From: Verrucomicrobiota bacterium
GTDB lineage: Bacteria > Verrucomicrobiota > Verrucomicrobiia > Limisphaerales > CANJXF01
Length of the DNA stretch: 46,515 bases
Assembly (NCBI GenBank): GCA_038214755.1
Contig: JBBQRQ010000033.1
Span: 1-46,515, forward strand
Reading direction: 5' to 3'
In this document: positions 1 through 46,515 of the stretch, piece by piece
How the letters are laid out: every line of letters starts with the position of its first letter
Position numbering within the stretch: the first letter of the stretch is position 1
Program-made: the position numbers and the translations under genes
Notes under the pieces: generated by a model
Database searches by the model: none
What the model saw: only the letters and a program-made list of their open reading frames with translations
Told to the model about the DNA's origin: nothing

Positions 1-461
1 CGCAACCGGCAGAAAAAACCGCAGCACAAAACCACCACCGACTTTTTCACCGCCATGAACGCCGAACATCATCGCTACGCCATCCGCTGCCTTCATGCCC
101 GCCAGCCAAGCTTTCAATCATCTTCATGAATTGGCCGTGCCCAGAGGAGGAGGAGGCTGCTTGGGTATATGCTATGATTTTTTTAGGTGTTATTCTGGGA
201 GATTATTCGTTTTCCGTGAGACAGCCACCACACAATATAGACGACTCTCCAAAGGTTCGATTTTAAATGGGATTCGTTACGGAGGAACTTCTGGCAGCGC
301 GGCGATTTCCTCAACGCCCCCAATGGTGAATCGAAATCCCCCGCTTCCGTCGCGGTTGATTGAGTGAGGACTTTGGAGGTAGGTCGCCAAGCTTATTTTC
401 CGGTTCCATGAGGTGTAATTTCAAACTGACCCACTACCAATATTTCGGCCCCGTGGGAAAG

Positions 462-710
462 TTATTTCTTTTTCTGATACTGTCCGTAATTGCCTTCCCG
501 CAAACCGTGAAAAGACAAATCCTCGTCGAGGTCGGGCCAATGCACTCCGAAGGGCGAGATTTCGACGTGGCTCAACTGCTGAGGGGTGCCGTGCGCGAGC
601 CGGGGATTTTCGGCAACGGGAAAACGGATCTCTGTGCCACTTTCCATCCGGATGACGATGAAGCCATGCCAATGAATCACCGAACATGCTTTGTCAGTCA
701 AAATATTCAT
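462..710 (-). CDS. DUF2442-family protein, putative antitoxin
   Basis: 82 aa with GVHWPDLDEDLS motif typical of DUF2442; overlaps the stop of the upstream DUF4160 gene. Confidence 0.8.
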   Translation of the reverse strand: MNILTDKACSVIHWHGFIVIRMESGTEIRFPVAENPRLAHGTPQQLSHVEISPFGVHWPDLDEDLSFHGLREGNYGQYQKKK

Positions 711-927
711 GCCACTTCTGGATTATCATCTCGCGATTTTCTTCCGCAAGCAATTGTGCTTTGGATAACTCGCGCACCTTGAGGCCTTGCGATTCGCGCA
801 ACTCCACTCCGTTTTCGATGACGAACACCGCTTCGCCGCCGCCGTATCTCACGTGGACGTGAATCGGACGATGTTCGTTGCTATAAAATAAAAACTTATA
901 ACCCTCTTTATTGAAAAGCGTCGGCAT
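694..927 (-). CDS. DUF4160-family protein, putative toxin
   Basis: 77 aa from ATG 927: MPTLF..GYKFLFYSNEHRPIHVHV..W; this is the C-terminal part of the spurious 390-aa ORF 694..1866. Confidence 0.8.
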   Translation of the reverse strand: MPTLFNKEGYKFLFYSNEHRPIHVHVRYGGGEAVFVIENGVELRESQGLKVRELSKAQLLAEENREMIIQKWHEYFD

Positions 928-1065
928 CTTGGGCACGATGGCAAAATGATTCCGCCTCAACCAATAGCTTTCCCAAAATTGGTTTGACACTTTCGCTCTG
1001 CAAATGCTGAATTCGCGCATTCGCCAAAACATTTTCATTGTGACTACGCACCAATTTCGCCCTCG

Positions 1066-2190
1066 ATGAAAAACGGAAAAGTGAATATCGCCATTGTCGG
1101 TCTCGGCTTCGGAGCTGAATTCATTCCCATTTATCAACGGCATCCCAACGCCAATCTCTACGCCATTTGCCAGCGCACGACGGAGAAACTCCACGCGATT
1201 GGCGACGCATTTGAAATCGAAAAACGTTACTCGGACTTCAATGAACTTTTGAAAGATCCAAACGTTGACGCGGTTCACATCAACTCGCCCATTCCCGATC
1301 ACGCCGCGCAATCCATCGCCGCGTTGAAAGCCGGGAAGCACGTCGCTTGCACCGTGCCGATGGCGACTTCGATTGCGGATTGCAAAAAGATTGTCGATCT
1401 CGTCAAAAAAACCGGGCTGAAATACATGATGATGGAGACGGTCGTTTACGCCCGCGAATTTCTTTTCATCAAGGAACTTTTCGATCGCGGCGAACTGGGC
1501 AAAATCCAATTTCTCCAAGCCAGCCATCAGCAGGACATGGATGGCTGGCCGAATTATTGGCCGGGACTTCCTCCGATGTGGTATGCGACTCATTGCGTCG
1601 GCCCGATGCTCGCACTCAACAACGATATTGCAGAATATGTTTCCTGTTTCGGCTCCGGCACGATTCGCAAAGAGTTGGTTAAAAAATATAATTCTCCCTT
1701 CGCCGTTGAAACCGCGCACGTCAAATTTAAAAATTCCGATGTGAGTGCGCGCATCATTCGTTCGCTGTTCGATGTCGCGAGGCAATATCGCGAAAGCATC
1801 GACGTTTACGGCTCGAAAAAATCCTTTGAGTGGACGCTCGTAGAGCATGAGGAACACGTCCTGCACACCGCGAAATTACCGGAGCACAAAATTCCGAAAA
1901 AAATCAAAGTGCCCGATTACGCGAAGCGTTTGCCCAAAGGGATTCAGCCGTTCACGACGAAAGGCGTTTATGATCTCGGCAAGAAAACGCATCTCAGTTT
2001 CACGCAAGGCGCAGGTCACGGCGGTTCGCATCCGCATCTCGCCCACGAATTTTTACGCGCTTTAATCGAAGACCGCGACCCGATGCCGAATGCCAAACAA
2101 TCCGCCAACTGGACGTGCGTCGGTCTCTGCGCGCACGCATCCGCGTTGAAAGGCGGCGCTATTGTCAAATTGCCTGGTTTCACGCAATAA
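1066..2190 (+). CDS. Gfo/Idh/MocA family oxidoreductase
   Basis: N-terminal IAIVGLGFG Rossmann motif; DAVHINSP..H..ALKAGKHVACTVPM. Confidence 0.9.
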   Translation: MKNGKVNIAIVGLGFGAEFIPIYQRHPNANLYAICQRTTEKLHAIGDAFEIEKRYSDFNELLKDPNVDAVHINSPIPDHAAQSIAALKAGKHVACTVPMATSIADCKKIVDLVKKTGLKYMMMETVVYAREFLFIKELFDRGELGKIQFLQASHQQDMDGWPNYWPGLPPMWYATHCVGPMLALNNDIAEYVSCFGSGTIRKELVKKYNSPFAVETAHVKFKNSDVSARIIRSLFDVARQYRESIDVYGSKKSFEWTLVEHEEHVLHTAKLPEHKIPKKIKVPDYAKRLPKGIQPFTTKGVYDLGKKTHLSFTQGAGHGGSHPHLAHEFLRALIEDRDPMPNAKQSANWTCVGLCAHASALKGGAIVKLPGFTQ

Positions 2191-2196
2191 TTTCCC

Positions 2197-2436
2197 ATGG
2201 CTACCGTAACGTTGAATCAAGTTCTCGAACTGACGCAAAAGCTTCCTGATGACGAACAGGAAATGCTGGTGGATTTGGTTCGCCGCCAACGCAGCGAGAA
2301 TTGGCGGAAAGAATTGGCCCGCGATGCGGATCAAGCGAGAGAGGATTTTTTGGCGGGAAAACTTAAGGCGGAAAAGGTGGAAGTGATTATCGCACGCTTG
2401 GAATCGGATTGGGCCAAAGAGGATGAGACCAAGTGA
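2197..2436 (+). CDS. putative antitoxin
   Basis: 79 aa, acidic and helical; GTGA overlap with the downstream RelE-like gene. Confidence 0.65.
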   Translation: MATVTLNQVLELTQKLPDDEQEMLVDLVRRQRSENWRKELARDADQAREDFLAGKLKAEKVEVIIARLESDWAKEDETK

Positions 2437-2720
2437 TTCGCGATCTTGTTGAGTCGCCACGTTTTACCCGAGTGTCGCGGAAATTCACGCAACATAATGA
2501 GCAACGAAAAAGATGTGTAAGAGCAACGCTTTTGCGAATGAGCACCGACGTTTTTGATCCAAAACTAAAAACTCACCCATTAGGCGGTCACCTCGCGGGA
2601 CGTTACGCTTGTTCGTGCGGCTATGACTGCCGGATCATTTTTGAAATAGTTAAAAATCCTGCCGCCAACATTGAATTCATTTTGCTGCATGATGTCGGCA
2701 CGCACGACGACGTTTATTAG
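2433..2720 (+). CDS. RelE/YafQ-superfamily toxin (mRNA interferase)
   Basis: 95 aa; [15 protein letters not shown] and C-terminal DVGTHDDVY motifs. Confidence 0.8.
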
Positions 2721-2757
2721 CCAAAATTTATTCCGTTCACCCAAACAAACAAAAATT

Positions 2758-4407
2758 ATGACAAACGTTGATAACACACCGATTGCACCAAACGCGAAAC
2801 GGCTCTTATGTGCCGGTTTCATGGCTATTCTCGCGGCCGGCATGGGCTTCGCCCTGCGCGGCGGCATCTTTGATAACTGGGGCAAGGAATTCGGATTCAC
2901 TGGCGTACAACTCGGCTCCATCGGTGGGGCGGGTCTTTCCGGTTTCTGTTTCGGTATCATTATTGGCGGCGTCATCTGCGATAAGATTGGCTACGGAAAG
3001 TTAGTCGTTGCTGCGTTTCTCCTACACATCGTCTCGGCATTCGTCACGTTCGCCGCGGTGCCGGGAGACGGCGGCGAAGCGGCCAAAGCCTTAGCCTATA
3101 ACTGCCTGTTTGGTGGGATGTTCATATTCGCATTCGCCAACGGAACACTGGAAGCCGTCGCAAATCCTCTCGTCGCAACTCTTTTCCCGAACAATCGCAC
3201 GCACTACCTGAATATTCTTCACGCTTCCTGGCCTGCGGGAATGATCATCGGAGTTTCACTCGGCTGGGTGCTCGATGACAAAATGAATTTACCGTGGAAG
3301 ATGCAGCTCGCGCTTTATCTCGTCCCCACTGTCATTTACGGCATCATGTTTTTCGGACAACACTTTCCAAAGTCTGAGGCATCCGAGAAGGGCGCAAGCA
3401 TTGGCGAAATGTTTAAGGATGTCGGCATGTTAGGCACGCTCGTCGTTGCGGCGTTACTCGTGCTTTTCTGTGGTGGTTTTCTTCCACTTTTCGGATTGTC
3501 GCCGGATATTTCGCAAAAAGTCGGTTACGTTGTAGGTGGCCTCGCGGTAATCGCAGTGGGCATCATCACCAAAGGCTCCATTGGTTCCATATTGCTTTTC
3601 GTGTTGTTCGTTACTCACGCGCTCATCGGATCAGTCGAGCTTGGCACCGATCAATGGATTCAGTTCATCACCGGCAACCTCTTTTCCTCCGAGCAGGGCA
3701 AATATCTCTTTCTTTGGACCTCCGCCATCATGTTTGGTCTTCGCTTCTGTGCGCACTGGATCGAGAGGACGCTCAAGATTTCCCCGGTCGCTCTCCTGCT
3801 CATTTGTTCGGTGCTGGCCTTCGTCGGTCTTCGAATGGCAAGCGGCATGGCAACTTTCGGGGCCGCTCTCGTGGCCCTTGGTATTTACGCCGTAGGTAAG
3901 ACATTTTTCTGGCCCACTATGCTCGCGGTTGCCTCTGATCGTTTTCCACGGACCGGGGCTATAGCCATTTCGATTATGGGCGGCATCGGGATGCTTTCGG
4001 TCGGGACGATCGGCGGCCCGGGTCTTGGTTACTTGAAAGACCGTTATGCAGGCGAGGCGCTCCAGCAAAAGGACGCCGCCATTTATGCGGAATACAAAGC
4101 CGACAAACCCAGTGCTTTCCTTGGTATCAAGGCAATGGAAGCATATGGCCTTGATGGCAAGAAATTGGGCGAAGCCAAAGATGCCAAAGAAAAGACGGAG
4201 CAACAACAGGCCGTCGTCGTTGCTGATCAACATGGTGATCGTGAGACATTGAAAACGGACTCTTACATCCCGTTAACGATGGCCATTATTTATTTGGGCA
4301 TCCTCCTCTACTTCAAATCGATTGGGGGCTACAAACCGGTGCATCTCGCGGGAACCAAGGCGGCGCAAACCTCCGCCGGAACTGGCACAGGCGAAGTCGT
4401 TTCTTAA
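2758..4407 (+). CDS. MFS transporter
   Basis: about 12 hydrophobic segments; motif A-like [10 protein letters not shown]; start placed at ATG 2758 after the toxin stop. Confidence 0.9.
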
Positions 4408-4440
4408 CGTTTCCCGGAAATTCAGAAAACGGCCTTGCCC

Positions 4441-4462
4441 GCCCGCTCGTATTTGAGCGGGC
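4441..4462. terminator. hairpin between convergent MFS gene and purM, putative terminator
   Basis: GCCCGCTC-GTATTT-GAGCGGGC perfect 8-bp stem. Confidence 0.5.
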
Positions 4463-4463
4463 T

Positions 4464-5588
4464 TCAAATCACGCGCGCTTCGCCGTCACCCTTGACGACT
4501 TTGCCGATGAGCCATGCACTCTGTTTTTGCGCGCGAATAAATTTCAAAACTGAGTCCGCTTTTTCGCCATCGACAATGATCGTCATGCCGATGCCCATGT
4601 TGAAGACCTGATATAATTCCGCCTCCGGCACGCCGCCTTTCGCCCGGATGATTTGAAAAATCGGCAGCATCTCCCACGAACCTTTTCGGATCAGGACATC
4701 ACAGTTTTTCGGAAGCACTCGGGGAATGTTATCGACGAAACCGCCGCCAGTGATGTGCGCCAGACCTTTTATAGTGCCGCCGACATCCTGTCGGCGGTTC
4801 CCTTGTTTCTGCCGAGTGGAACTGGATAGCACACTCTGCCGAGTGAAACTCGGCAGCACGCGGGGATTGAACTTCTCCAAAAGTTTTCGCACCAACGGCC
4901 AATAGCTGACGTGAACTTTCAACACCTCATCCCCAATCGTGTTTCCCAATTCGGCGACGCGGCTGTCCGGCTTGAGTTTCATTTTCTCAAAGAAAATTTT
5001 TCGCGCGAGAGAATAGCCATTCGTATGCAGCCCGCTGGATTCCACACCAATCACCGCGTCACCGGGACGAATTGTTTTTCCATCGAGCATTTTTGTTTTC
5101 TCAACCACCCCGACGATGGTGCCGCTCAGATCGTATTCGCCGCGCCGATAAAAACCCGGCATCTGCGCCGTCTCGCCACCGATGAGCGCGCAATTATTTT
5201 CCGCGCAGCCTGCAACAAAGCCCTTGATGATTTCCGTGAAAACATGCGGCTCCAGTTTTCCCATGCCGAGGTAATCGAGAAAAAAAAGCGGCTCCGCGCC
5301 AAGCACCGCAATATCGTTCACGCAATGATTCACGAGGTCGTGACCAATCGTGTCGTGTCGATTCATCGCGAAAGCAATTTTCAATTTCGTGCCGACGCCA
5401 TCGACGCTGGAAACAAGAACTGGCTCGCGAAATTTTTTCGTATCAAGCGCGAACAATCCGCCGAAGCCGCCGACTTTTCCCAGGACTTCGCGTCGATGCG
5501 TCGAGGCCAGCAATCGCGGCAACGTGGATTTTACTTTGTTGCCTAAATCGATGTCCACGCCGGCGGCGGCGTAAGCTTTTTGTTTCAT
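4464..5588 (-). CDS. purM: phosphoribosylformylglycinamidine cyclo-ligase (AIR synthetase) with a ~30-aa repeat-derived insertion
   Basis: YAAAGVDI, GGFGGLF, DGVGTK, IGGETAQMPG, SSGLHTNGYSL, AHITGGG, VFNMGIG motifs. Confidence 0.97.
   Translation of the reverse strand: MKQKAYAAAGVDIDLGNKVKSTLPRLLASTHRREVLGKVGGFGGLFALDTKKFREPVLVSSVDGVGTKLKIAFAMNRHDTIGHDLVNHCVNDIAVLGAEPLFFLDYLGMGKLEPHVFTEIIKGFVAGCAENNCALIGGETAQMPGFYRRGEYDLSGTIVGVVEKTKMLDGKTIRPGDAVIGVESSGLHTNGYSLARKIFFEKMKLKPDSRVAELGNTIGDEVLKVHVSYWPLVRKLLEKFNPRVLPSFTRQSVLSSSTRQKQGNRRQDVGGTIKGLAHITGGGFVDNIPRVLPKNCDVLIRKGSWEMLPIFQIIRAKGGVPEAELYQVFNMGIGMTIIVDGEKADSVLKFIRAQKQSAWLIGKVVKGDGEARVI
4774..4859. repeat. palindromic REP-like element in frame inside purM
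   Basis: ends GTGCCGCCGA / TCGGCAGCAC (9/10 inverted match); hairpins CCGCCGACA-TCC-TGTCGGCGG and TGCCGAGT-GAA-ACTCGGCA; 27-bp internal duplication at 4809/4836. Confidence 0.85.
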
Positions 5589-5624
5589 CGCGAGAAAGTT
5601 AAGCGGCAGCCTCGCGAAAACTCA

Positions 5625-5731
5625 AGGCGTGTTGCCCAGCGGAAAAGGAGCGCGGACAGCCTTGTCCGCGTGTTTCGAAATCGCAGGCGTTCATGGCCTC
5701 GGGTTGGCGCGGACAAGGCTGTCCGCGCTCC
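5625..5731. repeat. GGAGCGCGGAC-family palindromic doublet with a GGCGTGTTGCCC end motif
   Basis: GGAGCGCGGACAGCCTTGTCCGCG (5647) inverted with CGCGGACAAGGCTGTCCGCGCTCC (ends 5731); related copies at 10198 and 43327. Confidence 0.85.
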
Positions 5732-5810
5732 TGGCACCCAGCCGACGTCTAGGAAAATTATCCGATGGCGCGTGAAAGAAATTTTGTTAAAGCTCAGCAC
5801 ATCCAATTCA

Positions 5811-6956
5811 ATGAAAAAACTATTTTTAAAAAATCTGTCCCTCCTCGCTCTGCTCTCGTTCGTGATCGGCTGCCAAACGCCGGAGCAAAATTCCATCGAA
5901 CCTCGCGCGCGTTGGACGCCGGAAAAAGCCAACGCCTGGTATGCGGCACAACCGTGGCTGGTCGGCTGCAATTTTTCTCCCAGCACCGCGATCAATCAGT
6001 TGGAAATGTGGCAGGCGGAAACGTGGGACCCAAAGACGATTGATCGCGAACTTGGCTGGGCGCAGGACATCGGGTTCACGAGCGTTCGCGTTTATTTGCA
6101 CGATTTGCTCTGGAAACAGGACGCGAAAGGTTTTGTCCAACGCCTCGACCAGTTTTTGGCCATGGCGCACAAACATAAAATTAGCGTGATGTTCGTTCTC
6201 TTCGATAGCGTGTGGGATCCGAACCCGCATCTCGGAAAACAGCGCGAGCCGCGTCCGCACATCCACAACTCCGGTTGGGTGCAAAATCCGGGCGCGGAAA
6301 TTTTGGGCGATCCCGCGCGGCACGACGAATTAAAAAGTTACGTGCAAGGCGTCGTCGGCCATTTCCGCAACGACAGGCGCGTTCATGCCTGGGATATTTT
6401 CAACGAGCCGGACAATCTCGTGTCGCAATACAAAAATGAATTGAAAGACAAACCTGCGATGGCGTTGCTGCTCATGCGCAACGCATTTGCCTGGGCGCGC
6501 GAAATGAATCCATCGCAACCGCTGACCTCTGGCGTGTGGATCGGCACGTGGAGCGACCCCGAGAAAATGTCGCCGACGGAAAAAGCGCAGATCGAAGAAT
6601 CCGACGTCATCACGTTCCACAATTATTCCAATCTCGACGAAATGAAAAAAAGCGTGGCGAGCCTGCGACGCTATCATCGCCCTTTGATTTGCACGGAATA
6701 CATGGCGCGCGGCAACGACAGCCGGTTCGATCCAATTCTCGGTTATCTGAAAGAACAACACATCGGCGCTTTCAACTGGGGATTCGTCAGCGGAAAAACG
6801 CAGACGATTTACCCGTGGGATTCGTGGAAAAAAAATTACACCAGCGAACCCACCGTCTGGTTCCATGATATTTTTCGGCCAGATGGAACACCCTATGACG
6901 AAAACGAAGTGCGCTACATCAAGTCGCTGACACGCGATGCCTCTTTGCGAAAATGA
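5811..6956 (+). CDS. glycoside hydrolase clan A (GH5-like) lipoprotein
   Basis: signal peptide with lipobox-like VIGC; WDIFNEP acid/base motif; ICTEYMAR nucleophile motif. Confidence 0.85.
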   Translation: MKKLFLKNLSLLALLSFVIGCQTPEQNSIEPRARWTPEKANAWYAAQPWLVGCNFSPSTAINQLEMWQAETWDPKTIDRELGWAQDIGFTSVRVYLHDLLWKQDAKGFVQRLDQFLAMAHKHKISVMFVLFDSVWDPNPHLGKQREPRPHIHNSGWVQNPGAEILGDPARHDELKSYVQGVVGHFRNDRRVHAWDIFNEPDNLVSQYKNELKDKPAMALLLMRNAFAWAREMNPSQPLTSGVWIGTWSDPEKMSPTEKAQIEESDVITFHNYSNLDEMKKSVASLRRYHRPLICTEYMARGNDSRFDPILGYLKEQHIGAFNWGFVSGKTQTIYPWDSWKKNYTSEPTVWFHDIFRPDGTPYDENEVRYIKSLTRDASLRK

Positions 6957-7070
6957 GTTCGGGGGATTTCGATCTTTGTTGGAACGTCCAAAAAATACCT
7001 ACCGCTTCTCGCTGGAGACGTTTAGCGTCCGGCTCATCCAGTTTGTTGCAGTCTGTGCCAGGTCAAATTT

Positions 7071-10000
7071 ATGGAACCCGTGATCCTTCTCGTTGTTGGC
7101 CTGCTTCTCTTTCTGATCATTGCGCCTATCGTCGCCATCGTAAAATCCAACGGCGTTCGCAATGAGATGGAATCGTTGAAACTCCAACTTCGCCGGTTGG
7201 AACTCGAACTCAAAAAAATTGGCGAGCAATCCCAGTTTCCCGCCGAATCCAAACCGCAAACGGACGGACAAACCGCGCCGGTGGTTGAAGAGATTAAAGC
7301 CGTCATCACTCCACCGCCCATTTCCGAACACCCCTTTTTCCAATCTATTCCCCATACAGAAATCAGCCCGCCACCAGTGCTGCCGAAGCCGGAATTTAGT
7401 TTTCAGAAAACCGATCAAGAACCGCCTGTCGAGCCGACGTCGCCGCGAGAAAGAATAGTTCCTGCCATCAATTGGGAACAATTCATGGGCGTAAAATTGT
7501 TCGCGTGGATTGGCGGGCTCGCGCTGTTTATCGGGGTCGCGCTCTTTCTGAAATATTCGTTCGAGCACGATTTGATTCCGCCCGAAGTGCGCGTCGCACT
7601 CGGATTTCTCACGGGCCTCGGCCTTGTTATCGGCGGAATAAAAATGTCGCAAAAAAAATACGCTGTGACCTCGCAAACATTGTGCGCCACCGGCGTTGTC
7701 ATTCTGTATGCCGTCACGTTCGCCTGCCGCGCCGTCTATCACTTCGCCTTTTTCGGCCCGCTTCCGACGTTTCTTCTCATGGTTCTGATCACCGCCACTG
7801 CATTTCTGCTGGCGGTGCGCCTCAATGCGTTGGTGGTCGCGTTGCTCGGAATGCTTGGCGGATTTCTAACGCCTATTTTACTTTCCACTGGCCAGGATAA
7901 CCCGCTGGGCCTTTTCGCTTACATCGCGCTGCTTGATGCGGGATTGATCGCGGTGACGTTGCGTCGCCGCTGGAATTTTCTCGTGCTGCTCGCCGCGCTG
8001 GGAACCGTTGCCATGCAAATTGGATGGAGCGATAAATTTTTTGCGGTTCCTAAAGTTTTCACCGCGCTGAATATTTTTCTGACCTTCAACCTTCTTTTTC
8101 TGGCGGCCTTTTATTTCGCAAAACGTTTTCAGCAATCGAATCCGTGGGTGTCCGCTTCCGCCTTGCTCATGCCGCTCGTGACCGTTGTTTTCACGTTTTA
8201 CTTGCTCACGTTTCCAGAACTCGGCCGTCGCCCGGGACTCGTCTTTACTTTCGTTTTGGTCGCAGATCTTTGCGCGCTCGCCCTTGTCCTCCTCGATGGA
8301 AAATTGTTTGCCGCCAATCTCGCCGCCGGTTGTTTCGCTTTTCTACTTCTTACGGTTTGGACGACACAATTTCTGAGCGGGCCGCTTTTGAATTGGGCGC
8401 TCGGCTTCTATCTCCTCTTCGCCATTTTGCATTCCGTCTTTCCCATCGTTCTCCAACGCTTGCGCCCCGACGTCGCGCCGACCTGGTGGGCGCATTTATT
8501 TCCTCCGATTGCGCTCCTGCTGGTGATGATGCCAATTCTCAAACTGAGCGAACTCTCTTTCTTTGTCTGGCCGTGCGTGTTGCTGATCGACTTGCTCGCC
8601 GTCGGGCTGGCCGTTGCCACCGCTTCGTTAGTATCAATTATCTCCGTGCTGATTCTGACGCTTGCGGCAACCGCGCTTTGGATTTTCAAAATTCCGGCGC
8701 AGCTTACTGGCTTGCCGGTCTCGTTGTTTTTAATCGGTGGCTTCGCCATTTTCTTTTTTGTGGTCGGTATCATTGCCACGCGAAAAATTCTGGCGAAATC
8801 CGCGGCGCAACCCGCGAATGAGAACTCGGACGTTCCTGGCTTTCTTAATTTTTCCACTTCTCCGGACGCACTCGCGCAATTGCCTGCTTTCTCCGCGCTG
8901 CTTCCATTTCTTCTTCTCATTATGGTCACGCTGCGATTGCCGCTGCAAAATCCCTCGCCCATTTTCGGCCTCGCTCTTTTGCTGGTCATTCTCGTGCTCG
9001 GCGTTGCCCGCGCCTTTCGTCACGATTGGCTGCCCGCCGTCGCGCTCGCCGCCACGCTCGCGCTGGAACACGCGTGGCACTATCGCCACTTGCACACGGA
9101 GCAACCGCTCATTCCGCTCGGCTGGTATCTTTTGTTCGCTGCCATCTTCGGAGTTTTTCCATTTCTTTTCCGGGGACGGTTTGCCGAACGTCTTCCCGTT
9201 TGGGCGAGCGCCGCTTTGGCCGCGCCCCTCCATTTTTATCTGGTGCATCAATTGATTTCCGCCGCCTATCCAAACCATTTCATGGGATTACTTCCCGCCG
9301 CCTTCGCCATCCCAAGCCTCGCCGCATTGATTTTTCTTTTGCGCAAAGTTCCCGCCGCCAATTCAATCAAGACCGCGCAACTGGCGTGGTTCGGTGGCGT
9401 CGCGCTCTTTTTCATCACGCTCATTTTCCCGATTCAATTTGATCGGCAATGGATCACCATCGGCTGGGCGTTGGAAGGCGCGGCGTTGCTCTGGCTTTTT
9501 CACCGCGTGCCGCATCCGGGATTGCGTTTGACGGGCGTCGGTCTGCTCGCGATTTCCTTTGTGCGCCTCGCTGCCAATCCCGCCGTGTTGGATTACCACC
9601 CGCGCAGTTCCACACCGATTTTGAATTGGTATCTCTACGCTTACGGCGTCGTAGCCATCAGCCTTTTCGTCGGCGCAAAATTGCTCGCGCCTCCACGAGA
9701 AAAGTTATTGGGGAAAAATGTCCAGCCATGGCTGAACGCCCTCGGCACAATCCTTTTGTTCCTGTTGCTCAACATTGAAATCGCCGATTACTTCAGCACG
9801 GGAACAACGCTCACGTTTCAATTTTCGGGGAATTTCGCCCGCGATATGAGCTACACAATTGCGTGGGCGTTGTTTGCCTTCGTGCTCTTATTGATCGGTA
9901 TTTTGAAAAAACTGCCAGCAGCGCGTTACGCCGGAATTGGCCTGCTCAGCGTTGCGCTGCTCAAACTTTTTTTCCACGACCTCGCCCATCTCAAACAGCT

Positions 10001-10112
10001 CTATCGCATCGTCGCGTTGATCAGCGTCGCCATTATCGCCATGCTCGCTTCGTTTATTTATCAAAAATTTCTCAACAACACCGCGCCGAAAAATGAAACG
10101 CCCAAGCCGTAA
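7071..10112 (+). CDS. DUF2339-family polytopic membrane protein
   Basis: N-terminal TM, coiled coil and Pro-rich linker; WEQFMGVKLFAWIGG..FLKYS; more than 20 TM segments; KLFFHDL C-terminus. Confidence 0.85.
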   Translation: MEPVILLVVGLLLFLIIAPIVAIVKSNGVRNEMESLKLQLRRLELELKKIGEQSQFPAESKPQTDGQTAPVVEEIKAVITPPPISEHPFFQSIPHTEISPPPVLPKPEFSFQKTDQEPPVEPTSPRERIVPAINWEQFMGVKLFAWIGGLALFIGVALFLKYSFEHDLIPPEVRVALGFLTGLGLVIGGIKMSQKKYAVTSQTLCATGVVILYAVTFACRAVYHFAFFGPLPTFLLMVLITATAFLLAVRLNALVVALLGMLGGFLTPILLSTGQDNPLGLFAYIALLDAGLIAVTLRRRWNFLVLLAALGTVAMQIGWSDKFFAVPKVFTALNIFLTFNLLFLAAFYFAKRFQQSNPWVSASALLMPLVTVVFTFYLLTFPELGRRPGLVFTFVLVADLCALALVLLDGKLFAANLAAGCFAFLLLTVWTTQFLSGPLLNWALGFYLLFAILHSVFPIVLQRLRPDVAPTWWAHLFPPIALLLVMMPILKLSELSFFVWPCVLLIDLLAVGLAVATASLVSIISVLILTLAATALWIFKIPAQLTGLPVSLFLIGGFAIFFFVVGIIATRKILAKSAAQPANENSDVPGFLNFSTSPDALAQLPAFSALLPFLLLIMVTLRLPLQNPSPIFGLALLLVILVLGVARAFRHDWLPAVALAATLALEHAWHYRHLHTEQPLIPLGWYLLFAAIFGVFPFLFRGRFAERLPVWASAALAAPLHFYLVHQLISAAYPNHFMGLLPAAFAIPSLAALIFLLRKVPAANSIKTAQLAWFGGVALFFITLIFPIQFDRQWITIGWALEGAALLWLFHRVPHPGLRLTGVGLLAISFVRLAANPAVLDYHPRSSTPILNWYLYAYGVVAISLFVGAKLLAPPREKLLGKNVQPWLNALGTILLFLLLNIEIADYFSTGTTLTFQFSGNFARDMSYTIAWALFAFVLLLIGILKKLPAARYAGIGLLSVALLKLFFHDLAHLKQLYRIVALISVAIIAMLASFIYQKFLNNTAPKNETPKP

Positions 10113-12279
10113 ATGCCGTCCGCCCATTGTGCGTTTCAGTTGGCCGCCTCCGTCTTGCTCGGAGGTCCTTCCAAGGGCGGATTGCCCAAACCAATTAGGA
10201 GCGCGGACGTTCTCGTCCGCGCGTTTGGAAACGGATAAAGCCCCAGCGATTTCGCTCCTCCCGATTCACGCGGACGAGAACGTCCGCGCTCCTTTTCATT
10301 TGGGCGACACGTCCTCAAGAGGCGCCCGGCTCGGTCTCTTCGGATTGCTTTTGCTAACAGCGACGATGCACGGAGCCACCTTTACGGATTGGGAACATCG
10401 CCAGCAAATCAACATTCCGGCGAGCGGTTTGATAAAAATTCCTTTGCCACCGGACACATTGGATTCCGCCCAGCCAAATCTGGCGGATTTGCGCGTGGCC
10501 GATTCCGCCGGAAACGAGGTGCCCTATTTTATCGAGCGCGCCGAACCTTCGCCGGAGTTATTTCATCGGCCAAAAATTTTTGAAACTTCACTGAATTCTC
10601 GAACGACCATTCTCGCGATTGAGATTGGCGTCAAACAACCGCTGATCGGCCTGACGCTTGCGACGCCGGAATTCTCTTTCATCAAGTCCGTGCGGCTCGA
10701 AGGCTCGAACAACAAAACGAAATGGGAAAAGATTTTGGATGGCCAGCCGATCTTTCGCCAGCCGAACGGCGCAAACCAATTGTATCTCGCGTTTGCTCCC
10801 GCTTCCTGGAATTACCTTCGCGCCACGATTGACGATGCGCGTTCGCAACCGATTCCATTCACCGGCGCGATGCTGCGCGTCGAGGGCGAAAAGTCTCCGA
10901 CAGAATCTTTTCCCGTTGCGATTCGAGAGCGAGATGAATTTCCCGGCCAAACCCGGCTCACCCTCAATTTCGGCGCAGCCCATCTGCCCTTGACCGATTT
11001 GATTGTGGAAACGACCGAGCCGTTGTTCACGCGGCAAGTGACATTGGCCACGCAAGAGGTGGAAGAAAATGTCATCCACGAGAAAGCTCTGGCGCGCGGA
11101 ACTATTTTTCGCGTCGCTCTTGAAAATGAGGCGACCGTTTCGCAACTCCGTCTCTCCATTAACTCGGCCTCACCCCGCCGCGAATTGCTGCTGTTGATTC
11201 AAAACGATGATAACCCTCCTATCTCCATCACCGCGATTCGTGCCGAACGCCGTCCGATTTATCTTCTCTTTCGCGCCGCGCAGCCGGGCGATTTTGTTCT
11301 CTTTTCTGGCAACGAAAAAGTTCCCGCGCCGCGCTATGATTTGGCCGCGCTGGGCAGAAATTTGAAAAGCGTGCCGGTGAACTCGTTGCGATTCTCCAGC
11401 ATCGCCGCCAATCCAAATTATGTTCCTGCGGAAACGCTTCCTGAAATTGCCACGCTCGGCGCGCCGCTGGATATTTCTTCCTGGCGATTTCGCAAGCCGG
11501 TGATTTTGAGTCGAGCCGGCGTGCAACAACTCGAATTGGATTTGGATATTCTCGCTCACGCCCAACCGCACATTGCCGATCTGCGCTTGATGAAAGACAA
11601 GCGTCAGGTGCCTTTCATTCTCGAACGAACCAGTTTGAGCCGCGCGCTTGCTTTGAACGTCTCGCCCGCAAACGATTCTAAAAAACCGCGCCTTAGCCGA
11701 TGGACTTTGCATTTGTCGCCGACCAATTTGCCGATCACGAAAATTACCTGCCAAACAAAAACCGCTTTGTTCAAACGGCGCGTTGTCCTCCACGAGCTAA
11801 GAAAAAATGAAATGGGCGAGACGATCACCAATATTTTGGGCGAAGCCGAATGGATAAAAACTCCCGGCGCATCCTCCCGGGAATTTGCTCTGCCCATTTC
11901 CAAGCCACCTTTGTCAGATACTTTGTTTTTGGAAATCGACAATGAAGACAATGCGCCAATTGATCTGGAAAATTTCCAGGCGTTTTATCCTGTGAGCAGG
12001 ATTTGGTTCAAGACTGCTGGGGACAGTTCTCTCGAACTTTTTTATGGAAATCAAAACGTCGGCTTTCCCAATTACGATTTGAGTCTCGTCGCCAGCCAAC
12101 TTCTTGCGGCTGACAAAAATCTCGCCAAAACCGACGGCGAAGAATTCGTCAAGACACCTTCGGAGTCGGGCGCCGTGTTGAAAAACAAACCGGGAATAAT
12201 TTTCTGGATTGTTCTGGGACTGGTCGTCGTCGGATTGCTCGCCGTCATTTCGCGACTGCTGCCAAAAACAGCGTCGTAA
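10093..12279 (+). CDS. DUF3999-like exported protein with a C-terminal TM anchor and a repeat insertion in its N-terminus
   Basis: duplicated ADLR..VP(Y/F) and YGN..P.YDL motifs; overlaps the DUF2339 gene 3' end, a typical pairing. Confidence 0.75.
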   Translation: MKRPSRKCRPPIVRFSWPPPSCSEVLPRADCPNQLGARTFSSARLETDKAPAISLLPIHADENVRAPFHLGDTSSRGARLGLFGLLLLTATMHGATFTDWEHRQQINIPASGLIKIPLPPDTLDSAQPNLADLRVADSAGNEVPYFIERAEPSPELFHRPKIFETSLNSRTTILAIEIGVKQPLIGLTLATPEFSFIKSVRLEGSNNKTKWEKILDGQPIFRQPNGANQLYLAFAPASWNYLRATIDDARSQPIPFTGAMLRVEGEKSPTESFPVAIRERDEFPGQTRLTLNFGAAHLPLTDLIVETTEPLFTRQVTLATQEVEENVIHEKALARGTIFRVALENEATVSQLRLSINSASPRRELLLLIQNDDNPPISITAIRAERRPIYLLFRAAQPGDFVLFSGNEKVPAPRYDLAALGRNLKSVPVNSLRFSSIAANPNYVPAETLPEIATLGAPLDISSWRFRKPVILSRAGVQQLELDLDILAHAQPHIADLRLMKDKRQVPFILERTSLSRALALNVSPANDSKKPRLSRWTLHLSPTNLPITKITCQTKTALFKRRVVLHELRKNEMGETITNILGEAEWIKTPGASSREFALPISKPPLSDTLFLEIDNEDNAPIDLENFQAFYPVSRIWFKTAGDSSLELFYGNQNVGFPNYDLSLVASQLLAADKNLAKTDGEEFVKTPSESGAVLKNKPGIIFWIVLGLVVVGLLAVISRLLPKTAS
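10174..10315. mobile_element. MITE-like element (GGGCGTGTTGCCCAAA-type ends, GGAGCGCGGAC doublet core) in frame in a CDS
   Basis: ends AGGGCGGATTGCCCAAA / TTTGGGCGACACGTCCT; internal inverted pair 10198-10292; element plus putative duplication is 144 nt. Confidence 0.7.
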
Positions 12280-12338
12280 TAATTTTGGCTTGTGCAAAAT
12301 CCGGGAGAGAAAATTGCGAGTGGGGGCGCGTTGAATTC

Positions 12339-12473
12339 GTAGCGCAGCTTTGCAAGCTGCCGTATCGCAGGTTTAAAACCTGCGGTGGCTCAAAACGATT
12401 GGAGCGCGTCAGGTTTTTCGAGCATCCTGCCGGTTGCAAACCGGCGATACGGCAGGATGCAATCCTGCGCTAC
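12339..12473. repeat. GTAG-type REP doublet (REPIN-like)
   Basis: GTAGCGCAG...CTGCGCTAC ends with four internal hairpins (GCAGCTT/AAGCTGC, CGCAGGTT/AACCTGCG, GCCGGTT/AACCGGC, GCAGGAT/ATCCTGC). Confidence 0.85.
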
Positions 12474-12565
12474 ACAGGGAATTCGGCTTGAATAAACTCC
12501 CGCAGCGTTGACGCATCATGGCGAATCTGTGACCCTCGCCGCCTTTAATAACCAAACTCTTCATC

Positions 12566-13405
12566 GTGGAAATCAGGAAAGCAGTTATCACGGCGGCGGG
12601 AAAAAATCAGCGCACCCTCCCGTTGCAAACGCTGGTCGATCGTGACGGCATTCAAAAAACCGCGCTCTGCATCATTATCGAAGAAATCTTGCGGGCGGGC
12701 GTCGAGGAAATTGGCGTCGTCGTTTCTCCCGGCGATCAAAATGCGTATCGAATCGCAGCGGGCAATTATGCGAGCCGCTTGCAATTTTTTGAACAATCCG
12801 CGCCGCTCGGTTACGGCCACGCCATTCAGTGCGCACAGGATTTTACAGGGGACGAATCGTTTCTCCTGCTCGTGGGCGATCACCTTTATCTTTCGCACAA
12901 CGAAGAAAACTGCGCGGAACAACTCGTGGAAATCGCAAAAAACGAAGCGTGTTCAGTCTCCGCCGTGCAAGCCACGCACGAAAGCAATCTGCCCTACTAC
13001 GGCGCGGTTGGCGGACGTTTGGTTCCCGGAAGACAACGCCTTTACGAGGTGGATCTCGTCATCGAAAAGCCGACGCCCACGGAAGCGGAACAAAAATTGA
13101 TCGTGCCCGGTTTGCGCGCTGGAAATTATTTATGTTTTTTTGGGATGCATGTTCTCACGCCGACAGTGATGCAAATTTTGGCGGAGTTGGTTTCTGATCC
13201 CCTCAGCGCCGGAGCGCAGTTGACCTCCGCGTTGACCTGTCTGGCGGAAAAGGAGCGTTATCTCGCGGCGGAATTGCAAGGCCGCCGCTACGACATCGGT
13301 GTGAAATACGGTTTGCTTTTCGCGCAGCTCGCCCTGTCGCTCGCTGGAAAAGATCGCGATGAAGTTTTGTCGCAACTGGTTCGATTGCTTGCGATGAAAC
13401 CCTGA
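12566..13405 (+). CDS. GalU-like sugar-phosphate nucleotidyltransferase
   Basis: [36 protein letters not shown] motifs; GTG start. Confidence 0.85.
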
Positions 13406-13408
13406 GTC

Positions 13409-16400
13409 ATGCCGGGAAAATTAATTCAAATTATCACCGCTTCGGACGCAGCCGTTCGCGATCAATCCCTCGACTCTTTTTGCCAGCAGGCCACATTGGA
13501 AAATTTATTGGCGGAAGGCGCCGAACTGGAAGCGTTTCGTCACCGAAGTGAAAATCTTTATGAACGGGTTCGCGCCTTGTTTTTCCTCTACGCGATTCAT
13601 CGGTTTCATTTGCCGCAAAAATTAGATGACGCGATTTCCACCAAGCGTCCGGTAGCATCTGCCTCTGGCGGGTGCGAAATTACTTCCTCTCTTCCCTCTG
13701 AAAAAGTCGAATGCAACGACGAGTCTTTTCGCACCCGCCAGAGGCAGATGCTACCCGACGAAGGTTCGAACGCGCTGATTCCTTTTCGCGGTTACGAACA
13801 GCTTCTTCAACGCCGATTCGAGGAGGCCATTGAAATTTTTCTTCATTCACAAAACTCAAAAGGAGCAAGCGACACGATTTCCAGCGCGCTCGCCTCGGCG
13901 TATTATCGGCTCGGAATTCAAACGCTCGCCGACCAGGTCCGTCGCAGCGTCCGCTCCGTGCGAGGCAATCAATGGATGTTTCGCATGGGTCATCCCGCGG
14001 ATCAGCCGTTGCGAATTCGCCCGGAATTATTGCAACGCGCCGACGACGGGAGTTATCCGATTTTGCGCGAGCTGACGCCGGTGCGAATGGATTTAACTCA
14101 CAGCGCCTGGAGCGACATTTTTTTTCTTGGAATGGATTTTCCCGAAGGTGCGAAAGTTTTGAACATCTCGATCAACCTCGGCGTGAAAGGCCGCGACGCC
14201 GCACCAAAACCACCGGTCGAAGCGTATCTCCGCGTCATCGAAGAACCCGTGTTGCGTCTGACGAGCGTCGATCTTGGCGCGACCGTTGACATCACAAATC
14301 TCAACGAAGTTTTTGATTTCGCGAAAGATTATCTCGGTCTGCTCAAAGCTGCGGTGATCGCGGCGGGAATTGTTCCGCCCGGCATCGAAGGGTCGGGACA
14401 AAATCTTTCTGATTTGCTCGCACGAATTGTTGGAACGGGTCATGGACTCGAATTGGTGAGCAATGTGAATAGTATCCCCAAAGGATCGCGTCTTGCCGTT
14501 TCAACCAATCTTCTCGCCGCGCTGATTTCCGTTTGCATGCGCGCAACCCGCCAGGCGCAATCGCTCGAAGGCACACTCGAAGAAAACGAACGCCGTCTGG
14601 TTTTGGCCCGCGCCATTCTGGGCGAATGGCTCGGAGGTTCCGGCGGCGGCTGGCAGGATTCTGGCGGCGTGTGGCCCGGAATAAAATTGATCGAGGGCGT
14701 TTTGTCGGAGGAAGGCGATCCTGAATTTGGCGTGAGCCGGGGACGCCTCATGCCGCAACACAAAATTCTCGACTCAAATTTTGTGTCATCGGAGATGCGC
14801 GAAAAATTACAGCAGAGCCTCGTGCTGGTTCATGGCGGCATGGCGCAAAATGTCGGACCGATTCTGGAGATGGTGACGGAAAAATATCTCCTCCGCTCCG
14901 AAGCCGAATGGAAAGGACGACAACAGACGCTTGGAATTCTCGAAGAAATTTTGTCTGCGCTTCGCGAAAAAAATGTTCAAGCGCTCGGCCAGGCAACGAC
15001 CCGGAATTTTGAAGGTCCATTGCAAACGATCATTCCATGGGCGAGCAATTTTTACACAGAGACTTTGATCCAGCGTGTCCACTCTGAATTCGCTGAAAAT
15101 TTCTGGGGCTTTTGGATGCTCGGCGGGATGTCCGGCGGCGGAATGGGTTTCATGTTTTCGCCGGACAAAAAGGCGCGGGCGCAAATCCGCCTGCAGGAGA
15201 TCATGTCCGAGACAAAACGCGAATTGGAAAACGCGTTGCCGTTCGCAATGGAGCCGGTGGTTTATGACTTCGCCATCAATGAGAATGGCACCTTCGCCGA
15301 TTTGCTTGCTGGAGAAAAAGCGCTTTTGCCCGCGGGATATTACGCACTGACCATTCCGCAATTGCTGCGACTCGACCCACGCACTTTGCCCGCACTGCGT
15401 CGCGCCGAGTTGGATCGATTCAGCGCCGCGTCGCGCCGCAAACCTGAATTGGGCGGGATGATGCAAATTTTGTTCGACCGGCTTTTACCCAAGTTGAAAC
15501 AAGAGGACGCCAGCCAGCAAAGTCTCGCGGCGTTGCTCGACCAAAACGGTTTCGATCGCGAGCAACATGAAAAAATTCGCGCGGACTTGAAAGATGGACG
15601 GATCGGATTGGCGCAAAATCGTTTGCCGTCCAACGTGAAAATTGAGGACGTACCCGAGGACGTGATCGATGTTAGTGGAGCAGACTTCCAGTCTGCTGTT
15701 GGGGCTTCCAGCCCCAGTAGCTACGCGGGCAAGATGCCCGCAGAAGCAGACAGGATGTCCGCTCCACTAGTGTCTGCCTCAGTGGTGTCTGCTACACTGC
15801 CAAGAGCCAAGCCTGTCGCGTTACCTTTTATTCCATTCGAGAAAGGACGTCCGGCAACGATTCAAAGACGTCGTTTGCCTCATTGGCAACAGGAAGGCGC
15901 GACTTACTTCGTCACCTATCGATTGGCGGACGCTCTACCGATGCGGGTTTTGCGACAATGGCAACAGGAACGCGACCATTGGTTGCGACAAAATCCGAAG
16001 CCGTGGCCGCCGGAAAAAGAAGAAGAATTCAACGAATTATTTCGTAACAAACTGGAAGAACAGTTGGATCGCAATTACGGCTCCTGCGTCTTGAGTGAAT
16101 CAAACATCGCGGAGATTGTGGAAACCTCTCTCCGGTTTTTTGATGGTTCGCGTTATCAACTGGGAAGTTTTGTGGTCATGCCCAACCATGTGCATGTGTT
16201 GGTTCGTCCCGTGATGAACCATTCCCTTTCAGAAATTCTCCATTCGTGGAAATCGTTTACTGCGAACAAAGCAAACGAAGTGCTTAAACGCAGAGGAACT
16301 TTTTGGCAGGATGAATCGTTCGATCACATCGTCCGGGATGAAACTCAATTGCAGCGCTTTGAGCGATACATTGTGGAGAATCCCGCGAAAGCTCGTCTGC

Positions 16401-17728
16401 ACGCGAAGGCGCATCGGCTGGGATATGGATCAGGTCATTCCGCTGGAGAAAACCAAAGCAGTCCGACAGCGCAAAGTAGTGGAGCAGGCTTCCAGCCTGC
16501 TTCTGGGGCTTCCAGCCCCAGTCTCGCGGGCAAGATGCCCGCCGCGGCAGACAGGTTGTCTGCCCCACTACAATTAGGTCTCGCTGCCCTCGCCGCAGGA
16601 AAAATTGCTGTTGTCACACTCGCGGCTGGCTCTGGGACGCGGTGGACGCAGGGCGCGGGAGTCGTAAAAGCGTTGCATCCATTTTGCAAACTGGCGGGAC
16701 AGCATCGCACTTTCATCGAAACGCATCTTGCGAAAAGCCGTCAGACTTCAAAAAAATACGGCGTCGCTTTGCCACACATTGTCACCACGAGTTATCTGAC
16801 GCATTCCGCCATCGAAACATTTTTGCTGCGCGAAAATAATTATGGTTACGACGGCCCGTTGCTGCTTTCCGAAGGACGCGCCATTGGTTTGCGTTTGGTT
16901 CCGATGGAACGGGATCTTCGTTTTGCCTGGGAAGAAATGCCGCAACAACTTCTCGACGAACAGGCGCAAAAGGTGCGCGAAAGTTTGCACGCCGCTCTCA
17001 TCGGTTGGGCCAAACAGGCGGGTGAAGGGAGCGATTACGCAGACAATTTGCCGAGCCAATGTTTGCATCCGGTCGGACATTGGTACGAAGTGGCGAATCT
17101 GTTTCGCAATGGAACTTTGCAACGGTTGCTTGAGGAAAATCCGCGACTGAATTATTTATTGCTGCACAACATTGACACGCTCGGCGCGAATGTTGATCCC
17201 GCGTTGCTGGGACTTCATATCAGTGAAGGCGCGTGTCTCTCCTTTGAAGTTATCACCCGTCGAATCGAAGATCGGGGCGGCGGTTTGGCTCGGGTTAACG
17301 GTGCCGTTCGTTTGGTCGAAGGCTTGGCCATGCCGAGTGAAGAAGCGGAATTCGATCTCTCGTTTTACAATTCGATGACGACTTGGATCAACCTGGACAA
17401 GCTGCTCGAGGTTTTCAAATTAAGTCGTGAAGAAATTTCCGACGAAGAAAAAGTCTCAGTCGCCATTCGTAATCTCGCGGCGAGAATGCCTACTTATATC
17501 ACGTTGAAAGATGTGAAAAAGCGGTGGGGCCATGGACAAGAAGACACTTTTCCCGTAGCGCAATTTGAAAAACTGTGGGGCGACATGACCGCCTTGCCGG
17601 AAGTCGATTGCAAATTTTTCGTCGTTCCGCGAATGCGCGGCCAGCAGTTGAAAGATCAGGCGCAACTCGACGGCTGGTTGCGCGACGGCTCGGCGGCGTA
17701 TGTTGAGTCGTTGTGCGATTGGGATTAG
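13409..17728 (+). CDS. GHMP sugar kinase / UDPGP-family pyrophosphorylase fusion with an in-frame RAYT transposase domain
   Basis: kinase motifs [28 protein letters not shown]; pyrophosphorylase motifs [34 protein letters not shown]; transposase motifs lie between the two domains. Confidence 0.9.
13651..13755. repeat. GTAG-type REP doublet in frame inside the kinase gene
   Basis: 29-bp perfect inverted arms GGTAGCATCTGCCTCTGGCGGGTGCGAAA; 105 bp; same arms intergenic at 43024-43103. Confidence 0.92.
15673..15769 (+). repeat. left REP cassette of the RAYT insertion
   Basis: TAGTGGAGC...GCTCCACTA ends; hairpins GCAGAC-TTCCA-GTCTGC, TGGGGC-TTCCA-GCCCCA, GCGGGCA-AGA-TGCCCGC. Confidence 0.9.
16476..16571 (+). 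repeat. right REP cassette of the RAYT insertion
   Basis: GTAGTGGAGCAG...CTGCCCCACTAC; diverged direct repeat of the left cassette. Confidence 0.9.
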
Positions 17729-17787
17729 ATAGTCCCGTTCGTTTGTTCTTCCTCTCCCGCCGGAACAAGCGGGACGCAGTCCAACTT

Positions 17788-18564
17788 CTAAAACCAAGTG
17801 AACTTCGCCGGCACATAAACAATGTCGGCGGGCTTTAACTGAAATGAATCATGCTTCTTGCCCTGCATGACTTCTTTTAAATTGAGCCGATAGTTTTTGA
17901 TTTTCCCGTTTTCTTCGCGAATCACCCGCACCGTCTTCAAGTTCGCAGAGGTGTAATTGAATCCTCCCGCTTGCATAATGGATTGAAGGACGGAAATGGG
18001 CCGGTCGGTCATAATTTTTCCTGGACCCATCACCGCCCCGGTGACGAAAACCGGGAAGGCGGAAGACTCAACCGAGACGATCACTTCTTTTGATACTAAC
18101 TGCGGTCCGCAAAGCCTGATAATTTCTTTCTCCAATTCGGCTGGAGTCATTCCAACGGGACTCATCTCGCCAATGGGCTGGAGCGTTATTCTGCCATCGC
18201 GCCGGATCGTCTGCACGGTGTTGTAACTTGGGGCGCCCAGGAAACTAATCCTCACTACATCGCCTTCGTGGAGAGTAAGCGCTTTGGAAATATTCGTGCT
18301 CGCATCCGAGATATTCGTGTTCGCCGCGGAGATATTCGTGCTTTCGGTAGAACCTTGCTTGCTAATCGATTCGCGAATTTCAGCCAAGTTCTGGGTGGAG
18401 TCGGAAGACTTACATCCGGAGGCGAGAAGGGAAAAAAGCGCAATGGTAATTACCAGGCCGGGGAGGGCGAATAATTTTTGAGCAACAAGAATTTTTTTTC
18501 CGGCGTGGATATCAACGGCGAGATACTGGCCGTTTTCACGCGTGAGCTTATTGATGGAATTCAT
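17788..18564 (-). CDS. polysaccharide biosynthesis/export family lipoprotein (Wza-like, Poly_export plus SLBB)
   Basis: lipobox LASGC; GDVVRISF, IRRDGRITL, VFVTGAV..PG, LKPADIVYVP; start uncertain. Confidence 0.85.
   Translation of the reverse strand: MNSINKLTRENGQYLAVDIHAGKKILVAQKLFALPGLVITIALFSLLASGCKSSDSTQNLAEIRESISKQGSTESTNISAANTNISDASTNISKALTLHEGDVVRISFLGAPSYNTVQTIRRDGRITLQPIGEMSPVGMTPAELEKEIIRLCGPQLVSKEVIVSVESSAFPVFVTGAVMGPGKIMTDRPISVLQSIMQAGGFNYTSANLKTVRVIREENGKIKNYRLNLKEVMQGKKHDSFQLKPADIVYVPAKFTWF
18287..18342 (-). repeat. 21-bp coding tandem repeat (about 2.7 copies)
   Basis: GA(A/G)ATATTCGTG units at 18287, 18308 and 18329, encoding STNISAA-NTNISDA-STNISKA. Confidence 0.8.
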
Positions 18565-18854
18565 ATAAATAAAATTGTCCCAAATGAAACCACTGGACCG
18601 ACTTGGTGTAAAGGACGATTGGGCGAAGGTTCGTTTGGCCGATGAGATACGCCGCATTAAACTCCCTTGGCCCAAAGATCATTTATCCTACGGTCTATGT
18701 CTCTCAGATTACCGCAGGGGCCGTGAGCGCCATTCTCCCTGCGGAGCGCGGTGAAGGTGGCGGGCGTTCTGCAAGGCGGGGCGTTTTCCGGATTCAGGTC
18801 AGGTGAGCTTTGGAAATTCGTTTTGGGATAAGAACATAACTTTTCAGTCTGCAA

Positions 18855-20003
18855 TCAATACTTCGCCACGCCGTGATCGATCTCATCCGACCACGCGTTA
18901 ATTCCGCCCTTGACGCTTTTGACGTATTTGAATCCGCGCTCGCGCAGAAATTGCAGCGCCTTCATCGAACGCATGCCGCTTTTGCAATGAAGATAAATTT
19001 GTTGGTTCGGATCGAGTTCGGTGAATCGTTGCGGCAATGAGGCGAGTGGAATTTGCGGCACGCCGTCAATGTGCGCGATTTGATATTCGTCGGGGTCGCG
19101 CACGTCGATGACTTTGATATTCAACTTTGGATTGTCGATAGCGCGCTTCATTTCGTGCACATCGACTTCGTCGGGATTGGCGGCGGGATTTGCCGGCTCG
19201 GGCAAAATCCCGCAGAACATTTCGTAATCAATCAGCTTGGTGATGCTCGGATTTTCTCCGCACAAGGGACATTGCGGGTCGCGACGCAATTTCAATTCGC
19301 GAAACTTCATGTCCAACGCGTTGAACAAAAGTAAACGCCCGACGAGAGAACTGCCTTTGCCCAGCGCGAGCTTCAAAATTTCCGTCGCCTGAATGCAGCC
19401 GACAATTCCCGGCAACACGCCGAGCACGCCGCCTTCCGCGCAACTGGGAACCATTCCGGGCGGCGGCGGCTCGGGATAAAGACAGCGGTAACACGGCCCG
19501 CCAAGATGCGGCGCGAACACGCTGGCCTGTCCTTCAAAACGAAAAATCGAGCCATAGACATTTGGCTTCTTCAACAGCACGCAAGCGTCGTTCGTCAGGT
19601 AGCGCGTGGGAAAATTGTCGGTGCCATCGACGACGATGTCGTATTGCGAAATAATTTCCATCGCGTTCTCGGCAGAGATGCGCGTGTTGTGAATGACTAC
19701 TTCAACGTTCGGATTGATGCGCTTGATCGTGTCGCGCGCCGAATCGGTTTTCGGTCGGCCCACGTCATCGGTGCCGTGAATGATTTGCCGTTGCAGGTTT
19801 GAAAAATCAACGGTGTCGAAATCGAGCAAACCTATTTTGCCGATGCCCGCCGCCGCCAGATACATCGCAATGGGCGAACCAAGTCCACCCGCGCCGATGC
19901 AGAGCACGCTGGTGGAGCAGATTTTTTTCTGACCGGCCAGACCGACCTCGGGCAAGATCAAGTGTCGCGAGTAGCGGCGGATTTCGTCATTGTTCAATTG
20001 CAT
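18855..20003 (-). CDS. moeB: MoeB/ThiF adenylyltransferase with C-terminal rhodanese domain (MoeZ type)
   Basis: RYSRH, GAGGLGS, SNLQRQ, DGTDNF, PCYRC, CPLC; rhodanese IDVRDPDEY..HCKSGMRS. Confidence 0.95.
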   Translation of the reverse strand: MQLNNDEIRRYSRHLILPEVGLAGQKKICSTSVLCIGAGGLGSPIAMYLAAAGIGKIGLLDFDTVDFSNLQRQIIHGTDDVGRPKTDSARDTIKRINPNVEVVIHNTRISAENAMEIISQYDIVVDGTDNFPTRYLTNDACVLLKKPNVYGSIFRFEGQASVFAPHLGGPCYRCLYPEPPPPGMVPSCAEGGVLGVLPGIVGCIQATEILKLALGKGSSLVGRLLLFNALDMKFRELKLRRDPQCPLCGENPSITKLIDYEMFCGILPEPANPAANPDEVDVHEMKRAIDNPKLNIKVIDVRDPDEYQIAHIDGVPQIPLASLPQRFTELDPNQQIYLHCKSGMRSMKALQFLRERGFKYVKSVKGGINAWSDEIDHGVAKY

Positions 20004-20076
20004 AAATTGAGGAGTCGAAAGTAGGGCAGTGGCGAAATAAATCAAGACGCGTGGTTCAGTTGCTTCTGTAAACCAT

Positions 20077-20877
20077 TTAGTTCGACAGAGCTTTGTTCAG
20101 ATTCGGATAAGACTGCGGTGAATTTGGATTGGGAGGTAAATTCGCGATCAATTCCGCCAGCGCTTTGCCGCCGGCGCCATCGTAATTCTCCACAAACTTC
20201 CGAAAATCTTCACTCGCATTGTCGTCCGCTTTATCGCTCACCACGCGCCAGCAATGCAGCGGCAAATGATGATCGGCGCAAACGGTGATCAAGCCAAACA
20301 GGTTCATGTCAACTGCATCTGCGCCGGTTGTCTCCCGGACTTGGGTGCGATAATTGCCCGACGCGATGAAGATTTCTCCTGAGGCGACTTTGATGGCCTC
20401 GAGCTTTTGAAAGAGTTCCGGCAACTTGAATTTGTCGGTGAGGTTGGTTTGCAAACTTGTCGCGGAAGGTGGCGAAAGTTGAAACCCGGATTTTGTCCAC
20501 GAACCTCTCTGGAAATTGGCAACTACTTCCACGCGATGCCAGGAACCGATTTTAAGTTTGTCTGAAAGCGCGCCGACAGGACCCACTGAGAACCCCGCGT
20601 CGCATTTCATGCGGGACAGCAATCCCTGCGCGGAAACCGCCGTCTCTACCGCGCCCGAACCCATCTTCACCGCATAAACTTTGTGTGTTTTGATTTGTAA
20701 TACGGCGATGTTGCGGCTACCGACTTTGATGGGTTGCCCCGCTGATTCCGCTTGGGCTTTGAGTGCCTCGAAGTCTTTATCCAGCGCGTAGAAAAACGCG
20801 ATAGTATCGCCGCGCACTTGAATTTCAAAAAGAAAAACGAATGCAACGATTACGGTTTTAAAAACGACCCGGCTCAT
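20077..20877 (-). CDS. nucleoside phosphorylase / MTA-SAH nucleosidase-like protein with a signal peptide
   Basis: KMGSGAV, SVGPVGAL, VASGEIFI, AVDMN, RVVSDKAD resemble PNP_UDP_1 motifs; hydrophobic N-terminus ending VRG-D. Confidence 0.7.
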   Translation of the reverse strand: MSRVVFKTVIVAFVFLFEIQVRGDTIAFFYALDKDFEALKAQAESAGQPIKVGSRNIAVLQIKTHKVYAVKMGSGAVETAVSAQGLLSRMKCDAGFSVGPVGALSDKLKIGSWHRVEVVANFQRGSWTKSGFQLSPPSATSLQTNLTDKFKLPELFQKLEAIKVASGEIFIASGNYRTQVRETTGADAVDMNLFGLITVCADHHLPLHCWRVVSDKADDNASEDFRKFVENYDGAGGKALAELIANLPPNPNSPQSYPNLNKALSN

Positions 20878-20901
20878 GTTGTGAATAATTATTTAAAAAG
20901 A

Positions 20902-20933
20902 ATTATTGACAGCCCCCCCCCCCCGTCAATGTT
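20902..20933. promoter_or_regulatory. candidate overlapping divergent promoters with a C12 homopolymer spacer
   Basis: ATTGAC-AG-C12-GTCAAT; plus strand TTGACA-16-AATGTT, minus strand TTGACG-16-AATAAT. Confidence 0.55.
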
Positions 20934-20955
20934 AACTCGCAAACAGAAAGAAAAC

Positions 20956-21225
20956 ATGAGAGCACAACTTTCGCGAAAAAGTTTCCTAAAGTTTCTCGGC
21001 TTGGGTTCTGCCACGTTGGTTGCCATGCCATTTTCAAATCTGTTCCGCAAACGCGCGGCAAAGAAAACTGCCAGCGTCATTCGCATAGAACCAATTTCCG
21101 GAAAAACTTATAGCCCATCTTTTTTGCGATTTTGTCAGCGGGCCCGTTTTCACTCGGTCAATGAAGCGGTCAAGCGCGTGAAAGACCGAAGTGTTGAATA
21201 TCGGCTTATGGCCTGTCCGGTTTGA
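20956..21225 (+). CDS. small basic protein with a Tat-like N-terminal motif
   Basis: 89 aa, MRAQLSRKSFLKFLGLGSATLVA resembles S-R-R-x-F-L-K. Confidence 0.65.
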   Translation: MRAQLSRKSFLKFLGLGSATLVAMPFSNLFRKRAAKKTASVIRIEPISGKTYSPSFLRFCQRARFHSVNEAVKRVKDRSVEYRLMACPV

Positions 21226-21272
21226 TTTATATCGTCATACGGCCCAACCCCAGTGCGGCCCGAGACGACATA

Positions 21273-21303
21273 GCTTAACCCCGACTTCGTGTCGGGGTTA
21301 AGC
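21273..21303 (+). terminator. strong hairpin upstream of the TPR gene, putative terminator/attenuator
   Basis: 13-bp stem GCTTAACCCCGAC-TTCGT-GTCGGGGTTAAGC followed by ACTTTTAAGTTT. Confidence 0.6.
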
Positions 21304-21315
21304 ACTTTTAAGTTT

Positions 21316-23535
21316 ATGAAACGGAAAAGCAATCCGCTGCGGTTTCGGAAACATCAGTCCTCCCATCAAGTGGATCACGATTCGCGTTCCACGGTCTTGC
21401 GCGAGATTGCCGATTTGATTCATCGCGGAACCTTCGCGCAGGCGTTGACCCAAATTGATCAGGAAGTCGCCAACAATCCTGGCCCGGACGACAAATCCAA
21501 ACTTCTGTCGCTCGCTGGGGATTGTTTGTTTAAGCAGGGAAAATTCGGCGACGCCGCGACACTTTACTTGCAGGTTTTTCAACAAGTCCACAATCGCCCA
21601 GAGGCATGGCTCCGCCCGCTTATCGGCCAAGTTCGTAGTCTGCTGAAGAACGTGCAGGTTGAAGAAGCGCAGGCTCGGGCAGTGACCGCGATGCAAACCG
21701 TGCTGGCCCATCAGCAACAATATCAAACGCTACTGGCGCAAGCGCAGGCAACCCTCGCGACTGGCGGTCAGGCGGTGATCCCGGCGCGTCCGCCGTCTCC
21801 CGCAGAAGTGGCGAACCGTTTGGGAAGATTCTTTTTCGCGGAAGGTGAACTGGCTGCGGCAAAAACGTTGTTTCAACAAGCGTTGGACCTCAGTCCTAAC
21901 AGCACTCATGCGCAGCTCGGATTGGCGGAGATTGCTTTGCGTGAAGGCGACGGCGCAACGGCAGCAACGCTGGCAAGGCGAGTCATCGTAATCGGATTGT
22001 ATCGCGCGAAGACGCTTTCAGCCTGGAATATTTTGCTGGCGGCTGGACGCAAAACCGGGACGAACGTCATTGACACCGCTTTATTGAACGGGTTGGCCCA
22101 AGCCACTCCTTCCGTTCGCGCGCGAGCGGTTCTTGTTTTGGCGCGAGGACTCCGCAATCAAAACGATTCGCGCTGGCAACAAGTCGCGACGAACTGGCTG
22201 CAACAATCCGCTGGATCAAATCCGACGATCACCGCCGAGTTACGGAAGCTAAAATCCGCCAACGCCCGAATGACGAATGATACGCTCGCCAACCGCATTC
22301 AAGCCGCGCAGACGTTGTTAAGCACAGCGAGCCTGAGTCCCAACGAATGGTTGTCCGCCGCCAAGGAAGTCGTTCAGTGTTCGCTCCTACAAAATCAATC
22401 TCCGGCGATGGCCGATTTGATCACGCAAGCGGTCAATCGTTTTGGTCCAACCAGGCGGGTGGCGGCCACGCACGGACTGGCGCTGGCCTGCAAGAAAGCA
22501 AATCGTCCCGACCTCGCCACGCAATTGTTCCAACAAAATATCGCCACGGCATTGGGCGACGATTTGGGCAGATCACTTTCGGCCTTGGGAAAATTGCAAA
22601 GTGAACAAGGCAACCACGCCGAGGCTGCGGCGAGCTTCTGGAGTTACAGCCAGAACACGGCGTTCCCGGCCCGGATGAGGCTTTACGCATTGTTGCAATG
22701 GACGCGCGAAGTGGTCAGCGCCAATCAGCCCGAGCTGATAACGCAAGCCCGCCCGCAGATCGAAGCCGCATTGCCGCAGATTCTGGATTACGAACTGGTG
22801 TTGGATTTGTCGCGGCAGATTCGTTTTTCCAAACTCCCACGCGATTTCGCTCTGCAAATTTTTCAGCGTGGACAACAACTGGCGCTGCAAACCTTCGATG
22901 CTTGCGCTCATCCTTCACCGGCCACAACCATTCTTTTCAAACTCTGTCGTCGCGCCAATGACCATGCTCAATATGACGCGATGATTGCCACGTGGACGCG
23001 GATAGGCGACGCCAGGCGGCAATGGTTATGGTCGGAGAGCAACGACTATTGGCAATGGTTGGAACACGTCTTTCGCGCCTACCGAGATAGCAAGCGCGCG
23101 CCGGAGGCCGAACAGTTTATCGCCCCTTTCCTGAACGACTCTGCTACTCCGCCCAACGGATACGCCGTGCTTGGAGTTTCCTATGCCGCCATGAAACGGA
23201 AACAGAACGACTTCACGGGAATGTTTGCCATTTACGAAAAGATGGCGCAGGTCGCCCCGACCTATGAATGGACAAGCGCAGCCTATTACTGGTTGGCTTT
23301 GCGCGCTTGGAAACAGAATCACGTAAACCAAGCCACCGCTTTCGCGGATAAGATACTTCTCTCCGTTGGGAAGGACTGGACGATGTATTGGAAACGCGAC
23401 ATGGCCGCTTGTGCGCTGCTGCTAAAGGCGAGATTGCATCTCAATCACGTTCCCGCGACATCGGGAATCGCCGCGGATAAGTTGCAGGCCAATCTAACGA
23501 AGCTGCAAAGTGACTTGTCCCGGCTACACCTGTGA
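21316..23535 (+). CDS. tetratricopeptide-repeat protein
   Basis: repeated helical units (AGDCLFKQGKFGDAATLY, LGRFFFAEGELAAAKTLFQQAL, LGKLQSEQGNHAEAA, AYYWLA). Confidence 0.8.
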   Translation: MKRKSNPLRFRKHQSSHQVDHDSRSTVLREIADLIHRGTFAQALTQIDQEVANNPGPDDKSKLLSLAGDCLFKQGKFGDAATLYLQVFQQVHNRPEAWLRPLIGQVRSLLKNVQVEEAQARAVTAMQTVLAHQQQYQTLLAQAQATLATGGQAVIPARPPSPAEVANRLGRFFFAEGELAAAKTLFQQALDLSPNSTHAQLGLAEIALREGDGATAATLARRVIVIGLYRAKTLSAWNILLAAGRKTGTNVIDTALLNGLAQATPSVRARAVLVLARGLRNQNDSRWQQVATNWLQQSAGSNPTITAELRKLKSANARMTNDTLANRIQAAQTLLSTASLSPNEWLSAAKEVVQCSLLQNQSPAMADLITQAVNRFGPTRRVAATHGLALACKKANRPDLATQLFQQNIATALGDDLGRSLSALGKLQSEQGNHAEAAASFWSYSQNTAFPARMRLYALLQWTREVVSANQPELITQARPQIEAALPQILDYELVLDLSRQIRFSKLPRDFALQIFQRGQQLALQTFDACAHPSPATTILFKLCRRANDHAQYDAMIATWTRIGDARRQWLWSESNDYWQWLEHVFRAYRDSKRAPEAEQFIAPFLNDSATPPNGYAVLGVSYAAMKRKQNDFTGMFAIYEKMAQVAPTYEWTSAAYYWLALRAWKQNHVNQATAFADKILLSVGKDWTMYWKRDMAACALLLKARLHLNHVPATSGIAADKLQANLTKLQSDLSRLHL

Positions 23536-23551
23536 ACGAAAAATTTATTAT

Positions 23552-24812
23552 ATGAGGATCTCATCTTCACGACTGTTAATCGGGATGATGGTATTTGGTT
23601 TGGCGGTAACCCTCCAGGTTTCTGCGCAGACCGGGCAGAATGCCAATGGAGAAGCTGAGCCTTGCGACGATGAAACGGGACCTCATTACGGCCCGTGGAG
23701 TTGCACCACTGGTTCGGTGAACGATCCCGGCACGTTGAGCAAGACCGAGGACGTCATCTGCGTGTGCGACAGTTCCAGCGCATCAGTCAGCGGCACCACT
23801 TTCAACGATGGCAGCAAGTCGCGTGAGGTTACTTATGATTGCCCCGAGAACGAGCCTTACACGGATGGACCTTACCCAATTTCCTATTCGGCGACCAGTT
23901 GGTTTGAGCCGCCCATTCCAGAAAGTTTCCCGGATTGCGGGATATTCAGTTTTACGGCCAAGGTTAAAGGAATTTCAGGTGACAGCGATTGTCCGGATGA
24001 TACAGACACGGTCACCGTCGGCACCTTCACGGTCAAAGTAGTGGCGGTGACTTCTTTAGCCCCGAACTTATCTCCAAGTGAGGGAACTAAAATTCCGGGA
24101 ACCGACGAGCCTGCTGTTTACAGAGTATGTCCATGTGGTGGCGATGTAACCGTTATGGCCGGGGATTGCCCCGGACTGAATCCATCTGAGTTGCCGGGCT
24201 GTTGGACATTTACCGGCGGCGTGGAAATCGATCGGAAAACGCACAAGGTTGCAAAGTCGAGTCTTTTGAATGGCCCCGTTACTTTCACGGTGACTGCAGG
24301 TTGTTCAACGAAGACGGTTATATTGAAGGAGGATCCCAGCCCTAGAGGCCTTTGGAATTTGGTTTATTTCGACGGCCAAATCGAGTGTGCCTCCGGCCAG
24401 CAGACTCCCGCCAGGGTTTTCGGACCTCAGTACGACTGTTGTTCAAATAAGTTAGAAATTTGGTGTCAAAAGCCGAATCCCCAATCCGGCGCACAATTTC
24501 ATTATAAGTACAACGGTGTCATCGTAGGTAGCTGTATTTACAACGGAGGAATCAAATAGATTTTGGTATCAAACTACCAAGGACGGTCGATTTCATTCCA
24601 CATGGCATCTCACCCGGGAGCCTGGGTTAAGCGAAGGAACAGCTGGCAAAGTCGATTGGTGTGTCTGGAAGTACAACTGTTTAACAGGACAAGGCCCGTC
24701 TCAAATCTGCCGCGAACATCCTACGTTCGACGATAGTGTGAACACTGGCTGGGGCGATCCTAATAACAATCCCAATGGCGAGACAACCGGAACCACAAGT
24801 TTTTGTCCGTAA
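23552..24812 (+). pseudogene. Cys-rich secreted protein interrupted by a frameshift near 24554 (or a sequencing error)
   Basis: signal peptide ending VSA-Q; ORF stops at TAG 24557-24559; the shifted frame continues NRFWYQ..WCVWKYNC..SFCP to TAA 24810-24812, just before the next RBS. Confidence 0.7.
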
Positions 24813-24830
24813 TCCAATAAGGAGGCACAA

Positions 24831-26120
24831 ATGCAATCAGATCAAATAGAAAGAAGATTCACTCAGCATCGTTGCGCTTTTACGGCCGTGATGATCACAT
24901 TGTTATCAGTTTGTTGTCCCGAACCAATGAAGGCTGTTGAACAACGAGAATTTACCCTGAGCGGGACTTCAACTGGCGGTACGGTGTATTTGGTCCAAGT
25001 TCAGCAACGAGCACCTCGATTTGTTTGTACTCCGACGTTTAAGGGCGAATCATCCGAGGCGGTGTTGCAACGACTGGCAGCATTGATTAATCAATCGGAT
25101 CCATTTGGATATTGGTGGGGGGATCGATTTTCCTCAATTGCACGACAGCCGGGAAGCAATCCCGGGGTTCGCGCAGTAACCCATGCGTTAGTAGGCTTGC
25201 CAAGAATAAAACTAGCATTGACCGGGACTGATAGGGGGCTAATTACCCTTAACCCAGCGACATCTGTCAGTGGTTTTTTAGATATGGATACCAAACAGAT
25301 TATGTTGCAATGGGCTAAGCCAAGCGGAAATTACGATAATATTTACGTAGGGGGACTCAGGCTTCCTCCCGATGCGACGCAGTGTGTAATCGACTGGAGG
25401 AAGGAATTAACTGACGATTTGCTTGCTGGATGGTTCGGCGTAGTCCTAGCCAGAAACGATACTCTCTCCCCGCCGGCCAGCATCAATCTTTCAACGAATT
25501 CACAAGAGGAACTCGATTCCTTTCCATTTTACATGGGAGTCGCGCCGAACTGGAGCGCCTGGTCTGACAGTGACAATCCTGACGTGGTAAAGCTTGAACA
25601 AGGCACCAAGCCCGAAGTGGCGTCCAAAGGTTATATTGAGTTTCCCGATGACAAGCCGTTCTATCAAATTATCAAAACCACTCACGTAGGCGCGCACGGC
25701 GGGGTCTGGAGAAGGTTTTTAGGATTGAAGTCAGGCCACACCTATAAAGTTGAAGTCCGCTTGAACACCTTGGCCATGGATGCCTGCACGAACGACTGGG
25801 CCTACTCATTTCACGCAGCGCATGACAATCCTGACGGACAGGGATTGTCGGTAGCTCAGCTCGCCGGCACGGCTCTGCTGCCAAACGGGAGTAAAGGAAC
25901 CGATGCGGGACGTGTCGCCCTTTACAAACCGGGCACCACCACAAAAGGGAAATGGGAGAAACGCTCGACCGACTATCCCGGCCCCGGTTTGGAAATCAAA
26001 AACATCATACTGCCCGCGAAGGTCACAAGCATCACCGTGTGGCTACGTCATAGTGGCGAGAATTCAACCGGCGTCGGAATGGATTGGATACGACTTGAGG
26101 ATGTAACAAAAAATCCGTAG
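24831..26120 (+). CDS. hypothetical exported protein
   Basis: AGGAGG RBS; hydrophobic N-terminal segment; beta-rich C-terminal half. Confidence 0.75.
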   Translation: MQSDQIERRFTQHRCAFTAVMITLLSVCCPEPMKAVEQREFTLSGTSTGGTVYLVQVQQRAPRFVCTPTFKGESSEAVLQRLAALINQSDPFGYWWGDRFSSIARQPGSNPGVRAVTHALVGLPRIKLALTGTDRGLITLNPATSVSGFLDMDTKQIMLQWAKPSGNYDNIYVGGLRLPPDATQCVIDWRKELTDDLLAGWFGVVLARNDTLSPPASINLSTNSQEELDSFPFYMGVAPNWSAWSDSDNPDVVKLEQGTKPEVASKGYIEFPDDKPFYQIIKTTHVGAHGGVWRRFLGLKSGHTYKVEVRLNTLAMDACTNDWAYSFHAAHDNPDGQGLSVAQLAGTALLPNGSKGTDAGRVALYKPGTTTKGKWEKRSTDYPGPGLEIKNIILPAKVTSITVWLRHSGENSTGVGMDWIRLEDVTKNP

Positions 26121-26164
26121 AGCGCACTTCAACAACGCTGCCATTTTTACGAGTAGAGCAGGTC

Positions 26165-26452
26165 CTAAACGCCGTGATTCGTAAAATGATCGCTCCAATC
26201 GTCGAGGCGCGGATGAAACAGTCGCGTTAGCTTTTTAGTTTTCGGTTCCAGCCCGGAGAGATTTGTGCCTTTGTGCAAATTGCAATGATGACAGGCAAGC
26301 GCGAGATTTTCCGACGCATCTTTTCCGCCGTGCTGACGGGGGGTTCTGTGTTCAATGTGGAAGGGCAACGGTTCTTGCTCCTGCCGCAGGCCACAATATT
26401 CGCAACGATTTTTCGCGCGCTGCCGGACCAGTTGGCGCAACTTCGCATCCAT
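26165..26452 (-). CDS. HNH endonuclease, putative toxin, probably C-terminally truncated
   Basis: CEYC, HIEH, NLALACHHCNLHKG, RLFHPR; coupled to the upstream small gene. Confidence 0.75.
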   Translation of the reverse strand: MDAKLRQLVRQRAKNRCEYCGLRQEQEPLPFHIEHRTPRQHGGKDASENLALACHHCNLHKGTNLSGLEPKTKKLTRLFHPRLDDWSDHFTNHGV

Positions 26453-26739
26453 CAGGTGGCTTGAGAGAGAACGCGCCGGGCTTGGGCCTGAAGAATGCCG
26501 ATGAGGGTGCTGGCCTGGACATACGCCTCGTACTCAGCCCGTTCGTCCGGGGTGAGCCGACCTTCATTGCATTTCTCCGCCAGTTTTCCCACTCGCGCTT
26601 GGGTGCGTCGGCTCACGCGCAACGCCGCCAAAGCCTTGGCTGTTTCCACCCCGAAACTGCGACTAACTGGTTCTAACAGTTCATGCAAAACCGCGTAGCC
26701 TGATCCATTTTCCTTTCGCATGGGAAAAATATTAAACAA
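26452..26739 (-). CDS. putative antitoxin partner of the HNH gene
   Basis: LAEKCNEGRLTPDERAEYE motif; TGATG coupling to HNH; start uncertain (26739 or 26721). Confidence 0.65.
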   Translation of the reverse strand: MFNIFPMRKENGSGYAVLHELLEPVSRSFGVETAKALAALRVSRRTQARVGKLAEKCNEGRLTPDERAEYEAYVQASTLIGILQAQARRVLSQAT

Positions 26740-26925
26740 GCCATCAACAAAGGCAATTTATTGTGACGGCAGGATTTTTCGCGTTGGTTGGCTTCTGCTT
26801 AATAACCGTGTTCACACAAGGAGCGACGCCCTGCCCGCTAGAATTCAATCGGCGCCGGAATGGTCGGAAACGGCTTGAGCAATTTAGGTTTGAGATAAAT
26901 CAAGCGGCCAACCTATGATAGCGCG

Positions 26926-27744
26926 GTGATATTCAACGCAAAAGCCACCGCCGCTCTCCTCCGCAAACAGACCACTCTGCGCCCAACTCTCGCGATGGTT
27001 CTTGGGAGTGGATTTCAACATGCGTTGACCCATCTCGAAGTCGTGGGCGAAATTCCCTACGGGCAACTTCCCGGATTTATGTCTGTCGGAGTGAGCGGTC
27101 ACGCGGGCAAACTTGTCTTCGGCAATTTTGGAAAAACTCCCGTGCTCGTGCTCAAGGGCAGGACCCATTTTTACGAGGGGCATGAGATGGAGCGTGTCAC
27201 TTTTCCCATTCGCGTTCTGGCCGAGTTTGGAATTCGTTCGGTGCTTTTGACGAACGCGGCGGGCGGAATCAATCGCAAATTCAAGGCGGGCGATTTCATG
27301 GTGTTGGATGATCACATTAATTTTATGGGAACCAATCCGTTGCGCGGGCCGGCCGTTCTCGGTTTGCCGCGGTTCGTGGACATGACTCGCGTTTACTCTC
27401 CGGAACTCAACGAACTGGTAAAGAAAGCAGCCAAACAAACCAAACTCCGTTTGCACTCGGGCGTTTACCTCGCCGCGCTGGGACCGAGTTATGAAACCCC
27501 AGCGGAGATTCGCGCTTTTCGGCAGCTTGGTGCGGACGCGGTCGGAATGAGCACCGTGCCGGAAGCAATTGTCGCGCGACAATGCGGATTGTCCGTCGCC
27601 GCTATTTCCTGCATTACGAATCTGGCGGCCAATCGCGATTCCAGTGAGTTATCGCATCAGGAAGTTCTCGCCATCGCGGAACAAAAGAAAGGCGATGTCG
27701 CGCAATTTCTGAAAATCTTTTGTGAGCTTTATGCGAAAAGTTAG
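26926..27744 (+). CDS. purine-nucleoside phosphorylase (trimeric PunA/XapA type)
   Basis: VLGSG, GHAG, GRTHFYEG, TNAAGG, GPSYETPAE, AVGMSTVPE, ITNLA. Confidence 0.95.
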   Translation: MIFNAKATAALLRKQTTLRPTLAMVLGSGFQHALTHLEVVGEIPYGQLPGFMSVGVSGHAGKLVFGNFGKTPVLVLKGRTHFYEGHEMERVTFPIRVLAEFGIRSVLLTNAAGGINRKFKAGDFMVLDDHINFMGTNPLRGPAVLGLPRFVDMTRVYSPELNELVKKAAKQTKLRLHSGVYLAALGPSYETPAEIRAFRQLGADAVGMSTVPEAIVARQCGLSVAAISCITNLAANRDSSELSHQEVLAIAEQKKGDVAQFLKIFCELYAKS

Positions 27745-28138
27745 CAGAGCAAAATTAGTTTCCGCTGCGATGGAAGCTCGTGAAAAAGCGTGCGCGTCTT
27801 ATTCAAAATTTAAAGTCGGCGCGGCGTTGGTGACGACCAACGGAAAAATTTTCCGCGGCGCCAACGTCGAGAGCGCGAGCTACGGCCTGACTTGTTGCGC
27901 GGAACGAATCGCCTTGTTCAACGCCCTGACCAACGGCGAACAGAAGTTCACCGCCATCGCCATCGTTTCTCGTATTGACGGCGGTGGAATGCCTTGTGGC
28001 GCGTGCCGGCAGTTGCTGGCCGAATACGCTCCTGCGGCGCTGGTTTGGGTGTGCGACAGCGCGAAGCCCGCGGAAGTAAAAGAATTTACGGTCGAGCAAT
28101 TGTTGCCTGGCGCGTTTCTGGCTTTTAAAAAAAGCTAA
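27731..28138 (+). CDS. cdd: cytidine deaminase
   Basis: YSKFKVGAAL, GANVESASYGLTCCAER, PCGACRQ. Confidence 0.93.
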   Translation: MRKVSRAKLVSAAMEAREKACASYSKFKVGAALVTTNGKIFRGANVESASYGLTCCAERIALFNALTNGEQKFTAIAIVSRIDGGGMPCGACRQLLAEYAPAALVWVCDSAKPAEVKEFTVEQLLPGAFLAFKKS

Positions 28139-28178
28139 GTTTATTGATGTAAAATCCGCGAGGGCCTATTGTAAGATT

Positions 28179-29672
28179 GTGACGCGACCACTCGTGAAAC
28201 CGGATTTATTTTTCCTTCTTGAAAACGCGGCCTGGCCGGCCTTGCTCGTCGAAGAAGCGGGCACGATCCGTCGCGCCAATCAGGCGGCCATCGCCGTCTT
28301 TGGCTCGATCATTGAGGGAGAACATTCCCTGCTCTCCGCCATCTGGGTGTCTGAAAATGGTTCGACTGCTGAAAAATTCCTGGGCGCGGCTGAATCGGTT
28401 CGAGGCGCGAATGTTTTAAAATTTCAAATCAAAGGCGGCATCGCGGCGTCATTCAGCACTTATATTTCCTCGGTCAATCGCGAGGAGCAAAAATATTTCG
28501 TGTTCCAATTTTTCCGCGAGCTGCCTGTCGGCTCGGTCGAGATCCACACCGCGCACAAACAGAAACTGGATTGCGCGCTGCAATTGGCCCGGTCCGTTTC
28601 GCTGGATTTCAACAACGCGCTGACCAGCATCCTCGGTCACAGCACTTTGCTGTTGAGCAAAATGGAAACAACCCATCCGTGGCGCGCATCGCTTGCCGAG
28701 ATCGAAAAGTCAGCGATGAAAGCGGCGGAGGTGGCGAGTGATCTCGCTGCGTTCAGTCGGAACGAGAAGGAAGCGCGGGTGCAGGTCGCCGGAAATTTAA
28801 ATACGATTTTGCAGAGGACAGTGGACGCTTTTCGACCGGCGGACCGCGCACAAATCACCTGGTCCCTTCAACTGGAGCGCAAACTTTTTTCGGCAGTTTT
28901 TGACGAGGCGAAAATCCAGCAGGCTTTCGTAAAAATTTTGGAGAATGCGGTCGAATCGATTTCAGGCGAAGGCCGCATCAGCGTCCAAACGCGCAACCTG
29001 ACTTTGTCAGAACCGACCCAGGATTTGACGGCCAAGCTGGGAGCCGGAACTTACATTTGCGTGGAATTTTCTGACACCGGTTCGGGCATCAACGCCGAAA
29101 CTCTCCCGCGAATTTTCGAACCTTTTTTTACGACGAAGAACAGCAGTCGCCATCGTGGATTGGGGCTGGCGTGGGTTTACGGAATTGTGACCAATCACGG
29201 CGGAGGGGTGGCGGTATCAAGCCAGCCGGGGAATGGAACTTCGGTGAGAATTTATTTGCCGGCCAGCCAGTCCCTGGTCAAGGACAGCGCGGTGGACAGC
29301 GGCGATTTTCGGGGAACCCAAACCATTTTCCTGGTGGACGATGAAGATTTAATCCTGATGATGGGGCAAATGATTTTGTCCTCCTACGGCTATGAAGTTC
29401 TGACGGCAAATGCCGGACAAAAGGCTCTGGATATTTTTTCCAAGCGCGAAAAGCCAATCGATTTGCTGATCACGGATTTGGTCATGCCCAACATGAGCGG
29501 GCGCGAGTTGATGGAGAAGGTGCGCGAAATTTCTCCGGCGACTCGGGTCCTCTGCTCCAGCGGCTACGTGCGAGCGGGCGCGGGTGACAACGACGATTCC
29601 TATCTGCAAAAGCCTTTCACAAGCCAGGAACTTTTACGCAAAGTGAAACAGGTGCTGGCTCCCGAAGCGTAA
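28179..29672 (+). CDS. hybrid sensor kinase/receiver (PAS-like, DHp, HATPase, REC) with atypical H-box
   Basis: SLDFNNAL H-box lacking His; DTGSGI, IFEPFFTTK, GLGLA; receiver LVDDE, LITDLVMP, QKPF. Confidence 0.9.
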   Translation: MTRPLVKPDLFFLLENAAWPALLVEEAGTIRRANQAAIAVFGSIIEGEHSLLSAIWVSENGSTAEKFLGAAESVRGANVLKFQIKGGIAASFSTYISSVNREEQKYFVFQFFRELPVGSVEIHTAHKQKLDCALQLARSVSLDFNNALTSILGHSTLLLSKMETTHPWRASLAEIEKSAMKAAEVASDLAAFSRNEKEARVQVAGNLNTILQRTVDAFRPADRAQITWSLQLERKLFSAVFDEAKIQQAFVKILENAVESISGEGRISVQTRNLTLSEPTQDLTAKLGAGTYICVEFSDTGSGINAETLPRIFEPFFTTKNSSRHRGLGLAWVYGIVTNHGGGVAVSSQPGNGTSVRIYLPASQSLVKDSAVDSGDFRGTQTIFLVDDEDLILMMGQMILSSYGYEVLTANAGQKALDIFSKREKPIDLLITDLVMPNMSGRELMEKVREISPATRVLCSSGYVRAGAGDNDDSYLQKPFTSQELLRKVKQVLAPEA

Positions 29673-29692
29673 AAGGGTTTTCACGAAACGGG

Positions 29693-29847
29693 AAATCCGA
29701 ATCCCGAAATCCGAAAGAAATCCGAAACCCGGGGTCCGATAGAAGCACGAGCGTTGTGAGGGGTTGCAAAAGTTTTCGGAGGCTGGCGACCAGTGGTTTC
29801 CAACGCTCGGATTTCGGATTTCTTTCGGGATTCGGATTTCGGATTTT
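29693..29847. repeat. inverted arrays of AAATCCG heptamer repeats
   Basis: AAATCCGAATCCCGAAATCCGAAAGAAATCCGA, then its reverse complement TCGGATTTCTTTCGGGATTCGGATTT. Confidence 0.85.
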
Positions 29848-29910
29848 GGGTAACATTGCGGCGGTCACAGACACGCCGCTACAAGTCAGCCGATTGGTCG
29901 ATTATTTCTT

Positions 29911-30786
29911 ATGCAAATCGAGAGCCTGAAAGTTTTCTGCGACCTGACCGAGACCGAAAGTTTCACCAAGTCCGCGCAGATCAACGGCGTGACGCAATCC
30001 GCCGTCAGCCAACAAATCAGTTCATTGGAGAAGCAATTCAAATCGTTGTTGATCGAGCGGAGCAAAAAAAAGTTTCGGCTCACGCGCGAAGGCCAGGTGC
30101 TTTACGAATACAGCAAACAGATCATTCAAACCTATGACTCGCTCCACAACCGCTTGCAGGAAATCAAAGACATTATTTCGGGCACCATCCGGGTCGCGAC
30201 CATTTACAGCATCGGCCTGCACGATCTTCCGCCCTACTTGAAAAAATTTCTGCGCACTTATCCTACGGTCAACGTCCATGTCGAATATCGGCGCGCCAAT
30301 CAGGTTTACGAAGATATCCTCAGCAACGTCGTGGATTTAGGACTGGTCGCTTATCCCGTGAAGGATCCGAAGCTCGAATTAATTCCTTTGCGCAAGGATG
30401 CGCTGGTGATGATTTGTCATCCAAGTCATCCATTGGCGAAAAATAAAACGGTTAAACTCTCGCAACTGGCCGGACAGAAATTTATTGGCTTCGAGCCGGA
30501 CATCCCGACGCGCAAAGCCATCGATAAAATTCTCAAGGAAAACAATGTCGAAGTGCAAACGGTGATGGAGTTCGACAACATCGAGACGGTCAAACGCGCG
30601 GTGGAAATCGAGGCGGGAATTTCCATCGTGCCGCAAGGGACGATCACTCAGGAAGTTTCCAAACAGACTTTGGCTGAATTAAAAATCGAGGGCCTCGACC
30701 TATTTCGTCCTCTGGCTGCCATCTACAAAATAAATAAAGTCCTCTCGCCCGCCATGAAACAATTCTTGAGAATTTTGAAAGGGTAA
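29911..30786 (+). CDS. LysR family transcriptional regulator
   Basis: SFTKSA..VTQSAVSQQISSLE HTH; LTREG; DNIETVKRAVE. Confidence 0.95.
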   Translation: MQIESLKVFCDLTETESFTKSAQINGVTQSAVSQQISSLEKQFKSLLIERSKKKFRLTREGQVLYEYSKQIIQTYDSLHNRLQEIKDIISGTIRVATIYSIGLHDLPPYLKKFLRTYPTVNVHVEYRRANQVYEDILSNVVDLGLVAYPVKDPKLELIPLRKDALVMICHPSHPLAKNKTVKLSQLAGQKFIGFEPDIPTRKAIDKILKENNVEVQTVMEFDNIETVKRAVEIEAGISIVPQGTITQEVSKQTLAELKIEGLDLFRPLAAIYKINKVLSPAMKQFLRILKG

Positions 30787-30871
30787 AAAATTGTCGTAGC
30801 GGGCGACGAGGCGGCTCACTTGAAATTAAAGCAGAATCCCGTCCCCATCGCGCTGGGGAGCACCTGCCTCC

Positions 30872-30995
30872 GGCCTTGTTATTACCCACATCTCAGGTTC
30901 ACCCAGGGTAGCTCGTGCCTCGCAACCCTGGGCTGGATGATGCAATCCCTTTGGGATTGAAAAGCTGGCGACGAATTGTGGGTAATGACAAGGCC
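30872..30995. mobile_element. MITE-like element with 19-bp terminal inverted repeats and a palindromic core
   Basis: GGCCTTGTTATTACCCACA / TGTGGGTAATGACAAGGCC; core CCCAGGGT..ACCCTGGG and CAATCCC-TTT-GGGATTG; partial copy at 33101-33165. Confidence 0.75.
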
Positions 30996-31061
30996 TCCTT
31001 CGGGTGCTACCCCGAAGAGTGGACGCATTGTTATGCTGCGGGTGGGAAGAAGAAATTCCAC

Positions 31062-31547
31062 TCAAGAAGTTTTTTTCGGCTCCGGCACGTCAATGCCCAG
31101 CGCGTCGGCGAGATCAATCTCGTGCTCTTGTTCCTGAACGATGATTTGCCGCAAGGTTTCGCTCAGAGCAAATTCTCCCATCGCTTCCGCCTGCCGAATG
31201 CGAATGCGATAATTGGCGACCGTTTCCTGTTCGTTTTCCAGATCGAAGCGCAGCAATTCTTTTGGCTCCTTCGAGAGTTTCACCTTTCTGGCAACAACGG
31301 TTGGCGTGCCACCGAGGTAATCAATTTGTTTGGAAATTTTCAGCGCGTGATTCAATTCCTCTCCGGCGTGTTTCTCCAGTTCGCGAGCGATGTCCGTGTA
31401 AGCCGCGCCTTTGAGCAATTGGCTGTAAACCGTGTAGGCAATAATCGCCTGATACTCTCGCGCCAAATCTTCATTGAGAAGCTCAATCATTTTCTCGCGG
31501 GAAATGTTGAAAGAATCCGGCGAGGTGGAGTCATTTTTGTTTTGCAT
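31062..31547 (-). CDS. ferritin-like / bacterioferritin-related protein
   Basis: LNEDLAREYQAI, EELNHA, QEQEHE di-iron ExxH-type motifs. Confidence 0.85.
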   Translation of the reverse strand: MQNKNDSTSPDSFNISREKMIELLNEDLAREYQAIIAYTVYSQLLKGAAYTDIARELEKHAGEELNHALKISKQIDYLGGTPTVVARKVKLSKEPKELLRFDLENEQETVANYRIRIRQAEAMGEFALSETLRQIIVQEQEHEIDLADALGIDVPEPKKTS

Positions 31548-31617
31548 GAGTCGATGCTAGAACGAGGGAGCGATGCCGTCAATCGGTGGAGAATAGCTTT
31601 TGGAGGTGGAATTATCG

Positions 31618-31660
31618 CGAAATCCGAAATCCGAAATCCGAAAGAAATCCGAAGCCCGAA
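31618..31660. repeat. AAATCCG heptamer array (single arm)
   Basis: CGAAATCCGAAATCCGAAATCCGAAAGAAATCCGAAG. Confidence 0.8.
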
Positions 31661-31701
31661 GGCCGAGAGTGGTGTCCATGGTTGCTTGACGTTTCGCCGA
31701 A

Positions 31702-32340
31702 TTATTTCTTGTCCGTGGGTTGCCCCAAGAGTGCGGCAAACGGCAGCTTCACCGTCCGTCGCAGCGTATCCATAAAAGTTTTTTTCTTTTGCGGCTCGGT
31801 ATTGATGCGCCCACATCTGCCGTTGCAAACGGGGCAGAAAAACAACGCCTCCCCGCCTTGCCGCTTCACCGAGCGCACGCATTTGCCGCACATCAATTCG
31901 CTGCACTGAGTGCATTTGTAGGTGGCCAGCGCGTTGTGATGGCGCGGGCAAACCAAAGCGCCGCCCGGCATCACGACGGGCGAACCGACTCCGGCTTGCG
32001 GAAATTTATTTTGCGCTGCGGGCTGCTGAAATTTTGGAATTGAAATGGTGACTTCGGTGCTTTCAACCACCAACTCCACCTCGCCAAGGTGAACGGTTTG
32101 TCCGGCGCGCAGTTGAGCTTCTTTGACTGATTCGCGATCGACGAATGTGCCATTGGTCGAGCCGCAGTCGTGAATGAAAACGCCTTCAGCCGAAAGAATC
32201 AGTTCGCAATGCACCGAGGAAACCGTCGCGTGTTGGATGTGAAAATCGCAGTCAGGATTGCGGCCAATTTTGTTCGGCCCGATGCGTAAATTCAGTGATC
32301 GATTCTCGAAGCCTTCCATCTTGATCAGCAGTCTGGCCAT
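31702..32340 (-). CDS. FHA-domain protein with a C-terminal Zn-finger-like region
   Basis: IGRNPDCD, VSSVH, DCGSTNGTFV; CPRH, CTQC, CGKC, CPVC; start at ATG 32340. Confidence 0.85.
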   Translation of the reverse strand: MARLLIKMEGFENRSLNLRIGPNKIGRNPDCDFHIQHATVSSVHCELILSAEGVFIHDCGSTNGTFVDRESVKEAQLRAGQTVHLGEVELVVESTEVTISIPKFQQPAAQNKFPQAGVGSPVVMPGGALVCPRHHNALATYKCTQCSELMCGKCVRSVKRQGGEALFFCPVCNGRCGRINTEPQKKKTFMDTLRRTVKLPFAALLGQPTDKK

Positions 32341-32399
32341 AGCTTTTTTACGGCTGGGAAGTTGCGCGGAACGATAGCTCAAGTCCACTGAAAAATAAT

Positions 32400-33035
32400 T
32401 CAACTCGCCGGAATTTGTGGCAACGGATCAGGAACGCGATCAATAATTTTGCGGGCAACGAGTTTCGTCGCAATCTCCGCCAGATGAGTGTTGACGTAGT
32501 TGAGCAGCACCACCTCATGAGCCTTCCATCCATAGCGCAACATCTCGCGCCGCACCTCAGCCGGAGACTTGCCTCGCACCAGAAGCTCGTAGGCGGCAAT
32601 AACTCCGCCGGTTCGTTGCGCTCCGGCAGCGCAATGGACCAGAACAGGATTGCCCTCCTTCACCGCCGCGTCCATTGCCGCAATGGCGCTGACATACGAA
32701 TTGACATCTCCTGTTCCATTGCCGGCCAAGGGAAAGTTCAGGCGTTCGATCCCCAGTTCGCGGCAAGCGTCAAACTCGGCTTTTTGCAGTGGTTTTTTCG
32801 GGTTATAATTTTCCAGAGAAATGACCACCTTCACGTTGTTGTTCGTCAGCGTTTTTTTGATGAGCGCGGGCGAGAGTTGGCCGCTGCGATAAATCTGACC
32901 TGGCTCAACCACGCCGAAATTTTTTGGGAAGTAATTCCCTTTATGTTGGTCCCACCAAAAAGCGCCAGCGACGAAGGCGGCCAGCGCGATGGCGAGTAGC
33001 AACCATCGACAACGATGCTGTTGTTTTGCAATCAC
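32400..33035 (-). CDS. dual-specificity / tyrosine protein phosphatase with an N-terminal TM
   Basis: NFGVVEPGQIYRSGQ; P-loop HCAAGAQRTG (CX5R). Confidence 0.9.
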   Translation of the reverse strand: MIAKQQHRCRWLLLAIALAAFVAGAFWWDQHKGNYFPKNFGVVEPGQIYRSGQLSPALIKKTLTNNNVKVVISLENYNPKKPLQKAEFDACRELGIERLNFPLAGNGTGDVNSYVSAIAAMDAAVKEGNPVLVHCAAGAQRTGGVIAAYELLVRGKSPAEVRREMLRYGWKAHEVVLLNYVNTHLAEIATKLVARKIIDRVPDPLPQIPAS

Positions 33036-33079
33036 GCCGACACCTTAAAACAATCCCGATTAAGTCCAAATATTTTTAA

Positions 33080-33322
33080 CTAATGAGAGATTGCAAGAAT
33101 GGGCTAAATGATGCAATCCCTTGGGGATTGAGAACGAGCGATGACTTGTGGGTAATGACAAGGGCTTCAGCCGGGTGTTGAGGTCGCGAGGCCGGTTCAA
33201 CCGCTTCAGCGGTTTGCTCCATGTGGGAAACCGCTGAAGCGGTTGAGGGTCGCAATCGGTTCCTGTTCACCCGGCTGAAGCCGGGTGCTAATGAGAGATT
33301 GCAAGAAAGTGAGATGCGCCCG
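33080..33322. repeat. mosaic of CACCCGGCTGAAGCCGGGTGCTAATGAGAG-family and GGGTAATGACAAGG-family elements
   Basis: hairpins AACCGCTTCAGCGGTT and CACCCGGCTGAAGCCGGGTG; end TTGCAAGAAAGTGAGATGCGCCC. Confidence 0.85.
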
Positions 33323-33422
33323 TGTTCACCGGGCGCGACAGTGGGCTCGTGCGGAAAATTGAAAAGTAGGTTGTATTGCTGCGCCTATGATGCGCGCATC
33401 TGGATAAGGACTAACTTTCCGA

Positions 33423-34199
33423 TTACTTCAAGTGCCAGTAAATCGTGTAGTGCCAATGCTCCTCTGGCTTGTAGGTCTGAGAGCCGCTCTCCGTCACGTT
33501 GAATTCGCCGGTGCTTTTGTCATCCATTTCATCGGAGCACTCGTCGCCGGAAACGTCATCGAGTTTCATGACAAATTTGCAGACTTGATCGGGGCGGACG
33601 CCAGGGATGGCCAGCTCGGTCGCAATGGTCTCGGTGTTGTTCGCGTAGGCTTTCTCGGCGACGTGGAATCGTTTGCTTGTATCACCGACTGCCGCGTCAA
33701 AACACAAGTACCATTCCGCGCCTTGCGGTGTCTTGTGCATGACAATTTTGTCAATGACGAGCGTCTTGGGTTCACCAGCCGAAGCCTTAACCCTAATATA
33801 CTTTGTGACATTTGCAGGCTCGCCCCGCTCTTTGTCAAAGTTCACTCCCACCGTCATTTCATCATCTCCCAGCACATAGATCAACGTGTGGTCATCGTCT
33901 GATGGTTCAAGACTTGAGGCCGATTTGCCTGCTTTGATGTTGAAGAACTTCGCCGCCTTAAACGGACCGAGTTGTTCCGTCTTAACATCACCTTCGGCGT
34001 AGAGCACGGTTTGGTCCCCTCCCAGGATTTTGAAAATGAATTTGCTTTTCTTGATTTCCAGCACCTGTTTGTAGGCGCGGCCTTGGCCGTCGCTTTTTTC
34101 CGCAACCCAATTCCCGCTCAGTGATTCCGATTCATCGGCGGGGATGGACAGGACGGAAAATACCAACAGAACAGTCAGACTGCGGAAGATTCTTTTCAT
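33423..34199 (-). CDS. hypothetical exported two-domain protein
   Basis: signal peptide MKRIFRSLTVLLVFSVLSIPA; 258 aa; flanked by repeat clusters. Confidence 0.75.
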   Translation of the reverse strand: MKRIFRSLTVLLVFSVLSIPADESESLSGNWVAEKSDGQGRAYKQVLEIKKSKFIFKILGGDQTVLYAEGDVKTEQLGPFKAAKFFNIKAGKSASSLEPSDDDHTLIYVLGDDEMTVGVNFDKERGEPANVTKYIRVKASAGEPKTLVIDKIVMHKTPQGAEWYLCFDAAVGDTSKRFHVAEKAYANNTETIATELAIPGVRPDQVCKFVMKLDDVSGDECSDEMDDKSTGEFNVTESGSQTYKPEEHWHYTIYWHLK

Positions 34200-34290
34200 A
34201 GGTCTTTTTTTTTTGGGACTTCGTCGCGAGCTTGCCGGATGAGGAATGGAATGCAAGGGAAAAGACGCGTGGTTGTGGGAACGTGGGAAC

Positions 34291-34764
34291 GGGCGCATCT
34301 CACGGATGTGTTGCCCAAATGTTTTTCCATCGCGTGTAGGGCAGGCTTTCCAGCCTGCCGGTTCCGGGGACTTTCTAGTCCCCGGAAATCTGCGAGAAAA
34401 ACGTCAAATCATTTTTTTTGAAACTGGAAAGTTTCGTAACCGGCAGGCTCGAAAGCCCGCCCTACGATTTGGGCAACACGCCCTCACTTTCCTGCAATGT
34501 TCGTTTCAAATTTCATTAGCACCCGGCTTCAGCCGGGTGTTGAGGTCGCGAGGCCTAGTTCAACCGCTTTAGTTTGCTCAATGTGGGAAACCGCTGAAGC
34601 GGTTTGAGGGTCGCAATCTGCTCCTGTTCACCCGGCTGAAGCCGGGTGCTAATGAGAGTTCTCCTGAAGCCGGGTGCTAATGAGAGTTCTCCTGAAGCTG
34701 GGTGCTAATGAGAGTTCTCCTGAAGCTGGATGCTAATGAGAGGTTGCAGAAAGTGAGATACACC
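34291..34764. mobile_element. nested MITE/REP composite
   Basis: outer ends GGGCGCATCTCAC..TTTCCTGCAA / TTGCAGAAAGTGAGATACACC; inner element 34304-34483 flanked by TCAC direct repeats; GTAG doublet at 34336-34465. Confidence 0.85.
34636..34742 (+). repeat. 28-bp tandem repeat, about 3.8 copies
   Basis: CTGAAGCCGGGTGCTAATGAGAGTTCTC at 34636, 34664, 34692 and 34720, with progressive substitutions. Confidence 0.92.
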
Positions 34765-34920
34765 GCCTCGCGAAAGGTTTAGCGTTGCGGGCCTTTTTTT
34801 GGGTCGTGTTTTCTTATGAATTTCCGGGGCGGGCCATTTGTCGTTTGCAATAGGTCATTTAAATATTGTCGTGGAAAATCAGCCTGTGTTCTCTCGCAAA
34901 TTCCTTTACCCTGTTTCGCG

Positions 34921-35496
34921 ATGATTCAACTCTCATTTCCTTTTACCGAAGATAAAATCCGCGCCCTCAAAGTCGGCGATGAGGTTTTGATTTCCGGCGT
35001 CGTGTTCACCGGGCGCGATGCGGTTCACAAATATTTGCACGAAGGTGGCGCGTTGCCAGCGGAGGTGAATTTGCGTGACGGAATAATTTATCACTGTGGC
35101 CCCGTCGTCCTGCAAGATGAACAAGGCAACTGGAAAGTCACGGCGGCTGGGCCAACAACTTCCATTCGGGAAGAGCCGTATCAAGCGGACATCATCAAAA
35201 AATTTGGTGTCCGTGGCGTGATCGGAAAAGGCGGAATGGGTGAGCGCACTTTGGCCGCGTGCCAAGAACATGGATGTGTTTATTTGCACGGCGTCGGTGG
35301 TGCGGCGCAGGTTTTGGCGGAATGTATCAAGCGAGTCCGAGATGTTTATTTTCTCGAAAAATTTGGCTCGCCTGAGGCTATTTGGGAATTGGAAGTGGAA
35401 AATTTTCCCGTCGTCGTGACGATGGATGCGCACGGCAATTCGTTGCACAAAAAGATTTTTGCCGAAAGCCACGCCGCGCTGGCCGAGCGACTTTAG
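34921..35496 (+). CDS. class I fumarate hydratase / tartrate dehydratase beta subunit
   Basis: LKVGDEV, TGRDAVH, YHCGPV, AGPTTSIRE, IGKGGM, GSPEAIW, MDAHGNSLH. Confidence 0.92.
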   Translation: MIQLSFPFTEDKIRALKVGDEVLISGVVFTGRDAVHKYLHEGGALPAEVNLRDGIIYHCGPVVLQDEQGNWKVTAAGPTTSIREEPYQADIIKKFGVRGVIGKGGMGERTLAACQEHGCVYLHGVGGAAQVLAECIKRVRDVYFLEKFGSPEAIWELEVENFPVVVTMDAHGNSLHKKIFAESHAALAERL

Positions 35497-35511
35497 CCGG
35501 AGATTTTCTCA

Positions 35512-36402
35512 GTGCGCATTTGCGTCATTTTCAATCCCGCCGCTCGTGGACAAAAAGCGGAAAGGTTCAAAAAACTTCTTGGCCGTGTCACGCGCGATTG
35601 CCATTGCCAGCCCACCTCATTCGCCGGTGAAGCCCGCCTTCTCGCTGCCGCCGCCGTGCGCGAAGGGTTTGACACCATCGTCGCGGCCGGTGGCGATGGA
35701 ACCGTCAACGAAGTGGTCAATGGCATGGGCGATGAACCGCGCGGATTTTCCAAAGTGCGTTTGGCCGTGTTGCCGATGGGCACGATCAATGTCTTTGCGC
35801 GCGAACTGAAAATCCCGCTGAACCTCGAACGCGCCTGGGAAATTATTTTGCTTGGGCGGGAAATTATGATTGATCTTCCGCAAGCCCAATTTATTCGCGC
35901 CGGAAAAGCCGAGAGCCGTTACTTCGCCCAACTGGCAGGCGCGGGACTGGATTCCAGCGCCGTGGAAATGGTGAGTTGGGAACTCAAGAAAAAAATCGGC
36001 GCGCTGGCCTACGTCGTCGCCGGAATGAAAGCGCTCCGAAGGAAACAATCAAAGATTACTGCCACAAGCCCAGCCTCATCCCTCACCGGAGAAATGGTCT
36101 TGATCGGAAATGGACGCCTCTATGGAGGCCCATTCGTTTTATTTCCTAAGGCGGACTTGCGCGATGGGCAGCTTGAAGTCTGTGCCTTTCCGAAAATCAA
36201 TTGGCAAATTGTTGGTCGCGCGGGCATCGGTTTGGCGACGGCCAGTCTGCATCGTCTGTGCGGCGCACAGGAAATGCGCGCGGAGAGCGTGACGTTATCG
36301 GCGGACCAAAAAACTTTTTTGCAATTGGACGGAGAAAATGTGGGGGAACTGCCCGCGCGATTTTCGATTGAACCGAAAAAATTGCGAGTCATGGTGGCGT
36401 GA
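35512..36402 (+). CDS. diacylglycerol/lipid kinase family protein (YegS/BmrU)
   Basis: IFNPAA, AGGDGTVNEV, LPMGTINVFA, GNGRLYGG, QLDGE. Confidence 0.92.
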   Translation: MRICVIFNPAARGQKAERFKKLLGRVTRDCHCQPTSFAGEARLLAAAAVREGFDTIVAAGGDGTVNEVVNGMGDEPRGFSKVRLAVLPMGTINVFARELKIPLNLERAWEIILLGREIMIDLPQAQFIRAGKAESRYFAQLAGAGLDSSAVEMVSWELKKKIGALAYVVAGMKALRRKQSKITATSPASSLTGEMVLIGNGRLYGGPFVLFPKADLRDGQLEVCAFPKINWQIVGRAGIGLATASLHRLCGAQEMRAESVTLSADQKTFLQLDGENVGELPARFSIEPKKLRVMVA

Positions 36403-36437
36403 TCGGGATGGGATTGATTTAAACCGGCGGCCCGAAC

Positions 36438-36540
36438 AAGAGCGCCAGAGGGCTGGCGCACTCCAAGACGCTTCGCGCCATTCCCGCGCCATCGAAATTC
36501 GCGTGAGCGTCTTGGAGTGCGGCGGCCCTCCGCCGCTTTT
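36438..36540. repeat. GCACTCCAAGACGC-family palindromic doublet
   Basis: GCGCCAG-AGGG-CTGGCGC ACTCCAAGACGC ... GCGTCTTGGAGT GCGGCGG-CCCT-CCGCCGC TTT. Confidence 0.85.
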
Positions 36541-36622
36541 AACAGCACCAGTAGTGACCGCCACTTGAAATCACGCCTGATCGGGATTGACAGCTTCAAT
36601 TATCTCGGTGCTATTTGTTGCC

Positions 36623-37534
36623 ATGAAATTTATCCGCTCTCTTCGCCAGCCGATTTTGCACAGGACACTTCTGCTTCTTATTATTATTTTTTGCGCCGCG
36701 ATCAATTCGCGCGCGCTGCTGTTGCCGGGCAATGGAAAAATTCCCGCGAGATTCAAAATCAGCGGCTTCGCCATGGGTTGCCAGGCTTATACATTCAAGG
36801 AGTTTAGTGTTTTCGAAGCGATCGAGAAAACAGCAGAAGCCGGTGGGAAGGTCATCGAATTTTATCCCGGCCAAAAATTGAGCAAGGACGAGCCGGACGT
36901 CAAATGGAACCACGACGCCTCTGACGAAACCATAGCCAAGGTCAAAGCCAAATTGAAGCAACACGAAATTTTGGCAGTGAATTATGGCGTCGTCCCCATT
37001 CCGAACGATGAAACTGAGGCGTCCAAAATTTTTGAGTTCGCAAAAAAAATGGGGCTGATCGGCGTGACGACCGAATCGGAAAACTCCATCGACACCATCG
37101 AGAAGCTGGTCAAGAAATATAATATCAAAGTCGGTTTTCACGATCATCCGAAAAAGCCGAACGACCCAAGCTACAAGATGTGGGACCCCAATCACGTTTT
37201 GGCGCTGGTCAAAGATCGCGACCCGCGAATTGGTTCGTGCGCAGACACTGGCCATTGGGTGCGGTCGGGTTTGAAGCCGGTGGATTGTTTGAAAATTTTA
37301 CGAGGGCGAATCATCAGCAGTCATCTCAAAGACTTGAATGAGTTTGGAAAAGTGGAGGCGCACGATGTTCCCTACGGCCAAGGCGTTTCCGACGTGAAAG
37401 GAATTCTCGACGAACTCAAGGCGCAAAAATTTTCCGGAAATATTTCTGTCGAATACGAATATCACTGGGAAACATCTCTGCCGGAAGTCAAGCAGTGCAT
37501 CGACTTCGTCCGCAATTACGGCGAGAAAAAATAA
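36623..37534 (+). CDS. sugar phosphate isomerase/epimerase (AP_endonuc_2 TIM barrel), exported
   Basis: signal peptide; FHDHP, CADTGHW, SHLKD, ISVEYE metal-binding motifs. Confidence 0.85.
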   Translation: MKFIRSLRQPILHRTLLLLIIIFCAAINSRALLLPGNGKIPARFKISGFAMGCQAYTFKEFSVFEAIEKTAEAGGKVIEFYPGQKLSKDEPDVKWNHDASDETIAKVKAKLKQHEILAVNYGVVPIPNDETEASKIFEFAKKMGLIGVTTESENSIDTIEKLVKKYNIKVGFHDHPKKPNDPSYKMWDPNHVLALVKDRDPRIGSCADTGHWVRSGLKPVDCLKILRGRIISSHLKDLNEFGKVEAHDVPYGQGVSDVKGILDELKAQKFSGNISVEYEYHWETSLPEVKQCIDFVRNYGEKK

Positions 37535-37545
37535 TCCCGCAGTTC

Positions 37546-37669
37546 GTAGGGCGGGCTTTCCAGCCTGCCGGTTACGAAACTTTCCAGTTTCGTAAATTAT
37601 TTGACTTATTTGCGGATTCAGTGGGGACTGAAAGTCCCCGCCACCGGCAGGCTGGAAAGCCTGCCCTAC
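37546..37669. repeat. GTAGGGC-type REP doublet; inverted relative of 34336-34465
   Basis: GTAGGGCGGGCTTTCCAGCCTGCCGG...CCGGCAGGCTGGAAAGCCTGCCCTAC; supplies the TAG stop of the S8 peptidase. Confidence 0.9.
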
Positions 37670-40341
37670 GGCGTGGGCACACCGCGCACTTTGAAAAACC
37701 GCGGAGCCGAATTGGTAAATGGGGTGAACCATTCTGTCTCTGGAAATTTCCCCGCGAGATTTGTCACCACACTCAAATTGGTCACGCTGGTTCCAGAGCG
37801 AATTTCGTAGATAAAATTTTCACTGCCGGGCCAACTCAAACGCATCAGCTTTTCATCCAGCCGCGATAAATCGAGTCGGAACGCCACGTCTGCGGCCGTC
37901 GGATTCGTCCGCATGATTTGCTCGCGGGCGTTCGAATAACCATCTCCGTCCGGATCATCTTTTGGCCCGAATGCGAGCGAGCCGAACTTCGCCACTTCCC
38001 AAGCATCATCTAACCCGTCGGCGTCACTGTCGTTGATCGGCGCGCCTTCAATGTTGAGACTCACGCTCTGGACGTTCCCGATGTTCTCCTCAAATTCGTC
38101 GCCAAAAAACACCGTCCACGTTCCCGCGCTGCTTTCAAAAAAATGATGCGTGGAAAAATAAGTCCAATCCACCGGGCCTGAGTTGGTATCGCCGTTGAAA
38201 CGTTGCAACACGCTTCGAGTGCCTTGAGGAGAAAGAAGCGTCATTCGCAAATCGCCACGCAAGGGATGATCCGTCATCACGCGAACTCCGACGTGTTCGC
38301 AAATCAAAGTGTTCGTGACGACGAAAGCATAATTGGTGGTTTGCAATTTCAGTTGCGCCAAAACATTGGAGCCTTGCTGAAGCAGATTGGTCAAAGTCGA
38401 GCCGTCCGTGAAACCGATGAACACGGCGGGAATCGGCACGTAATCGGTCCCGCCCATATTGCAAAGTTGATCGCCGCCGGGACAAGTACCGGGCGCGGCG
38501 GTTTCGGAATTGAAAACCACAGCGAACTTTGCGCCGGCATTCGCAGTCCGATTTATTTTATCCACAAAACTCGTCGCCACGCCGTTGGCATTGGTGCCGC
38601 CGCGTTGGATGAGCGCCGCTTTGTTCGTCAGATTTTGCGTGATGACATTGGTCGCCTGGCCAACGTAAACCAGCGGGAGGATTGGCGTGGGCAAATCCGG
38701 CTGAATGCCTGTGCTCGGCAAAGTGCGGAGGGAATTTGCCGCATCGCGAGAAATCAACACGCGCAGTCCGTCATCGGGAATGGCCGACGAATTTGTCGAT
38801 ATGAAAACAATGTTTGTGGCCGGCGGACGATTGCTCCATTGCCGCGCCAATTGCACTGCCACACCGGCGTCAGGAATTCCAAATCCGGCGTTGTGACTGA
38901 CGCGAAACCCTGCGCCGTTCGTGGTCAGATCTGGGTCGGCGAAATCAAATTGTCGCGCGGAAAAAATTAAAATTTGTTGAACATCTCGATAGGTTAAATT
39001 CGTGTTGGCGGAAAGAATGAGCGCCGCGATGCCGGCGATTTGCGGCGCGGCGGCCGAGGTTCCGCTGAAACCCAAACTGCTGTAAACGTAGTCTGACAAT
39101 TCTTCGTTGGGCGGAAAATAACTGATGGCATTCGCTCCGCGTGTTCCGATCAAATCGGTCGTGAATATATTTGTGTCGAGATCCCCGCTGGGCGCGCCAA
39201 CCAAAATGCACGCGCCCGGCTCGCTGTAGCTGGTGACGCGCCCGTCATATCTCACCGCGGCCACGGCGATGACGCGCGGGTCCGAGGGATAACCATCGTC
39301 GTTGCAATTCGCGCCGAGCAGTCGGTCGTTGCCGGCCGAGCGCACGATCACCACGCCGCGACCAAACCGTCCGTAAGTCAGCGCGTTGGAAATTCCGATT
39401 TGTTCGAGTAAACTCGCGCCGTCCAAAATAATTCCCGAATTGCCCCAACTATGATTTTGCACCGCGACGGTGTTAGAGGCGAATTGATACATGTCCATCA
39501 GTTGCTCGTCACTCGCGAGGGACTGATTGTTCGTGGTAAAAATAACCCAGCTCGCCAGATTCGCTTTCGGCGCGACGCCCGCCATTCCGTGGCCGTTGTT
39601 CAGTTCGGCAACGGCGAGACCCGCGACTTCTGTTCCGTGCGCCCAACTCGCGTTCCCGCCAAATGGTGTGGCATTGGTCGATTGCCCAGTGAAATTAAAA
39701 TGCGGAGCGCCCATCGCGCGCTGAACGAATTCAACGTGATTCAACTCAACGCCAATGTCCGCCACCGCAATGGTCACACCTTCACCCTGACTGAATGGCC
39801 ACGCCGCCCGGACATTGAGGTCCACTCCCGTCGGATTTCCAGTCGCGCCGCTGCGATTTTCCAAATTCCATTGCGCGGAAAAATACTGATCGTTAGGGCG
39901 CGCCGCGTAAGCTCCATGCAGACTCCCGTTGCGCCGCATCACTGGATAGCACGCAGAAACTTCCGGTGAATTTGCCAACGCTTCAGCTTCCCGACTCGCG
40001 GTCAAGGCGTCGGGCGCTTGCAAAATAAAAACATCGGGCGCAACCGTTCTCGCCCATTTCGAAGTGTAGCCGGCGATTATTTTTTTTAGATCAGCGTCTC
40101 TTTTTATTTGGAGGACGATCCGATTTCCCAACTCAATGGTGTTCGTGCTGTGATCCACGGAGACTCTGAGCCACTCCGGGTTGGCAGAGTCCACGAGTGA
40201 ATTTTCCGCGGCTCGACAAAGCAAGGGACGCGGTGTGCGGAAGTGGAAAAAGTTTTTATTGGTTTCGGCGCGCGCGGTCAAAGAGTTGAGCGATCCGACA
40301 AACAGAATTCCGGCGAACAGGAAAGAAAGTATTTTTTGCAA
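37666..40341 (-). CDS. S8 (kexin-like) serine peptidase with PA domain, P-domain and Asp-rich C-terminal repeats
   Basis: AVADIG (Asp), HGTEVAG (His), SAGND, FSGTSAAAP (Ser); HPLRGDLRMTLLSPQGT P-domain; DSDADGLDD and DPDGDGYSN; TTG start. Confidence 0.92.
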   Translation of the reverse strand: MQKILSFLFAGILFVGSLNSLTARAETNKNFFHFRTPRPLLCRAAENSLVDSANPEWLRVSVDHSTNTIELGNRIVLQIKRDADLKKIIAGYTSKWARTVAPDVFILQAPDALTASREAEALANSPEVSACYPVMRRNGSLHGAYAARPNDQYFSAQWNLENRSGATGNPTGVDLNVRAAWPFSQGEGVTIAVADIGVELNHVEFVQRAMGAPHFNFTGQSTNATPFGGNASWAHGTEVAGLAVAELNNGHGMAGVAPKANLASWVIFTTNNQSLASDEQLMDMYQFASNTVAVQNHSWGNSGIILDGASLLEQIGISNALTYGRFGRGVVIVRSAGNDRLLGANCNDDGYPSDPRVIAVAAVRYDGRVTSYSEPGACILVGAPSGDLDTNIFTTDLIGTRGANAISYFPPNEELSDYVYSSLGFSGTSAAAPQIAGIAALILSANTNLTYRDVQQILIFSARQFDFADPDLTTNGAGFRVSHNAGFGIPDAGVAVQLARQWSNRPPATNIVFISTNSSAIPDDGLRVLISRDAANSLRTLPSTGIQPDLPTPILPLVYVGQATNVITQNLTNKAALIQRGGTNANGVATSFVDKINRTANAGAKFAVVFNSETAAPGTCPGGDQLCNMGGTDYVPIPAVFIGFTDGSTLTNLLQQGSNVLAQLKLQTTNYAFVVTNTLICEHVGVRVMTDHPLRGDLRMTLLSPQGTRSVLQRFNGDTNSGPVDWTYFSTHHFFESSAGTWTVFFGDEFEENIGNVQSVSLNIEGAPINDSDADGLDDAWEVAKFGSLAFGPKDDPDGDGYSNAREQIMRTNPTAADVAFRLDLSRLDEKLMRLSWPGSENFIYEIRSGTSVTNLSVVTNLAGKFPETEWFTPFTNSAPRFFKVRGVPTP

Positions 40342-40403
40342 GCCGTGAAATTAACAGCTCGAGGCTAGAGTGAACAAATACATTTCGTTATCCATTGAAA
40401 GAA

Positions 40404-40586
40404 GGGCGCATCTCAGTTTCTTGCAACTCGAATCCCCCTCTCATTAGCACCCGGCTTGAGCCGGGTGGGCAGGAACAGATTGCCACCCTCAACCGCTTCA
40501 GCGGTTTCCCGCGTGGGGCAAACCGCTGAAGCGGTTGAACTCGCCTCACGACCTCAACACCCGGCTGAAGCCGGGTGCTAATGAGA
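40404..40586. repeat. CACCCGGCTGAAGCCGGGTG-family element with a GGGCGCATCTCA left end
   Basis: TCTCATTAGCACCCGGCTTGAGCCGGGTG...CACCCGGCTGAAGCCGGGTGCTAATGAGA; matches the 33163 and 34513 copies. Confidence 0.88.
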
Positions 40587-40684
40587 TTCGGAACGAACAT
40601 GGCAAGAAACTCAGTCTCGCCTGCGGCTTTCTTCCCTTCCCGGCGCAGGCGAGACGCCCGGCGCTACTTTGTGGGCTGGAAGAA

Positions 40685-41368
40685 TTATTCGCGTGGATGC
40701 CGGGCCACGATTTCCTGCGCGGCCTTATTTTTTACGATCATATTTTCCGGCAGAATGCTGCGCCAGTTTGTATTGGGATAAAGAATGGAATTACGACCGA
40801 TGACGCTGCCGGGATTTAGAACCGAGTTGCAACCGACTTCCGCAAAATCTCCGAGCAACGCGCCAAATTTTCTCAAGCCTGTGTCAAACGGGACGCCGTC
40901 GATTTCCACGAACACATTTCCGGCAACAAGCTTCACATTGGAAATTTTCACGCCGGCGCCGAGGTGAGATTTGTAGCCGAGAATGGAATCGCCGACGTAA
41001 TTGAAATGCGGGACGTGGCAATCATTGAACAAAATCGAATGTTTGATTTCACTGGAATTTCCCACCACGCAATTGTCGCCGATGATGACGTGCTCGCGGA
41101 TGTAGGCGCTGTGACGAATCTGACAATTTTTTCCGACGATGGCGGGGCCTTTGATCATCGCGCCGTCTTCGACCATTGTTCCCTGACCGATGAAGACTTC
41201 ATGGCCGATGTAAACTTTGCCGTCGCAACGATTGAGCAACTCGGGGCGAAGATTCGCTGAAATGTAATCCTTCAATTTCTTCAATGCGTCCCAGGCGTTC
41301 TCGCAGCCGTCGAAAATTTTGGCGTGTTCGGTTCGCGTTAAATCGAATAAGTCGGACGGTTTAACCAT
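40685..41368 (-). CDS. left-handed beta-helix acyltransferase resembling the GlmU C-terminal domain
   Basis: hexapeptide repeats; HFNYVGDSILG; TGLRKFGALLGD; VGCNSVLNPG. Confidence 0.85.
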   Translation of the reverse strand: MVKPSDLFDLTRTEHAKIFDGCENAWDALKKLKDYISANLRPELLNRCDGKVYIGHEVFIGQGTMVEDGAMIKGPAIVGKNCQIRHSAYIREHVIIGDNCVVGNSSEIKHSILFNDCHVPHFNYVGDSILGYKSHLGAGVKISNVKLVAGNVFVEIDGVPFDTGLRKFGALLGDFAEVGCNSVLNPGSVIGRNSILYPNTNWRSILPENMIVKNKAAQEIVARHPRE

Positions 41369-41399
41369 GGCGATTGTTTTCGAGCAACGTCAGGCAGTT

Positions 41400-41639
41400 T
41401 TATGTCTTGGCCAATCTTTCGGCCAAGATCATTTTGATCAGACTTTGGTAGGGCACATCCTGTTTGTTCGCCATGACTTTGAGGTCGTTGAGCATTGATT
41501 CAGGAAGCCGCAGCGAAATCGTCTCGGTGGATGGTTTCAAATTTGGAAACACCGCGCGATACGCTTTGCTTAAATCCAAATGGTCGGTGCTGGTGCCAGG
41601 CTCAGATTTGACATATCTTTTTTCAACTTTGGCTTTCAT
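41400..41639 (-). CDS. BrnA/CopG-family antitoxin
   Basis: FPNLKPSTETISLRLP...DVPYQSLIKMIL ribbon-helix-helix C-terminus. Confidence 0.8.
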   Translation of the reverse strand: MKAKVEKRYVKSEPGTSTDHLDLSKAYRAVFPNLKPSTETISLRLPESMLNDLKVMANKQDVPYQSLIKMILAERLAKT

Positions 41640-41679
41640 AGAATTTTCTTTCTCGTCTGTTCATTGGTCGCGCTGAGGT
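41623..41679 (-). pseudogene. C-terminal remnant of a BrnT-family toxin
   Basis: reads TSARPMNRRERKFYESQS-stop, overlapping the antitoxin start; in-frame stop a few codons upstream. Confidence 0.7.
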
Positions 41680-41734
41680 TAAGAAAAAAAATCAGGCGAA
41701 AAAAATATCGCTGCTAAGTCAAACGTTGAAAAAA

Positions 41735-41971
41735 TCAAGCGCCCACCTTCTCGATCAAACCCACCAAAGGAAATCCAGACGCAGAGGGCGTTTCGGTGAA
41801 ACGGGTTAATTCCAGATTATATTTGTCCAAAATCTGCAAGACCCGTTCTTCGGCAAGTCCAGTGTGCCGGGCAATGCCGCCCACCGTTCGCCACGTGTAA
41901 AAAGGACCGTCAAAAGCCATGAATACTTTCCTTTCCTCTGGATCAGAAACGCGCTCTCTCCAATTTTTCAT
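41735..41971 (-). CDS. hypothetical protein, possible HTH
   Basis: 78 aa; WRTVGGIARHTGLAEERVLQIL. Confidence 0.6.
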   Translation of the reverse strand: MKNWRERVSDPEERKVFMAFDGPFYTWRTVGGIARHTGLAEERVLQILDKYNLELTRFTETPSASGFPLVGLIEKVGA

Positions 41972-41990
41972 AAAATTATTCTAAAATTTG

Positions 41991-42356
41991 TTACGGTTTT
42001 TTCAAGGAATCACTTCTGACGTTTTGACTGACGATATCTTCGATTTGATCCCGCAAGCTGGACGGTTCAATCGCCGCCGCAGAATGCTCCTCTTTCCCGT
42101 AAAGCAGATTTTTCGGACACGCAATGGTCAAGACAGTGACGATGATGACCACTGCGGCAAAAATGCCAATCATGCATAGAAAGCCGTTCCATTTTGTTTC
42201 TTCCTTAAAATTGGCGGCAGTGAGAACGACGCACAGAGTGGTTTCGATAATTAGAAGGGATAAAACATAAAACCCCAGCGGTGCCTGAATTTGACGCAAA
42301 GCAGAGTTGCGTTGTGATTTGTTGCGACTGGGCGGCACGCAGTCATTTGTGTGCAA
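41991..42356 (-). CDS. small two-TM membrane protein
   Basis: two hydrophobic segments (PLGFYVLSLLIIETTL.., GFLCMIGIFAAVVIIVTVL); start uncertain. Confidence 0.6.
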   Translation of the reverse strand: MHTNDCVPPSRNKSQRNSALRQIQAPLGFYVLSLLIIETTLCVVLTAANFKEETKWNGFLCMIGIFAAVVIIVTVLTIACPKNLLYGKEEHSAAAIEPSSLRDQIEDIVSQNVRSDSLKKP

Positions 42357-42448
42357 GCCAGCAAGACTTTCAACTCAATTTCAAAAGGAAGCATCGCTGG
42401 CTCAACTCTTCGCTCGACAAATCACGGTTTGCCGTTTGAAATTTCTTC

Positions 42449-43021
42449 ATGGCTTTGACACCTTCCACCATGTTGCCGCTCGGCACGGTCGCGCCGGATT
42501 TTCAGTTGCCCGACACAACGGGAAAAATTGTTTCACTCGCCGATTTCCAAGGCGCACCCGCCTTGCTTGTCCTGTTCATTTGCAACCATTGTCCCTTCGT
42601 CAAACATGTCCGCGCAGAGCTGGCCAATCTCGGGCGGGAATATCCGGCGAAAGGGGTGGGCATCGTCGCCATCAATTCCAACGATGCAAAAAATTATCCC
42701 GACGACAGCCCGGAGAAAATGAAACAGGAAATTAAATCAGCCGGTTACACTTTCCCGTATCTTTTTGACGAGACGCAATCTGTCGCCAAAGCCTATCGCG
42801 CCGCTTGCACGCCGGACATTTTCCTTTTCGATAAGAATTTGAAACTGGTTTATCGCGGCCAACTCGATGACAGCCGTCCGGGAAATGATCTTCCTGTCAC
42901 CGGCTATGATCTTCGGTCCGCGTTGGACGCACTGCTGGCCGGAACACTCGTTTCGGAAAATCAAATCCCCAGCATCGGTTGCAACATCAAGTGGAAACCG
43001 GGCCACGAATCCGCCAGCTAG
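42449..43021 (+). CDS. thioredoxin family protein (AhpC/TSA, PRX-like)
   Basis: APDFQLPD, FICNHCPFV, AACTPD, YRGQLDD, SIGCNIKW. Confidence 0.93.
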   Translation: MALTPSTMLPLGTVAPDFQLPDTTGKIVSLADFQGAPALLVLFICNHCPFVKHVRAELANLGREYPAKGVGIVAINSNDAKNYPDDSPEKMKQEIKSAGYTFPYLFDETQSVAKAYRAACTPDIFLFDKNLKLVYRGQLDDSRPGNDLPVTGYDLRSALDALLAGTLVSENQIPSIGCNIKWKPGHESAS

Positions 43022-43023
43022 TC

Positions 43024-43103
43024 GGGTAGCATCTGCCTCTGGCGGGTGCGAATAACAAAATTCCAGATAGCGATGCCGCACCCGCCAGAGGCAGATGCTA
43101 CCC
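43024..43103. repeat. GTAG-type REP doublet with the same arms as 13651-13755
   Basis: GGGTAGCATCTGCCTCTGGCGGGTGCG / CGCACCCGCCAGAGGCAGATGCTACCC. Confidence 0.92.
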
Positions 43104-43157
43104 CTCGCATTACGAGTTCCTGACACCCTTTTTAAACAAACCCTGATCCCGCATTCG

Positions 43158-43435
43158 AGAGCGTGTTGCCTAGATCGATTGCCAAAATACATTTCCGGAT
43201 AGGAACGCCGATTTCCCAATCGGCACGCCCTGAACGTTGGAGAGTCACGAGCCGAACCGGAGTTCGGCGTTCCGTTCGCAGGATGTCTTTCCGGAAATTT
43301 ATTTTGGCAATCAGTCGAAACCAAGTGGAGCGCGGACAGCCTTTGTCCGCGCGTTTCCAAACCATCAAAAAACACAACATTTTCCCTTGCCGGATTCACG
43401 CGGACAAGGCTGTCCGCGCTCCTTTTCCTTTGGGG
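43158..43435. mobile_element. nested MITE/REP composite
   Basis: GCGTGTTGCC end interrupted by the inverted pair GATTGCCAAAATACATTTCCGGA (43177) / TCCGGAAATTTATTTTGGCAATC (43312), enclosing a GGAACGCCGA doublet; followed by a GGAGCGCGGAC doublet at 43327-43422. Confidence 0.75.
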
Positions 43436-43564
43436 GTGAACCCGCCCTCGACATGTCCTCCTTAAGATGGCTGCTGAATTGCTAGTGAGTTTGCGAACCT
43501 GAGTTTCATCGAAACCAAGTGTCTTTGGAACAGATTGTTTGTCCGAATTTTGGAAAAAACTGAA

Positions 43565-44413
43565 ATGGTTAGCACACTAAATCCAAGCGAAGAGGCGCAA
43601 TTGACGCAAACGATTGAGATGTTTGAAACCATCACTCAATCGCAGACCCAAGACTACCAATCGCTGGAAATCCTTAAGGAGGCGTATCTCAAGTTGGGCA
43701 AACCGAAGGAGGCGGTCAAAACCTCCAAACGCATTGCCCACGCCTACGTTCAACTGGGCCAGCTTTCCTCAGCCATTCTGGAATATGAAACCATTTTGCA
43801 GCGGGACGCCGGTGACAAAGAAGCGCTGGCCGCCATGGCCGAAATCGAAAGCAAGGCCAACAGTCTGACCACCCCATCCGGCCTTTGGGAGCCGCCGGAT
43901 GGAAAGACGCTGGACCAGTCGGCGAAAAAAGTTGCGCACAAAACTGCGGCCAGGACGGACGTGATCGATGACGGCCGGCAGATGATGCACAAAATTTTTG
44001 TGGAGAGTAAGGTGATTTCGGCAGGCGATTTTGAGATGTGTTGGACCACGCCCAGCCTGACGGAACTCCCTGAAAAAATTTACGATCCATTCATCCAATT
44101 GCTCGCGGAAAAAGGGATCACCCAAATCGAGAAGTCATTGAAAATGGTTTTGGACAAATCGCGCCTTGGCTATTTGCTGATGGAAAAATACGACGTGGAT
44201 ATGGAACTGGCGCGCAGTTTTCCCCGCGACATTTGCCAGCGCTGGTGCCTGCTTCCATTTGATCGAATGAGCAAGTCGGTCATGATCGCCACCGCCAATC
44301 CCTTTAACAAACAAGCGGCGCTGGAAGTTCAAAGCGCCACCGGCCATCGCATTCTTTGGTACATCGCGCCGCCTCTGGACATCATCAAAGTGCTGCGCCG
44401 GGTTTTTCGCTAA
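43565..44413 (+). CDS. TPR-like plus GspE/PilB N-terminal (T2SSE_N)-like domain protein
   Basis: helical N-terminus (AYVQLGQLSSAILEY); C-terminal LLPFDR..VMIATANPFN parallels VLPV..IFLAMVDPLN in the adjacent ATPase. Confidence 0.7.
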   Translation: MVSTLNPSEEAQLTQTIEMFETITQSQTQDYQSLEILKEAYLKLGKPKEAVKTSKRIAHAYVQLGQLSSAILEYETILQRDAGDKEALAAMAEIESKANSLTTPSGLWEPPDGKTLDQSAKKVAHKTAARTDVIDDGRQMMHKIFVESKVISAGDFEMCWTTPSLTELPEKIYDPFIQLLAEKGITQIEKSLKMVLDKSRLGYLLMEKYDVDMELARSFPRDICQRWCLLPFDRMSKSVMIATANPFNKQAALEVQSATGHRILWYIAPPLDIIKVLRRVFR

Positions 44414-44419
44414 TTGTTT

Positions 44420-46156
44420 ATGCCTCCCGTAAAATCATTCGGAGAACGAATTGCCGACGCGCTGGTCGAGGACGGGTTGCTCACGCTCAAGCAGGTCGAA
44501 GAGATGGTCGATCTGCAAAAAAAAGAAGGAACGCGTCTCCACAAATTGTTGCTCGAAAAATCCCTCGTCACCGAGCAGGACATGGTCGTTTCCATGGGCC
44601 GGGTTTTGAACACCCCGCCGGTCAATCTCGCTCGAACCTCCATTCCGCAGGAAGTGTCTGAACTATTGCCCCGAGACATCAGCATCAATCACAAAGTTTT
44701 GCCCGTCTCTCGTCTGGGGAATAAAATATTTCTCGCGATGGTCGATCCGCTAAACGTGTTGGCCATCGACGACGTCAAGCGCATCACCAAGTTGGAAGTG
44801 TTGCCGATGATCGTTTCGGAACGAGCGATTCTCGACAAGATCAACAACCTGGACTCCAAAGCCAACAGCATGGAGGACATTATCCAGGACGCGCAAAAAC
44901 AGGCCGACGCGGAGGCCGACGCCGAAAATCTCGAAGTCGCAAAAGAGGTGGTGGAAACGACCGACATCGGCCAACTCACCGCGTCCACCGAGGAAGCGCC
45001 CGTCATCAAGCTGGCCAATCTAATTATTGTCCAGGCGATCAAGGACCGCGCCAGCGATATTCACGTCGAGCCATTTGAAAGGATGGTGCGACTGCGCTAT
45101 CGAGTCGATGGCGCCTTAATCGACATGCCGCCGCCGCCCAAGAATTTGCAGGTCGCGCTGGCCTCACGTCTGAAAATCATGAGCTCCCTCGACATCGCCG
45201 AGCGCCGTTTGCCGCAGGATGGGCGCATGAGGGTAAAAGTCGGCGGACGCGATATTGATTTGCGCGTCTCATTTTTGCCGACGGTCCACGGCGAAAAATG
45301 TGTGCTGCGCGTTTTGGATAAATCCAATCTTTCCGCCAGCATGGAAAAGTTGGGAATGGACGCAGAAACTTTCCGACGTTTCAAAGCGGCGGTGGATGCC
45401 CCGCATGGTTTGCTTCTGGTCACGGGTCCAACTGGTTCAGGAAAAACGACCACGCTTTATTCCGCGCTCAATGAGTTGAACAATCCCGAATACAATATTG
45501 TCACCGTCGAAGACCCGGTGGAATTTCAAGTTCCAGGAATCAACCAGGTTCCAGTCAGAAAGGAGATCGGGTTGACCTTCGCCAATTCACTTCGCTCCAT
45601 TTTGCGGCAGGACCCGGACATTATTATGATCGGCGAAATTCGCGATACCGAGACGGCGGAAATTGCGGTCGAGTCCGCGCTGACCGGACATCAGGTGTTG
45701 AGCACGATGCATTGCAACGACGCCGCCGGCGCGATCTCGCGTTTGGATGACATGGAGATTGCGCCATTTTTGATTTCTTCGTCAGTAATTCTGGCGTGTG
45801 CGCAACGCCTGATGCGGCGCATCTGCATGTCCTGCAAAGAAGAGGTCACGTATCCCGCGAAAATGTTTCAGGACCTGGGCATCGATCCGAAACTATTTCA
45901 CGGCGTCACGCTTTATCGCGGGCGCGGTTGTGATCGTTGCAAAAATTCCGGCTATACCGGTCGCGCGGCCATCATCGAAGCCATGACGATCACCGATGAG
46001 ATTCGCAAACTCATCATCAAACGCACGACGGCGCAGGAAATCGGCAAGCTCGCGGTGGAACAAGGAATGAAAACTCTGCGCATGGTCGCGTTGGATAAGG
46101 CGCGCGAAGGCATGTCAACGCTCGAACAAGTCCTGGTTCTTACGTCGTCGCACTGA
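44420..46156 (+). CDS. pilB: type IV pilus assembly / T2SS ATPase (PilB/GspE)
   Basis: ASDIHVEP, RLPQDG, GPTGSGKTTT, TVEDPVE, LRQDPDIIMIGEIRD, CxxC...CxxC. Confidence 0.9.
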   Translation: MPPVKSFGERIADALVEDGLLTLKQVEEMVDLQKKEGTRLHKLLLEKSLVTEQDMVVSMGRVLNTPPVNLARTSIPQEVSELLPRDISINHKVLPVSRLGNKIFLAMVDPLNVLAIDDVKRITKLEVLPMIVSERAILDKINNLDSKANSMEDIIQDAQKQADAEADAENLEVAKEVVETTDIGQLTASTEEAPVIKLANLIIVQAIKDRASDIHVEPFERMVRLRYRVDGALIDMPPPPKNLQVALASRLKIMSSLDIAERRLPQDGRMRVKVGGRDIDLRVSFLPTVHGEKCVLRVLDKSNLSASMEKLGMDAETFRRFKAAVDAPHGLLLVTGPTGSGKTTTLYSALNELNNPEYNIVTVEDPVEFQVPGINQVPVRKEIGLTFANSLRSILRQDPDIIMIGEIRDTETAEIAVESALTGHQVLSTMHCNDAAGAISRLDDMEIAPFLISSSVILACAQRLMRRICMSCKEEVTYPAKMFQDLGIDPKLFHGVTLYRGRGCDRCKNSGYTGRAAIIEAMTITDEIRKLIIKRTTAQEIGKLAVEQGMKTLRMVALDKAREGMSTLEQVLVLTSSH

Positions 46157-46280
46157 GGGTTTTTGGAACACGGAGTCATCCGCCATTGTTCACGACCTCA
46201 GCCGAGCGCGGAAAGAGTTTCCTATATTTCATTCGCGTTGCCGGCTTTAACCGGAACGATTCAGTTGGACAGATTGCTCG

Positions 46281-46313
46281 CCCTCACCCTAACCCTCTCC
46301 CCCGAGGAGAGGG
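46281..46313. repeat. CCCTCACCCTAACCCTCTCC-type palindromic repeat (single arm)
   Basis: CCCTCTCC-CCCGA-GGAGAGGG hairpin preceded by CCCTCACCC. Confidence 0.65.
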
Positions 46314-46440
46314 AACCTGCCCTCAGCACGCGCCACCAGCCACGAAACGGTGAACACTGTCCAGCGCTGCATAAAATTCTCCCTCTTGTATGTTTGTTTT
46401 CATCTTTCTTGTTTGGCTTTCCGCCGAACGGGAAGATGGG

Positions 46441-46472
46441 GCCGCCGTCCCCCCGGCCGGGGGGACGGCGGC
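46441..46472. repeat. perfect GC-rich palindrome
   Basis: GCCGCCGTCCCCCCGG-CCGGGGGGACGGCGGC. Confidence 0.7.
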
Positions 46473-46515
46473 GGCGCGGGCGCGCTCGTTGCCCTCTGAA
46501 ACGTTTCCACGTTTG

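What the first reader, a model, noticed from the sequence alone, without database searches (positions are those of the whole stretch)
15673..16571. RAYT transposase and its two REP cassettes sit in frame inside a metabolic enzyme
Seen: ~900 bp with no stop codon lie between the GHMP kinase half (..[12 protein letters not shown]) and the pyrophosphorylase half ([20 protein letters not shown]..). The insert encodes RRRLPHW, YFVT, the HUH motif MPNHVH, FWQ..FDH..RD and YIVENP, and both flanking REP cassettes are translated. No obvious dedicated start or RBS precedes the domain. Established: RAYTs are HUH/Y1 nucleases related to IS200/IS605 TnpA, normally stand-alone genes flanked by non-coding REPs. 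Inference: this is a frame-preserving mobile unit expressed as an internal domain of the host protein, an intein-like lifestyle without splicing. It could be the source of related GTAG repeats in the window.
Basis: partly seen in the sequence, partly recalled or inferred. Interest (0 to 1): 0.92.

Follow-up and report, generated by a model that had tools for sequence, protein, structure and literature searches.

The report
Swappable transposase cassette translated inside enzyme
An intact-looking DNA-cutting transposase gene and its hairpin ends are read as part of a sugar-activating enzyme, and related bacteria carry the same spot empty or filled with a different cassette, which suggests a mobile element that lives as a protein domain and is exchanged between copies of one gene.

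Summary
Confirmed. A 900-nt unit (15672-16571: REPIN, RAYT/TnpA-REP core, REPIN) lies in frame in a 1439-codon GHMP-kinase/UDP-sugar-pyrophosphorylase gene of a Verrucomicrobiota-type genome. It sits in a loop inside the pyrophosphorylase fold, not between the halves. Of the 120 best homologues, 86 carry a RAYT at this site, 33 are empty and 1 has a REPIN only; 8 of 8 congeners are empty. All 90 embedded copies checked keep HUH and the catalytic Tyr; dN/dS is 0.09-0.19. Flanking REP type follows the RAYT tree, not the host tree, and near-identical host alleles often carry unrelated cassettes, so cassettes are replaced at one site. The cognate REP has 93 copies here and 0-1 in the empty congeners, and this is the only RAYT in the assembly that it flanks. 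Best reading: a site-faithful, non-splicing, probably active mobile domain. Expression, cleavage and the transfer route are untested. REPtrons and REP-only coding inserts are published; my searches found no paper on embedded RAYTs. This scan reported the habit before in other genes and in this gene in another genome.

The parts
12566..13405 (+). GalU-like nucleotidyltransferase gene directly upstream of the host gene
   Evidence: NTP_transferase E 2.7e-9; ends 3 nt before the host ATG
13409..17728 (+). Host gene, 1439 aa: N-terminal domain, fucokinase-like GHMP kinase, UDPGP/UAP-type pyrophosphorylase; single copy in the assembly
   Evidence: FKP kinase domain E 3e-10; UGPases; 8yp3 Z 29.2
13651..13755 (.). 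Second in-frame REP pair, of the genome's most abundant family (309 copies); part of an insertion of about 44 aa in the host N-terminal domain
   Evidence: z -12.6
15672..15770 (+). Left REPIN (four hairpins, degenerate feet TTAG/CTAG); translated; predicted disordered
15771..15820 (+). Degenerate partial REP repeats and spacer, translated
   Evidence: (family D4)
15821..16420 (+). RAYT/TnpA-REP core: HUH (MPNHVH), guide-contact residues W-Q, D-H, R, catalytic Tyr (YIVENP); no stop of its own
   Evidence: 4ER8 Z 13.5, rmsd 3.1, 138 aligned; 4ER8 E 8e-8
16476..16571 (+). Right REPIN (intact GTAG ... CTAC), direct repeat of the left one at 804 nt; translated; predicted disordered

Best explanation
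The unit is a REPtron (RAYT gene plus cognate REPs) that has given up its own stop, and usually its own start, and is made as an internal folded domain of the host enzyme, tethered by disordered REP-coded linkers in a tolerant loop. Shown: anatomy, reading frame, conserved catalytic residues, purifying selection, patchy distribution, replacement of one cassette by another at the same site, RAYT and REP type inherited together. Inferred: (1) the fusion is translated and the host enzyme still works; (2) the embedded domain nicks and rejoins single-stranded DNA beside its GTAG hairpins as free TnpA-REP does, and so spreads its REP family through the genome; (3) whole cassettes move horizontally between alleles of the same gene, most likely by recombination or nick-stimulated strand exchange close to the loop, and are lost by deletion, leaving an empty loop or a lone in-frame REPIN; (4) rarely a cassette colonises a loop of another gene and founds a new site-faithful lineage.
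For: 86 of 120 homologues filled, 33 empty, 1 REPIN-only. Presence needs 28 changes on the host tree, at least 23 forced by strong branches. REP type needs 10 changes on the RAYT tree and 36 on the host tree; label-free flank distance correlates with RAYT distance given host (partial rho 0.22, 0 of 300 permutations) and not with host given RAYT (-0.08). 52 of 91 close host pairs carry distant cassettes. AU tests reject 4 of 4 host clades on the RAYT alignment. Congeners G511/G544: host dS 0.29-0.59, RAYT dS 1.63, different REPs. HUH in 90 of 90, Tyr in 90 of 90. Core dN/dS 0.09-0.19 in close pairs. Cognate REP pattern: 93 matches here, 0-1 in each of 8 empty congeners; G511 and G544 each hold only their own cassette's REP (6 vs 0, 0 vs 16). 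Model: RAYT core mostly pLDDT 85-97, REP peptides below 50, host segments on both sides confident. RAYTs cluster by host gene (26 changes, shuffled mean 90.7).
Against: No expression, proteomic or biochemical data. No recently duplicated identical cassette in this genome (other RAYTs are at most 52% identical). No consistent co-conversion tract next to the site, which recombinational homing would tend to leave. Monophyly of this host's RAYTs (SH-aLRT 95) did not survive adding rows (4 changes, DnaE-embedded copies nested), and sampling was centred on this query. The left REPIN has degenerate feet. In G570 the swapped cassette's REP has no match outside its own contig. No close pair includes the window's own copy, so its dN/dS is not measured. 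REP classes and the AU-tested clades were chosen after the trees were seen. Repeat counts in incomplete assemblies (62-97%) can be too low.
Confidence: 0.62

Rival explanations
1. One ancient insertion, inherited vertically as a domesticated accessory domain and lost many times; REP differences arise in place by 'orthoswitch' (new REP class at an orthologous RAYT, Nunvar et al. 2013).
For: RAYTs of this host are nearly one clade; host and RAYT distances correlate weakly (rho 0.23); the four closest cassettes lie in one host clade; orthoswitches are published (PMC3686654, passages).
Against: The RAYT protein itself changes with the REP and groups with RAYTs of distant hosts that share the REP type; host alleles 0.035-0.06 apart carry RAYTs 1.2-1.8 apart; synonymous divergence of the core far exceeds the host's in G511/G544.
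Confidence: 0.1
2. Repeated independent insertion without site memory: REPtrons land at random, survive only in frame in tolerant loops, and this loop is a hot spot (often already REP-tagged).
For: No co-conversion; REP-like peptides recur alone in this loop and in two other loops of the gene; lone REPINs of this family lie in frame in AlaRS, a sulfite-reductase-type flavoprotein and other genes here; some RAYT clades mix hosts (CarB/MqnA).
Against: Strong clustering of RAYTs by host gene; none of the 11 DinG-type, 12 CarB, 9 LeuS or 8 HsdR RAYT lineages was seen at this site, and no free-standing RAYT fell among the 100 at this site.
Confidence: 0.17
3. The RAYT is a functional partner recruited by the host enzymes (for example tethering them to REP DNA or RNA), kept for the cell's benefit rather than as a selfish unit.
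For: Purifying selection; many hosts act on nucleic acids; RAYTs are argued to be domesticated (10.1101/2021.07.10.451892, passages).
Against: Most alleles lack it (2 of 64 class-sample genomes read carry it; 8 of 8 congeners empty); hosts are functionally unrelated (sugar enzyme, CarB, LeuS, HsdR); fast turnover.
Confidence: 0.07
4. The cassette is removed or bypassed during expression (RNA or protein splicing, DNA excision between the direct repeats, or internal initiation), so the full fusion is not the working form.
For: Direct repeats 804 nt apart would collapse in frame; in-frame ATGs at 15734 and 15755.
Against: No intein family in Pfam and no intron family in Rfam; strict frame keeping in all copies would be needless if it were spliced as RNA; most cassettes have inverted half-REPINs, not direct repeats; no stop follows the RAYT.
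Confidence: 0.04

Closest known systems
REPtrons: RAYT/TnpA-REP genes flanked by REPs (E. coli TnpA-REP, PDB 4ER8); class 2, nearest to subclass 2.7 of Quentin et al. 2018 (PMC6006769)
   Same: Fold (4ER8 Z 13.5; profile E 8e-8), HUH and Y..NP motifs, W-Q/D-H/R guide contacts, no C-terminal serine tail, GT[AG]G-footed flanking REPs, dispersed cognate REP family.
   Different: No stop of its own and translated with its REPs inside a host protein; phylogeny not congruent with the host locus, whereas RAYTs are described as extragenic, vertically inherited and non-jumping. Quentin et al. discarded unexpectedly long proteins as fusions or annotation errors.
Intragenic REPs of Opitutus terrae and RPEs of Rickettsia (Di Nocera et al. 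2013, PMC3733652, sections 15 and 16 read); REP insertions within tnpA-REP genes (subclass 2.4)
   Same: Palindromic repeats translated in frame in loops of housekeeping proteins, notably in Verrucomicrobia.
   Different: Those are non-autonomous inserts of 20-82 aa; here the transposase itself is part of the insert.
Inteins with homing endonucleases (own knowledge, no call)
   Same: In-frame nuclease inside a conserved gene, site-faithful lineages, filled and empty alleles, horizontal exchange.
   Different: No splicing domain, so the host must tolerate the domain; single-strand HUH/Y1 chemistry with DNA hairpin ends instead of a double-strand homing nuclease; the loop is poorly conserved, not an active-site motif.
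IS200/IS605 elements and IStrons (IS608 mechanism from PMC8266576 passages; IStrons recalled)
   Same: Y1 HUH chemistry, hairpin ends, guide tetranucleotide.
   Different: Y..NP motif instead of Y...Q, no tnpB, single copy, no group I intron detected.
Host: Bacteroides FKP fucokinase/pyrophosphorylase and eukaryote-type UGPase/UAP
   Same: GHMP kinase domain (E 3e-10) and UDPGP fold.
   Different: Kinase first, pyrophosphorylase last; substrate unknown.

Membership tests
RAYT / TnpA-REP (REPtron) | HUH motif and single catalytic Tyr in a Y1 fold | tested here: met
RAYT / TnpA-REP (REPtron) | Class 2 Y..NP motif and guide-contact residues (W94, Q95, E100/D, H101, R104 of E. coli) | tested here: met
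   alignment to 4ER8; residue list from PMC6006769
RAYT / TnpA-REP (REPtron) | NCBIfam NF047646 curated cut-off | tested here: not met
   73.3 bits against 80; E 1.8e-20, so a near miss of a divergent member
RAYT / TnpA-REP (REPtron) | Flanked by GTAG-footed REPs that are dispersed in the genome | tested here: met
   49 REPINs and 31 single REPs; 93 pattern matches
RAYT / TnpA-REP (REPtron) | Free-standing, extragenic gene | tested here: not met
   in frame within a 1439-aa ORF
RAYT / TnpA-REP (REPtron) | Vertical inheritance congruent with the host | tested here: not met
   (host gene tree, not a species tree)
RAYT / TnpA-REP (REPtron) | REP-dependent ssDNA cleavage and strand transfer | not testable with these tools
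   needs the assay of PMC8266576
TnpA-Y1 subclass 2.7 | [ND]HVH, WQ, YI[LR][NQ]NP-like motif, E100 to D, no serine tail, long REPs | tested here: inconclusive
   motifs fit (Y motif here YIVENP); the authors' HMMs were not available
Intein | Hint splicing domain | tested here: not met
   Pfam finds only UDPGP and Y1_Tnp; flanks are REP-coded and predicted disordered
Homing element (works like) | Filled and empty cognate alleles with horizontal exchange at one site | tested here: met
Homing element (works like) | Co-conversion of flanking sequence | tested here: inconclusive
   no consistent excess divergence next to the site
Homing element (works like) | Nuclease cuts the empty allele | not testable with these tools
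   no assay
IS200/IS605 or IStron | Y...Q motif, multicopy, tnpB or group I intron | tested here: not met

The most novel reading that the evidence does not exclude
A distinct class of homing element: an HUH/Y1 transposase cassette that lives only as an unspliced domain of conserved proteins, stays active from inside the fusion, breeds its own REP family in each genome it enters, and displaces or refills cognate alleles by a single-strand, nick-based route with sharp ends.
Probability: 0.35. Interest if true: 0.93.

Novelty: new variant of a known kind. Interest (0 to 1): 0.82.

Why it matters
RAYTs are described as extragenic, vertically inherited and unable to move themselves, and why they persist is an open question. 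Here whole RAYT-REP units persist by being wired into the reading frame of host genes, which purges nonsense and frameshift mutations, and they turn over horizontally at one site. Natural filled, empty, REP-only and swapped alleles of one gene make RAYT mobility, RAYT-REP specificity and the cost of carriage directly testable. It also means that annotation pipelines label such genes as either a transposase or an enzyme and that long RAYT proteins were filtered out of a family survey.

Tried and rejected
Misassembly: rejected; the one long joint (13757 to 16477) has a 24-nt side in repeats and was not used. RNA evidence: no RNA holder listed. Single-sequence fold gave pLDDT 35 and was discarded. 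Foldseek returned only the pyrophosphorylase domain; phmmer of the core alone found no PDB match, the profile did. Strict monophyly of this host's RAYTs: seen, lost; the careful and mixture trees did not finish; 5 long-branch rows were left out. Co-conversion tracts: three tests, no consistent signal, although the window's own 14 residues left of the site are only 43% identical to its nearest empty alleles (84-85% further out) and P0003 is 46% identical to its sister on the right (96-97% further out). Internal promoter: none upstream of or in the cassette. Intron or other RNA family: only sub-threshold miRNA-hairpin hits on the N-terminal REP pair. Metagenome scan gave few same-host loci. Paper searches without a description of embedded RAYTs; the library lacks most subscription papers, and I did not open the supplements of PMC3733652 (list of intragenic REPs, REPtron list) or PMC6006769, which could list such a fusion.
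Full report
OBSERVATION. The window holds one ORF at 13409-17728 (+), 1439 aa. The core is bracketed by two four-hairpin REPINs, 15672-15770 and 16476-16571, direct repeats 804 nt apart, both folding far better than shuffles (z -9.1 and -8.4). The unit is 900 nt foot to foot; only the host frame is open, and none of 20,000 base shuffles was. A single contig of run X1 covers 13732-16887 without a difference at the depth of its neighbours; that run may be the source of the assembly, so the independent argument is the recurrence in orthologues.

HOST AND SITE. The host is a fucokinase-like GHMP kinase fused to a eukaryote-type UDP-sugar pyrophosphorylase, downstream of a GalU-like gene, single copy in the assembly. 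Source labels of near homologues say Verrucomicrobiota. A model of residues 628-1439 built on 100 sequences has mean pLDDT 78; the RAYT core is mostly 85-97, both REP-coded linkers are below 50, and the host strand before and helix after the insert are confident. Structural alignment to a UAP-type enzyme runs from model residue 73 to 812 (8yp3, Z 29.2, rmsd 4.1, 360 aligned), which starts about 55 residues before the insert, and the core aligns to E. coli TnpA-REP (4ER8, Z 13.5, rmsd 3.1, 138 aligned). So the cassette lies in a loop within the pyrophosphorylase fold. The profile alignment to 4ER8 keeps HUH, the W-Q, D-H and R positions reported to contact the GTAG guide, and the catalytic Tyr.

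DISTRIBUTION. Of the 120 best homologues, 86 have a RAYT in this loop, 33 are empty (linker 16-28 aa against 308 here) and one (P0075) has only a REPIN peptide of the same type as the window's. That list is biased by the query. In an even sample of 400 other genomes of the class, 92 had the gene; I read the loop in 64 of them: 2 carry a RAYT, 7 have linkers above 30 aa (REP hairpins evident in the DNA of several), 55 are empty. In 400 genomes of the order, 16 gave matches that include both host and cassette. All 8 genomes of the same genus have the gene with an empty loop.

CONSTRAINT. Among 90 embedded copies, 90 keep HUH and the WQ..FD motif, 89 have Y...NP and the last keeps the Tyr; 22 have a Met in the left flank and none has a stop. 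Nei-Gojobori dN/dS of the core is 0.09-0.19 in the six closest distinct pairs, near the host's 0.05-0.15; no close pair includes the window's copy. In the DNA of the cassettes printed the layout is mostly GTAG- or GTGG-led hairpins on the left and their inverse on the right, so the cassette resembles one large REPIN with the RAYT in its spacer; full REPINs on both sides, as here, are a minority.

TURNOVER. On a host tree without the linker (188 rows), presence needs 28 changes, at least 23 forced (shuffled mean 62.9); a filled and an empty allele can be 96-97% identical (P0003, P0072). Seven hand-defined REP classes (87 of 90 rows typed, rules written after seeing the first RAYT tree) need 10 changes on the RAYT tree and 36 on the host tree; the label-free flank distance gives the same answer (partial rho 0.22 against -0.08). 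Of 91 host pairs closer than 0.15, 52 carry RAYTs more than 0.7 apart and 35 less than 0.4 (pairs not independent). AU tests on 40 of the rows reject 4 of 4 host clades, chosen post hoc (p 0.003 to 1e-54). In congeners G511 and G544 host dS is 0.29 and 0.59, core dS 1.63, with different REPs. Flanking host sequence shows no consistent co-conversion. RAYTs cluster by host gene (26 changes for 18 labels, shuffled 90.7), but the 100 copies from this host are not strictly one clade once DnaE-embedded copies are added.

ACTIVITY, INDIRECT. The genome has 13 RAYT-like loci; three are embedded in long ORFs: this one, a DinG-type helicase (C64) and a PriA-type helicase (C88), the last two named from motifs and, for C64, tree neighbours. 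The window's REP family has 49 REPINs and 31 single REPs, and no other RAYT has it within 330 nt. A pattern for it matches 93 times here and 0-1 times in each of 8 empty congeners (62-97% complete). G511 and G544 each hold only their own cassette's REP (6 vs 0; 0 vs 16, cassette copies included). In a third genus four carriers of one cassette type have 5-10 matches and the genome with a swapped cassette has 1; its own REP occurs only on the cassette's contig. Within the window the other GTAG repeats belong to other families.

BREADTH. Of the 80 closest RAYT loci in species-representative genomes, 50 lie in frames above 330 aa: 4 in this host and 45 of the other 46 with a second Pfam family (CarB 12, LeuS 9, HsdR 8, PriA 3, Eco57I-type 3, DinG-type 2, MqnA-type 2, six single cases); some are terminal fusions or cut by contig ends. 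Further DinG-type, DnaE, PriA and SNF2 hosts appear.

MECHANISM. Established: TnpA-REP cleaves and rejoins ssDNA near GTAG-footed hairpins (PMC8266576, passages). Inferred here: the cassette is expressed from the host's signals as a tethered domain; the frame constraint removes nonsense and frameshift damage; the domain spreads its REPs; cassettes pass between alleles of the same gene and are lost by deletion, sometimes leaving a REPIN (collapse of the window's direct repeats would stay in frame). How a cassette finds the same loop again is the weakest step: a guide of four bases cannot give such specificity, and recombinational homing should leave tracts that I did not detect, although later recombination with relatives could erase them.

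KNOWN AND NEW. Read: PMC3733652 (sections 15, 16, passages), PMC6006769 (section 17, passages), PMC8266576, PMC3686654, 10.1101/119735 and 10.1101/2021.07.10.451892 (passages only). They describe REPtrons, REP-only coding insertions (most GTAG cases in Opitutus terrae), orthoswitches and vertical RAYT inheritance; one survey discarded long fusions. Seven searches found no description of RAYTs embedded in host proteins; supplements were not opened. Earlier notes of this scan report the same habit in purH, valS, leuS, alaS, metH, a BREX methyltransferase, PriA of this genome and this gene in another genome; these are unchecked notes and not support.

VERDICT. Real feature; a RAYT by sequence, fold and REP association, but not a free-standing, vertically inherited one; works like a homing element without splicing. 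New variant of a known kind, interest 0.82.

Noticed in passing
window 13651-13755: A second REP pair, of the genome's most abundant family (309 copies), is translated in the N-terminal domain of the same host gene; among the 13 RAYT-like loci only the PriA-embedded one is flanked by this family.
   Followed up: partly
G000:C64:12492-9580 (-) and G000:C88:20601-17590 (-): Two more REP-flanked RAYTs in frame, in a DinG-type and a PriA-type helicase of the same genome.
   Followed up: partly
G000:C77:19305-19404, C64:15270-15366, C93:14924-15023, C51:29562-29643: Lone REPINs of the window's family are translated inside alanyl-tRNA synthetase, a flavodoxin/FAD/NAD (sulfite reductase-type) protein, a DUF7133 protein and an amidohydrolase.
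   Followed up: partly
host gene, around residues 69-71 and 339-340 of the empty allele (L146, L124, L125, L127): Short inserts, several REP-like, recur at two other loops of this gene in other genomes.
   Followed up: no
G000:C10:59202-60080: A free-standing RAYT interrupted by a stop codon flanks a large REP family (more than 100 copies), a possible recently inactivated REPtron.
   Followed up: no
G000 intergenic REPINs, e.g. C1:87205-87300, C14:7607-7703: Many copies share about 12 or more flanking bases beyond the GTAG/CTAC feet, so the unit that moves is probably larger than the REPIN.
   Followed up: no
window 12339-12473, 29882, 30908, 34336-34465, 37546-37669, 40667, 43026-43101: GTAG REPs of at least six other families lie in the window.
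   Followed up: partly
window 12566-17728: The GalU-like gene plus kinase/pyrophosphorylase fusion is itself an uncharacterised sugar-activation pair with unknown substrate.
   Followed up: no
L257 versus L151 and L253: RAYTs close to this host's lineage sit at two different positions of DnaE, suggesting jumps between host genes.
   Followed up: partly
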